A stretch of 64,000 bases of DNA from assembly GCA_965112155.1 (NCBI GenBank), contig OZ218103.1; one strand, written 5' to 3'. Positions 1 to 64,000 of this stretch are shown here, piece after piece. This DNA is from Podarcis liolepis. Taxonomy: Eukaryota. The notes beneath the pieces were generated by a model. It saw nothing but the letters and a program-made list of their open reading frames with translations. It had not been told where the DNA came from and made no database searches. The translations under genes were made by a program, and so were the position numbers. Each line of letters starts with the position of its first letter. Position 1 is the first letter of the stretch.

Positions 1-405
1 ATGGAGGAAGTGGATAGAGGAAACTTTTTATCCTGTTATAACAACAGGACTTGCAGACATCATATGAAGCTGAATATTGAAGGATTAAGAAAGTATTTCT
101 TCACAAGGTGTCACAGTTCAGCTATGGAATGATGGCCACCAACTTGGATGGCTTTAAAAAGAGGATTAGGCAAATTCATGGAGAATTGGGCTATCGATGG
201 CTAAAACAATGGCTATCAGCTGCCTCCCTGGTCAGAGGCAGTATCCTTCTGACTGTCAGGTGCTGGAAACAGCTGGAGGGGAGCTTGCTCTTCCACTCTG
301 GCCTGCTTGCAGGCTTCTGATAGGCATCTGGTTGGCCACTGTGAGAACAGGATGCTGAGCTAGATCTGGTTGGCCTGATCCAGCAGCGTCTTCTCGTGTT
401 CTTAC
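1..405 (+). mobile_element. CR1 LINE 3' end fragment
   Basis: Decayed CR1 ORF2 C-terminus (ggccaccaacttggatggctttaaaaagaggattag) plus 3' UTR (catctggttggccactgtgagaacaggatgct...ttctta); the same motifs recur near 32090-32470, 51690-51820 and 54740-54895. Confidence 0.7.
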
Positions 406-1063
406 TGGAATTGTCTCCAATTCCTCCACAGAGGCTACATGACGTAAAAGCTGATGTCACAACAAGTAGAAAACAATGGATGAATTATTTCCTGCAATAA
501 CAAAGAAAAACTTCCCCTGTTGATTTTGGACTGTGATGCCTCTCATAAAGCAAGGGGTGAGGAACCTGTGGACCTTCAGGTATTGTGGGACTCCAACTCC
601 CATCATCCCTGGTCATGAACCATGCTGGCTGAGGCCAATGGGAGTTTGGAGTCAGGAGAGTCATGGGTTTCCAACTCATCTTAAAGGCACAGAGCCTCTG
701 TCCATAAAAGTTGGTAGACTCTCCAAAGCTTCTCAGCCAACCACAATTCCTGGATGCAATTCCATGGGACAACATTGTGTCATGATATAATGCTGCATAC
801 CCTCCAACATTTCTCCGATGAAAATAGGGACATGGTATTCCATAATGATGATGGTGGTAATTATAATTTTACTATTTATACCCCACCAATCTGACTGGGT
901 TGCCCCAGCTACTCTGGGAGGCTTCCAATGTATATGAAAACATAACAAAAAATTAAACATTAAAAAAACACTTCCCTATACAGGGCTGCCTTCAGATGGC
1001 TCAGGGGTCAGATAACTCCATACCCCCCAACATTTCTCTGATGAAAATAGGGGTGTCCTAAGG

Positions 1064-1391
1064 GGGTGACGCTGTGGTCTAAACCACTGAGATCAGAAGG
1101 TTGGTGGTTTGAATCCCCACGACGGTGTGAGCTCCCACTGCTCAGTCCCAGCTCCTGCCAACCTAGCAGTTCGAAAGCACATCAAAGTGCAAGTAGATAA
1201 ATAGGTACCGCTCCAGCGGGAAGGTAAACGGCATTTCCGTGTGCTGCTCTGGTTTCGCCAGAAGCGGCTTAGTCACCCGGAAAAACTGCCTGCGGACAAA
1301 CGTCGGCTCCCTTGGCCAGTAAAGCGAGATGAGTGCCACAACCCCAGAGTCATTCGCGACTGGACTTAACTGTCAGGAATCCTTTACCTTT
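1064..1391 (+). mobile_element. Sauria SINE
   Basis: gctgtggtctaaaccactgag...gcaagtagataaataggtacc...cctttaccttt tail; flanked by ctaaggggg duplications; homologous to three other copies in the window. Confidence 0.85.
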
Positions 1392-2200
1392 CTAAGGGGG
1401 ACATTCCAGGATCAAATTAGAAGCTGGGACAGCTTCTGTAAATCCAGGGTTGTCCCTGGAAAATAGACTTGGAAGGTCTGATGTTGTATTGCGGATATTC
1501 TAGGAAGTGTGATCAGGCAAGAGGTTCTGGAGAGCCTCACAAGCAGGCACAAAACAAGGCTTTGTGTGTGTGGTGTTGGTGTTTAAAAGATGAGATGCCA
1601 TGGCAACCTCACAAAGTTAAATGGGTTAAGTGCAAAGTTCCAGCTCCCACATGTGAAAATCTCACCAAAATCTCCTCACCACCGCAGCAGACACACATAC
1701 CCACACCTCCCAAAGCAGCAGGAGACATTGTCAACGTTTCCTCCCTTGTGCTGACATGGTGGGGAGAAATCAGAGGCCTTTTCTGGGAATGCCCTAGGAG
1801 CCTTGGGGTGGTGGGGTGGAGAAGGTGTTGAACCATTTGCTCTGGAAGACGTGGGGGTGAGGGGGGAGAATGTTGGCTCTTGCACAAAGAAGGAATTTTC
1901 CTCTCCCTGGTGAGCCAGTGATAACCGATACCGGAGATAAACAAACGTAATTTGTAACAGTCTGACCGGAAACCACTCCTCCACTCTCCCCTGGGTCATG
2001 TTTCAGTGATGCAATCTTTTTTTTTCCCTCCAGGGGCACAAAGTGAAAAAGAAGGGGAATCTGAACCAGAGGTTTCTGATGAGGAAAAGGTGGCCAGAGA
2101 AGATGAATTATTTTTTGCAGTTTGCACTTTGACCACCCTCTTTCTAGTCAGGATTGCTGCCCAGCTGCAAGTGACATGCTCCTTGTATTATTAGAATATA

Positions 2201-2409
2201 CAGTGGTACCTCGGGTTACAGACGCTTCAGGTTACAGACTCTGCTAACTCAAAAATAGTACCTCGGGTTAAGAACTTTGCTTCAGGGTGAGAACAGAAAT
2301 TGCGTGGCGGCGGCGTGGTGGCAGCGGGAGACCCCATTAGCTAAAGTGGTACCTCAGGTTAAGAACAGACCTCCAAAACGAATTAAGTTCTTAACCCGAG
2401 GTACTACTG
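2201..2409. mobile_element. Tc1/mariner (Tigger-like) MITE
   Basis: TIRs CAGTGGTACCTCGGGTTA / TAACCCGAGGTACTACTG with TA target duplications at 2199-2200 and 2410-2411. Confidence 0.85.
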
Positions 2410-3515
2410 TATATTAAACATGCACAGTGGTCTCATCTGTGGAACATTTGTTTCGAATTTCTCCCTACCTTCTGAGGCTGACTTGCCAAATTTTCAAGTA
2501 ACTGAAGCAATACATATTGCCATCTCAAGGGGACAGAGACATGAGACGATCAAGTCCAGAATCTAAAAATACTTTCTGATCACACCTAAGATTTCATAAA
2601 AAGGAGGCTTGATGGGTTTTCTCAGGGAGGAAGTTTCACAGCCTGGGTACCACTGCAGAAAAGGCCCTGTCTCTGGTTTTCAAACCTTATTCAACGCAGT
2701 GGTCGAGAACCTGTGGCCTTCCAGTTATTCTTGGACCACATTTCCCATCAGCCCCAGCAAAGATGGCCAGCGGTAAAGGATAATGGGAGTTGTAGTTCAA
2801 CAACATCTAGCTAGCCCCAGGTTCCCCATTCTGCTTTGAAGGGATGGGGGAGGACAAACCTGAAATGGTGTATTGTCTTGATTTCAAATATACATTTAGA
2901 GGTCTTTTATAATGCCAGCTGCTGGATTTATTTGGTGACTATTCTTGGCACCCGATGCACATTACTGCACACTGCTAGAGCCATAGGTGTTCAACAGCAT
3001 CCAATGCTCATTTTGCAGGTGCTGTGGCTGCGCATGTGCTGGGCCTTATCCAGGAATGGAATGGGGATGGACTGCTTTTGTGACCCTGAAGCCACAACTG
3101 AAAACGGTCTTGGTACACCTGGGTTGACCTTGTTGATTCGTGAGCTCTCATGCTCCAAATCTCCCACTTCCGGAAGAAGAAAGGTCGCTGGGTTTGGTGA
3201 CAACGATGTTTTCAAAAGACAGCTAAGGATATGCAGTCCATCTTATTTATTATGGCTATTTATATGCTGCCTTTTACAAACATTCCTTTGGAAAAACCCC
3301 AAATTCAGGTAAAAGAAACTGCAAAAAAACTAATAAAGCAGTAGAATCCAAGCGGTATAAAACAAAACAAAAGGCTTGGGAAAATAAGGAGAGCCTTGCC
3401 TGATAATAACAAGGTGAGGGCAAGTATCTTTGAGAAGTCCCATTAATTCAGGTGCCCCTCTTTTCAGTAGCCAGCTGTGCCCACTTCAGATGGTGGAGAC
3501 ACTAGTGCAAGGCTC

Positions 3516-3650
3516 CAGTGGCGTAGCGTGGGTTGTCAGCACCCGGGGCAAGTAATTTGCGCCCCCTAACCCGTGGATTTGCGCCCCCTAACCCCCAGAT
3601 GTTGCGCCCGGTGCAGCCGGCCCCCCTGCACCCCCCACGCTACGCCACTG
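3516..3650. mobile_element. Young hAT-type MITE
   Basis: Perfect 17-bp TIRs CAGTGGCGTAGCGTGGG and an exact 8-bp TSD CAAGGCTC (3508-3515, 3651-3658); CpGs are intact. Confidence 0.9.
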
Positions 3651-5504
3651 CAAGGCTCTCTGTTTGAGGAAGTGCAAACTCACACTTTCTCAGCTACAAG
3701 CTGGCACAGGAAAAGATTAATAGAGAAGCACACCATTTTCTGTGCCCACACTATTATAAGGTAAGAGATAAAAGGGGCTGGGGTGTTCTGACCAATGAGG
3801 TGAAAAGTACTGAGCTGGCCCTCCCCAAAGGCAGAGTGAGGCAAGAGTCTCAGATAGCTGATTCCCTCCTCACCCCCACAATTTGTTATTGAGTTTAGGC
3901 AATTAATGCAAGGCAGACAATGGAAGATTTTACATAATGTAACATCAGACAGCTGGTTTCAGGTGTCAGGAGTAGCAGCAAGTTGCCAGTCCTTTTATTT
4001 ATTCTTGGTGTATTTTTACTACAGGGTGGGGGCTCAGGGGGGAAACTGGTCCTTGTGAGATTTTCAGCCAATATAACTTGACTGGTACTATTATTATCAT
4101 CCACTATGACTGGGAGGGGAGTGCCATTCTGCAGCAAGCTGCCTTGGGCTGGCCAGAGAGGAAATGAAGCCGGAATATAATTATTTATTATGTTTGTTTA
4201 GTCACTTGCCACCTAAGGAGGCTCCAAGCAGGAGAAATGGTTTTGAGGAGATATGGAGGGTGTTTGTAGAATTTGTACTGTTAAAACGGAAAGGGGTCAA
4301 ACCATCGCAAGAGGTGTTGAAATTTTGGGAGGTTTCAATGGAATGGTCTTGGTGGTGGGGTGCACATTTTTATTCTTATTTATTTATTATTATTACTTTG
4401 TAAAAAATAAATTAAAAAGAATGTATAAAATGTAAATAAATGTATAAAATATAAAGGAACGAATACAAGATTAAAAAAAGAAGACTTCGAGGAAAGTACA
4501 ATATTTTAAAAGCATAAAACATGGCAAAAAGTTGGAAAAAAAGAACATTGCAATAAAAGCCAACAAACCCAATAAAACAGCAACAACTGCAGCAGCTGAA
4601 ATATTCAACCAACAAACAGCAAAAACATCAATACCTGTCAAATGCCAGAGAGTTAAGAGATGTTGTTACCTGCTGCTAATAATGGCAGCAGGCAGAACTC
4701 ACTGAGTATATGACAGTTGTAGGAGAGGAAGAACTGATGGACACTTTTGGCCACCAGATTTTTGGATTCATATTTCTTAAGCTTTGGGACTTTGCCCAGT
4801 CCTGTCCTATACCTTAGTATGCGCAAACAGAGCCTCAAGTGGGTGTTAAGCTATGCAGAAAATCCTTCTGTTTTGTGGATAGCCAGCACTTTCAGTAAAA
4901 ACAAAACTGCAGAACTGAGAAGCAAATGTCACTCTGCAGATTCTTTTAAATATGATGCATTCAGGACAGCAGAGAGATGGGGAGCCTGCAGCCCTCCAGA
5001 TGTTTCTGGACTCCCAACTTTAATCTCAGAATCATAGAATTGTAGAGTTGGAAAGGAACCTGAGGATCATCAAGTCCAAGCCAGACCTGCAATGCTGGAA
5101 TATGCAGCTGTCCCGTAAGGGGATCAAATTTGCAACCCTGGCTTTATCAGCACCATGCTCTAATGCACACATAGGCAAACTCGGCCCTCCAGATTTTGGG
5201 ACTACAACTTCCATCATCCCTAGCTAACAGGACCAGTAGTCAGGGATGATGGGAGTTGTAGTCCCAAAGCAGCTGGAAGGCCGAGTTTGCCTATGCCTGC
5301 TCCAACCAACTGAGCTATCATCCAGTCAGTATGGACAGTGGTCAGGGATGATGGGAGTCCATAGTCCAAAAACAACTGAAGGACCGTAGGTTCCCCATAT
5401 CGAAATAGCAACTAACATCCCTGGAAAACATAATATGACCCAGTATTCAGGTGGCATATTTCAAAATATTCCAGCACTCATTAATCCTTACATGATCTCC
5501 TTAA

Positions 5505-5930
5505 TGTATCTGAAGAAGTGTGCATGCACACGAAAGCTCATACCAATAACAAACTTAGTTGGTCTCTAAGGTGCTACTAACGGGACGCGGGTGGCGCTGT
5601 GGGTTAAACCACAGAGTCTAGGACTTGCCGATTAGAAGGTCAGCGGTTCAAATCCCCATGATCGGGTGAGCTCCCGTTGCTCAGTTGCTGCTCCTGCCAA
5701 CCTAGTAGTTTGAAAGTGCATCAAAATGCAAGTAGATAAATAGGTACTGCTCCGGTGGGAAGGTAAACGGTGTTTCCGTGCACTGCTCTGGTTCGCCAGA
5801 AGCGGCTTAGTCATGCTGTACACTGGCTCCCTCGGCCAATAAAGCAAGATGAGCACCGCAAACCCAGAGTTGGTTACGACTGGACCTAATGGTCAGAGGT
5901 CCCTTTACCTTTAAGGTGCTACTGGAAGGA
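5505..5930 (+). mobile_element. Penelope-like element terminal fragment with hammerhead core, split by a Sauria SINE
   Basis: GTATCTGAAGAAGTGTGCATGCACACGAAAGCTCATACC...ttggtctctaaggtgctact resumes after the SINE as taaggtgctactggaagga; the uninterrupted form is at 15037-15330 (minus). Confidence 0.75.
5581..5911 (+). mobile_element. Sauria SINE
   Basis: gggacgcgggtggcgctgtggg head and cctttacctt tail; 12-bp TSD TAAGGTGCTACT at 5567-5578 and 5912-5923. Confidence 0.9.
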
Positions 5931-7149
5931 TTATTATTTTTTGTCCTTAATGTAAGTTAGTAGTATCTCCATTTTGCAGATATGGGGGCAGGAGGAGCTG
6001 AGAAACAATAAGCTTGGTGAAGGATTTCAAATGGCATGCTGGGTGCAAAAAGCAGACCTTTTAGCTTGTACTCCTAGGCATATTTACACAGAATTCAGCC
6101 CAGTTGTGGGCTTGTCTCCTAGGTGTGTGCATATGACTGCAGCATTAGTCACCATGTTAGACCAGCTCTAAAAACTCTGTTGACCCTTAAGCCAAGGCTG
6201 CACAGACTTCAGGTTTGTAGGATCTTCAGGCCGGTGGTAGGACTCTCCTCTGACTGCTCGGACCAATGTTTCTCTGCTGAATTATGACTTTGGATCCAAC
6301 ATGGTTGCCTGCAACAGTATGACTGATGGGCTGGAATCTGCGAGGGCTGGGAATTAATTTCTGCTGAGCAGAATTTTGCTGTGCATTATCTGTGATTCTA
6401 TGGTTCCCAATGCAGCTGAGCTTTGCGGCTTAAAGTGATAAGCAGAGTACAAAAAAATGTCCAGGTTAGTGTAGCTTTCTGATGGTGAAAGAAAACCTTG
6501 TGAACTGTAGCATGCCTGCCACACATAGTTAGCTTTCACTGCACATTTTGGAAAGCAGCAAAAACTTTGCTCCCTGGGATGTGGCAAAGCAACCGGAGTT
6601 GGTCTCCACACATTTAAACAGCTCCACCGCAAGCCAAAATAGGCTGGGCTTTCTTTGCGAAGCAACATGCCATTATGCTGCTGTGGCTTCGCTGTCTCTC
6701 CCAGCGCTCTTGGAGCATTCAGACAATTTCTTTGGCTCCCCAAGCCAAGCAAAGTCTGAATGGGAAGCCTCTTTATGCAGAACAGGAACTCCCAACACAA
6801 GGTCTTAGATTTCCCAGACTTCCAAAAGTTACAAATCAGAGGAAGTGCCATTTACAAGCTACCAAGAGGCCCAATTTCCCCATCAAAATTGTGTGTTTTT
6901 TTTAAAAAGAGATCATTCTTTAAATTTAGGACTTCTGTGGATGTACGAGGGGGGGGAGTGGCACTCATTAATTTTTTCATATTACCTGTACTGTCATCAG
7001 CACTCCCGTTGGCTTATGCCTATATGGGACTCTTATTCCCAGTTGAAGTAAGTGCCCTCCTTCTGAATTAGACTAAAATACCATCTAGACCAGCATTCTA
7101 CTTCCAGCAGTGAGCACATGTCCCAGGCATAAGGAAGATTCTTGCACGT

Positions 7150-8005
7150 AATCATAATAATAATTTATTTATATCCCGCCCATCTGGCTGGGTTTCCCCA
7201 GTCACTCTGGGCGGCTTCCAACAAAATATTAAAATACAGTAGTCCATCAAACATTAAAAGCTTCCCTAAACAGGGCTGCCTTCAGATGTCTTCTAAAAGT
7301 CTGGTAGTTGTTCTCTTCGACATCTGGTAGGAGGGCGTTCCACAAGGCAGGCGCCACTACTGAGAAGGCCCTCTGTCTAGTTCCCTGTAACTTGGCTTCT
7401 CGCAGTGAGGGAACCGCCAGAAGGCCCTCGGCGCTGGACCTCAGTGTCTAGGCTGAACGATGGGGGTGGAGACGCTCCTTCAGGTATACTGGACCGAGGC
7501 CATTTACGGGCTTTAAAAGTCAGCACCAACACTTTGAATTGTGCTCAGAAACATACTGGGAGCCAATGTAGGCATTTCAAGATTGGTGTTATGTGGTCCC
7601 GGTGGCCACTCCCAGTCACCAGTCTAGCTGCCACATTCTGGATTAGTTGTAGTTTCCGGGTCACCTTCAAAGGTAGCCCCACATAGAGTGCATTGCAGTA
7701 GTCCAAGCGAGAGATAACCAGAGCATGCACCACTCTGGTGAGACAGTCCGCGGACACATAGGGTCTCAGCCTGCCTACCAGATGGAGCTGGTAGACAGCT
7801 GCCCTGGACACAGAATTAACCTGGCCTCCATGGACAACTGTGAGTCCAAAATGACACCCAGGCTGTGCAGCTGATGCTTCAGGGGCAGAGTTACCCCATT
7901 CAGGACCAGCGAGTCCTCCACACCTGCCCACCTCCTGTCCCCCCAAAACAGGACTTGTGTCTTGTCAGGATTCAACCTCAATCTGTTGGCCACCATCCAT
8001 CCTCC
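7150..8005 (-). mobile_element. L2-clade LINE, 5'-truncated, RT C-terminus plus 3' tail
   Basis: Frameshifted peptides ANRLRLNPDKTQVL and VVHALVISRLDYCNALYVGLPLKVTRKLQLIQNVAARL (ORFs 7775-7996 and 7545-7946). Tail-only copies lie near 860-990, 12430-12545, 15950-16130 and 57950-58000. Confidence 0.9.
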
Positions 8006-8699
8006 AAGGCAGGAGTGGGGAACTTCAGAACCAGGAACCGAATAACTGAACTTCGGGACTCTTCCCCCTCATTGGCCCTGTTCTTTGCCCAGTGTCAGGG
8101 ACTGGCTGGCTGAAGGAATGGTGGGAGGCACCAGCCGGGGAACCCCAAGGGAAACCTCAGAGGAGGAAGGCTCAGAACCCAGGGGATTGGTGGTGGGGGG
8201 CCAGAGGGAAAAGATTGGGAAGAGGTACTGGATACTGAAGGACCAACAGGGGTATGTGAGCAGGAAGAGCCGGTGACAGGGGGCAGTCCAGATTCTGAGG
8301 CTGAAGCAGAGGAGGGGGGTCGAGAGGCTGTAGAAGAATCCAGGGTGTCTCCCTCTCCTGCTGAGACAAGCTCCCCTAGCCCCTGGTCTGCAAGAACATG
8401 CAGAATAACGAGGAGAGCAGAACAGAGGCCAGAGGTGTGCAGACACAGTTCAACACTGCTTGGGAAACATCCAGGAGGGGAGGAGCCTTAGAAAGGGTAG
8501 AAGGCCCCTTTGTCTGAAGAGGCACTTCTACATGTTCCGGTGGTCCTACGGGGTCACCACTTTGGACTCAAAACAGACATCATGCACACAGGCAGGGCTA
8601 GAGCCTTTGGGCTGGTCCGTGCGAGTAAAGGGAGATGAGTCAAAACCTACCCAATATTCATCCCCTTAATAGAATTATGCAAGAGAAAGCAGGATTTTT

Positions 8700-11164
8700 A
8701 TTTTTTTTAAGAAAGTACCAGTTTATTTTATCAAATCAGTGACAGTGAAAACAAAAGCAAATATACAAGAAATCTCATTTGAGCAATCAGGAGGCAGACA
8801 TGTTTTCCAAGCAATCGTTATAAAAATGTGTTAAGTATATAATCCTCCCCACTCAGCCCCCTACCCCAAACTAAACAATTCCAGAAGCCAAGTTTGAAAA
8901 GACTTGTGCTTGTGCCAAAGCAAAATCCATTCCACAGACTTAAAACTTTACCCATATGTTCATCAGAGCAGTCTAACATACACATGATCAAAAATCATCG
9001 CATGAATTCACTGCCAAAAGTGTTTTGTTTTTGTTTTTAAGGGAAGGCAAGCTGTACATTGTTCTGGTAACGTCTTATCAGAGAACCTTGCACAGGCCCC
9101 TTCTGTTCACGCAAGGACCACAAAGTTAAGTGTTAAGACTATGTCACGTTTTTAAAAGCTACAGCTCAAAGAATGCAAGTAGTTCAAGATTATGCCAGGA
9201 TCTGTGTGGTTAGGAGATGGCCTTGTGCTGCACAGTACCCGATTTCCTGCAAATTACACAGCCACCTCCCCACTGCACGGAGACCTCCCTTTGCTCTCAG
9301 AGGCGACAAGACTGTGCAGATGCAATCTGATCACATCGGAATCAAGTGGGGCCCTGGAAAGCAACTTCCGAAGAGACTCGCTTCCTAGGAAATCCAGCTT
9401 ACACCAGATACACTGCAAGTCACAGCAGCCGTAGTCCATGCAATGCAGCTTAAAGGTCCTTGTAATACCACTATCTACATCCCCAACCCAAAGATCTAGG
9501 ATCTAAGCCTAGCTCCGCTGCACCAGTTGCACACTTTCCTCCAAACGAGGGGTGAGGAATCTCAAGCCAGGATGCCAAACACAAACCTCTAGGTCTAGGA
9601 CACTACCTGCCTCTGAAGACTCTCCCCAGGCAACACACCTCTTCATATCCCCTTTCTGCCTGGCTAGAAGGTGTCCTTCAATTCTGAGAGTGCCTTTGGT
9701 TGCCTGGATGGAGCAGAGAAATTAGCAAAGGCAACATTTACATTCACTGGTTTACCCACTTTTGCTCCTGCTCACTACTAGCATGTGGTGGTCCTAGAAG
9801 TTTGCCCAGCTGGAAAGGTGGTCCTTAGCCCAAAACGAAAAAGAAAAGAGAAGAAACCACTTCCCCGCCCCCACTTTAATCTTTGCACAGCACAGACATC
9901 TTCGAAACTTTTGTACCATTCTGACATAACCACCAGTGGATGAAGATTCTCCCCAACAGGAACCAGCATTTACAGTCAGGTAGAACCAGCAGGTGGAGAA
10001 AAAGCTTGGCCCTGAAGATGCTCTTCTTTAGAAGAGGAACAGCAATGTGCCATTCGGAACGCTGAAAGCCAATAGCCTCAATTAAGAGCCCAAAAGAAAA
10101 ACAAATATGTATTTGGAGCCTCTTGGCACTTGCCTGAAGGGGGAATAGCAACTTTGCACAGAGACACCGCTCTCCGTACCAAACAGCTTCTGAAGTCTGT
10201 CTTCTGTCACCCCGTGGCATTAAAAGGGCAGAAGCAAACAGCAGCATGTGGCCGAATCATGCCCACACCCCCAGCAGTGAAATTCCATGCTGCCTGTGCA
10301 GTGAAGCTGGGTGTAAAAGCTAGACTCCAACCCACACAGCTGAATTGTTCAGCTGCCATTGAGTAGCAACACCGTATGTGAAGTAATGACTCCATCGAGA
10401 AGAGGAAGACATTTAGGGGAACTCTGCAAGGAAGAGAGCAGCCCAGCACCCCTTGCAGGAAGGCTGTACAAAACCTCAAGTGTGCATTTTACTGGAATAT
10501 ATATATTATAGAGCTCCACAGCACTGATAATAGGCTAAAAACACAAACCTCCAATTATATTTTAGTCATGTTCAAAGAAATCTGATTTTTGCAGACAGAC
10601 ATTAATTCTAGCAGAACTTATTGCCTTCGGGTATAGTACACAGAATCAAGCTTAAATAGTTTTCACAATCATTAGGAGTTTCATTATATTAGTGTTTTAC
10701 GTATAAAAAGAAGAGTTACCAAAAACAGAGCAGCCATCTTAGAAAGTATAAATAGCTCTATATAAAAACAACAACCCAGAAACTTATTTGCTTTTACTCC
10801 AGAAAATATATTTATAATTATATATAAATATTCTCTTCTCAACTGCCTAGAATAGCCTATGATATGAGCTTAGAGAGCTTTAACATACTGTAGCTGCTGC
10901 ATCGGTTCTGGCAATGAGCGATATAAAATGCCATTCATCTGGAGAGATGTCCAGCAAAGGGGGAAAAGGGGACTTAAAAAAAAAACAGAACTCATGAAAA
11001 TTACAAAATATATATACTTTTTAAAATTTCGGAATACTTTCTACAAACTTGTATAGGAAGGGAATTTTTCTTAGCGTCTTTTATTTAAGGAAACCCTCTT
11101 CTAAAAATAAAAAAGGTATTTCTTCAACTCAGCTCCATTTAAAAAGTGGGAGACATCCCCCCTG

Positions 11165-11212
<48 letters not shown>

Positions 11213-11836
11213 TTCTGCTTTTATAGGCTACCCAGCCCTCTCTCCACCAAGGAAGAAATCATCTCTTCACACAGCCGCATCCAAAATAGTACTGAGATAC
11301 TCAAGTCTGCAGAGAGCAGATCTGCTCTCTCCCAAGGCTAACGTGCACTGTAGCGCAGGAGATTTCATAAATATGTTCTTTACAAAAAAAAGAAAAAGCA
11401 TTGTAGAGCTAGCCCCGCTACAGGTCAACCTTCTTACAGGTAGAAATGAACTTATACCTTTTTCTGCAGACAAGACAAGTTGGAGCACTGCGACCAAATG
11501 CGAACAGTTTCACATCCGAAAAACCCTTCACCCAACCAAAACAGAGCATTTGGCAAAATTTGCTTTGCTTTTCAGGACACATGCACACTCGCACACCCCA
11601 CAAGGGTTTTTTTCTCCCTAGGACGCTGCCTTTTTCTTTTTTTTTACTTTGCGTCCTTGTTGGCTAGCGGGATGGGAAGGGTCACAAAGTTTTTATATAT
11701 ATATAAAAAAATCACTTTGACGGTTAGATCCAAGAGAGCATTTGTCTCAGAGCTTCTTGTCCGCGGTCCAAATGCTTTTTTTTTCCCCCCAAAGTCCGTT
11801 TCTGACTCCCAAATGGGTTTGTGTCGTTGGCAAGCC
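8700..11836 (-). other. SDC4: SDC4 3' UTR (3' end uncertain)
   Basis: Largely repeat-poor, AU-rich sequence downstream of the stop. Candidate poly(A) signals on the minus strand are AGTAAA at 10493-10488 and AATAAA at 8727-8722. Confidence 0.5.
11166..11210. repeat. (CA)22 microsatellite in the SDC4 3' UTR
   Basis: Read directly from the sequence. Confidence 0.97.
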
Positions 11837-11991
11837 TTAGGCGTAGAATTCGTTTGTGGGTGCTTTCTTGTAGATCGGCTTCTTGCCCAGGTCGTAACTG
11901 CCCTCGTCCTTTTTCTTCATGCGATAGATCAGGAGGAGGATTGGGAAGACAGCAAACAGCAGCAACCCGACTGCCCCACCTGCAATAAGAG
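11837..11991 (-). CDS. SDC4: Syndecan-4 coding exon 5 (transmembrane and cytoplasmic domain, ending EFYA-stop)
   Basis: cttccAG acceptor; [28 protein letters not shown] is the SDC4-specific C1-V-C2 tail with the PDZ-binding EFYA; TAA stop at 11839-11837. Confidence 0.98.
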
Positions 11992-13125
11992 CTGGAAGTA
12001 GGGGGGAGAGGGAGAAAGGAAATAGCAGCATATAGTAAATACTGTGGAAACAGAAGAGATTTGCACCTACTTGCAACACATGTCATGCAATGCAGCTTCC
12101 GTCTCAGGCTTCCACTACACAGTAAGTACTGGAAGCTGTTTTGCACCCAACTTTAGTTGCAACTGATACTAGGTATTTTTTATTATTACAATTAAATCAT
12201 CCAACTGCTGCCCTAAAGAACTCAAGGTAGAGCACAATGTTTTCCCCCTTCCCACCTATCCTTGCAACAGCCTGTGCTACGAGGGTCAAGGTATTGCCAG
12301 CCGTGACTTTGAAAGTCATTCTAGTGCTCCAGGAAGTGTGTGTAAGAGAGATCTCATCTACTGGAATCACAACTGCTGCATACGTCAGCTCCATGCACGG
12401 GTCAGAATGTCTGCACAGGTTCAGCATCATCATAATAAATAATTATTATTATTTATTATTTATACCCCGCCCATCTGGCTGGGTTTCCCCAGCCACTCTG
12501 GGCGGCTCCCAACAGAATATTAAAAACACGATAAAACATCAAACATGTTTTATAAAGCATGCGTGAGCAGCAGCCCTACTAAAATTCAGGGCACAGTTGA
12601 TGCTCTCAGAAGCTATGCAGATGTTCCAACCGATGGAAGGAAGCCAGGTGCATGGAAGGAGCATGGCCCTATCTTTGTACTTATCATCTCACTAGAGATC
12701 AAATATGTTCCATGGGGCTCCAATCTCTAAACACAACTTCTTGCACCTACTCATATGGAGTTGGGGAGAGGGGCTGCTTAAACCTGCTGAATGTTTAGGC
12801 TGAATGTAAGTTTAAGTAACGGAAATGCTTCTTATTTTGGGTAGCGATGTGAGTCGACGACCGCGAGTTTCTCAGAACTGTGGCTGACCATCTACAGGCC
12901 TTCACATGCTTATAGAAGATTGGCCATGTTGTTTAAACAACAGTTAAAAATACGTCCTCTCCCCACCTCTCCTGTATATTTTCGTTTTCCTCTTATTTGT
13001 GCAATACACATCCGTATTGTTAGTTCTTTGTATTCCTGATAAAAAGCTTCTCTTCAGCAAATGAAGCTTCTTCCCATTTTAAGGAGTGGCAAACTTAATT
13101 CTTCCATCAAAAAGAAGATGGTTAC

Positions 13126-13318
13126 CTGCCAGAACTTCTGTCCTCTCAAAGATGCTGCCATTGGCTGTGCTGGCCATCGAGATCTTGTTGGATGGCTCAT
13201 CGCCTTCTTCAGAGGGCGCAGGTTTCCTGAGAACAGAATCGTTTTCTATTTCTATCACAGCAGGCTCGCTATCCTTTGTCTCTCCTTTGGAATAAGGGAT
13301 AAAGTTGTCCATGGGCTC
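13126..13318 (-). CDS. SDC4: Syndecan-4 coding exon 4 (EPMDNFIP...SNKISMASTANGSIFERTEVLA)
   Basis: cattcAG acceptor and GTAACC donor; 193 nt; NXIP motif (NFIP) and the SNK.SM.ST...SIFERTEVLA juxtamembrane region typical of SDC4. Confidence 0.95.
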
Positions 13319-14400
13319 CTGAATGAAGTGAAAAGATGAGTCATGCCTTTGTACCTACACAGCTGAGAGCAATGCTTCACAGAACGGAAAAGAAAGAAGG
13401 GTGAACGGTTGAACCCGTCTGGGTGCCAGCGTCTCCCCTTAAGTGTTCCAAGAGAACAGTAATAACCAAGGGTCAGCACATCTAGAGACAATATGGCAGG
13501 ACTGGCCAACAGCTGTAGATGCTGCTCCAGAACAGATTTATGTTGTTTATATAGCAAAGACACCCTGGTATTCTGGAAACAGATAGCACTGCCAAGTGTT
13601 ACTACACTCTACAAACAGACTTGTCAATGGACAAATTTTACGATGATTTGGAATTCATTTTTATAAATACCGTATTAGGTTAAGGTTAAACTACAGTAAC
13701 TTTTTGTTTTTTGTAACGTATACAATTCCTTTTTGTTTTTTTCTACTTTGTTTTCTGCATGGGTACTATTTCTTTTTCCTTTTTCTTATCCTACTCTGTG
13801 CATTTGTAATTATGTACTTTTTATTTTCCAAAAAAGAAAATAAAAAAGTGCTACTACAGTACTGTTTGCTACCTCGGTATGTGCCATTTGTGATCGCCAT
13901 TTACCTTGCGTAGCACACCTTAAAAAAAAAATGCCCAGGGGTCTTTAACATGCACCATTTGCCTATGCCAAAGCCATGCAGATCTACACAATAAGTAAAC
14001 CTACCCAGCAGTAACCCATTCCCTCATCCCCTCAGTACAAGGATTGCTACTTGTTCAATGGGACTCCTCCCCCCCTTCCTTCTTCTCCCACCACATGTGC
14101 ACCACACCTACCCCAAATCCGCTCCAAAGGGTTGTGGGGGAAACCCCGGGACAGATTTAGAGAGCACACAGTGGGAGGAAAGTCCCATTTGACAGGCATA
14201 AATCCTTGCGCTGACAGGAGGTTCGCTCAGCAGTGCAGCAAATACAAGCCACTGTTGCTTTGCATTTCCAGTTTTCAATGTTCCTGCAGGGGTTCAGTAA
14301 CACAGCTGGGTGGCCTGTTCTCAGAAGCCATGTAAAGTCCTAGGTGGCACATCAACTGAATGACTTCTTCGCCAAGTGGAGAGTATTTGCAAATACCTAC

Positions 14401-14444
14401 CATAGGTCTTTCGGAGGCTGGAAGTAAGGCATCCTCTGTATCAT
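14401..14444 (-). CDS. SDC4: Syndecan-4 coding exon 3 (short, DDTEDALLPASERPM)
   Basis: 44 nt between a ttatgcAG acceptor and a GTAGGT donor; converts phase 1 (exon 2) to phase 0 (exon 4), matching the small third exon of vertebrate SDC4. Confidence 0.85.
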
Positions 14445-15036
14445 CTGCATAATGAGGAAAAAAACGTATTAATTCTCACAGAAATGAAGGAACTGCGATT
14501 TATACTGCCGTTCCTTCAGAAGACTTTGGCAAACTTGCATCAGACAGCTTATCGCCTCATCGTGCGCTCTCCTCTTTCACATCTCCACCCAACCCCCGAC
14601 TTCCCTGACCTAGTGGGTTTTGCTTCAGGCAGCCGGTTGCAAGGACTGCCACTGCAAGTCCACACACAGCGTGCTGTTTGACTTGTTTTCAAGAGAGGAG
14701 CTGCCCTTCTTTCAAGCACCCATTCCTTGAGGAGAACTGGCTCATGTAAAGTCCCAGATCTGCCCCAACTTGTTGCGTGCTAGTTTCGGAGCTTGTTTTT
14801 CCTCCGCAGCGTGCAACAAGTTGTCAGAGCAAGGCTGTGCTGGGAGTTTGGGAAAAGCAAAGGGGACAAAATGCGAGGCTGTTGTGCCATCAAAAGGCTG
14901 AAGTAATGAGAGGGGAGGGAGAAAGAAGAGCCGTTTCCGAAGAAAGGAGGAAAGCTTCTTCCTAAATACAGCCTTAATGGGGTAACAGAACCACAACAAT
15001 GTGGGAAATTTCCCTGGCCAGTGACCAGCTGCTGCA

Positions 15037-15330
15037 GTTACAGGTAGGTAGCTGTGTTGGTCTGCCATAGTCAAAATAAAAAAATTCCTTCCAGTAGCAC
15101 CTTAAAGACCAACTAAGTTAGTTCTTGGTATGAGCTTTTGTGTGCATGCACACTTCTTCAGATACACTGAAACAGAAGTTGCCAGATCCTTCTATATAGT
15201 GAGAAGGTGGGGAGGGGTATTACTCAGAAGGGTGGTGGGAATGGGTGATTGGCAGATAGCTGAGATGAGCCTGTTGACGACTTAACGACTGCAATAGGCC
15301 TTACAGGAAAAGGCAAGGGGTGAGAAGCTG
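15037..15330 (-). mobile_element. Penelope-like element 3'/terminal-repeat fragment in SDC4 intron 2
   Basis: Reverse complement of the 5505-5930 motif; its other end shares gggtgattg...cctgttgacga...aacgactgca...acaggaaaa with the GIY-YIG-bearing copy at 54150-54513. Confidence 0.75.
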
Positions 15331-15777
15331 CTGCAGGTCAGTGAGGATATTTGAATTTCTTAGCTAGTTGTTCCAGACAAGGGCAGGCTGCATCCCCACA
15401 CTGTTGGAACGGTGGTTGTGTGACAGAAGAGCATTTGTTTCCTTTTCAAGTTAGGCATGTGAACTAGAAGGTATAAGCAGGCATTCAGATTGCAATAAAT
15501 GGCGAAGCAGGTTGAGAATCTCCCATCCACGCACACCTGGCTAAGGGTGGTTGTGCACTCGCAAAGCCTCAAATTAGGGAGTACAATGCTTTCACCCCAA
15601 GTTTAGCCAGATGATATTCAGCAAAGTAAATAGGAGCACAATGCAAACAACCTGTGTTCATCTCAGATTCATAACCTGCGGCTTACTACAAGCCTAGGCA
15701 AGAAGAGCACAGATTTTACACATGCAAAAGGCTGTTTGGCTTGGAGCTAGAGGCAGTTTAGAGTGAAGTATATATAC

Positions 15778-15913
15778 CTTCTTCATCTCCTGAACCTGAG
15801 TAGTCATAGCCATCTTCATCAATTACAAAGTCAGGCCTTGAGTCCTCATCATCTGGCAAATCTCCAGATGGAAATTCATATAGCTGTGGGTCCATAGTCT
15901 CGGTTTCTCTCAC
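15778..15913 (-). CDS. SDC4: Syndecan-4 coding exon 2 (VRETETMDPQLYEFPSGDLPDDEDSRPDFVIDEDGYDYSGSGDEE)
   Basis: Translated by hand (not in the ORF track); ttcttAG acceptor and GTatat donor; 136 nt; contains the SDC4 hallmark motifs RETE, SG-LPDDED and SGSG (heparan sulfate attachment sites). Confidence 0.95.
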
Positions 15914-16446
15914 CTAAGAAGGGAAAACAAGATTTAAAAGGAATGGTTAATAATAATAATAATAATATTTATACCCTGCACATCTGGCTGGGTTTCCCCA
16001 GTCACTCTGGGCAGCTTACAGCATATATAAAAACATTGCAAAATACCAAGCATTAAAAATTTCCCAATACAGGGCTGCCTTCAGATGTCTTCTAAAAGTT
16101 GCATAGTTCTTTATCTCCTTGACATCTGAAGGTTTGATATTAGTAGTCCAGGGAGGGGGGGAGAATACTAGAAGTTAACAGATTGGGTAATTAGACACAA
16201 TAATTTAACAAAATCTGAAAATTGTATGAAAGCAAATAAAAGAAAAGGGAGTTAGAATTAATTATTCTAAGAATTCTATTTTAAGTGTTATGAACTAGCA
16301 TAAATGAGTGAGGAATTAAGAAATAACTGGAGTGTTTATGCTGTATTAGTAGGATTTAGAAATAAGTAGTTTAGTTACGGAATGTAAGACAAAGCATTGT
16401 ATTCATAAGCAGAAATTGGATGAAACTGTAGAATTGTATTTTTGCG

Positions 16447-16447
<1 letters not shown>

Positions 16448-16494
<47 letters not shown>
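16448..16494. repeat. Compound (CT)n(GT)n microsatellite
   Basis: Read directly from the sequence. Confidence 0.95.
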
Positions 16495-16496
<2 letters not shown>

Positions 16497-19400
16497 TTAT
16501 ATATAATTTATAGGAAGAGTCTTGATGGACCAGATGCCAAACTGGTTGTTCCAGAGATAGGCAGAATTCAAAGATGTCTTGATAGCTTGATTCAAAGATG
16601 GATTGTAGCTTGATCAACCAACTTAGAAGGACATGTTTAAAAGCCACAGGTGTTTACGGGCTGCACAGCTGGCTCCTGCAGGACAGGGGCATTTCTGCAT
16701 CAAGTTGCAAGATGTACCATTGAAAAGCAGCAACACTAGTCACCATACCAGAGCCCTAACTCGAGCTGCCAAGGTGACACATAACAGTAGATCACCCAAG
16801 TGCCAGGGTGTACTGCAAACCCATTGATAATTTAGAGGGTTGCCAGGCCATTACTAGAACTAGTGCCAGGAGAAGATGTGGTCCATTTCATTTGCTGCCT
16901 TGTTCTTCTCTACCTGCGGAGTTTCATCCACTCTACTCTGAAACTTCCTATGCATCAAAGTAAAACCTCTGCTTGCTACAGCAGGGAAGGGTGAAGAGAG
17001 CAGGCAACTTCTCTGGCTGCCAGCTTTAAAGGCACCACGACAACCTGGCAGTAGCAACCCTATTTAAAGTTATTGCAACCATCTTGCCCTATGCTGCCAG
17101 TGGGCAGAGGGAATGTCTGGCCTGTCTTCCCCCACAGTGCTGGTGCCTGGAGCCAGCCGTATGTGAAACGGCACTGTTTGCTTCCCCAAGGCCTCCGAAT
17201 TCAATTAACACAATTATACAAAGGTTGGAACTGACAGATTTGTTTGCTTCCCCCATCTGAAAATTCTGCTGACAAGAGGATCAAAGGGTGGTTTTTCTTT
17301 TTTCTTTTCGTAATAAATACTAACTCACTTGAATTAAGTGCTCCATCAAGAACATACAATTTAAAAAGCAAACTCAGCAGCTGCCCTTTGAAAATAAAAA
17401 AGAACTAAATGCTGGGGCCTAATGCAGCCACAGATATGGAATTAGCACAGCAACAGCAGCAATAGATAAGCTGTTGCACGGTACATAAAAGCCAAAGTGA
17501 CTTTGCCAAGGTTCAGATGTCAAGCTACGCAGTTTCATAAGAGCCTGTTTACCTTCCACTGTTCAAAGAACCTGTAGCAACCTTCAGAGTTACTCCGAGG
17601 TAAGACAGCTTCCCTTGCAGCTCAGTACACCTTGGGTATCAAAAGACCAGTATGGCAGCTTAGAACTACACACAACTCAATTCCAGAATCGTTAGGTCAT
17701 TTGCCAGCTTGGGGACTGAACTATTTTTTGTTTCCGCCTGAGGGACAAATTTCCATCTGCCCGGATAGAGGTAGAATTTCTCTGTGTCAAGGTATCTGGA
17801 GTCACTGACTGAAGAGCAACTGATTATTAACTTACTATTACCAGAGGAGAAAGCTTTTACGCAGGAAAAACTGAGAACCCATACAGCCAAAGAGGCTGCA
17901 GCACTGGATGGATGACCCAACGGCACTAATAATGAATGGCATGTTGAGGGAAACAGGTCAGAAAGTCCTTTTGCAAGTCCTCTTGCCAGCTCTAGTCTGA
18001 TGCAAGTTCAGCACAAGTTATAGGGGCAGTCAATGGCAGAAGTATCCTGTGGTTGCTTCTGATCAGGACTAACCAAGAGATTCCAGATCTTTCAACCGTG
18101 CCATGCTACAGGATCTAGACACTCTGCATGCAACCCAAATTGAAAACCGAACTCTGCAAGATGGGATGCCTTTTGTGTGCAGAATTTGGTCCTTGAGGCC
18201 ACAGACTTCCGAGAGAAAGAGTTGGTCCACATACGGCGACCAGCTTTTGTCCTCATTGCAAGGCAGTCCAAAGCAAGCAGTTCTTAACTGCTGTGGCACA
18301 CCCATATGTCAACTAAGGCTGCATTCATTGTGATGAATCACAGGTATAACTTTCCTTTGTGCCCATCTGTTGCTGACAAAAGGCTTGAAAGACTAAGCAG
18401 GCTAGACTAGAAAAATGGCTAACAGAAGTAGGCGGTGGGTGGGTGTGTTATCAGATCAGAGGATGAGCAAGACTACAGTCAGACATGCGCCATCTTTTGT
18501 GTGCTTTGATAAGCTATGACTTAAGCTCGTTTGCAAGAAAGTGACCGAGCCGGATACAAACACAGACTTGACCCAGATGTGTTTGCTGCTGGAGGAGCCC
18601 ATGCGATTGACTGAAAAACCATTGTCCTATGTCAGCCATTCCCAATCTGGTGCTCGATCCCCAGATGGGAGTTGTGGTTCAAAATGCATGCCAGGAGGGC
18701 ACCAGAATCAAGAAGGCTTTCCTCAAGCGCATGAACTCAGCATCAGCATTGGGCGACTAATCCAAGAACAAAACTTCTTTATTAATACATAGGAGTTTTT
18801 TGAGAGTTAACAGAGACCTTTAGTGAGGCCAAAAAGGTATTGAAAGACAACTTCTTTAGCAGTAGAGTCTATATCTACAGAGCACCAGAAAACAGAATAT
18901 TTGGGCACAACCTGAGGATAGAGCAGGAGACAGGATTGCTCCATCCACCATTTTGAATCTCTCCCCCAGTGGCCACAGCCACAACCCCCAGGAAGGACAA
19001 GCTTGCGCAAAGTCATGAGGGAGCTACAAGTCAAACCTTGAAGAGCAGCCTCCTTTCTTGCTTGTTTTTAAGCACAGCTCTTTAACCCCAGGTTAGCTTC
19101 TCAAATGTGTTTCCTGAACACCCAAGGTTTAGTTATTCTGCTTTGGTTTATACTAAGCTACTCCCGATGCAGCTGGGAATATGGGTCACTAAGAACCATG
19201 GGGTTTGTTGCTAGGCCTAAGGAACATTGGACAGCTTACTTCATATGAGCAAGTTGTAAATGGAGACTGAGGCTAAACAGACCATAGAATCAAAGAGTTG
19301 GAACGAATTCTGAACACCACCCAGTCCAAATTCCCTGCAATGCAGAACTCTCAACTAAAGCATCCATGACAGATGGCCACCCAACCTCTCCTTGAAAACC

Positions 19401-22400
19401 TCCAAGGAAGGAGAGTCCACCAGCTTCTTGGACAGGCAGTCCTGTTGAACAGGGTGGTAACTACATTTCTGTGCTCTGGGAAGACTTAAATCTGCAAGGC
19501 CAACCACCTTCCAAAATGTACTACTCTACTTTGGTAATATGGTGCCCTGAGTGAGGACAAAAATTGGCACCCTTTCCTGAATATTTCTTATTTTCACAAT
19601 AATTCCTGTGGGTACAGTTGCTTTTCATGGATCTTCTCAGTAACTACTGGTGTAAATGTAGGTTGTTGTTGCTGCTGCTGCTGCTGTTCTCCCCTCAGCT
19701 CAGCACCCTGTGTGAGGGAACCACCCATACTGCCCTAGATCCAGCACTGATTCTATGAAGGTACATTATGTAGTCTGGCTTGGCCCTTGCTGCCATTCTT
19801 ACAATAGGAAGCTGCACCCAGAATGAATCACTTGCCATTCACTCTGTCTACATGCAGTCCCATTTCTATGCCCCAACTGCCCCCAATTCCAACACACAAG
19901 ACATTTTGATAATGTGTTTTCTTTAAGAACTCCAAAGTCTCTAAAAATGTTACATCTGAGCAGGGCCTGTCCACATTTGCTTTGAGCCAATTTAAATGGC
20001 ATCTCTGGTGATCCTTTAGACTTCCACAGAGTTTCAGGTATCAGTTTTGGAGTTTGCAGCTAGGTTTCTTCCTTTTCTAATAAAGGGAAATTGGGTTCTT
20101 TTCTGTTTCCAAAGACCTTACTAGTCTTACCTACCTGATATTCCAGAATAAATGAATGAATACATTGTGAATCTATCATAATGATCTGGGAGCACTGAAA
20201 GGGGTGGGGGGCTAATCTCCAGGGCTTGTTTACTATGCTCTGTCCAATCCTAAGAGCCCTGCTTGGTTTTAGAAAATGAAAGCAAACTGTGTGAGTGCCG
20301 ATTTTGGATTTTGCTGTTCCTCCATTATTTTCTGCTTTTTGAACAGAGCTGCACAGGGTCAGCCTGACGGGCAGTTCTGTTTGTTTTTCAACCAGAGGGG
20401 CACTGCAGCTCCACGAGCTTCTGGCAACGTATACAGGCTTTGCTATTAATATGCTCTCCGGCTGAATCCTTTAACTACAGAAGCCTGTCACTTCTACATT
20501 TAATCCAGTTGCAGCGTATCTTCTGAGCATTAAGGAGATTTGCCCATATCGAGTGCCAAGCGAGATTAACAAACATGGCTGGGAGGAGCACAGGGGCGGA
20601 GAAGCAGCTTTTCTAGCCTACAAATTGCTGAAAGATTTGCTCTGCAGCTGCCAACCACAGACTGTGTGCAGGCACACATGCACACCTTCATTCTGCTACC
20701 CACAAGCGCTGTTGCACCAAGGCAGTCAAGTGTTTTAAGTGCCACAGAAATCATATGCACCAAGACATACCCAGATATTCTGAAGGATGACTGTTAGTGC
20801 AGAGATCATTAGTAAAAGCTATATTTAATGTGTATGCCTGGTTCCTTTCTCACTTTAACAGCAGTGTTCAAAATTAGCCAGGTGCTACGTGACTTTTGCA
20901 CCTGGCTTTGAACCATTTGCAACCAATTGAAGATACCTGGGCACCAGGTTGATGCCTGACATCTCCACCACCTGGGGATCAATGGATCTGGACTGTTTTC
21001 ACACTTAAACCCCGCCCTCCAATGCTGTAGAATTCTATCAGTTATATTTTATCTGCACAACCAGAATGAATTTCTGGAACCAAAATGCTTTTCCTGTGCA
21101 GCCTGAGCAGTCCCCATTAAGAAAAAGAGGTCAGAATAGGTCAATATACATGTGGAGTGTCCCTGGATGAAGCGACTTTTGTTCTTTAAGTTTTCAACGC
21201 TCTTAGCCTAGCACAGGGTTGTCATCTGAACTAGCCAGATGTTTAACTGAGAATCAATCACAGTCAACCCATCACTTGAAAAATAAGACTTTAGAGCCAT
21301 CTTGCCCAAAAATGGCAACTAGACATTCCATTTTGGTGACTGCAACCTTGGTTTAAGGAGCCACTGGGCACCTAGCTTATATATCTGAGTTTCTGTTTCA
21401 CGATTTCAGCTCAACCACCACTTCTTGCTTTTCCAACTGAACTACCCAAAACTGCTGCTAGCACATCAAAGACCATTAGCTGCCTTATTAGGGGAATTCT
21501 GCTTGTGACTCTAGCAGCTTTCAGAACTACTCACTTCTATAGATCCAAGCCCCAGAATCCAGATTCTTCTCCAGGCTCTGCTGAAAGACAGCAGACTCCA
21601 ATTTGCAAAATCTCAAGAGACAGAGCCCTGCCATGCGCCGCTTTTAATGGGGCAGGCAATTAAATCTTCCATAGCCTGCCTTAGCTAGTACTTCCCAGCA
21701 ATGTGTACATAAGCAGGTGGGGTAAACCGTCAGACCTATTGGGCTGGCAGCACCAAGTACAAGGACCTGAACTAACAAACTCACGGAAGAAGGTGGTAGT
21801 TTGCTGCTAACCATTTGCAGATGGAAAGCAACTCAGTTTGGGGGTGGGGGAGAGCTGCGTTCCCATGCTGTGAATTCCTGGTATTCGGTCTTCTCAGAAG
21901 CCAACCCCCCCCCAATATGGCCGACGCACACAGTGAATGCCTGTATCTGCCCAACTTCAAGGCAACGCATTTAGGGTGCAGCTTTTACAAAAGTGTGGGA
22001 AAAGAAGCAGAGACAGAATTGCCAGTCAGGTTTTGTTTATGGCACCGCTTTATTTGGTTAGCCGAAGATGCTAAAAGCTTCATTGGGTGCAGAAGATACA
22101 CACACGAGTGACAGGCTACGTATGTGTGGACAGATGGATTAGAAGGAGTATTCCCAAGCCTGTGAAACGTCGGCTGTAGTGGCTCTATGACTCTTGCCAG
22201 TCTTGATTATAAAGCATGCTTGTTCTTGGCTTCTCAGTCAGATAGGAGTGGTACCTTTGGGATCTAAGACAACACCCCTGGCCCCTCCCAGACACTGTTA
22301 AGACGATCTACGTGTGCCCTTCCTTTCACAGTATGCCTTTAAGTGTTCGCTTAAATGTGCAAATTGTTCTATGAGTTGTACTGTACTAGTAAGTAGCTTG

Positions 22401-25400
22401 TGCTGCTTGAATCTAATTTGCTCGGTGTGCAGGGAGGGAGAGATGGGGTAAAAAGAAGTTGCGCAGAAACTAGCACTTCACGGGATGGTTTTTTTCTCTT
22501 GCCCACAATTAATGATTGACCGGTATTTCCCCCACCCAGGCCATTATTACTTCCTCTCCATCTCTGCCTTCATCATCAGGGCTATCAAGTTTTTGATCTG
22601 ACCACCCTTTCCCCAGTGTTGCACTCCCCAGGCTATTCTGCATATCCAATCAGGCCTGGATCCAGAGATTCCTGGGAGCAAATAACTCCTGCTGACAAGA
22701 TGGAGAAAGCAGAAACAAGATTTCCACCGATTCGCCTCTCCTCTGTAGTCCGCAGGGGTTTGCTCTGGGAACCAGTGGGTGGTGGTGCAAGAGTTAAGTT
22801 TCACAGCTAGTACACAGATGCAAAGGACTGAATTACATGTCACCAATGCTCTTGCAGGACTTGAGGATAAGCTAAGCTACAGGTATTGTCACCAATACAA
22901 GCACCAAGTTCATTTGTTTCATCTTAGCTCTGAAGACCAAGACCTATTATGTTTCTCTGTATTGCACTAATTATTCTGCCTTTATTAAGCTGGATTTCCG
23001 TAACAGGTAATTTATTGAATTCATCTTGAATCATACCTCTGAAGGGGATTTGTCACACAGGAACGGCTTTTAAGCTAAGTTCTGGGGAACAGCTCCGGGT
23101 TCCTCAAGAGCTTATCAAACACTCTTCAAAGGCAAGTTCAACAATAGCTTCCCTGCAAAACACATTGCTACCCCACCTTGATCTTACACTGCAACGTGCA
23201 GCTGCATGGGAATGTTCTAGACCGCACCACCAATTTACATATGAGGCAATGGCAAGGCCAGGTGAATAGGTGCACACACCTGTGAATGGGCAGGTGCACA
23301 GAATATTCATGAAGGGCACCACAGAGCAGGACAGTGTTGGTCAAGCAAGTCAACATCAAATGGGTGCCCTAAAACAAACAAGTTTTCCCTGTACAGTATA
23401 GTTGTCTTCCCAGTCATTTCTACGTGTCTCCCTAAAATGGCTAGGGGGAGATTAAAAAAAAAATCCTATTCTGCATAAAGTTAAGAGATCCCAGTGTACT
23501 TTTTAAATTTACATTCAAAATCTGCTCCTTTTTTCATTAAGATTCTGTGTCCTTGCTACCAGGGAAATTTGGAGAAAGTTCAACCCTTTCCCAGCCCTGA
23601 TCTGAATTAGCCCACCTCCCCCCCACAACAGCTGCATTTTCCTTTTCCAAACCATAGTTTGCCAGTTCAGATGCAGAACTATGGTTTGACTAAACCAGGA
23701 GCTAACTGAAGCAAAGCACACTAGGGAAGAGCATATGCATCCTTCTTGTTCCTGCAAAACTGAGCCAACTCAGTGTCTTAGCAGCAAAAGAAAATGGACT
23801 TGAATCAATGCTTAGAGGACTGCTGCTTTCATGATGAAAGTTGAAGCTATTTACATTCTGAAGGGATGTTACAGCCATTTTAGTTCACCCCCTTGGGCCA
23901 ATTTCTTCTGCTTGCAAGTCATGTGCAAGCTTTAGCCAACAGCATTGCCCTACAGGACTTCAAATCATATTAGCCCATATAGGTCAGCTTTACAAGTGCA
24001 CTAAGCTCACTAGATTTACCTAACGTGACTCAAGTAAACAGAATATGATGTTTGGACAGAGCCATATTGACAATAGCTGCAAAGGCAACCCTTAAAAAGC
24101 CCCAAATTGGCACGTCCCCATCATTTCTCCCCCACCTGCGCTGGGCTCACGTAACAGCTTGGCAGCTTATGTGGTCCCTCAGCCAAGGTAAACTTTTATG
24201 CTTCTCAGGTTATTGGATTCTAAGGCCTATGCCTTAGAAAAGTGTTGCTTAAGACTTTCAGAGCATTTAGGAAACTTGCTATCAGCAGTCTGTTCCGACT
24301 CACCAAACTTCCTTCAAAATGCCTTTGCTGAGGTGAAGGGTGAGGTCACATCCGACAAGGCCAACCAGGCCGGGAAAGCAGAAGTATCACTTGGTTCAAT
24401 CTTGTGACTCGCAAGTTCCAAGGAAGGAAGGGAATCCTCCCGTCAGCAGACTCTCTGGTGAAATTACAGTCGTGCATATTTCAACTGTCTTACGTATCCT
24501 AAGAAGGTCTTACTGTGCAGAAAGCCCCAAAAGCCACACCAGCACAAAGGTTACATGGCATTTTGAGACACTGGCTTTCATGCAGTGCTGGATTACCAGG
24601 TAGGAAGAGGAGGCACCAGCCTATGGGGACCCAGCGACCACGGATCAAAATAATGTTGATTTGATGTTAAAAGTAAGCTACAATCAAGCTTTCTTAGTTC
24701 AATGTGAGGTAGGTCCCGGGATTTTGACTGCCTAGGGGCCTCCACAGGGTTTAATCCAGCACTGCTTTCATGAGTCAAGACCATGTAGATAACCTTTTTC
24801 GGTTTTCACACCTGCACTCACTCTGCACCTCGTTCCAAGCACTCTGTTTGGGACAAGAGAAATAGTATGGAGTAAGGATTTACCCCACCTACCCAGCTTG
24901 TGCAAATACAACTCTCTTTGTGCACACACTTGTGTTCACGACTGACTGCTTGCAAGTTGCAGATTCCAAGAAAACAACACAGGAAGGGAGGTGAAAATGT
25001 ACCGCTTTTCTCAGCGGATCCAAGATATTTGTTAGGTGACCCGAGTGCAATAAATTGTCTGTGTGTGTGGAAGAAGAACCACATCTAAATTACAAAAGAT
25101 TAGGAAAATTAGATGGTCTGCTTAGTGCATCATCCTATTTGCCACAGTTGCCAGCCAGAGGTCCACAAGGGCAAGAGACCTCTCCCGTGGTTGTTGTGCA
25201 ACTGGTACCCAGGGACGTGTTATCCTATCCTGGAAGCTGGATACAGCCATCTTGACTAGCAACCATGGCTGATTCATAGCTCCTTGAGACCTTTTGAGTT
25301 CTCCCCTACGCAAAGATGCTCCATGCTCTACCGTCTTAACTACCATCCTCAACTGGTTTCCAAGATCCTATTAGCTTTCCATTGCTAAGGTACGTTTAAT

Positions 25401-28400
25401 TGTTCGTTTATCTGGCACCCCCACACTTAAGTCCCCAGGAAATTTTTTTTACAGGTAGCAACAGTTTGTCTAGGTTTGTTTGCACAGCTGTTTCTTGCAG
25501 GGGTTTCTGCTTTACATAATCTAATCTAATCAGAGGGCCTAGAGATTAGCACAGCCTTTCTCTTCTACATCTGATTAATACCGTGACTTTTCCAGACAAT
25601 GATGCTTTCCAGAATCACAGGAAATATGTAATGTTTACAGTCCAAAGCATCAGGTACTTTCCACTATTATAACAGCACACCGAGCAGTGCACTGAACCAA
25701 TCTTTGCCATAGCTGAAGGAAAATGGGCAGCACAAAGAAAGAAGTCAGTGGAACTAAGGAATTCTTCCATTAAATGAAGCCCACCTACATGAATCCCTAT
25801 CAAGCCTGAGGAATACCAAACAGTGTGAGGATTAACCAAAAGTGGGCAGTACAGAACAAGGGAAAAGAGTGGTCAAAATTCCTTTTTTAGATGCCCTTGT
25901 TTTGGTTTTTTTATAAAATGAAATCATTTGCCGAGCAACAATGGCAACTCCACTTTTGCCGCATATTCGCTCCTAGTGCTGTTTTGCTGGATGCTAAGTC
26001 TTTTCTTTATTTAGCCAAAATCTAAGCATGTGCAGTTCAATAAGTCAACCCTTTTGGCGTTCTGTAAAATCTCTAGGGTTTTAGTGTTCAGAAAAGGGAA
26101 TCTTTATAACTTATTGACTCTGCCAATCCATTGGCTCGGTGGATGAGGCCAACCAACAGAAGAAGCTCTCCACAATGACTCAAGACATTACCATATGAGT
26201 TACCATCCCTTCGCTGTTAAGAGGCAGCATGTCTCTTAATACCAGTTGCTGGTAAATATAAGGAGGTGTCTGCTACTGAGCCCATGTCTTTGCTTGGAGT
26301 CCTCCCAGGGGCATCTATTGGCCACTGTGGAAAATAGGATGCTAGGCAACATAGGCCTTTGACTTAGTCCAGCAGAACCCTTCCTATGTTCATAGGAGCA
26401 GCCAAACCTGTGTAGTCAAAATTAGAGGCATTCATAACATAATCCAGCAGATTGCAGAGTGCTGCTTAAGGAGTGAGAGAAGAGTATCCGCCTTAGCTTG
26501 GAATTTTTGGACAAGAGAGTTCTGGTCTTTGCCAGTTCTCCCCCTTTTACATATGCAGCTTCTGCGATCACTTGCCAGAACTGCAACACATCAATGGAAG
26601 CTGATTCAGTGTCACTTTTATATGAAAAGAACACTCATTCACATGCTCAGTTGTAGCTACTGAATCAGGGAGTTTTCCAAATAACGTGCAGTTCTCAGAA
26701 ATCTGAGTCAAGCGCAAGACCTGCTACCACTACTAATGAATGGGTGGGGGTGCTGACAGTTAGCAGTTCACGGCTTCAGAAAGGCCATCCACAAAATGCA
26801 CACACTGGCATATATGTAATTCTGTGTCCACAGATCTTTCCATGGCATAAGGCCAAGCAAATACACAATTCCTTCTACTGGATTCAACAGGTCCACACCT
26901 TCGGTCCTACATACATGTCAAATGTTTGCCGTCCTAAATGCCACCTGCTCACTGTAAATATGTGTGAGCCTCCAAGAGCTTATACACAGGTTCTGCCAAG
27001 TTCAGTTAATACGAATTATTTCGTGCACTCACAGACTGCATTCCTACACACACTTAGGTGAAGAGTAAGCCCTATTCAGCTTAATGGGACTTATCAGTGT
27101 AAACGTGCAAAGGACTGTGCTGCAAATCTGTAAATTTTTCATTACCAAGATGCAGTAGTGGTGTTTTTGTTTAACTTTATTTCCAATAAAGCCTTTATGT
27201 TTTCCATAATAAAGTTAGTCCCTACCAGCTATTCTGTTTCTCCCCATCCTTAACCATCACGTGTCAATGTAGCTGGGGAAGAAAGGAATAGGAAAACAAA
27301 AGAGAAATAAGAAGGGGAATAAGGGGGGAAAACTGTTGTTGTCTTTTTTCTATGCTTCCTGCACTGCAGACACCTATTATTTTTCTCACGTAGTCAGAAA
27401 TACCTTGCAAGCAGAAGAGCAGACCCCAGTCCTTAAAAAAAAAAAAACATTAAAGAAGATGTATTACTCCAAAACATTTATTCTAGTGCAAGAAGCACTA
27501 GGGTCGGAGACAAACTGAAAAAGTCACTTGCATGAAGGTGAACAGATTCTGCCTCTACAGAATAAGCTCTGCTGAACTGGTCACAGGAATGCACCTCTGT
27601 TTTAATTTAAACTGATTTGAGTCTGGTAAAAACAAAAATACACTTAAAGGGCTTGCAACATGAAAAATGTGGTATTTCAACATGGCCAAATGTCCTATAA
27701 TTAAGTTATCCGCTGTGTATCAATGCATTCAAGTTGTTGCTTACACCTTTAAAAGACACAGGAACAACTGTTGCCTCTTCTTAGGGAATTGTTTTCCAGA
27801 CTGTGTCCCTGCTCTGTTCTGAGGAGCTGAGCTTATCAGCCTCGCCACAACAAACCCATCTGAATCCAAATATTTTCAAGCTTCTTTTCTCAGGGCTTGC
27901 ATTACTCCAAGTCTAAGCAATCGGCCCAAATGTCATCAATAACAGCTGCCAGGTCAGGATCACCCAGGACAGTTTAACTTCTCTGGTTTACAATAGTGTC
28001 TGATACAAGAGGAAAACTTCTTGTACATTTGACATGCACTTAAGACTCTTTAGCAGTCCTCCACAAGACCCTCTCACCTCAATCAATTCCTATTATTGGC
28101 ATAACAAGTAGCCTTCTTTGTTTCTCTGTATCACACACAGATGGGAGGTCAGCCCGTTCCCAAACGTGTTGCAATGCCTTCTCTTTCCCCTACTCCCCCC
28201 TAAATTCCTATGTGACGTAAGCACAATGCTTGGAGGTTGTCCCTCCCTTCTCCCCAGTAAGTTTCCATTAACTCATCTTCAGTCTCATGTAGGAACTTGC
28301 CAACAGCACCAATGAACCACAATCGTGTGTCATACACTTTCCCACACGTTGGCATCTTTCCCAACCCAGTTTGACATACTGGGAAGACAGCGCTCTCCAG

Positions 28401-31400
28401 CTGAACAAGGGTTTTTCTAATCAGTCACAAAGCACCACAGCTGCCGTGTCAACCACTATTAAGATTTATGGAACCAGAGATGTATTTTCAACCACCATGA
28501 ACATCTTGGCTGAAAAAAGTGATGACAATCATGGCAGCCCAGGTTGTTAAGTGATGGCAGCAGAACTGGATAGCAAGTGTCTTATTTTCTGGTACCAAAA
28601 TCTGATAAATTACACATATGTGGAGGGACCTCTTGGCTTGACAATGCAACTACCTAGCTCTGGGTGTTCTCACTGTTAGGCTAGTATAAGGCACAGGTTT
28701 GCCCAACTCGGCCTTTCTTAAGCAGGGGGATATGACAATTCAATGCAAAACTAAGCCAAACAACATTTTGCAATGGACTATCACGACCACAGCTCTGAAC
28801 TACTTTCACATAACGTGAATCTAGGTCTGAAAGTACTACAGCGTTAAAGGAAATCAGCAAGCCATAAATGTTACATTCACAGCTATGAAAGGTGGGCGGT
28901 TTAGCAGTCAAGTAGTGCCCAAGAATTTGAAACAAAGCTGGTACCAACACATGCAACTATTTCTCTAGAACTCTATGATGTTTGTCACAACTGCACATCC
29001 CACCCAGAGCCATACGTTAATTATGAGACACTGGCGGTGGAAAGAGGCCTAGGATGGGGCTACCACTAGCCCGGCAGCAGTAAGTCAACACAGTGTGAGA
29101 AAGTGGCTGAAATCCTACAGCATCACATGACTTTGGTATACCTGCTATTAGATGCCATGAGACTAGTAACAGGATCCCATTGGAAATCTTGAGAGCCAGT
29201 GCCGAAATAGATGTGGCATAACAATAAAAGGAATATAGCTCTTTCGGAAACCTCTAACTTATCTCCGTCAAGCAATTCAAGGAGAGACTGAACTCAACTT
29301 GTTTGATAAAAAATGGTATCTTTTAGAATACTGTAACTGAATGAAACTTTATTATAATACAATGCCAGGACAATTTTTCATTGTTTGTAGTTGAATTTTT
29401 TTTCTTTCCTTATTGTTATTGTAATGGAGGAGGGAAGGGCGGAGGGAAGAATGGTATCCATTTTTTAAGTTTATTAATGGCAGGTTCAGACAGTCTGTAG
29501 CAACCCTGTCTTCATCACATGGTTATTTGATAATATAGGGATACAGTTTGGGGTTTTAGACATATAGTGGACCTAGCATTTTTTGTAATTATGCTGTACT
29601 ACACAATACCCAAATTGCACATTTTTTTGTCTTTTGCTACTATAGAAGACATTAATAAACATTTTTTTAAAAAAAGAGATCAGCCGTGTTATCACACTGT
29701 GGGGCAAAGCTTGCATCACAAATAGTAAGTAATATATCTACCGCCTGCAGCCCCAAATACATTGGTCAACAAGTCCACCCCCCTTTTGTTACTTAGGGCA
29801 GATCCAAACAGTGGCATTTAAAGCACATCCAACGCACATCCCCCCCCCCAAAAAAAATATTCCTGGGGATGCTAGTTTGTGCAGGGTGGTGAGAATTGTA
29901 TCTCTGTGACAGAGAAACTACAATTCTTAGGAGTCTTGGGGGAAGGAATGTGCTTTAAATGTGTGTTGGATGTGCTTTAAGTGCATGGGCCTTAGTAATA
30001 GGGTCTTGATTTGCCAATTCACAATGCTTTGAACCTCTTTCCTCCTAAACATAATGGGGAGAGAACAGGGATGGGGAATTTTGTAGTCCTTCAAGATGCT
30101 GCTAGACTTGAAAGACTTGAATGCCCATCTGCTTCAGTCAGCAGTCAATGATTATGGATAATGGGATCTAGAGTAAAACAATATTCCCCATCTCTCATCT
30201 AGAACATGTCCAGATAACTTGCAACCATGGTTGTACTAGCAGTCTCTGATGAGCTCAAGAGCTACTCAATTTACACTTTTAATTACTTGTGACCAAAGTG
30301 AACTGCACTTCATCTGTACATGCCTAGCAGCTGTTATTTTTAAGTGTGGAATAGACAGTCCTAGCGTTGGTAGATGCTGGAAAACAGAAATCAGAACTGT
30401 ACTTCTTACCATGTTTCCAGTTCCTTTGCATTTTCTGCTATTTGATAACCCTGCAACCATGAGGGCTAGAAACTCCTAAGAAGTGAAAAGCTGGGATTGT
30501 CCAAATTCTAAATGGCTCCCACTGGCCACACAAGAGCTGCGTGTGCCGTTTGACCATATACTGCCTATATGGGGAAATGTGGTATTAGCATCTAATTTGC
30601 CTTTGCGATGAAGCAAGAACATTTGGAATAGCTGTCAAGGCCCATTCTTATTTTCCCTTTGCAGAACAGGTAGTTATATCACATCAGGCAAATGAGGGCA
30701 CACCTGAACTCTGCCCGAGCCTGTCCAAATCATATGGTACAAACAAAAAATAAAGTTACATATTCAGGTTAACAATGCTGATTTGATTGAGAGAGACAGA
30801 AGAAAAAACTGAGCAGGAATAGAAAGAACAAGCCTGAGGGGTTCATGGCAGCAGGACGGGACCAACCAGTTTGTTCATTAATAATGCTGCACTACTTTAC
30901 AAAATGTGAAGCGGAGCCAATCAGATACTTAAGTTTTTGGAAATTCTACTACTGTTTTAACACTGCAGAGGGAAGCCAATTTCACTGGCTCCTTTACTCT
31001 TGTAACACCGGGGACCTGGTTGATTCTCCATGACAAAGATTCATGTATGCATTGGATGAGCAGCTTCAGGAAATATTTGTTTAGATTTACACCCTTCCTT
31101 TTTATTGCAATACTTGGAGGGTAATGAATTTACTGGGCCACTTTTTAAAGTGTTATATATGCCAATCAACAAAGTAGTAAAATACAACATTAAAAAAGGA
31201 GACAACTGCCACAAGTGAATACGTGGATTAGTCTACTGAAAACTCCACATAATCTTCCTGTCACTAAATGGGGCCATTGCAAAAAAAAGGGGGGAAGGGG
31301 GGGGAGTACATTCCTGTGTATTTGGACCCACCATCTACTTCAGGCCAGGTAGTTAACAGGACTGCAAGTAAAAAGCAGAAGATGGCCAGATATGTTGATA

Positions 31401-32161
31401 ACACTCAAGCCCCATGTCAACAGCATCTCTGATAAGGGAGCTGAAGGAATGTTTAAAGATAGTGGCAAGTCTCTGAACAAAAGCTGCTGATAGATCCTAG
31501 AGCCTAGATTCAAAATTACCTGAGATTCCCTCAGACCTACTGAAGGGGGGAGGGAACACACCCAAAAATCCAGAACCCCTGGAAGAAGTTTCCCAAGAGG
31601 GTTTCTTTACTGGTGCATGAAAGGAATCTCCACAAAAAACGAAAAAACAATTTACTACATCGCAGTAACAAAATGCGTTCATATCACATCAATATATGAA
31701 AAAGTTATGTTTTCCACAAACTAAATGCAGCACATTAAGAGCAATCGGGCAAAGTAGCAAACACATGCTGTAGTACTTCCAGGCAACTCGTACTTAATTA
31801 TTTCTGTTGCCTATGTCCAACTACAGCAAAATGATGTACGCTGAACCTGATCCACAAGAAGGTCAAGGAACACCCCTGCCATTTGCAGAAAAAGCCTCAT
31901 GTGATAATAACACAAAAGCTTCATCGTGAAGGTGCCAGACCCAGCTCTAAGGGGAGGGAATTCCACAAGTTGTGCTTTTGGTCCAAGCAAAAAAAGAAAG
32001 GTTTGGACTGGTAAGGAGACAGCACAGGTAAATGTTAAATAAACCACAGAGGGAAAGATTAAAACAAATCTATCCCTATCAAAAAGGAGTTACTATGGAA
32101 CTCATTCCCCTAGGAGGCAATGGTGACTGCGGACTTGGATGTATTTAAAAGAGGATTAGAC

Positions 32162-32364
32162 CATGGGTAGGCAAACTAAGGCCCAGGGGCCGGATCCGGC
32201 CCACGTGCAGAATGTGTGCTTTTATTTAAAATGCATCTCTGGGTTATTTGTGGGGCATAGGAATTTGTTCTTTCCCCCCTCCAAAAAAAAAAAATAGTCC
32301 AGCCTCCCACAAGGTCTGAGGGACAGTGGACCGCCCCCATGCTGAAAAAGTTTGCTGACCCCTG
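32162..32364. mobile_element. hAT MITE nested in a CR1 3' fragment
   Basis: Ends CATGGGTAGGCAAACT / AGTTTGCTGACCCCTG; 8-bp TSD GATTAGAC (32154-32161, 32365-32372) splits the CR1 motif aaaagaggattagacaaattcatg. Confidence 0.85.
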
Positions 32365-33399
32365 GATTAGACAAATTCATGAAGAGCAAGGCCATTAATG
32401 GCTACTAGCCATGATGGTTATGCTTTGCCTCCACAGTCAGAAGCAGTAATGCTACTGAACATCAGTTGCACCCCTTCAGATGCAAAATGTCTCCTGCCAA
32501 GCCTATACAACACCATTACGTTAACTGAAACAAGGTTCTCACCACCCCACAACGATTTTGCATAGTCTTAGCAAACATATTCTAGCGAGTATGTATTCGG
32601 CATGGTCAAAGGTCAAGAGGCAAGGGTGTTTACCTGAGAAATAACTACCTGTAAAGGTGTATTCTGGTTGGCGGGAGAGGAGGAGCAAAAGGGAAAAAAC
32701 ACACAGGGAAAAAAACCCAACCCAAGGTCTCCTATTGTCAGAGAACAACCGAGGGGGAAATTATCAAATCCAGACCTACAAGAAAACTCCCGATTTGTAC
32801 CATGCCAGAGCCCTGGGGATTTCACTTAATGGGTTCTGCATGACGTTAGGGAATTGCAACAGAGCCAGGCTTTCGGTCAGCGGTTACTCATTCCACAGCT
32901 ATGAGCGAGAGGAAGTGCTAAATAAGGCAGCGGGGCACGTTATTTGCCAAAATGTGCTGGTATTTGGAGACTTGAGATGAGAGGGTAGGAGAAAGGGAGG
33001 GAGGGAGGCGAGGAAGCCGCAAGGCAAGTCAAGAGGATGACGAAAGCCAGCGGGCGAGCGGGCGCAAGGGGAGCAAAGCGGGGGATAGAGTAAGGGTCGC
33101 CTATCCCACCCACCCCTATCAGCCTCACTGGAATAAGAGGGGGAAAGTGTTAAGCAGCCTCCAGGCGTTTGAAGTGGGGGGGATGCTCCACTGTTAACTA
33201 GGGGAGGGGGTCAAGTGGCGGTGGAAGAGGAAAGCAACAAGCGAAAACGGACTGGGAGAGGGAGAAGGAATGTGCATGCTCCTAGCTTCACGGGGGGGGA
33301 GTGTCTCATTCCCGGCTCCCATCCATAGCTCCAGGGATTTGGAGAGGGGCGTGCATGTGGGGAAACAAGGGGGGAACCCAACCCCATCCCACGTTCCCA

Positions 33400-34170
33400 A
33401 AAAGAGCCAGCAGAATTTCGCCCCAACGTTACAGAGGACAGGCAAGCAAGTCCCCCCCACCGCGCGCGCCCGCGGCAGCACCACCACCAGGAAAGGTTAA
33501 GGAGAAGTAAGCGCTCGTTCCAAAGTCCCGTCCCCAAAGCAATAGGGGGAGGGAGAGGGAATGGGGCGGTTTGCAGACTCTCCCTCTTCGCCCCTCGTGC
33601 AAAAGTTCGCAAGTTAGAGTGTGCGACGGAAGGGGGGGGGCGCGGCAGAACCAACACATTCCAATTATTCCCCGCTACCGACTCCCCCCCCCCCACCGTA
33701 CCCGCTTCGGAAAACACCAAGCCTTGCCTGCCTCCTTACAACCGCGCGCCCCCGCTACCAAATCAATGCCGGCAACTCCCCAGCGCCCGCCACCCCTTCT
33801 TCGCGGGACGCCCCGAAGCGACTCACCGACTCGGCGGCGGCAGCGCCCAGCAGCAAGAGCAGCAGGAGAGCGGGGGCGCACAGGCCGGCGGGGCGACTGG
33901 GCTTCATGGCGTCGTGGGGTCCGCGAAGGAAGGCGCAAGAGCAAAGGCTGGTCCGGTGGCGGCGGCGCGGTAACCAAGTGTCCCGTCCTTCCCCGCCCCG
34001 CCGCCGCTCAGCTTTCTTATACGCGGCCTTGCCCGGCCCTCCGGAGGAGGAGTCGCCGAAGCTGCGGCCTCCGCTTGCGAGGAGGAGGCGGCGGCGGTGA
34101 CGACGAGGGGAACTCCCCCCGGCTTGAACTCGGGCTTCTCCTAGGGCTTTTGCACTCAGTATCTCGGGGG
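33400..34170 (-). promoter_or_regulatory. SDC4: SDC4 CpG-island promoter with TATA-like box and NF-kB site
   Basis: Dense CpG/GC content; TATAAGA on the minus strand at 34021-34015; GC boxes; kB-type GGGGAACTCCCC at 34107-34118. Confidence 0.85.
33827..33907 (-). CDS. SDC4: Syndecan-4 coding exon 1 (signal peptide MKPSRPAGLCAPALLLLLLLGAAAAES)
   Basis: ATG at 33907-33905 in gccATGa context; 81 nt; hydrophobic signal peptide ending in AES as in other SDC4 proteins; GTGAGT donor at 33826-33821; phase 0 joins exon 2 (ES|VRETE). Confidence 0.95.
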
Positions 34171-35654
34171 TCCCCCTCTTTAACCTTTCGCTTGCTTTAG
34201 GTTGACAGCAAAGCAACAGAAAGTTAAGTTGAGCTAATGTTTGTTTTGTTTTCAATACGTCATTGTTGATTTTAAGTGAGAAATACACAGTTCCAATGAT
34301 ACGGACAAGGGCGCCAACTTGAATAAAATATTGGGGGGGAGAGAGATAAACCGTTCATAATCGATCACAACACACACCATTTGAATGGTAGTGCCCATGA
34401 ACGGGGGGGAGGCCCCTCAGTTATTTTATTGGGGGGGCTGAAGGGACCTTGGCCCCTAGGAGTTGGCTCCTATGGATACTGACGCTCCAAGGATAAAAGG
34501 CCTCAGATATAAACTAATAGGCATTTTGCCTACATAAATCGTTGCAACCTGAGTCCAGTTCTAAGGCTAGTTCTGAATAAAAACATAGCCCCCACTCCCT
34601 TACACACAAACCTGCACTGTTGGGATGGGGGGCAGGTGGAAAAAGGGAAGCCACAGATTGCCAAAATTATCCCATTTCCAACTCTACAATTCTATGATTC
34701 TAACCCTCTCTCACTGCTTTCTGTGTCTCCAAGTTGAACACTTCCCAAACATTATTGATCTGGTTGTGCAGAGGAATCTCCTTTTCTGTTTTCCAATGTT
34801 GCATGATTACAAGCCGTGCTGCAGTTAACAGAAACTTGAGCTAATGTTTTAATTTTTTTTTAACTGAAAGGTTATATTCCACTCATGCACGCCATGCATT
34901 TAAAGCACATGGCTTCCCACAAAGAATCCTGGGAACTCTACTTCAACTCTCACAAAGCTACTATTTCCGGCACCCTTAACAAACAACAGTTCCCAGGATT
35001 CTTTGGGATTGGGGAAAACACGTGTTTTAAATGTGTAGTGTGGATATAACCACAGAGCACCTCAGATTTTTGTCACTTGTCAGCCTGGGTGCTTAATGCT
35101 GAGTGATGACCCGTCACCACAAGGATCTGCAATTGGACCTCAAAGTGTGTGAGGTGCCTCAAAACAACCCACGAGGCCCTCCTAAGAATTCCACCTCTAA
35201 CAACAACCCTATAGGTACTCATTTTCCAGACAGGGAAAGGCTGGGAGACCTTGTTTCCTGATGTGCCAGGCTGTGGGACAGAGGGAAATTCCAGAGGTGT
35301 GATGGTTCCTTATCATCGACTTGCAATGATGGGGAAATTTAGCACTTGAGTAGGAAGTGGCAACTCTACGCAGCACATGATTGATAGCTGCTGATAGGCA
35401 GCCTGTGGAGGTTGCAGCCAACCCACATCAGGTTTTAGCAAAAGAAGATAAATAACAGATACAGAGAGTACAGAAGATTCCAGATGTGGAGTCCAGTGTA
35501 CATAATTTCCCTTTCCTAAAATCCCAGGCAGATGTCTTAAAAAAAAAAAATCTGCTCCATACAGCGTGAAACAACCCTGAGAGAGTAATTTGCCTGAGGC
35601 AGGCTGTGACCAGGTGAGACTACCCATCAGCGACTCTTGCATGGGGATGTAATC

Positions 35655-36590
35655 TGCTCTAGAGGTGTATACCTAATTATAAAATAACCTTGCAATCTGC
35701 TTTACATTGGATCGACGACACAAGCGTTCGGTGTCTCTATAGGAGAGCATCGATCCCACATTAGGAATCAAATCATGGAAGCACTTCTAGTTGAGCACTT
35801 CGTGAAACATCATCATACAGATACAGACCTACTTTACACGGTCCTTTGGTTTAATCAGAGAGAATTTGGGATGATGAGAGATTATGTCAAATTACTACAC
35901 CAACAAGAAACTAGATTGATTTACCTATTTTAATCCCTACACTTGGGGGGGGGGTGTTGAAGACTGAATTCAACTTCAATTGTTTTATTTAAGTTTTCTG
36001 ACAAGATGGCTACTGTTTGTGTTCTCTGTGCTAAATTTTGGATACTGTACCTTTAAAATTTCGTAAAATTGTATGTGATTCAGTGCACCTGTGGGTAGCC
36101 TTTATGATGCTACTAGGGTTATGCCTACAGTATCAGCTTATTACACTATCAAGTGATTGCTGATCCATTGCTACTTGATGTACCCATAGGGACAATTTAT
36201 TCGGTATGTATTTATTATTTATTATTGTTTGCATATATACAGGTCTGTCATTTCAATTTCTGTATTGTATTTGAATTTAATGTATTTCAATTTCTATTAT
36301 TGTCAGCTGATGAAGAATCATCATTGAAACAGTTCGTTATCCGGAAAAACTCTTCTATGTTTGGCGCACCTATCACCGCATATTTGCAGGATTTTGAAAG
36401 TTGAAAGGCATTTTGCCTCCATCTCAGTGTTCCTTGATACTGACCGACTACGCCTCCTATTTTTGTTCATTGAACATTTATTTGACTCCTATTATTTGTG
36501 ACTCTCATATATTTTCTGTTTATGAATTGTGTATAAATACTTTGTTAACACATTAGCAGCCGCGTGTCGCTTGGGGTTGTTCTAGAGGAG
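35655..36590 (+). mobile_element. Penelope-like retroelement fragment (GIY-YIG endonuclease plus 3' region), copy 1
   Basis: Translation from 35664 gives GVYLIIK*PCNLLYIGSTTQAFGVSIGEHRSHIRNQIMEALLVEHF...LLHQQETRLIYLF, a degraded GIY-YIG domain; CTGATGA...GAAA at 36307-36329. Confidence 0.8.
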
Positions 36591-37276
36591 TATAAACAGA
36601 TTCCACTACTAGTGCCTTCTGAATTCTTTGTGCCTGCTATTGATCCAACCATTTTAGGAACATAAGAAGTTGCCTTATACAAAGTCAGGCCATTGGTCCA
36701 TCAAGCTCAGTATTATCTCGACTGATTGGCAGTGTCTCTCCAAGGATTCAGATAAGAGTTTTTCCCTAGCCCTATGTATAAGCATCAGAGATTGAAGCTG
36801 GGGGTTTCTGCATTCAAACGCATGAACCAGGTATGGCAGGGGGCTGCAAATGCTCCTCTTTGTGCATGAAAAGATTGCCAAAGGGTGTGCATGTTTGTCT
36901 GTTTTCTCCAAGGCCCATGGAGAGCAAAGTGTTCTGGGCTAGGACTGTTCCTGTAGATATGAACTTCGGGAGAAGAATGGGGGGAACCATGAGGTGTAGG
37001 GAAATATCTAGGTTTCCTTAGTGGGGCTGAGTAATAACAAGGTATGAATCAACATGCAGTTATTGCGTGCAAGGTGGCAACCCCAGTGCAGAAGCCACCA
37101 CAAAGGGTTCAAACGCAATACAAGCCTTGTTTCCTTTCTGCCTAGCAGTTTCTTTTCAAGACAAGTTAACTAAGTGATTTAGCCATTTCAGTCTCTACAG
37201 AAGCAGTCTTAGGCAGCAGATGGGCAAGAGGAAGCACCCTGTCTACCCCCATTGCTTCTGCTGCCACCAGGAGACA

Positions 37277-38074
37277 CCTTTAGTTGAGCACTTTGTAAAA
37301 CAACATCATGCAGATACAGACCTACTTTACACAGTCCTATGGGTTAATCAGAGAAAATTTGGGATGAGGGGATCATGTCAAATTACTGCACTAACAAGAA
37401 ACCAGACTTATTTACCTATTTAAATCTCTGCACCCAGGGGGTTTGAATACTGAATTAGATTTCAATTGTTTTATTTAAGTTCTTTGATAAGATGGCTACT
37501 GTTTGTGTTCTGTTTGCTAGATGTTGGGTACTGTAGCTTTAAATTTCCTGAAATTATATGTGATTCATTGCACCCGTGGATAGCCTTTATAATGCTACAC
37601 TTTTAAGTGATTGCTGATCCATGGCTATTTGATGTACCTTTGGGGACAATTAATTTGGTATGTGTTTATTATTGGTTGTTCATATGCAGGCCTGTCATTT
37701 CAATATCTGTATTGCATTTGAATGTAATATATTTCATATCATTGCGAGCCGATGAAGAATTATCATTGAAACAGTTCATTATCCTAGAAGAACTGTTCTG
37801 TTTGCAGCTGTGCTCAGAGTACCCTACTACTATGTTTGGAGCACCTATCTAGGATATTGACTGTGGAAAGGCTTTTTGCCTCCATATTAGTGATCTTGGA
37901 CAGTGACTTACCACGCCTACTATTCTTGTTTATGGAACATTTATTTGTTACCTATAATTTGTGACTCCATGCCCATATTATACATCTGTTTATGAATTTG
38001 TGAAACAGTATAATATTATAAAGATTTTGTTAGTATTTAGTAGCCGATGTGTTGCTTGTTGTTGTTTTAGAGCA
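37277..38074 (+). mobile_element. Penelope-like retroelement fragment, copy 2 (more 5'-truncated)
   Basis: Colinear and clearly similar to 35788-36590 (LVEHFVKQHHADTDLLYTVLW...); flanked by a degenerate 30-bp direct repeat. Confidence 0.8.
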
Positions 38075-39156
38075 CCCCACTGCTTCCACTGCCACCAGAA
38101 GACATCCTGCTCCATGGCTGAGTTTTGGTGAGAGGGAGGTGTTCCGGCACACGGTGTTGCCATTTGCCTTCCCCATCTCTGGGGCAGAGAAGACTAGCTG
38201 CAAAGCCTTGTGGAATGCCCCACTCTTGCTGAGTTTCAGCGCAGCATGGCAAGGGGAACTAAGGAGCGATGCATTCCTGTCTCACCTCAGATGACGAAAT
38301 GGGCTGGGCCACCCCTGGAGGGGACACACACAAACTCCCCTAAATGTTAAAAGAAAAGGGTAGAAGGTGATCCTCAAATAGCAGGGCTACTTTTTGACAC
38401 TCAATCAATGTTCCTGCACATGTGTACAGGTGGGATTGCAGGAGGTTTGTAGTGAGGTTGCACAAAATACCAATGCATAGCAACTAAGAAATTTCAGAAT
38501 TAAAGGCAACAAGGAAACAAGTTCACAAAATGGCAGGGACTGCAGTTGCTAGTAATAAATTCACAGGGAGCTTCTATAGTAGGTGCCCTTATCAACAAAC
38601 AAAAATCCATGACGAGCACAATGGAAAGTGATGGGTGAGGTATAAAGTTTTCCAAAGTACAAAATACTGTAGTGCGAGAGCTTGGAAAATGCCATTTCCC
38701 CAGAAGCACAACCGCAAGGGAAGCTGAGCTGGTAGTGTCTATCCAAATCTGTAAGTAATGCACACTTACTGTACAAAAGGCTGATTGTGTAGAAAAGGTC
38801 GTCATCTCCCTTCCTGGTCTTCCCTCTTTATTTCCATTAACCTACCTTTTCCATCTTTCATGCTGTGAACGCTGCCCTTTAGAAGAAGCCTATTCGTATT
38901 TGTGTTGCGCTGTGCAATTTGATGCCAGTAAACAAGTAATAACCAATTATAACAAAGGGGTGAGCCGGAGTTAATGTTGACAATAGTTCATTGGGAAATT
39001 AAAAAGGGCTGCTCACAATGGGAGGTTCAAGGAAGAAGAAACAACAAGGAACAACAGAAAATACATAGCAGATGCTTCCTTGCAAGTACTTTTTGTCTGC
39101 ACAATACTATCCTATCCACACATCTGAAACAGTTCACAAAGGCTGTTTGTTAAGGG

Positions 39157-39580
39157 TTAGAATCATAGAATCATAGAGTTGGAAGAGACCACAAGGGCCA
39201 TCGAGTCCAACCCCCTGCCAAGCAGGAAACCCCATCAGAGCACTCCTGACATATGGTTGTCAAGCCTCTGCTTAAAGACCTCCAAAGTAGGAGACTCCAC
39301 CACACTCCTTGGCAGCAAATTCCACTGTCAAACAGCTCTTACTGTCAGGAAGTTCTTCCTAATGTTTAGGTGGAATCTTCTTTCTTGTAGTTTGGATCCA
39401 TTGCTCCGTGTCCGCTTCTCTGGAGCAGCAGAAAACAACCTTTCTCCCTCCTCTATGTGACATCCTTTTATATATTTGAACATGGCTATCATATCACCCC
39501 TTAACCTCCTCTTCTCCAGGCTAAACATGCCCAGCTCCCTTAGCCGTTCCTCATAAGGCATCGTTTCCAGGCCTTTGACC
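39157..39580 (-). mobile_element. CR1 LINE 3' end, young
   Basis: ORF 39328-39561 PYEERLRELGMFSLEKRRLRGDMIAMFKYIKG...RFHLNIRKNFLTVRAV is a canonical CR1 ORF2 C-terminus; (ATTCTATG)n tail. Confidence 0.93.
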
Positions 39581-42379
39581 TGTTAGTCAGTTGTGAATTT
39601 AGGGACTCCCTTCAAACCTCCTATTTCATGGACATAATCACGTACTACTAACATAACTATTTCCACATCCTGATATAAATACAGTACTCTGATTACTTAG
39701 CTTCTACTAGCAGGCAATATATCTGTGGATGACAGAGCAATGTCTACATTGAGTGCAGGGGGACTTACTCCATGAGAAGGATATGTATATATAGAACTGC
39801 AGCCTTAAGATGTGTACACATTATAGCTTTAAAGAAACATTCCTGCCCCTTCTCAAAGAATTCTGGGCACTGAGGTTTGTTAAGGCTTGATGAGAGTTGT
39901 AACTCTGTGAGGGGTAAACTACAGGGCCCATAATTCTTTGAGGGGTGTGTGTGGTTTGAATGTGCTTTAATTGTGTGAACGCAGCCCTAGTCTGGTGGTA
40001 TGGGGCAGCAAATCCATGTGCAATGTACCAAGCTGTTAGGTTAGGATCTTCATGCACACGCTTTTAAATGGTAAACAACCATGGCAAGAAATGGGGAATA
40101 TGAACCTGAGTGCTCAATGCCAAAGAAGTGATTAGCTCTAACAATGCATGTTTTGTGCAAGGAATGGGGGCAGAATCAAGCAAGAAGTACTGTAGCCCCC
40201 ATGTTTGTGTGTGTTTAATCCTACACACAACCTTTTTGTATGCCCAGGACACCATTGAGGGGAATCTGTGTGCAGATCATCTTTGATCAATCAGAGTGGA
40301 TATTTTTTGTCAGGCTAGCTGCACCGTTCATCAATTTTGATTCATAAACTCAAACCTTCTGGTTGACTAAAAGGCTGACCTAGTTCAATACTGTAATGTG
40401 AAATAAAATCCTTACTATGGCAGATGTCATTCTAGAAGAGGCATTCCTCCTTTTGTCCCAGAATGAACACCTCTTTTAAGATATTGTGGCATTCATAAAC
40501 TAAAATACTCTTATCTATTCAGAACAATTCGTATTCAAATCTAAGCAAATTTGCTCATAGGTTGAAACTCATCTGACTTAATTAACTGTAAAATCCTGTG
40601 CAAATTTCATTACGAGTAAATCCAGGGGACACAATTGGATTTGCTTCTGGGTAAACATGCATAGGATCAGGCTATAAGAGATTTATTTATTTGGTGACAG
40701 TTCAGGTTTTAGGTGTATAGAGGTTTTTCATGACTCATACCAAAACCAAAAACCACATAAGGCTACTAAGTCATTTTCTCTTGGTCGATTTAGTGGAAAA
40801 TGCAATGGCAACTAATAAAGGCAGGCTAGAAGATGGAAAGTGAAATAACGCCTACCATACTTTAATTTATCCTGTATACTGAGAAAATGTTAATTTTCTT
40901 AAAGGAAGAATAAGGCGCCTGTTATCATCATAACAGTTTTTATCTGATCATTGTTCAGTTAAACTCAGCAGAATACTTTGTCTAATATTCTGTAAGGTCT
41001 AGTAAACAGATTTCACTTTGTAATTTTATATCCCATTGTTACTTTTGACAGTCTGATCCTTGTTACTTGCCTTGTTATGTATGCTGCCTTTCCTGCAAGG
41101 ACAGGCTGAAGGAGTGTAACTGGTTCAAGGTCACCAAGTGAGATTCGTAGCTGAGTGAAAAAAAATTCTCCTCCTGTCTCCTCCCTGAACTGCATGATGT
41201 TGCTTTAATGTTCCATGGTGCAGCTCTGATGACAGTTGACACCTGGTGCTATCGATGTGGTTGTTGATTAATGCAACTAAACTGTGGCCCCAGACCTCAA
41301 AGTCCTAAACCTTATTAGTCCCCCTATGGCTAGAAGGATTAAAATCAAATAATGATTTCCTGCCAAATAGTTTTCTGTAGACTTCAGTAGCCTGTACATT
41401 TACAGACTGGGATAAATCTCTGCGACATGAATGAGGAAGCTGTATCTCTGTCCTCACGTTGTAGAACTCCAACTCCTATTGTTGAGTTGTAGAGTTGGGA
41501 GGGAACGAACATGAGGGTCATGTCCAGCCTTCTGCAATGCAGGAATCTTTTGTCTGACCATTCTGGCTGAAGCATAGGAGCTGTGTTTGCTTAGTTAAGC
41601 TGGAAATCAACTATCTAGTAGAAACGACTACCAAAGTTTAGAGATATAGATATATACGCACACAGTTAATAAGGGGGAAAGAAGCACTAATTAACTACAA
41701 AAATAGCTAAATTCAAAATTTATTAAATCTTATATATTATAGTAGCATACAATCAATCCCTGTCCCAGCTAAATCCAGGATGGCTGGGGTTTTTTTACAT
41801 ATTCCACAGCTGGTTTCCAACTATTTAGTACATCTTTACCTAACTTTTTAAACATAATTTTCAGTTTAATTATCCCCAGTTGTCCCCATATTTTCCTAAG
41901 TGTTTCTTATTGTCTTGCCTTCCAGGCATTTGCATACAAAATTCTTGCCAAGCTTAACATGTATTAAAGCCTGCCTTTGAATTTCTTCTGCTAGTATTAT
42001 TTCTGCTGCTCCCTGCAAGGCCCCCAAAGCAGGGTAGGGAATTAGAATACAAAAGGAGCAACATACAAATCCATTAATCTAATCAAAAAAAGAAAAGAAA
42101 GAAAGACAAAATAGAACATTTCAGAGATAATAGGAGGCAGACAATACCAGCAGATAAGACAACCTAATTATCATAAAAAGCAGTAAAAAAAGGAAGGTCA
42201 TTCAGCAGATATCACCACTCTTGGGAAAGCTGCAAACATTCACTTCACATAGCAATGTATATTAAGTGTGTGGTGTGTACGCAACCAAAAGTAGTTTAGT
42301 TTAGTTGTAGTTTAGTTGTTGTATCAATCTCACTTTTGTATTAAAATAATGTCTGAAGTACTTTACAATAATATATATA

Positions 42380-42596
42380 CGGTGGTACCTCAGGTTAAGT
42401 ACTTACTTTGTTCCGGAGGTCTGTTCTTAACCTGAAACTGTTCTAAACCTGAAGCACCACTTTAGCTAATGGGGCCTCCTGCTGCCGCTGCGCAGCCGCA
42501 GAACGATTTCTGTTCTCATCCTGAAGCAAAGTTCTTAACTATTTCTGGGTTAGCGGAGCCTGTAATCTGAAGCGCATGTAACCTGAAGTACCACTG
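42380..42596. mobile_element. Tigger-like MITE, same family as 2201-2409, opposite orientation
   Basis: CGGTGGTACCTCAGGTTA...TAACCTGAAGTACCACTG flanked by TA. Confidence 0.8.
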
Positions 42597-43669
42597 TACA
42601 TACAATAGTTTGTAGCCAACTTAGTTTTATTCAGAGTTGACAGGCTGAAATTAATGGACCTATGTTAGTCATGTTCATTACATTCAATGTGTCTTCTCTG
42701 AGTAAGACTAGCATTGGCTACAACTCAACATAACAATCAGCATTAATACGTTAAAAGATAACAATAGCGCTAGATACGCTGGGGCTGCAACAAAATGTTG
42801 CAGTGTGTGATGATGCTTGTTCAACCACTCCATTCCATTTCCCCTCCTCTCATCTTCCTCCTTTCCCACCATTCACAGAACTAAAATTCAGCTCCTGTCT
42901 ATAGACAACGTTGGGTTGCAACAGCATTATTTTTAATCACGTACGATATAATCTTATTAGCAAAGGGGTTTTGTTCCCCTTTAATATTTGCATTCAAACT
43001 GAAAGTGCACACAACTAGGTTGCTCTGGTCTGTGACCACAATGATGGTTTTGTTTTTGTTTTTTTAAGTCTCTGGCTTGAGGTCACTGGGTAATAACGAA
43101 ATGCCGGTGTGTTTCCTGACCTCACAGTATTTGCATGAATTCAGCACCATTTCCTGAACATGCACTGAAGTTTTTTTCCTCACCATTTGCAAGTTGAGCC
43201 CATTCTGGGTTGCATCGATTCCTACCATGTGGTTTTCATACCAAGAACATGGTTACCGCTTTTCAGTCATACACAGCATCTGGTCCCTGAAAGGTTTCCT
43301 TATGATAAATTGGTATTCTTACCTTGCTTCACAATGCTGGAAAAATCTTATGGCCCAGTTTACACATCACAGTAAGCCACAGTTAAGAAATGCTTAGATG
43401 ATTCCAGCTTTGCTCTTCCCCTCTAGCCAGTGGGAGCAACAAACTGTGATCCCTGGCTTAGAGCACATCTGAACCAGGGTTCATCGTTTGTTTTGCTCAA
43501 ATATTTGGTGAGCCAAGAACAAACCTTGGCTAGATATTGTGGTTTGTTTGGAGCAAAAATAACCGCAATCTCCAGTTCAGATGCAATACTATTGTGATTT
43601 GTTTGCTCCTGCTAGTCTGAGAGGAGGATCAAAACAGGAGACTTCAGCATGGTCATGGTAAACCATAAA

Positions 43670-44016
43670 GGTAAAGGGACCCCTGACCATTAGGTCCAGT
43701 CGTGATCAACTCTGGGGTTGCGGTGCTCATCTCGCTTTATTGGCTGAGGGAGCCGGCGTACAGCTTCCAGGTCATGTGGCCAGCATCACTAAGCCGCTTC
43801 TGGCGAACCAGAGCAGCGCACGGAAACGCTGTTTATCTTCCCGCCAGAGTGGTACCTATTTATCTACTTGCACTTTGACGTGCTTTCGAACTGCTAGGTT
43901 GGCAGGAGCAGGGACTGAGCAACAGGAGCTCACCCCGTCATGGGGATTCAAACCGCCAACCTTCTGATCGGCAAGTCCTAGGCTCTGTGGTTTAACCCAC
44001 AGCGCCACCGCGTCCC
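43670..44016 (-). mobile_element. Sauria SINE
   Basis: Full reverse-complement copy; 15-bp TSD ATGGTAAACCATAAA at 43655-43669 and 44021-44035. Confidence 0.9.
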
Positions 44017-44479
44017 TCTAATGGTAAACCATAAACAATGCTTTATTGTGACAGGTGAACGCTGCTTATTTATATGCAGAAGTCATAGAAAGTGACAGCA
44101 CATATGGGTTCAGGGGGAAATAGTATATACCATAACTGAGGATTGCATTGCTCAAGGCCGTCTGTCATTAAGCTGGATAAAAAGTCACAACTTGTGATTA
44201 GGTTTCTATCAGAGCACTCCATGGGTGTAGCCAGAGAGGGGCTGGGGAGGGGACAGCTGCCCCCATCAAATAAATACATAAATAAAAATACTTAACTAAT
44301 GGTCCAATTGAGTTGCGGATTGCTCAGTTCTGCCCCCACCCCCAAGTCCTGCCTGCCTCCAACAAAAATCCTGGCTACACCCATGGAGCGCTCCCTCAAG
44401 GCACAATGCCTTATCAGTTGTCCTTGTTAAGCCACATACAATTGCTGTTTGAAAAGCAAAGGAATCAGTTTGATTCCCC

Positions 44480-44675
44480 TGTTGTTGTTTAGTCGTTTAG
44501 TCGTGTCCGACTCTTTGTGACCCCATGGACCAGAGCACGCCAGGCACTCCTGTCTTCCACTGCCTCCCACAGTTTGGTCAAACTCATGCTGGTAGCTTCG
44601 AGAACACTGTCCAACCATCTTGTCCTCTGTCGTCATCTTCTCATTGTGCCCTCAGTCTTTCCCAACATCAGGGTC
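44480..44675 (-). mobile_element. BovB (RTE) LINE 3' end
   Basis: Reverse complement of ggtccatggggtcacaaagagtcggacacgactaaacgactaaacaacaac, the characteristic BovB tail. Confidence 0.85.
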
Positions 44676-45707
44676 TCTCCAAAACCCCAAGGTCAGGAGG
44701 CCATAAAATCATAGAGTTGGAAGGGACCCATCTAATCTAACCTCCTGAAATGCACAGTAGTCCACAGTATCTTTGTAAGGGAGATAGAAGTCTCTAGGGT
44801 TGCCAGATCTCCAGGGCTGACCTGAAGTCTCCAGGATTGTCTGGGGGGGGGGGGGCTTGAATCTGCAAGTGGGAGAGGGTGTCTTTTTCTTCTTTTTTTT
44901 AAAAGAGGAATGTTTATGCAGCTTACAGCCTCCCACCCAGTAGAAACTGGCTGCCAATGATTGCATAGACTCTTGGTGGGAGATGTACTCTCATCTCTTT
45001 GCTTCCAATTAGCGTCCACTTCTGCAAATTATTGCATAGAATGTCTTGTATTACCTTAAAGAGTTGCAAATTGTATACTGGTAAATGGCATCGGCATTTG
45101 TGGAAGGGGGTGCAATAGTGAGGTCAGAATGCATACAGCACTGGCTGTTCACAAGAGCAGCCCACAAGAAGCATAGGAATGCCTGCTTTACCTAAGATTT
45201 CTATCCTCATTTCCAGTCGGTGACATATTTGCTCATTTGTTAGATTTTGTATTTGTTGTTGTTGTTAATATTATTATTTATGTGAGATCCTCACAGCAAC
45301 TGTGGTTAATAATGTGTCATACTAATGACATCACTGGGGCTCACCCTGCTGTGACATCGCCAGGGTCCACCCTATGGCATCCCCTACATCTCAGGTTTAG
45401 ACCCTGAAATCTCAGCAATCCTTTAAGTGTCTACAATATCTGCAATGGAGGAGAATGGAGAAAACCTGAACAACAAGGATACACAGCTAGGAACTCATGC
45501 ACCCGTAACTTCCTCGCAGCCCTGCCATTGGTTGAAGAAGATAGATTAACACCCCCACATACATGCACTAAAATAACGTGCAAGGGGGTTGTGGGGCAAC
45601 ACAGGCTGGTCTTCCACCGCCGAGAATATGCATTGTCCATACCCTGCCAGCTACATATTTGTCAGATGTAAGAAGCCCCTGCTTCCACAGCAGGTACTGA
45701 CAAAGAT

Positions 45708-46080
45708 GGGACGCGGGTGGTGCTGTGGTCTAAACCACTGAGCCTCTTGGGCTTCCTGATCAGAAGGTTGGTGGTTCACATCCACACGACAGTGGTGAGC
45801 TCCTGTTTCTCTGTCCCAGCTCCTGCCAACCTAGCAGTTCGAAAGCACACCAGTGCAAGTAGATAAATAGGTACCGCTGCAGCGGGAAGGTAAATGGTGT
45901 TTCCGTGCACTCTGGTTTCTGTTGTGCCAGAAGAGGTTTAGTCATGCTGGCCACATGACCCAGAAAGCTGTCTGTGGACAAACGCCGGCTCCCTCGGTCT
46001 GAAAACAAGATGAGCGCCACAACCGCATAGTCCCCTTTGACTGGACTTAACTGTCCAGGGTCCTTTATCTTTTACCTTTA
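45708..46080 (+). mobile_element. Sauria SINE
   Basis: gggacgcgggtggtgctgtggtctaaacc head and tttacctttta tail; homologous to the other copies. Confidence 0.9.
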
Positions 46081-47122
46081 CTGAAAAAGACAATGATGGC
46101 TGGTGTCCATTGGGACTAGTAGGGCAGATGTCAAGGAGGCAGGTACCACCCACCAAGCACAAAAACCGTGATTCAGTTCAGGACACTCAGCAGCTGCTTT
46201 TAAGCAAATGTTTTAAACTGGGCAGATAGATGTGATGTAGGAGATCCATGATCCTGTTTTGGCATTTGCTCAGCTGCAAAACCTGTGACTGGCTTACACC
46301 ATCAGACTGTAGGGGGTGGGATGGGGGAATTGTTACATGGCTGGAGGTGTCCCTACTCCCTACAGAAGTATTCACCTCACACAGAAAACAAGCATGGCAG
46401 GGACGGAAGGCTTGCCTTGAACCTTCACCTGGAGTTTAATACCTAGCAGTGATTGTGTTGTTGTCATATACAGTAACACTAGATCACGTTGTCTGGTCTG
46501 CCGTGGTGGAGGCCACCCGCAGCCTCTCGACTCTGTTGAGAACTGGGTCGTGGTTCCAAGCCTCTGATCAAGTGTTCAGAGCAGAACTAGAAAATGGAAA
46601 CTAATTGCTTCAAAGAAGTGCTAAAAAGAGGAAGTGATGTGGTTTGTGGGGTTTTTTGGAAGGAGCAGTCAATGCTGAGCTGGGACTTTCCCAAGCTTTA
46701 ATGGTTTATTACATCAGAATCCAATTATCTGGAAAGTACGGTGCCAGCCACCCCCCTTTTTTTGCCTGAAAAACCTTCAGCCGTGTGATGTTTCCTCCAC
46801 TCTGCAGAGAAGAAGTACTATTGGGAAAAGTTGGCCGTGTTTCACAGCTGTGATGTCACACTGAATGACAAAACGAAAACAGTAGAATTTCTGTTCAAAG
46901 CATTGGGGAAGACCTGAGCTGCCCAGAGGAATCGAAGAACAAAATGATAGCAGTACTGGAACTTTTGAAATACCCCACGGAGACTCCCATCACCTGCTGA
47001 TACCCACATAAATAACATTGTTGGGACTTTCTCTTTTTCATACCATACAGATGCAGTGAATTCCTCAATTTCTCATCCAAACCAAGAGTCCTGCTGGATT
47101 AGGCCAATGCTCTATCTTGTCT

Positions 47123-47228
47123 TTTGACTAAACTGCGGGAGGCAGTGGAAGACAGGAATGCCTGGCGTGCTCTGGTCCATGGGGTCACGAAGAGTCGGAC
47201 ACGACTAAACGACTAAACAACAACAACA
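47123..47228 (+). mobile_element. BovB 3' end nested in a CR1 3' fragment
   Basis: BovB tail with (CAA)n; 11-bp TSD CTATCTTGTCT at 47112-47122 and 47229-47239. Confidence 0.85.
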
Positions 47229-47726
47229 CTATCTTGTCTAGCATCCCATTCTCACAGTGGCCAACCAAATACCCATGGGATATCAACACACAGGACCTGA
47301 GGGCAACAACACTCTCCACACTTTTGATTCCCAGCAACTGGAATTCAGAGGCATACTGCATACCCTCCAACATTTCTCCAATGAAAATAAGGATTTTCTA
47401 CTATGCCATCCAACATTTCTCCGATGAAAATAGGGACGTTCTAAGAAAAAGTGGGACATTTCAGGGTCAAATCAAAAACCAGGACAGCTTCTGTAAATCT
47501 GGTACTGTCCTTGGAAAACAGGGGCACTTGTGATACTGCCTTTGACCAGGGGCGGCATCAGAAAAAAGTTTCAGGGGGACACAGATGGGGCAAAGTGTAT
47601 TTCTAGGTGGGTGAGTTGTAACAGTAATTTATTTATCTCACAGCTAACCTGCCACAAAAAATATAATCCTATAAGGTGATATAAATTATGTCTCCTAATA
47701 TTGTAAAAAATGCGCACTTTCTTTTA

Positions 47727-47975
47727 GAAGAAGAAGAGTTTGGATTTGATATCCCGCCTTTCACTCCCTTTAAGGAGTCTCAAAGCTGCTAACATTCTCC
47801 TTTCCCTTCCTCCCCCACAACAAACACTCTGTGAGGTGAGTGGGGCTGAGAGACTTCAGAGAAGTGTGACTGGTCCAAGGTCACCCAGCAGCTGCATGTG
47901 GAGGAGCGGAGACGTGAACCCGGTTCCCCAGATTAGGAGACTACCGCTCTTAGCCACTACACCACACTGGCTCTC
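47727..47975 (-). mobile_element. tRNA-derived MIR/CORE-like squamate SINE
   Basis: On the minus strand, a tRNA-like head (gccagtgtggtgtagtggctaagagcggtag...ggttcacgtctcc), a ctgggtgaccttgg core and a (CTT)n tail; an older relative lies at about 50780-50980. Confidence 0.7.
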
Positions 47976-50900
47976 TTTTACTTGTTGTTATAAGTTATGT
48001 TGGATATTATGCTGGAAATCAATTAAAATATTGTTTAAAAATGAAACTTTGTATAAAAATATATTGTCCTACTTTTTATGCCTTGACGAACAAATGTGTT
48101 GTTCTGTGTGTATGCACCAAATTTGGTCTTTGACCAGGGTGAAATAAAGCCTAGTTTCACCCCTGCCCTTTCTTCCCTGGCAGGCAGCAGGGCACCATTT
48201 TGTGGCTCGCCTCAGGTGGCAAAATGCCTTGGGCCCTGGACTGCATGATAATACACATTCATTGCTGGAAGTGTGGACACCTTTCTGGAGTGCTGTACAC
48301 CTATTATGCCCACGTCGTCCCTCTCGCACACCATTCGTCAATCAAAAGGACATTATGCTGGAACGGTTACAATCTGTTTTGTGCCAATAGTGCACTTCTC
48401 AGGTGCTTGCTGCCTACATACAAACACAGAGAGCCCTTTCTCAGGTTACATCCTATTGGGGCAGACCTACTGGCACTGCAGGGCGGTGCCGCTCTTCCTT
48501 CCCATGTTTAATTTGTCTATGTATGAAATAGGCAAAATAGGAAGCAGTACAGTAACTTAGCTACCTCTGTAAACTGATACAAATATCCTCTGTACATCAG
48601 TGCTTCAACACACCGGTTTCCAGCCCCCCTCTTTTGAAAGAAAGTAAATTTGATTTTTTTAAACCTGTGGAAACACTAACTGAGGGGAAGGGGATAGAGA
48701 AAACTGGTTTGTAAACACGCCCACCAAGTGTGCAGACAACAGGATAGTAGCTGCCACTTTGGACAGCATTATCATGTGACAATGTGTCCAACTGCAAATG
48801 GCTGTACACAAAATCACGCTGTGATAAAATAGCCTCTTTTAAAGGCTACCTGTGTATATAGCCTTAGCCTGCAAACCATCTCGAGCTGAAGGACCCTTCA
48901 CATACTGAAGACCTGCCACATTCCTTCAGCAAATCTAGAACTTGCTGTTGAGTTAGATTGAGAAACAGGCACAGTCTGACTAATATCCACAGAACACTGG
49001 CTGCTGGGTATTCCCCTACATGATTTTTTTCTCAAGCTTAAACTGGGAAGTCATTTCCATTCTGGGTGTTGGGTGGATTAGATTAAGATGGTAGATAAAT
49101 CTGTGCCAACTAACTTCTGCCGTGAGCATAAAAAAGAGATGGGCTTTCCATGGTTTAATAGCAAAATATGTTAAATAACAGGGCAGCATTCAGAGAATCT
49201 CAAGAACTGCTTTAGTGAGTTGTTTGTTACAAGACATTAGGAGTAGGGAACCTGCACCCCTGTTGTTGGTCTACAGCTCAGTGAAGAGTCCAGCAACCAT
49301 TGACCATGCTGGCTCAAGCTGAAATGCAACAACACTGGAGGTACCGCACCCCTACAATAAGTCATCAAAGCACCTGGGGGGGTAGACTGATGTGGGAAGC
49401 AGCAAAGTTTTAATACTAAATAAATTAATGGGACTATTAGAACCGGATAGAAATAAATTGGGTCAAGCTACAAACATTGAAGCTATGTGGACAGCTGCTC
49501 TGATGTTTATGAAACCCCAACCCCGATATGGAATTCCCAATCTCTTTGTAGAAAGGAAAACTAGCTGTCCTCAATGGGAAATGGCATTGGATATACTCAG
49601 TATTTCTCTTTCAGAGGCAACCAGAAAGAGGTGGGGCTCTAAGTCACTCCCTAGATGTACATGTAGACATCTGAGAAGATGGGGGCACTGCCACATCAGA
49701 AGTACATAAAAAGAAACTTATTTATACATTTAAAGAGTTGAAGCAACTTCACATTTATACATTAGCATACTTAACCATTTTCTCTTACTCTCACACACCC
49801 CAGTACATATAATAATAATAATACTGATTGTTGTAAGGTAGTTACTGCTAACAGAAAAGAGGTAAGGTAAAAAGCCAAAAGCTCTTAGCCAAGCTTCATC
49901 TGCATGCCAAAGCAGGAAGTTCATCCATTCTGAAATCTAATTATATATTTCAGCGGTGGGCAGTTATTGTACTTAATCTTGTGAGAACAGATTCATCCAG
50001 CATTATGCAAAGCATACACGTCTGCATCCTTTCGCTGTTATTATTATCATTGTCTATTTTTACATTTGTGCTTGAATATCTTAAAATGAGACAAGGGATA
50101 TATACAGACAGGAGTGGTCCATCAGATATTGCTTGACTGCAACTCCCATCATCCTTGACCACAGTATCCCCATCACAGCCACATGGCAATCACAGTGATT
50201 CTACTACAGTATGGGTGGCGGGGGGGGGATCACCTTTCTCACATGTAAAATAAAAACCTATCTGGAGCTAGAAAACTGAGATGTCGCTATAATGTAAAAC
50301 CCACCTGGGTTGCTTGCAGTGCTGTGAGTAACAGCTGGACGCTTCCTATACTGAAAGCTACTTGCGCAGAAAGGTCTTTAAAATTGCTAAGCCACCTTAA
50401 TTGCAAGTGCACAATAGATTTGCCACCTAGTGACAACAAAGAAATATGACATCAAGATAAAAAGGCATCTACATTTTAGAGCAGAATTTCCCAGGTTGTA
50501 GGAACTGATTCCCTACGGTGTGGGAGCAGGAGGGCTGAGAGAGTGGGAGATGTGTGAAGTAAGTAGGTTTGATTAAGAAAACAGGATTCATCCAGTTTTT
50601 CCCCCTGGCACACAACGTAATATTCAAATGTCCATTGTAAAGTATGTTAAGTTATTCATATCTTCCACTTTGTCCAAGGACCTCAGAGTAGCATGCATAG
50701 TTCTACCTACCCACCCAGTGCTTACACACCAATTAGGACAATTTCCAACAATCATAGACTGCAGTAACATTTATTTTATCATTATATTTATATCCCACCT
50801 TCCCTCCAAGGAGCTCAGTGTGGCATACACTGGTCTTCCCCTCTTCATTTTATGCTCGCAACAATCCTGTGAAAGTAGGTTAGGCTGAAAGAGTGACTTG

Positions 50901-53056
50901 GCCCAAGGTCACCCAGTGAGATTCATGGCTGAGTGAGGAACTGGTCTCCCAAGTCCTAGTCCATCACTCCAACCACTATCCCATAAAGATGACAGCAGTG
51001 GCCAGTGAAGCAAGACACAGTTTCTGCATTTTACCTGGACATGGCAGGTGTAGGGAGGGGGAGAACCATGTACAGCTACTTGGGGGAAAGGTGGAATGTT
51101 GCTGTTGTTTCCAGATCATTTACAGGAGGGAGGACAAAACAAGGATTCATGGAATTTTGTAATATTCTTTGCCATTTAGTGGATTTTTATATGACTGGTT
51201 CAGATAATGTTTATTATCATACTATAAGTTTTCATGGAGGTCCCTTTTGGGAACAAAGGACAAGGAATAAATCTGTGAATACAAAATGCTGAATGGTTAA
51301 GAATCTTTTTTAAAAAAAGCGCACAGCTCCAGGATACTGGAAGTGTTAGAAACCATACTATGGAGGAAAAAGCAGGCCATTGTGCTACATGCTCTGTGTG
51401 ATGAAATGCCAACATTTCCTGCAGACTAAGCTGCAAACATACATGAATCACATTGACAAAAATGTGCTCTTGATAAACAGCCTTCATTTTGGATTTCCCA
51501 AGGCTTGCACTTCCTTAAGCCATTCCGGATTTCAACTAGAGTTCTGAACTTCGTGTGAACCAAGGCTGACCACACCTTAACCACAGAGCCTATGGTCCTG
51601 CAGGTGGGTCATATGCCCACAGTCTGCTTCCAATGACACCATGTAACCACAATGGGAAAATGGCATATATGTGGTCATTATGTTTATACTGGTTGCTGGA
51701 AACCACAGGAGGGAAAAGTGCTCTTGAGCTCAGGTCCTGCTTGTGTGCTTCCCACAGGCATGTGGTTTGCCACTGTGAGAACAGGATACTAGAGTAGACG
51801 GGTCATTGGCCTGATCCAGCCGTCTACCAAAAGGTACTGTACAAAAGAGGAATTATTCCCAATTATTCTTTCAGACCGCTATGACTCAAGAAAACATATA
51901 ACTCTACAATTCATGGGCCTCTTGCACATCGTGTGCATTTTTTAGTCCTATGTTCTTATGTCAGATTGTTTGTCCATGTAGCTCAGGACTATTTTGACCT
52001 TCAGTGGCTCTCCAGGATTTCTGGCAGTGGGACTTCTCATCACCCGTTTCCTCAAGCAAGACCTGCCCTACCACTGGGCAGAGTGAGCTGGCAGGTACCG
52101 GTTGGGAGAGGCAGGAAGTGTTGGCAAGAGGTTGTAGGACAGAGCTGTATGCTTGTGCACCCTGCGTGCCTTAAGATAACCTGGAGGAAGATGCTGGCCC
52201 ATCACCAAGAGACAATTGCCAGTCTGGTCAAATTCCATAATGGAATGGAAAGGGGGTGATTCCTTGTTCTTCTCCTCATTGGGCCACAGAACCTGTTCTA
52301 AGGTTCTTCAATGGAAAATGCAGGCGCTGAATCTTAGCGCGTGCCCTGCCACGGAATTACGGTCTGTCTCACAATCAGCCTCTAGATGCCTGGGATAAAT
52401 GGGATAAAGCCTTTTGAATTAGAGCAGACGCCACAACTTCTGGTGGCTTGACCCATGATTTAAATTACTTCAGCTCTGGCAATAGGGCTGGATTAAGACA
52501 TGCTCAGAGCAAGCCCTAAGCAATGCCAAGTTTAAGAGGCCCCACTGCATTAAGCCCCCTCCCCCATGTATTATTCTAATGAAAATAGAATAAATTTGCA
52601 TATATGCTAGTACATACACAATGATGCAACTATCTTACTAGTGGTACTTTTGAACTTAAGAGGCCACTCATAATCTGAGGCCCTAAACTGTAGTTTGTGC
52701 ATAAATCTGACACTAACTGGCAAAGTAAATGCAAGATCAGTACAGAGCAGAAGGTGGAATTATCTTATTTGAAAGTCTTCAAAGAAAGGATAAACAACAA
52801 CATTAGCAGTCTGATCCTGTGCATCTTCATTCAGAAGTCCATCCCGCAGGCAGCCGCACGTAGAACATGCATGAGGTTACTTTTTCAGATGTGTCAGTCT
52901 GTGACTACCTATCTGCCAAAGGAAAGAGGAACGAGAAACAATTATTAAGGCCCAACACATTATGAGTCACAGCACTGAAAATCAAATCTCATCAAGGAGC
53001 CGCTAAAACAATCTTGCTCAATATGGTTCAGACTGCATACAGTTAACATAAAAAAA

Positions 53057-53838
53057 TTTATACTACATTTTTTTAGATTTGCCTTGAGAGAGTCTTTAAA
53101 CCTCGTTTGTTGACCACAAGCATTACTCTTTCCATTTTTAAGTTTGGAATAGAGGCATCTGAATAAAGCTGATGTTGAAGAATCATTGCTTTGACACTTG
53201 TGATCTTTGCTTCTTCCAGTACACTGACATTAGTTCGCCTGTATTCCCAAGTGATAGGTACATTTTTTTGGAGACATCATTGATGGAATCTTTTGAGGAG
53301 TTGGAGATGGCGTTTATAAGTAGTCCATGTTTCACAAGCATACAGTAAGGTTGGTAGTACAATAGCTTTGTAAAAAAGTATTTTGGTTTCCCTGCGATTA
53401 TCCCAGTCCTCAAAAACTCTTTACTTCATTTGGGAAAAAGCTGCACTCGCCAAGCTCAGGCGATGCTGGATTTCAGCATCATTGTCGACCCTTGTGGAAA
53501 GGTAACTCTCCTGTGGATTCCAGCAACCGTTATTGTACTACCAACCTTACTGTATGCTTGTGAAACATGGACTACTTATAAACGCCATCTCCAACTCCTC
53601 AAAAGATTCCATCAATGATGTCTCCAAAAAAATGTACCTATCACTTGGGAATACAGGCGAACTAATGTCAGTGTACTGGAAGAAGCAAAGATCACAAGTG
53701 TCAAAGCAATGATTCTTCAACATCAGCTTTATTCAGATGCCTCTATTCCAAACTTAAAAATGGAAAGAGTAATGCTTGTGGTCAACAAACGAGGTTTAAA
53801 GACTCTCTCAAGGCAAATCTAAAAAAATGTAGTATAAA
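53057..53838. repeat. Perfect long inverted repeat: 308-bp arms (53057-53364, 53531-53838) and 166-bp spacer
   Basis: Comparing the arms by eye, arm 1 is the exact reverse complement of arm 2. Confidence 0.93.
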
Positions 53839-54137
53839 CACCAACAATTGGGAAACACTGGCCTGCAAGCGCTCCAACTGAAGAACAGCCTTTACCAAAG
53901 GTGTCATGGGCTTTGAAAACACTCAGACTCAGGATGAAAGGTAGAAACGTGCTAAGAAGGTGGCATGTTTGGCAAACCTTCACCATGATCAACTCCCACC
54001 CGGAAACCTATGTCCCCACTGTAGAAGGATGCGTGGATCTAGAATTGGCCTCCACAGTCACTTATGGACTAACCATTAAGACCATGTTCATAGAAGACAA
54101 TCTTACTTGGCTACGAGTGATCACCAAAGAAGAAGAA
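53531..54137 (+). mobile_element. RTE-clade LINE 3' fragment (decayed)
   Basis: IVLPTLLYACETWTTYKRHLQLLKRFHQ* matches the RTE-type RT C-terminus (LLYGCETW motif); downstream C-P-H-C zinc-finger-like remnant and (GAA)n tail. Confidence 0.85.
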
Positions 54138-54149
54138 AGATCTCTCAGA

Positions 54150-54513
54150 TGGGTGATTGACTCAGTGGGTATATGGTAAACCTGTTGACGATTGTTAACG
54201 ACTGCAGTTAGTTCTACAGGAAAAAGCAAGGGATAGGATTAGCATATGTAATGAGACAGGAATCCAATATCTCTATTAAGACCAGGTCTCTCCATAGTTT
54301 TCACTTTAGTGATGTTATAATTCAGCAACTTCTCTTTCAAGTCTGTTTCTGAAATTCTTTTATATTAAGACAGCTGCTTTGAGATCCTGTACTGAATGTC
54401 CTGGGAGATTGAAGTGTTCTCCTACTGGCTCCTCTGTCTTGTGATTCCGGATGTCAAATTTATGTCCATTTATCCTTTGGCATAGGGTTTGGCCTGTTTA
54501 TCCAATATACAGA
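54150..54513 (-). mobile_element. Penelope-like element GIY-YIG fragment
   Basis: Minus-strand translation LYIG*TGQTLCQRINGHKFDIRNHKTEEPVGEHFNLPGHSVQDLKAAVL...PGLNRDIGFLSHY. Confidence 0.85.
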
Positions 54514-55062
54514 ATATGGGTGTGAGCAAATGCAAAGCACTCTCTGTATTGTTCTTTCCCATTTGCCCCCACATCGGATTGATGGCTCCCTCCCCCTGCA
54601 TTTTTGTTACAATAAAACTAATAACTGCCCAAAGGAGACAACAGAGAAATCCAAAACACTATCACAGCTATGATTCTGGAGAATTGCATCTCTCCCAAAG
54701 AAAGAATGAAAGGTAAAAAAATAGAAGCAGAATTTCTAGGGTTGGAGGCAGTAATGCTTCTGAATTACTGGAAAAGACAGGATGGGAGAGTGCTCCTGTC
54801 CTCAGGTCCCGCTTGCAGGCTTCCCACAGGCATCTGGTTGGCCACTGTGAGAACACAATGCTGGCCTAGATGGGTCATTAGCCTGATGCAGCAGATGTTC
54901 TTTCAAATCCAGGTCTTTTTCGGGTGGGGGTGATTGGTGAGAAAGATCCCCCACCCGACACTTCCTATACGGAAGAGAAATCAGCTGTGTGGTATTACTG
55001 TCCTCTCTTTGCAGGTGGGTGATGGTGGGTGGTGGCAGCTGAGAGATCTTATTCCTGCATTA

Positions 55063-55110
<48 letters not shown>

Positions 55111-55165
55111 TTTTATTTATATCCCGCCCTCCCCAGCCGAAGCCGGGCTCAGGGCGGCTAACAAC
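55063..55165 (-). repeat. (AAT)n microsatellite grown from an L2-type LINE tail
   Basis: About 14 AAT units adjoining tttatttatatcccgccctccccagccgaagccgggctcagggcggctaacaa; an opposite-strand copy of this tail lies at about 57340-57640. Confidence 0.8.
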
Positions 55166-56499
55166 ACTAAAATAGTGCAAGGTGCAGGGAAGGAGCTTCA
55201 GAGAGAAAAAGAGTGCCTCATGATAACCTTGTAAAGAAGTTAATTAATAAGGTCGCAGAACAAACAGAGTGCTGGCACTGACAGAAAGTTGTTTACAACA
55301 GCCCTGCAACAGAGTCCAGTGTTATTATCTTGATACAGTGCTGCAGTTGCAGGAGAGGAGGGCTGAGCCTGTGTAACTTATAACAACCATGTAAGGTTAT
55401 GTACTTAACTCTTATCACTCCTATTTTGCAGTAGGAGGGGGGGACTGAGAGGAAGTGGCTTACATAAGACTGTAATGCAGTAATCATACTTAAGACAAAG
55501 GATAGAGGCACAAATACACTATATTATGATCTCCACATTTCAGATGGAGGCTAAAACTGAAAGCTGGTGGCTTACAACAAATCTCTAATAATAATGCTTT
55601 AAAGAACGGACAGCTGCTCAGTCTTTGCTGGTAAAACAAGACTACAAATCTCAGTCTCCATTACAGTACTACAGAGTACTCCCATTTTTTCCAAGGTACA
55701 GAGTGGAGAATCATTATTCCGTAGGGGAAATGTTTCACTAACTGTGCATTCAGTGCATGCCTACTCATAGTGGAACTCATTTTTGAATAAATATGCACAC
55801 GGTTGTAAATCATGTGGAATCATCGTTCAGTAATGTTGAAAACAAACAACAGCAATAAAGATCATACACATACATCAGTCTGCAGCAAAGGTCAGTCTCT
55901 TTAAATTGCCACTCATATTGTACCACCAACCTTAAAGCCCTGTCAGGTGAAAAGATAGGGTTTTAATAATAATAATAACCCAAATTTAGCTGAATACAGA
56001 GGACATGTTGTACTTCTCCATTAACATCCAGAGAAACACATCACACATTTACCTCTAAGAGAGCACATCAGAATTCACAAATCCATTAAGAAGATAATGT
56101 CCTCTTCCAGATTTATTTTGTGTTCCTGTCTTCAAGGACAATCTTACTCATTTCACTTTATAGTCCACAGAAGGGTAGGATACCGGAAATGTCTCAGACT
56201 GACTCATGCCCCTATCGTGTAAACAAACCATAGAGCTCCCAATGCTCCTATAGTGCTACTGATTGTAATTTCATGGAGATTAAAGAGGGGTGGAAATGTG
56301 GGGGAGAGGGACAACCATGTGTGCCACCTCAAGCTCCTTGGGGGAAAGGTGGGATATAAATGTAAAAGTAAGCAAATGATGAAAAAGGTAATAAAATACG
56401 AGTTGGAGATGACCTTGGGGGTCTTCTGCATCCTCAGCTTGAGGAAGGATCTGCAATACATGATTCAGCTACAGCAACCCTGGTGGGGGGCATCCAGCC

Positions 56500-56915
56500 A
56501 CTATAACAAATACAAGAACAAACCAATACTCCCACCCACCCATTTAAAAGAACACAGAGTGTTAATCAGCCAAAGCCAAGTTTTTGCCTGGCACCTAAAG
56601 ATATGTAATGAAGGCGCTAGGTGAGTCCCCCTGGGGAGAACATTCCACAAATGAGAAGCCATCACAGAAAAGGCCCATTCTTTTGTTACCATCCTCCAAA
56701 CATCTCATGGAGGAAGCATTCAAAAACGGGCTTCAAGTGATGATCTCAGGTTCCAGGTTGGTTCATATGAGGAAAGACAGTCCTTTAATTATCCTTAGTT
56801 GTTTAAGGCAAAACCAACACTTTGAATTGGGCCCAGAAACTAATTGACACCAGGTGCAATTCGGCCAGGATCAGTGTGATATGCTGAAACCGTCAACCTG
56901 GCTGCTGAATTCTAC
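56500..56915 (-). mobile_element. Old L2 LINE fragment
   Basis: ORF 56501-56692 AFSVMASHLWNVLP...FRCQAKTWL resembles the L2 ORF2 C-terminus (AFSVAAP.LWN.LP...F...LKT.L). Confidence 0.65.
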
Positions 56916-58099
56916 ACCAGTTGCCTTTGGAATTTTTTGGGGGGAGGAGGGGAGTGCATACCCATAGGCGGAAAGGGTGAAAGCCCCCAAACAACTCAGT
57001 GAGTATATGCTCTGTTGTCACATCATGCTGGCTAGGGGTACTGGAGAATTCTGATGAAAGCAGAAAGGAAGCATAAACTGTTGTAGTTTGCATGTTCATC
57101 TGTGGCCAGAAATGAAAATCAGTCAATTGAGTATGACTGATGTTCAGACTGTTGTTGCTTTCAAGCCTGCAAATGTACCAGTTGAAGTTTCCGAAACGTC
57201 TTCAGAGGCAGGCCCATGTATAACGCGTTATTGTGATCTAACCTAGAGGATACCAGAACATAGTAGACAAAACGTAGTTTGTTTGTTTGTTTATTATTTT
57301 ATTAATTTTTATTTTATTTTATTTTATTTTATTTTCAACTGATGGAACGCTCTGCCTCATGAGACCAGGGCCCTGCAGGATCTGATTTCTTTCCACAGGG
57401 CCTGTAAGACAGAGTTGTTCCGCCTGGCCTTTGGCTTGGAGCCAATTTGATTCCCTCCCTCTCTTTCTTTTTTCTTTTCCTTTCTCCTGCGATGAGGCTA
57501 CATTTTAATATTTCAATATTTTAATGTTGTATTTTAATTTTGTTTTTCAGTTGTAATCATTCAACTTGTTTTTATTATTGCTTGTTAGCCGCCCTGAGCC
57601 CGGCCTTGGCTGGGGAGGGCGGGGTATAAATAAAAATTATTCTTATTCTTATTTATTCAATTTATATACCACCCTTTATCAAAAGTTCCCAGGGCGGTGT
57701 GCAATATTAAAAACACATTACAGAACATCCATGATAAAATAATAATAAAAACACAATTAAAAAAAGCATCCTGGCAGACAGCCTAATAATAAAATAGTTC
57801 TCATAATGTCGTATATCACAGGTTGTCCCTGTCCAGATGGGGGCGCGGCTGGGACACCAGCTGAAGCTGATGGCAGGCACCTCAAGCTGCTTCAAAGCGA
57901 CTGTAATTATTTTATTTTATTTTATTTATTTATTCATCCATCCATACATGCCCCGCCCATCTGACTGGGTTGCCCCAACCACTCTGGGCGGCCTGTAACA
58001 ACCTCCCATCCACCCTGTCTAGGAAACTGCCTGGAAAACCTACGCCTATTTTAGCTCGGGTAAGTTTACACCCTGAATATTATTCTTGGGGTGTGTTTT

Positions 58100-58820
58100 T
58101 TTTAGTGGCGTCACCTAGGGAGCCTAAGCATTTCAGCAGGCGTCACAGCGCGTAACCAGAGAAATACGTTTATCAGCGAAGCCGCTGATGACCAGACGAC
58201 GCGTGTTACTATAATGTGACGTCACTTCCGCCCGTAAGGCGCCCCTCCAGGCTCACGTCGGTTTCTCCGTGACGTCACCGACCTCCAGCCGCCATTCTAG
58301 GCATCCGGAGGCCGGCTGGCTCTATGGTCGGCCGAAAAAAGAGTCAGCTGCGAAGACGGGCCTGGCCGGCCGGGAATGAAGTTTGGACCCTGTGGCGGTT
58401 TCTCGAGGCTGTTTGGGGGCTGGGAAAGTGCGGGGGCGGCGGCGGTTCGGGGACCCTTCGGCGGCAACGAGAGAGAGGTGAGTGGCAAAAGCGGCGAGGG
58501 TTGGCTGGAAACCTGAAGGAGACGGGGCGGCAGGCGCGGGTTTGTGGGAGCCGGGTTTGAGGAAAGCCCTGTGGGCTGGTGGGATGGTCCCTCTCTCCTC
58601 TCGGCCTCCCTCAGCGCCTGGCACAACTCTTTCAACACCTTCGCGACAGGCGGAAAACCAGCAGGTCTGGTTTCTCCCCGTTAAGTGATGCAACGACGGG
58701 GGAAGCTCTTACCTGTCGGGCTTCTGCCTGTTTGCCTTTAAGGAAGCCAACGCACACCCCCTGGAAGCTCTTCTCAGAAAAGGCGCGCCCACGTGTCGGC
58801 CTTAAATCTTTAACCTCAGC
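58100..58820 (+). promoter_or_regulatory. SYS1: SYS1 CpG-island promoter (2x CRE, ETS, YY1-like)
   Basis: CpG-rich; TGACGTCA at 58217-58224 and 58270-58277; ACTTCCG ETS core abutting the first CRE; GCCGCCATT at 58288-58296. Confidence 0.85.
58300..58477 (+). other. SYS1: SYS1 non-coding first exon (start approximate)
   Basis: Strong donor GAG|GTGAGT at 58477/58478 inside the CpG island, upstream of the first coding exon. Confidence 0.6.
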
Positions 58821-59702
58821 CTTTTTAAAGCTTCTCTTTCTGCGGATCACAGCAGCAGAGGAAGCTGCTTTATCCCCAGCCGGATCTGTGTGGTCCACAC
58901 AGTTCACGGTTGTTGTCTACACCGTCAGTAGCTTTCCAGGTTGAAGGGGGTTATTATTATTTATTTAGGTTTCATGGGGGATATTGAAGGGAATTTGCTT
59001 CTGAGCTGTGCTCCTGACCAGCTTGTGGGCTCCCTGTTGAGGCAACTGCTTGTGCCACTGTGGGGAATGGGATGCTGGTCTAGACATCTGACCCAGCAGG
59101 GATGTGACCTTACGATGGATTTTAGTTATGATCCAGTAAGGCGGTTCTTACGTTCTTTGTTGACAGAACAGGATCCTGCTCAAATAATTGCTGTACCAGT
59201 TTTAACATGGCTGTCTTGTTCGTGTCAAGTATATTTTCACCTGTCCCAAACTCCTAGGGTTGGATAGGTTTAAAATATTTTTCAGAAAACAGCATTAATC
59301 CTGCAATGCTCATCTAGTGAGTATCCTTTTACGGTCTCTCTCTCCCATTTCTGTGTTATCACTCCCAGTACTATCTGTGCAACATACACTTAGGCCCGGG
59401 TTTTTGTTTTGTAATCTGTCTCTGTTAGGTTTCCCATACCTCTCTCAGGGCTACACTTGGGAGACCACACCAAAGAATAGTAATGTGAATGCCAGAAGAT
59501 GCCAAAAGAACACTTTGGGTTTTGGTCAATGGGTAGATTGGAGGGCCCTTCCATAAGCTTCGGTTGGAGTAACATGTTTTGTTTTGTTGTTGTTCAATTT
59601 CAGGTGCTGATGCGACTGGCCTCTAGTCAGTGAGATGTGTGCTTGATACTTTAAGACATCGCTGGATTTTGCCTAGCCGGTGGGCAGGCCCCTGCTTCAG
59701 CA

Positions 59703-59864
59703 ATGGCTCCACAGTTCCGTAGTTATGTTTGGGATCCTGCTCTTATCCTTTCCCAGATTACCCTCATGCAGGCAATTTACTATAGCTCGCTTGGGCTCTG
59801 GTTGGCTGTGGTGGACAGCCTAGTTCACAACAGCCCGTCCCTTGATCAGATTTTCAACTACGAG
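59703..59864 (+). CDS. SYS1: SYS1 Golgi trafficking protein, first coding exon (MAPQFRSYVWDPALILSQI...SPSLDQIFNYE)
   Basis: FRSYVWDP.LILSQI.LMQ.YY.SLGLWL is the SYS1 N-terminus; 162 nt; GAG|GTAGGA donor. Confidence 0.96.
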
Positions 59865-62800
59865 GTAGGATATTATTCATTTTGGGAAATCCTGACAGCT
59901 AGAAGATTTTGAAAACCAACCTTGCAGGCTAAGAGGACTGTTGTTTACGTCTCCTACTTTTTGGTATCCAGGGAAATCCTTGAGCCAGTCTTTCCCATCC
60001 CTGGGTAGAAGTTGGAGTTAAAAGTGCAGATCAGAGTGAATGGAGAGATGTTGGAAGGGAAAGGAATTGACCAGTGCAAGAAACGCTGTCCCTGTTTGGG
60101 TTGTGGTGCCTGTAGATCAGGAGTGGAGGGAAGTCATGTGAGTGTGAACTCCAGTGTGAATAACAGTGGAGTGGCAGGACAGTATGTCAGACTTTCCCAC
60201 CATTCTTGACAGCCTTCTCCTTCAACCTCCAGCCACCCCTTTGCTCCTGGCTTCCTGTTCTACACAATCATACACATCATGACCACCAGCTCCTCAGTCC
60301 AGAGGAAGGGTGATCTGGATTGTGTGTTCCCCTTCTTAATCTCCAGTATTTAAACAAGTATGACATTAACACAGCTTCACAGATTGCATTCTGTAACATT
60401 TGTATTTAAATTTTACATACTTTTGTATACAGATTTTTGGCTTGCATAGACGAGTTTATAACAAGATCTGTCAGAAATGAATTTGCACTTTTGCAAATGG
60501 CTGCGTTTGTGATAGCAAAATTAAGATGATTTTGTATGATTGTTTAGATATTGTTTATTGTGGAGAGGACATGCTGTGTATTGTTATTGCTAATAGGAAC
60601 TGATATTATTTCTTTTATTTATTTATTAAAAAGTTTATTCCCTTGTTTTCCCATTCAAAAAGAAAAAGGAAATGCTTATAAAACAAAGGGCACATAGTTC
60701 AGTGTTAGAACTTCTGCTTTGCATATGCAGAAGGTCCCAAGTTCAATCCCCAACCTCTTGAGTTAGGAATGTCCCCTGTCTGGGACCCAAAGAGTCAATG
60801 CCATTTAGTGCAAACAATACTGTACTGAGTTTGATGGGCCAATACTCTGAATCAGTATAAGATAGCTTCCTGTGTTCTTCTAACAATCCTCTATTCCAAC
60901 ACTATTACCAAACTAGAAATAGCATCAAAGAACAAGAACCCAAAATGGTCTGTCCTGTGTGACCTTGTAAAAGTTTGTATGAAGTCAGTTGAATATTTCT
61001 CCCCGAAAGGGCAGTTTCCTCCACCTACCTTCATGTGTTTTTTTTCATTATAATGGTTATTCCTGGTGTTTTGTATCATTTCTACAGAAGAAAACTCTGA
61101 ATACAACAATTCACTTTTATCACTACCCAAAGTTTCTTGTGATGTCAGATCAAGGATTTGGATTTAAATGTTTAAGTAGAGACAATGTTACAGGGCAGAT
61201 CAGCTGTGGGAAAGATCTGTGGTGTTCTTTCTTTGGAGTGAGTGAGACTGCCTGGGATGGTTACATGCCCATAAAAAAGTCTCTCCGATGGAATCTGAAA
61301 AGATAAGACAAATCTAGAGAGTGCACTGTGCCTTCTCCTTTGCCTGGCTGCATCTGTCCTTGAACTATGATCATGCCTTTTGCTTGCCTGGATGGACAGA
61401 AGAGTGTGTAGAAAACTCTTACCTGGATGGAACGTAGTCTACTATAAAAAGTGCGAGTTACATCAGTTGCTCCACCCACTTTTGTCTCTGGCCCTACCCA
61501 CCACCAGCATCTGTCTCCTGGAAGGTTGGCTATGAAGGAATGTACCTGTAGGCTGAAAAAGACTCTCCACTCCTGTTACATAATTTTATCAATTGCTATT
61601 GGCTATGGCATCAGGCTAGCCACTGTTTCAAACCAAATCTGAACTATGTGGCCCCTTATCTGATCCAATTGAACTCCTCTTAACCTGCAGCCAGCCCTGG
61701 GGGTGAAGTGGCCATGACTGGGGAAGGGAGCCAATTCACTTCAACAGCATATTCCTCCCCAGCCTTATACTCCTCTGCCATAACTTCCTCTCTAAGGCTT
61801 TGAAGTACAGAAGAGTAAACACAAGCCTAAATGGCAGAAGAAGACCTCTGTAGAGACGAAAACCCAACTGCTTGTTTCTGCCCCAGTTATCTCTCTCATA
61901 AGAACACAAGACGATCCCTGCTGGGTATTCTATCTAGTCCCATGTCCTGTTTCCCATGGTGGCCAACCAAGAAGCCCATGAGCAGGGACATGAGAACTAC
62001 TCCCCTCTCTGAAGCTACTGAGTGGAAGTGAGCCTGTAGTGGATATTGTGTAGTGGATCCAGTAGTGCATATTGTGAAGTCACAGGCTGGGAGGAGAGAA
62101 ATTGTCTTAGCCCAGTGGTGGGAAACCTTTGTAAGCCCAGGAGCCACATTCCCTTTGGGAGAAGCATTCTGAGGGCCACATGCTGGTGGTGCTAGTGATG
62201 GGCAGGGTGAGAAGCAGATGTGGACAGAGCAGTGGATGTGAGTTTTACCTTTGTATAGGAGGCTACTGTCCAGCTATGCAGGGTTTCTCTCAGATTTTTT
62301 TGTGGGGTGCATGGGACATTACAGGTGTGAAGAGAGGAAACTGAATTCCATGGACACCAGTGGAAGCCCACTCTCACAACTGAATTCCACCCAGGGAAAT
62401 TAGAGCCAGACCTTCTCATGGCTCTCACCATCAGATTGGCTTTGAGCACCGCAGTACTGTAATGTAGCTTTTGTTTGGGATCTCTGTGCTTTCTGTCCTC
62501 ATCTCTATTGGGAGAATAGGGCAGGAAGAAGTCTGACACCTGCCCATCTCTGTGGAAGCCTGTCCAATGCATAGACAGCAATGGTTACAATGCTGCATGT
62601 TTGAAAGAGAAGGACTTTTGCCTGTGCTGTCTGCAACTCTGCTGTTTTCCAACTTTTGTAAGCAGAAATGATGACCAGCTTAGGGACTCTGTCGAGCGTG
62701 CCTTATCGCTGCCTGCTGACCTTGGCAAACTGCATGAGGTAGTGATTTATGATAGCCTGGATTTTGGTGGCAATTGTAAGTTTTCAGTTCTGAGTTGCCG

Positions 62801-62950
62801 AAAAACTGCAGTTAGTGTACTGTGACAGCTGGCCTTTCTATTCAGTCCTTTCTATGAATATAACTTGTGACGGAGGCTCATGTAGACGTTGATTTATCTT
62901 GGCTGGATTGCCTATGTTGAAAACTTTAACCACTGAGTTGTATTTTAGAT

Positions 62951-63284
62951 CAGGGGGTTCCAGACAGTGGTGTGTGGACCACTATTGGTCAACAAGCTTT
63001 TTGAAGGTTGTCAGTGGTATGTTTCCATATTGGTTGTATTTTTAATGCTTTTTATTTCTTATATTGTATTTTATTGTATTGCAATTTGAATTCTATGGAA
63101 TTTCAATTGCCATACAAAAAGAAGAAGCAGCAAGAAAAGTACAATTAAAGATATCACAGTATCTTAGCAGGGTGTATTACAAATATTACAACTGGCAGGG
63201 GGAAAATCAATTAGTGGTCCACCGAGAATATCAGCAATTTTCAAGTGGCTCAGTGGAGGTGGGGTGCAAGTTTGGGAACCACTG
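62951..63284. mobile_element. Old hAT-type non-autonomous element in a SYS1 intron
   Basis: Ends CAGGGGGTTCCAGAC / GTTTGGGAACCACTG with a degenerate 8-bp flank duplication (ttttagat / cttcagat). Confidence 0.55.
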
Positions 63285-63863
63285 CTTCAGATCCTTTGGA
63301 ATTTCACAAAATCAAGAAAATGTTGTGTGTAATTTATGCAGTTTCAGATAGGGAGGAGCAGGTTTTAGCCTCAAAACATACACTGATCTGTTCTGTAGAA
63401 GCAAATGGAACCCACTTCAACCATTGGGCAACTTTTGCAAAATATATAATACCATTCTGGCATTGTATCAATATCCCTTGTGATTTTATTCATTTACTGA
63501 AGGGTTATTGTTTTGCTTCTTGTTATGGTATGTATTTTTGTGTTTTTATATTGTAAACTGCCTTATGATCTTCGGATAAAGGGCAGTATATAAAATTAAC
63601 TAATAATAATAGTAGCAGTAGTAGTAGTAGTAGTAATAACAACAACAACAACAAAAACTCAGCCCTGGCTCATTTTTGTAGATATAATTAAACTTGTACA
63701 TACAAATCTGCACTCCTAGAAAAAGAAATTGTTTTTCTGCTTTGAAGGTAAACGAAGCATTATGTTGAATGGAATGCATGGATGGGGAAGAGGAGTCAAA
63801 TAAATCTTGACTTGGTTTCCAATTTATCCCAGTGGCTGTTTCTCTCCTTGTAACCCTGTGCAG

Positions 63864-63931
63864 GTTTTGGGGTTCTCCACCTCACCTGGCAGACTTGCCA
63901 TGATGGCTTTTATCCTGAATGCACTTTCTTG
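63864..63931 (+). CDS. SYS1: SYS1 second coding exon (VLGFSTSPGRLAMMAFILNALS-C); gene continues beyond the window
   Basis: ctgtgcAG acceptor; 68 nt; TG|GTAAGT donor; LGFST.PGRL.MM.FILNAL matches SYS1. Confidence 0.95.
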
Positions 63932-64000
63932 GTAAGTTGGCTTTTTGGATGTGCATTTCTGACACTTCTGATCGCCATTTTGCTTCTTTCAAGTATAAAC

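Follow-up and report, generated by a model that had tools for sequence, protein, structure and literature searches.

A perfect 308-bp inverted repeat in an old RTE copy of Podarcis liolepis as the likely scar of a recent replication template switch

The stretch of Podarcis liolepis DNA analyzed in the current work (64,000 nucleotides, hereafter the window, corresponding to G000:C6:23622001-23686000 in G000, an assembly of 1.57 Gb in 290 contigs) contains two perfectly complementary sequences of 308 nt, arranged as an inverted repeat within the remnant of a transposable element which we take to be of the RTE type, the translation of the arms presumably representing the end of its reverse transcriptase. 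This perfect inverted repeat is likely to be the scar of one recent template switch that occurred during replication of an old, dead RTE copy, and it is probably neutral.

Results

Structure of the inverted repeat

The two arms match as reverse complements at 308 of 308 positions, neither end of the match being extendable, and they enclose a spacer of 166 nt (Table 1); this pair is the sole perfect long inverted repeat found in the window. The same dimensions had been given in the preliminary description of this locus, which also stated that the 3' tail is continuous with arm 2 and that the spacer consists mostly of upstream RTE sequence running on, on the minus strand, from arm 1; this applies to 143 of the 166 bases. 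When the spacer is read on the minus strand, RTE homology begins 24 nt into it, and the 23 nt lacking such homology adjoin 65 further unmatched letters in contigs of related organisms (X4, X5 and X7, see below). Resemblance of these 23 nt to a repeat at 51691 had made them a candidate SINE piece, which was rejected considering that the adjoining ancestral letters match nothing in G000; plain flank is the preferred interpretation of the 23 nt.

At the inner junction exactly 4 letters are shared, a microhomology of at least this length having a chance of 0.019 in a local simulation. At the outer junction, the seven-A filler is the reverse complement of a T7 run at 53068-53074, and a 9-bp local hairpin (-4.1 kcal/mol) is predicted for the region of the filler; a snap-back templated insertion is suggested, a homopolymer being weak evidence for it. 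A piece of the left flank extending to this junction (52700-53060) is single-copy in G000. Beyond arm 2, the loose ends of other RTE copies cluster at 54133-54137, and no target-site duplication of at least 8 nt was found around the whole unit in the stretches compared.

Table 1. Coordinates of the inverted repeat, its surroundings and other features considered (positions of the window unless preceded by a locus name; gene names as presumed in the text)
Feature	Position	Strand	Remarks
Left flank	52300..53049		common to ancestral alleles; 53049 is their last matching base and switch point 1
Seven-A filler, outer junction	53050..53056	+	without match in ancestral contigs; present in X3
Arm 1, new inverted copy of RTE segment X	53057..53364	-	outer junction in X3 contig, up to 53085
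Spacer, RTE part (5' end of truncated element)	53365..53507	-	inverted relative to ancestral layout
Spacer end, 23 nt of original 5' genomic flank of the element	53508..53530	-	inverted; without RTE homology
Inner-junction microhomology, 4 nt TATT (AATA in ancestral flank)	53531..53534	+	X4, X5 and X7 contigs fit to 53534, then stop
Arm 2, segment X oriented as in the ancestor, decayed end of the RTE reverse transcriptase	53531..53838	+	translation, homology
RTE 3' end and GAA tail	53839..54137	+	runs on from arm 2
Likely first coding exon of syndecan	33827..33907	-	read by eye; points away from the repeat
SYS1 first coding exon	59703..59864	+	points away from the repeat
Young palindrome family, copies in the window	15035-15330, 5505-5578, 5909-5942		
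Young palindrome family, other loci	L083:6543-6728, L083:392-551, L071:7629-7813, L106:5169-5552, L022:2505-2607, L157:2110-2577		

Decay of the RTE copy and relative age of the arms

As had been described, both arms carry the same lesions: an in-frame stop (TGA) follows RFHQ in the translation of each, and each lacks 43 nt near 53729-53742. The most plausible reading of the missing 43 nt is a pair of deletions (17 and about 26 nt), neither junction of which was found in any other fetched locus, including 55 other RTE copies. An apparent deletion hotspot, consisting of a 60-nt zone (matching 53715-53745 of the window) in which many of the copies L002-L030 have differing deletions, was dismissed as an effect of ascertainment: with a query devoid of the zone, only 1 of 28 copies was found to be deleted there.

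The closest other copy in G000, this being the best among 40 scored of 6761 candidates, is 87% identical over 608 nt. Each arm departs from the majority letter of 28 other copies in 25 of 295 columns (4 of these being misaligned at deletions), and the RTE part of the spacer does so in 11 of 91, while the tail at 53839-54137 differs from the majority of other copies in 23 of 275 columns; the distance of the arms from the family majority (7-8.5%) is similar to that of the tail. At about 8% from its family, the RTE copy is old. Arms dating from the insertion would be expected to be about 15% apart, under which expectation the probability of 0 differences in 308 positions is approximately 1e-22, and the 95% upper bound on the observed divergence is 1%. 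The duplication is therefore younger than the decay of the element, which was one of the two possibilities raised in the preliminary description. A tendency of the RTE family to form inverted repeats was considered and rejected: none of the inverted repeats in 55 other RTE loci is RTE-derived, those present having come from other repeats.

The ancestral allele in related organisms

Contigs of 6 out of 14 DNA-like sequencing runs (X1, X3, X4, X5, X7 and X9) were used for comparison, the highest share of the window's words in any listed run being 0.64 and the window's own sample not being among these runs. At the outer end of the repeat, contigs of X5, X7 and X9 (three of the six runs) match the window up to 53049 and then continue with 94, 94 and 92 other letters, respectively. 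At the inner end, contigs of X4, X5 and X7 (again three of six) match the spacer with 0-1 differences up to 53534, beyond which 65 other letters follow; the contig of X5 spans from 53534 to 53354, thus passing through the spacer into segment X, with 1 difference in 181 nt.

These contigs show an ancestral layout consisting of the left flank, a segment named D, AATA, the 23-nt flank, the RTE 5' part, X (starting with TATT) and the tail, this layout being pieced together from separate contigs none of which spans D, so that the length of D is a minimum. Judging from these alignments, the ancestral state is a single 5'-truncated RTE copy. Segment D would measure at least approximately 129 nt if two of the contigs abut with an overlap of 30 letters. 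Its last 30 nt have no match in the window, nor any in G000 at up to 2 mismatches, and D has therefore been lost from the window's allele, in which the order is flank, A7, reversed X, reversed 5' part, reversed 23-nt flank, X and tail.

Comparison to the orthologous locus in relatives, as proposed in the preliminary description, therefore reveals a single plain copy in four related organisms, the repeat being absent at its inner end in X4, X5 and X7 and at its outer end in X9 (the left flank of X4 is without cover at 98%). Because these four organisms are without it, the repeat is not ancient.

The derived allele in other runs

A single contig of X3 (organism B), matching 52300-53085 up to the contig's own end, crosses the A7 filler and 29 nt of arm 1 with an exact match, its overlap on the arm side (29 letters) being 2 short of the 31-letter bridging rule. 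Considering this exact match, and that the three ancestral contigs depart at 53049, the contig was counted as moderately strong support for the outer junction outside the window's assembly. Its stop at 53085 would be expected, since its 31-letter words at this position become common to thousands of RTE copies.

The inner junction is seen in none of the six runs and is known from the assembly, X1 and X3 being without cover at 53485-53526 (at 98%); holes in contig cover also occur in X4 and X5, so that such gaps are uninformative. Similarly, the assembly is the source for the presence of both junctions in cis (the outer one also being found in X3) and for the orientation of the spacer, which short-read contigs cannot show. 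In these contigs the two arms are collapsed into one and swamped by the other RTE copies. In X1, which possesses the closest flank (0 differences in 727 nt), neither the ancestral nor the derived allele is visible: its contig ends at 53026 without a loose end, and there is no cover at 53027-53056 or at 53485-53526. The gaps at the junctions in X1 and X3 could be due to hairpin-related dropout, to filtering or to a different allele. A 7-nt insertion at 52627 and an A>C substitution at 52653 are present in X3, X7 and X9, and not in X1; the window and X1 have derived flank states in common.

Age of the event

Flanking sequences differ from the window at 4 of 786 bases in X3, 8 of 750 in X7 and 9 of 750 in X9 (0.5-1.2%). 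If the event is placed between the split from X3 and the splits from X7 and X9, the arms would be expected to differ at 1.6 to 3.7 positions, and the probability of observing none is 0.21 at the age of the X3 split (1.6 differences expected), falling to 0.02-0.04 at that of the X7/X9 splits (1.1-1.2%). Perfect arms would need no conversion at the young end of this range and would be mildly surprising at its old end, although introgression or recombination could blur these bounds. The perfect match of the arms is best explained by the recent origin of the copy, rather than by anything maintaining their identity.

Rarity and stability

Arms of at least 100 nt with at least 99% identity and a spacer of at most 2 kb were found in none of 95 sampled 10-kb stretches (949,800 bases; 95 of 100 requested stretches existed), these being scanned 10 kb at a time so that repeats crossing a border were missed. 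The near-perfect cases in the sample comprise palindromes of one young repeat family, separate short-repeat pairs at 87-90% and one pair at 97%, 1.9 kb apart. The structure studied here is uncommon, and is not due to chance.

Members of the young family, also present in the window (Table 1), are palindromes or short-spaced inverted repeats at 90-99%, whose centre differs per copy, and which presumably carry a hammerhead-like motif. They likely represent pLTR ends of Penelope-like elements accompanied by a 5'-truncated copy in inverted orientation, an arrangement described in PMC8557442 and PMC4209133. Another inverted pair (L103:6605-7202 and 8573-8881; 94-97% over 168 + 156 nt), one arm of which is split by a short repeat, possibly corresponds to the terminal inverted repeats of a DNA transposon.

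The preliminary description also invoked cruciform extrusion and purging, which seems overstated for a spacer of 166 nt: eukaryotic forks stall at inverted Alus with a 12-bp spacer and not with a 52-bp spacer, according to a passage of a review (PMC7999016), and the 166-nt spacer would thus be far less fragile than was assumed.

Gene context

Two genes, both pointing away, border the intergenic repeat, which is located upstream of each (by 4.4 kb and 19 kb) and, as read, lies in neither primary transcript. The plus-strand gene, which we take to be SYS1 (a name also given in the preliminary description), has a GC-rich promoter region at about 58.2-58.6 kb. The minus-strand gene probably encodes a syndecan, presumably SDC4, with its C-terminal exon near 11914. 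Rfam yielded 0 matches in the window. Elsewhere in the window, an intergenic direct repeat of about 800 nt (35782-36587 and 37275-38072) shows 74% identity, its copies being 690 nt apart. Just past the RTE tail, a decayed reading frame was noticed by eye on the minus strand (about 54250-54500), which we presume to resemble the endonuclease (GIY-YIG) end of Penelope.

Discussion

Under the favoured reading, a template switch, the nascent strand, on completing its copy of X (ending in AATA), would have moved onto the other parental strand by way of the TATT located 166 nt ahead, and would then have copied 474 nt backwards, 23 of these being non-RTE flank, before stopping. A short filler would have been gained at the outer junction, perhaps by a second snap-back, and the strand would have been joined to the left flank with loss of D. 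When the other strand is considered, the microhomology would prime the first switch, the last step being a joining with filler and deletion. The sequence from 53057 to 53534 is indeed the reverse complement of nearby ancestral flank and RTE, the switch points occur along the ancestral allele in the order 1, 3, 4, 2 (the layout being derived from separate contigs), and the resulting structure combines an inverted repeat with inversion of its spacer, as the 1-3-4-2 class requires (the orientation being taken from the assembly). According to PMC5453318, this order, which accounts for 23% of human-chimp events, generates an inverted repeat with inverted spacer and depends on a switch between strands, while the 474 nt copied fall within the range of tens to hundreds of bases, in the wording of 10.1101/2021.11.26.470150. 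Of the origins listed in the preliminary description, a recent fold-back or template-switch duplication is consequently the one supported by the single ancestral copy, the inner microhomology and the switch-point order.

The event resembles four-point template switches in that a nearby fragment is copied as its reverse complement, in the switch-point order, in the inverted spacer and in the local deletion. It departs from them by the 7-nt filler at one junction, by its position inside a LINE remnant, a sequence masked in the 2017 study, and by its length, the median in the published excerpts being 12 nt and the maximum 128 (PMC7954356) or 318 (10.1101/2021.11.26.470150). That 474 nt exceeds the longest events of these studies speaks against a template switch, as does the spacing of 166 nt, which is larger than the 40-80 bp preferred in yeast, where, as far as the cited part of PMC10766183 goes, leading-to-lagging switches are documented at interrupted inverted repeats of 2-14 bp. 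Switching at such 2-14 bp interrupted inverted repeats, on the scale of an Okazaki fragment, is also a feature of ODIRA (PMC10766183) and of small inverted triplications (excerpted from PMC13334657), but these involve three copies in direct-inverted-direct order with a spacing of 40-80 or about 30, whereas two copies and a deletion are present here; inverted triplication was rejected because there are only two copies. The repeat is an unusually long and well-polarised example of a known mutational class.

A break-induced fold-back is an unlikely alternative source of the same sequence: after a break in D and resection, the 3' end would fold back using the 4-nt inverted microhomology of the inner junction, 308 nt would be synthesised and end-joining with filler would follow, and the two new arms would at a later time recombine to flip the spacer. 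As in the fold-back inverted duplications of Hermetz 2014 (PMC3907307, in part), a single-copy spacer is bounded by a short inverted microhomology, and as in the yeast fold-back insertions of Yu 2024 (PMC11724301, in part), one end is microhomology-primed and the other end-joined; the filler and the adjacent deletion at the outer junction agree with this as well. The insertions in the cited text of PMC11724301 are, however, mostly 5-34 bp, the size observed here falling between these and the large human cases. Furthermore, the direct product of a fold-back leaves the spacer in its ancestral orientation, whereas the assembly shows it inverted, so that a second event (a possible later flip) is needed; in addition, no terminal deletion or dicentric stage needs to be assumed at this locus. 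Insertion by twin priming of an RTE RNA that was already defective, one of the origins put forward previously, is scarcely credible. Twin priming results in an inverted 5' part beside a direct 3' part with a tail, and the overall shape at the locus is similar, but at this site the relatives possess the decayed copy in uninverted form (as in the 181 nt spanned by X5), no sibling with these deletions exists among 55 other RTE copies, and the structure post-dates insertion, duplicates 308 nt and takes in 23 nt of inverted genomic flank. The ancestral contigs and this inverted flank refute twin priming.

The duplication could also be older than it appears, its arms having been homogenised by recurrent conversion or template switching, with a spacer able to flip; this is very unlikely. 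The outer junction is common to X3, another organism, and perfect identity is improbable at the upper age bound (0.02-0.04); moreover, template switching that homogenises arms and inverts spacers is described in yeast (PMC8604942), and the maintenance of long inverted repeats is described in nematodes (PMC1803023). Against it stands the lower age bound, where 1.6 differences are expected and their absence has a probability of 0.21, and where the arm-to-arm conversion proposed earlier is not needed. An assembly artefact, in which the true allele has the outer junction and no second copy of X, is held to be very improbable too: the inner junction is unseen in all six runs and the listed runs exclude the window's own sample, but the outer junction stands in the independent run X3, the assembly is chromosome-scale, the inner junction lands exactly on a microhomology that is visible only in ancestral alleles, and mixing of haplotypes would not create it, since it is absent from a plain inversion and from the ancestral allele alike. 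Mis-assembly, suggested as an option in the preliminary description, thus loses ground because another organism's contig carries the outer junction. Finally, selection of the repeat as a source of dsRNA (an ADAR or endo-siRNA substrate) through divergent transcription from the SYS1 promoter is highly improbable. For a transcript across the repeat, the predicted fold is a 308-bp stem of about -399 kcal/mol (using DNA parameters), and new miRNA hairpins have arisen by template switches (PMC10710096, in part); on the other hand, the repeat is intergenic with both neighbouring genes facing away, and a conserved role is disfavoured by the lack of the repeat in four related organisms.

An extended version of the template switch, in which the 474-nt switch with its snap-back filler is common to two species, the spacer is still flipping and the arms are kept identical by recurrent arm-to-arm copying, possibly at a nascent hairpin-RNA locus, is quite unlikely. 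If true, this reading would make the locus a natural, polarised vertebrate test case for ongoing concerted evolution in a newly formed inverted repeat, and the locus would carry greater weight if both orientations of the spacer, or concerted arm changes between species, occur. The data suggest that a perfect 308-bp repeat with a 166-nt spacer is able to persist across about 0.5% sequence divergence. As a likely template switch, the locus offers a clean and polarised case from the long tail of local template switching, situated between the catalogued short events and the large FoSTeS/MMBIR rearrangements, with both the ancestral allele and the priming microhomology being visible in relatives.
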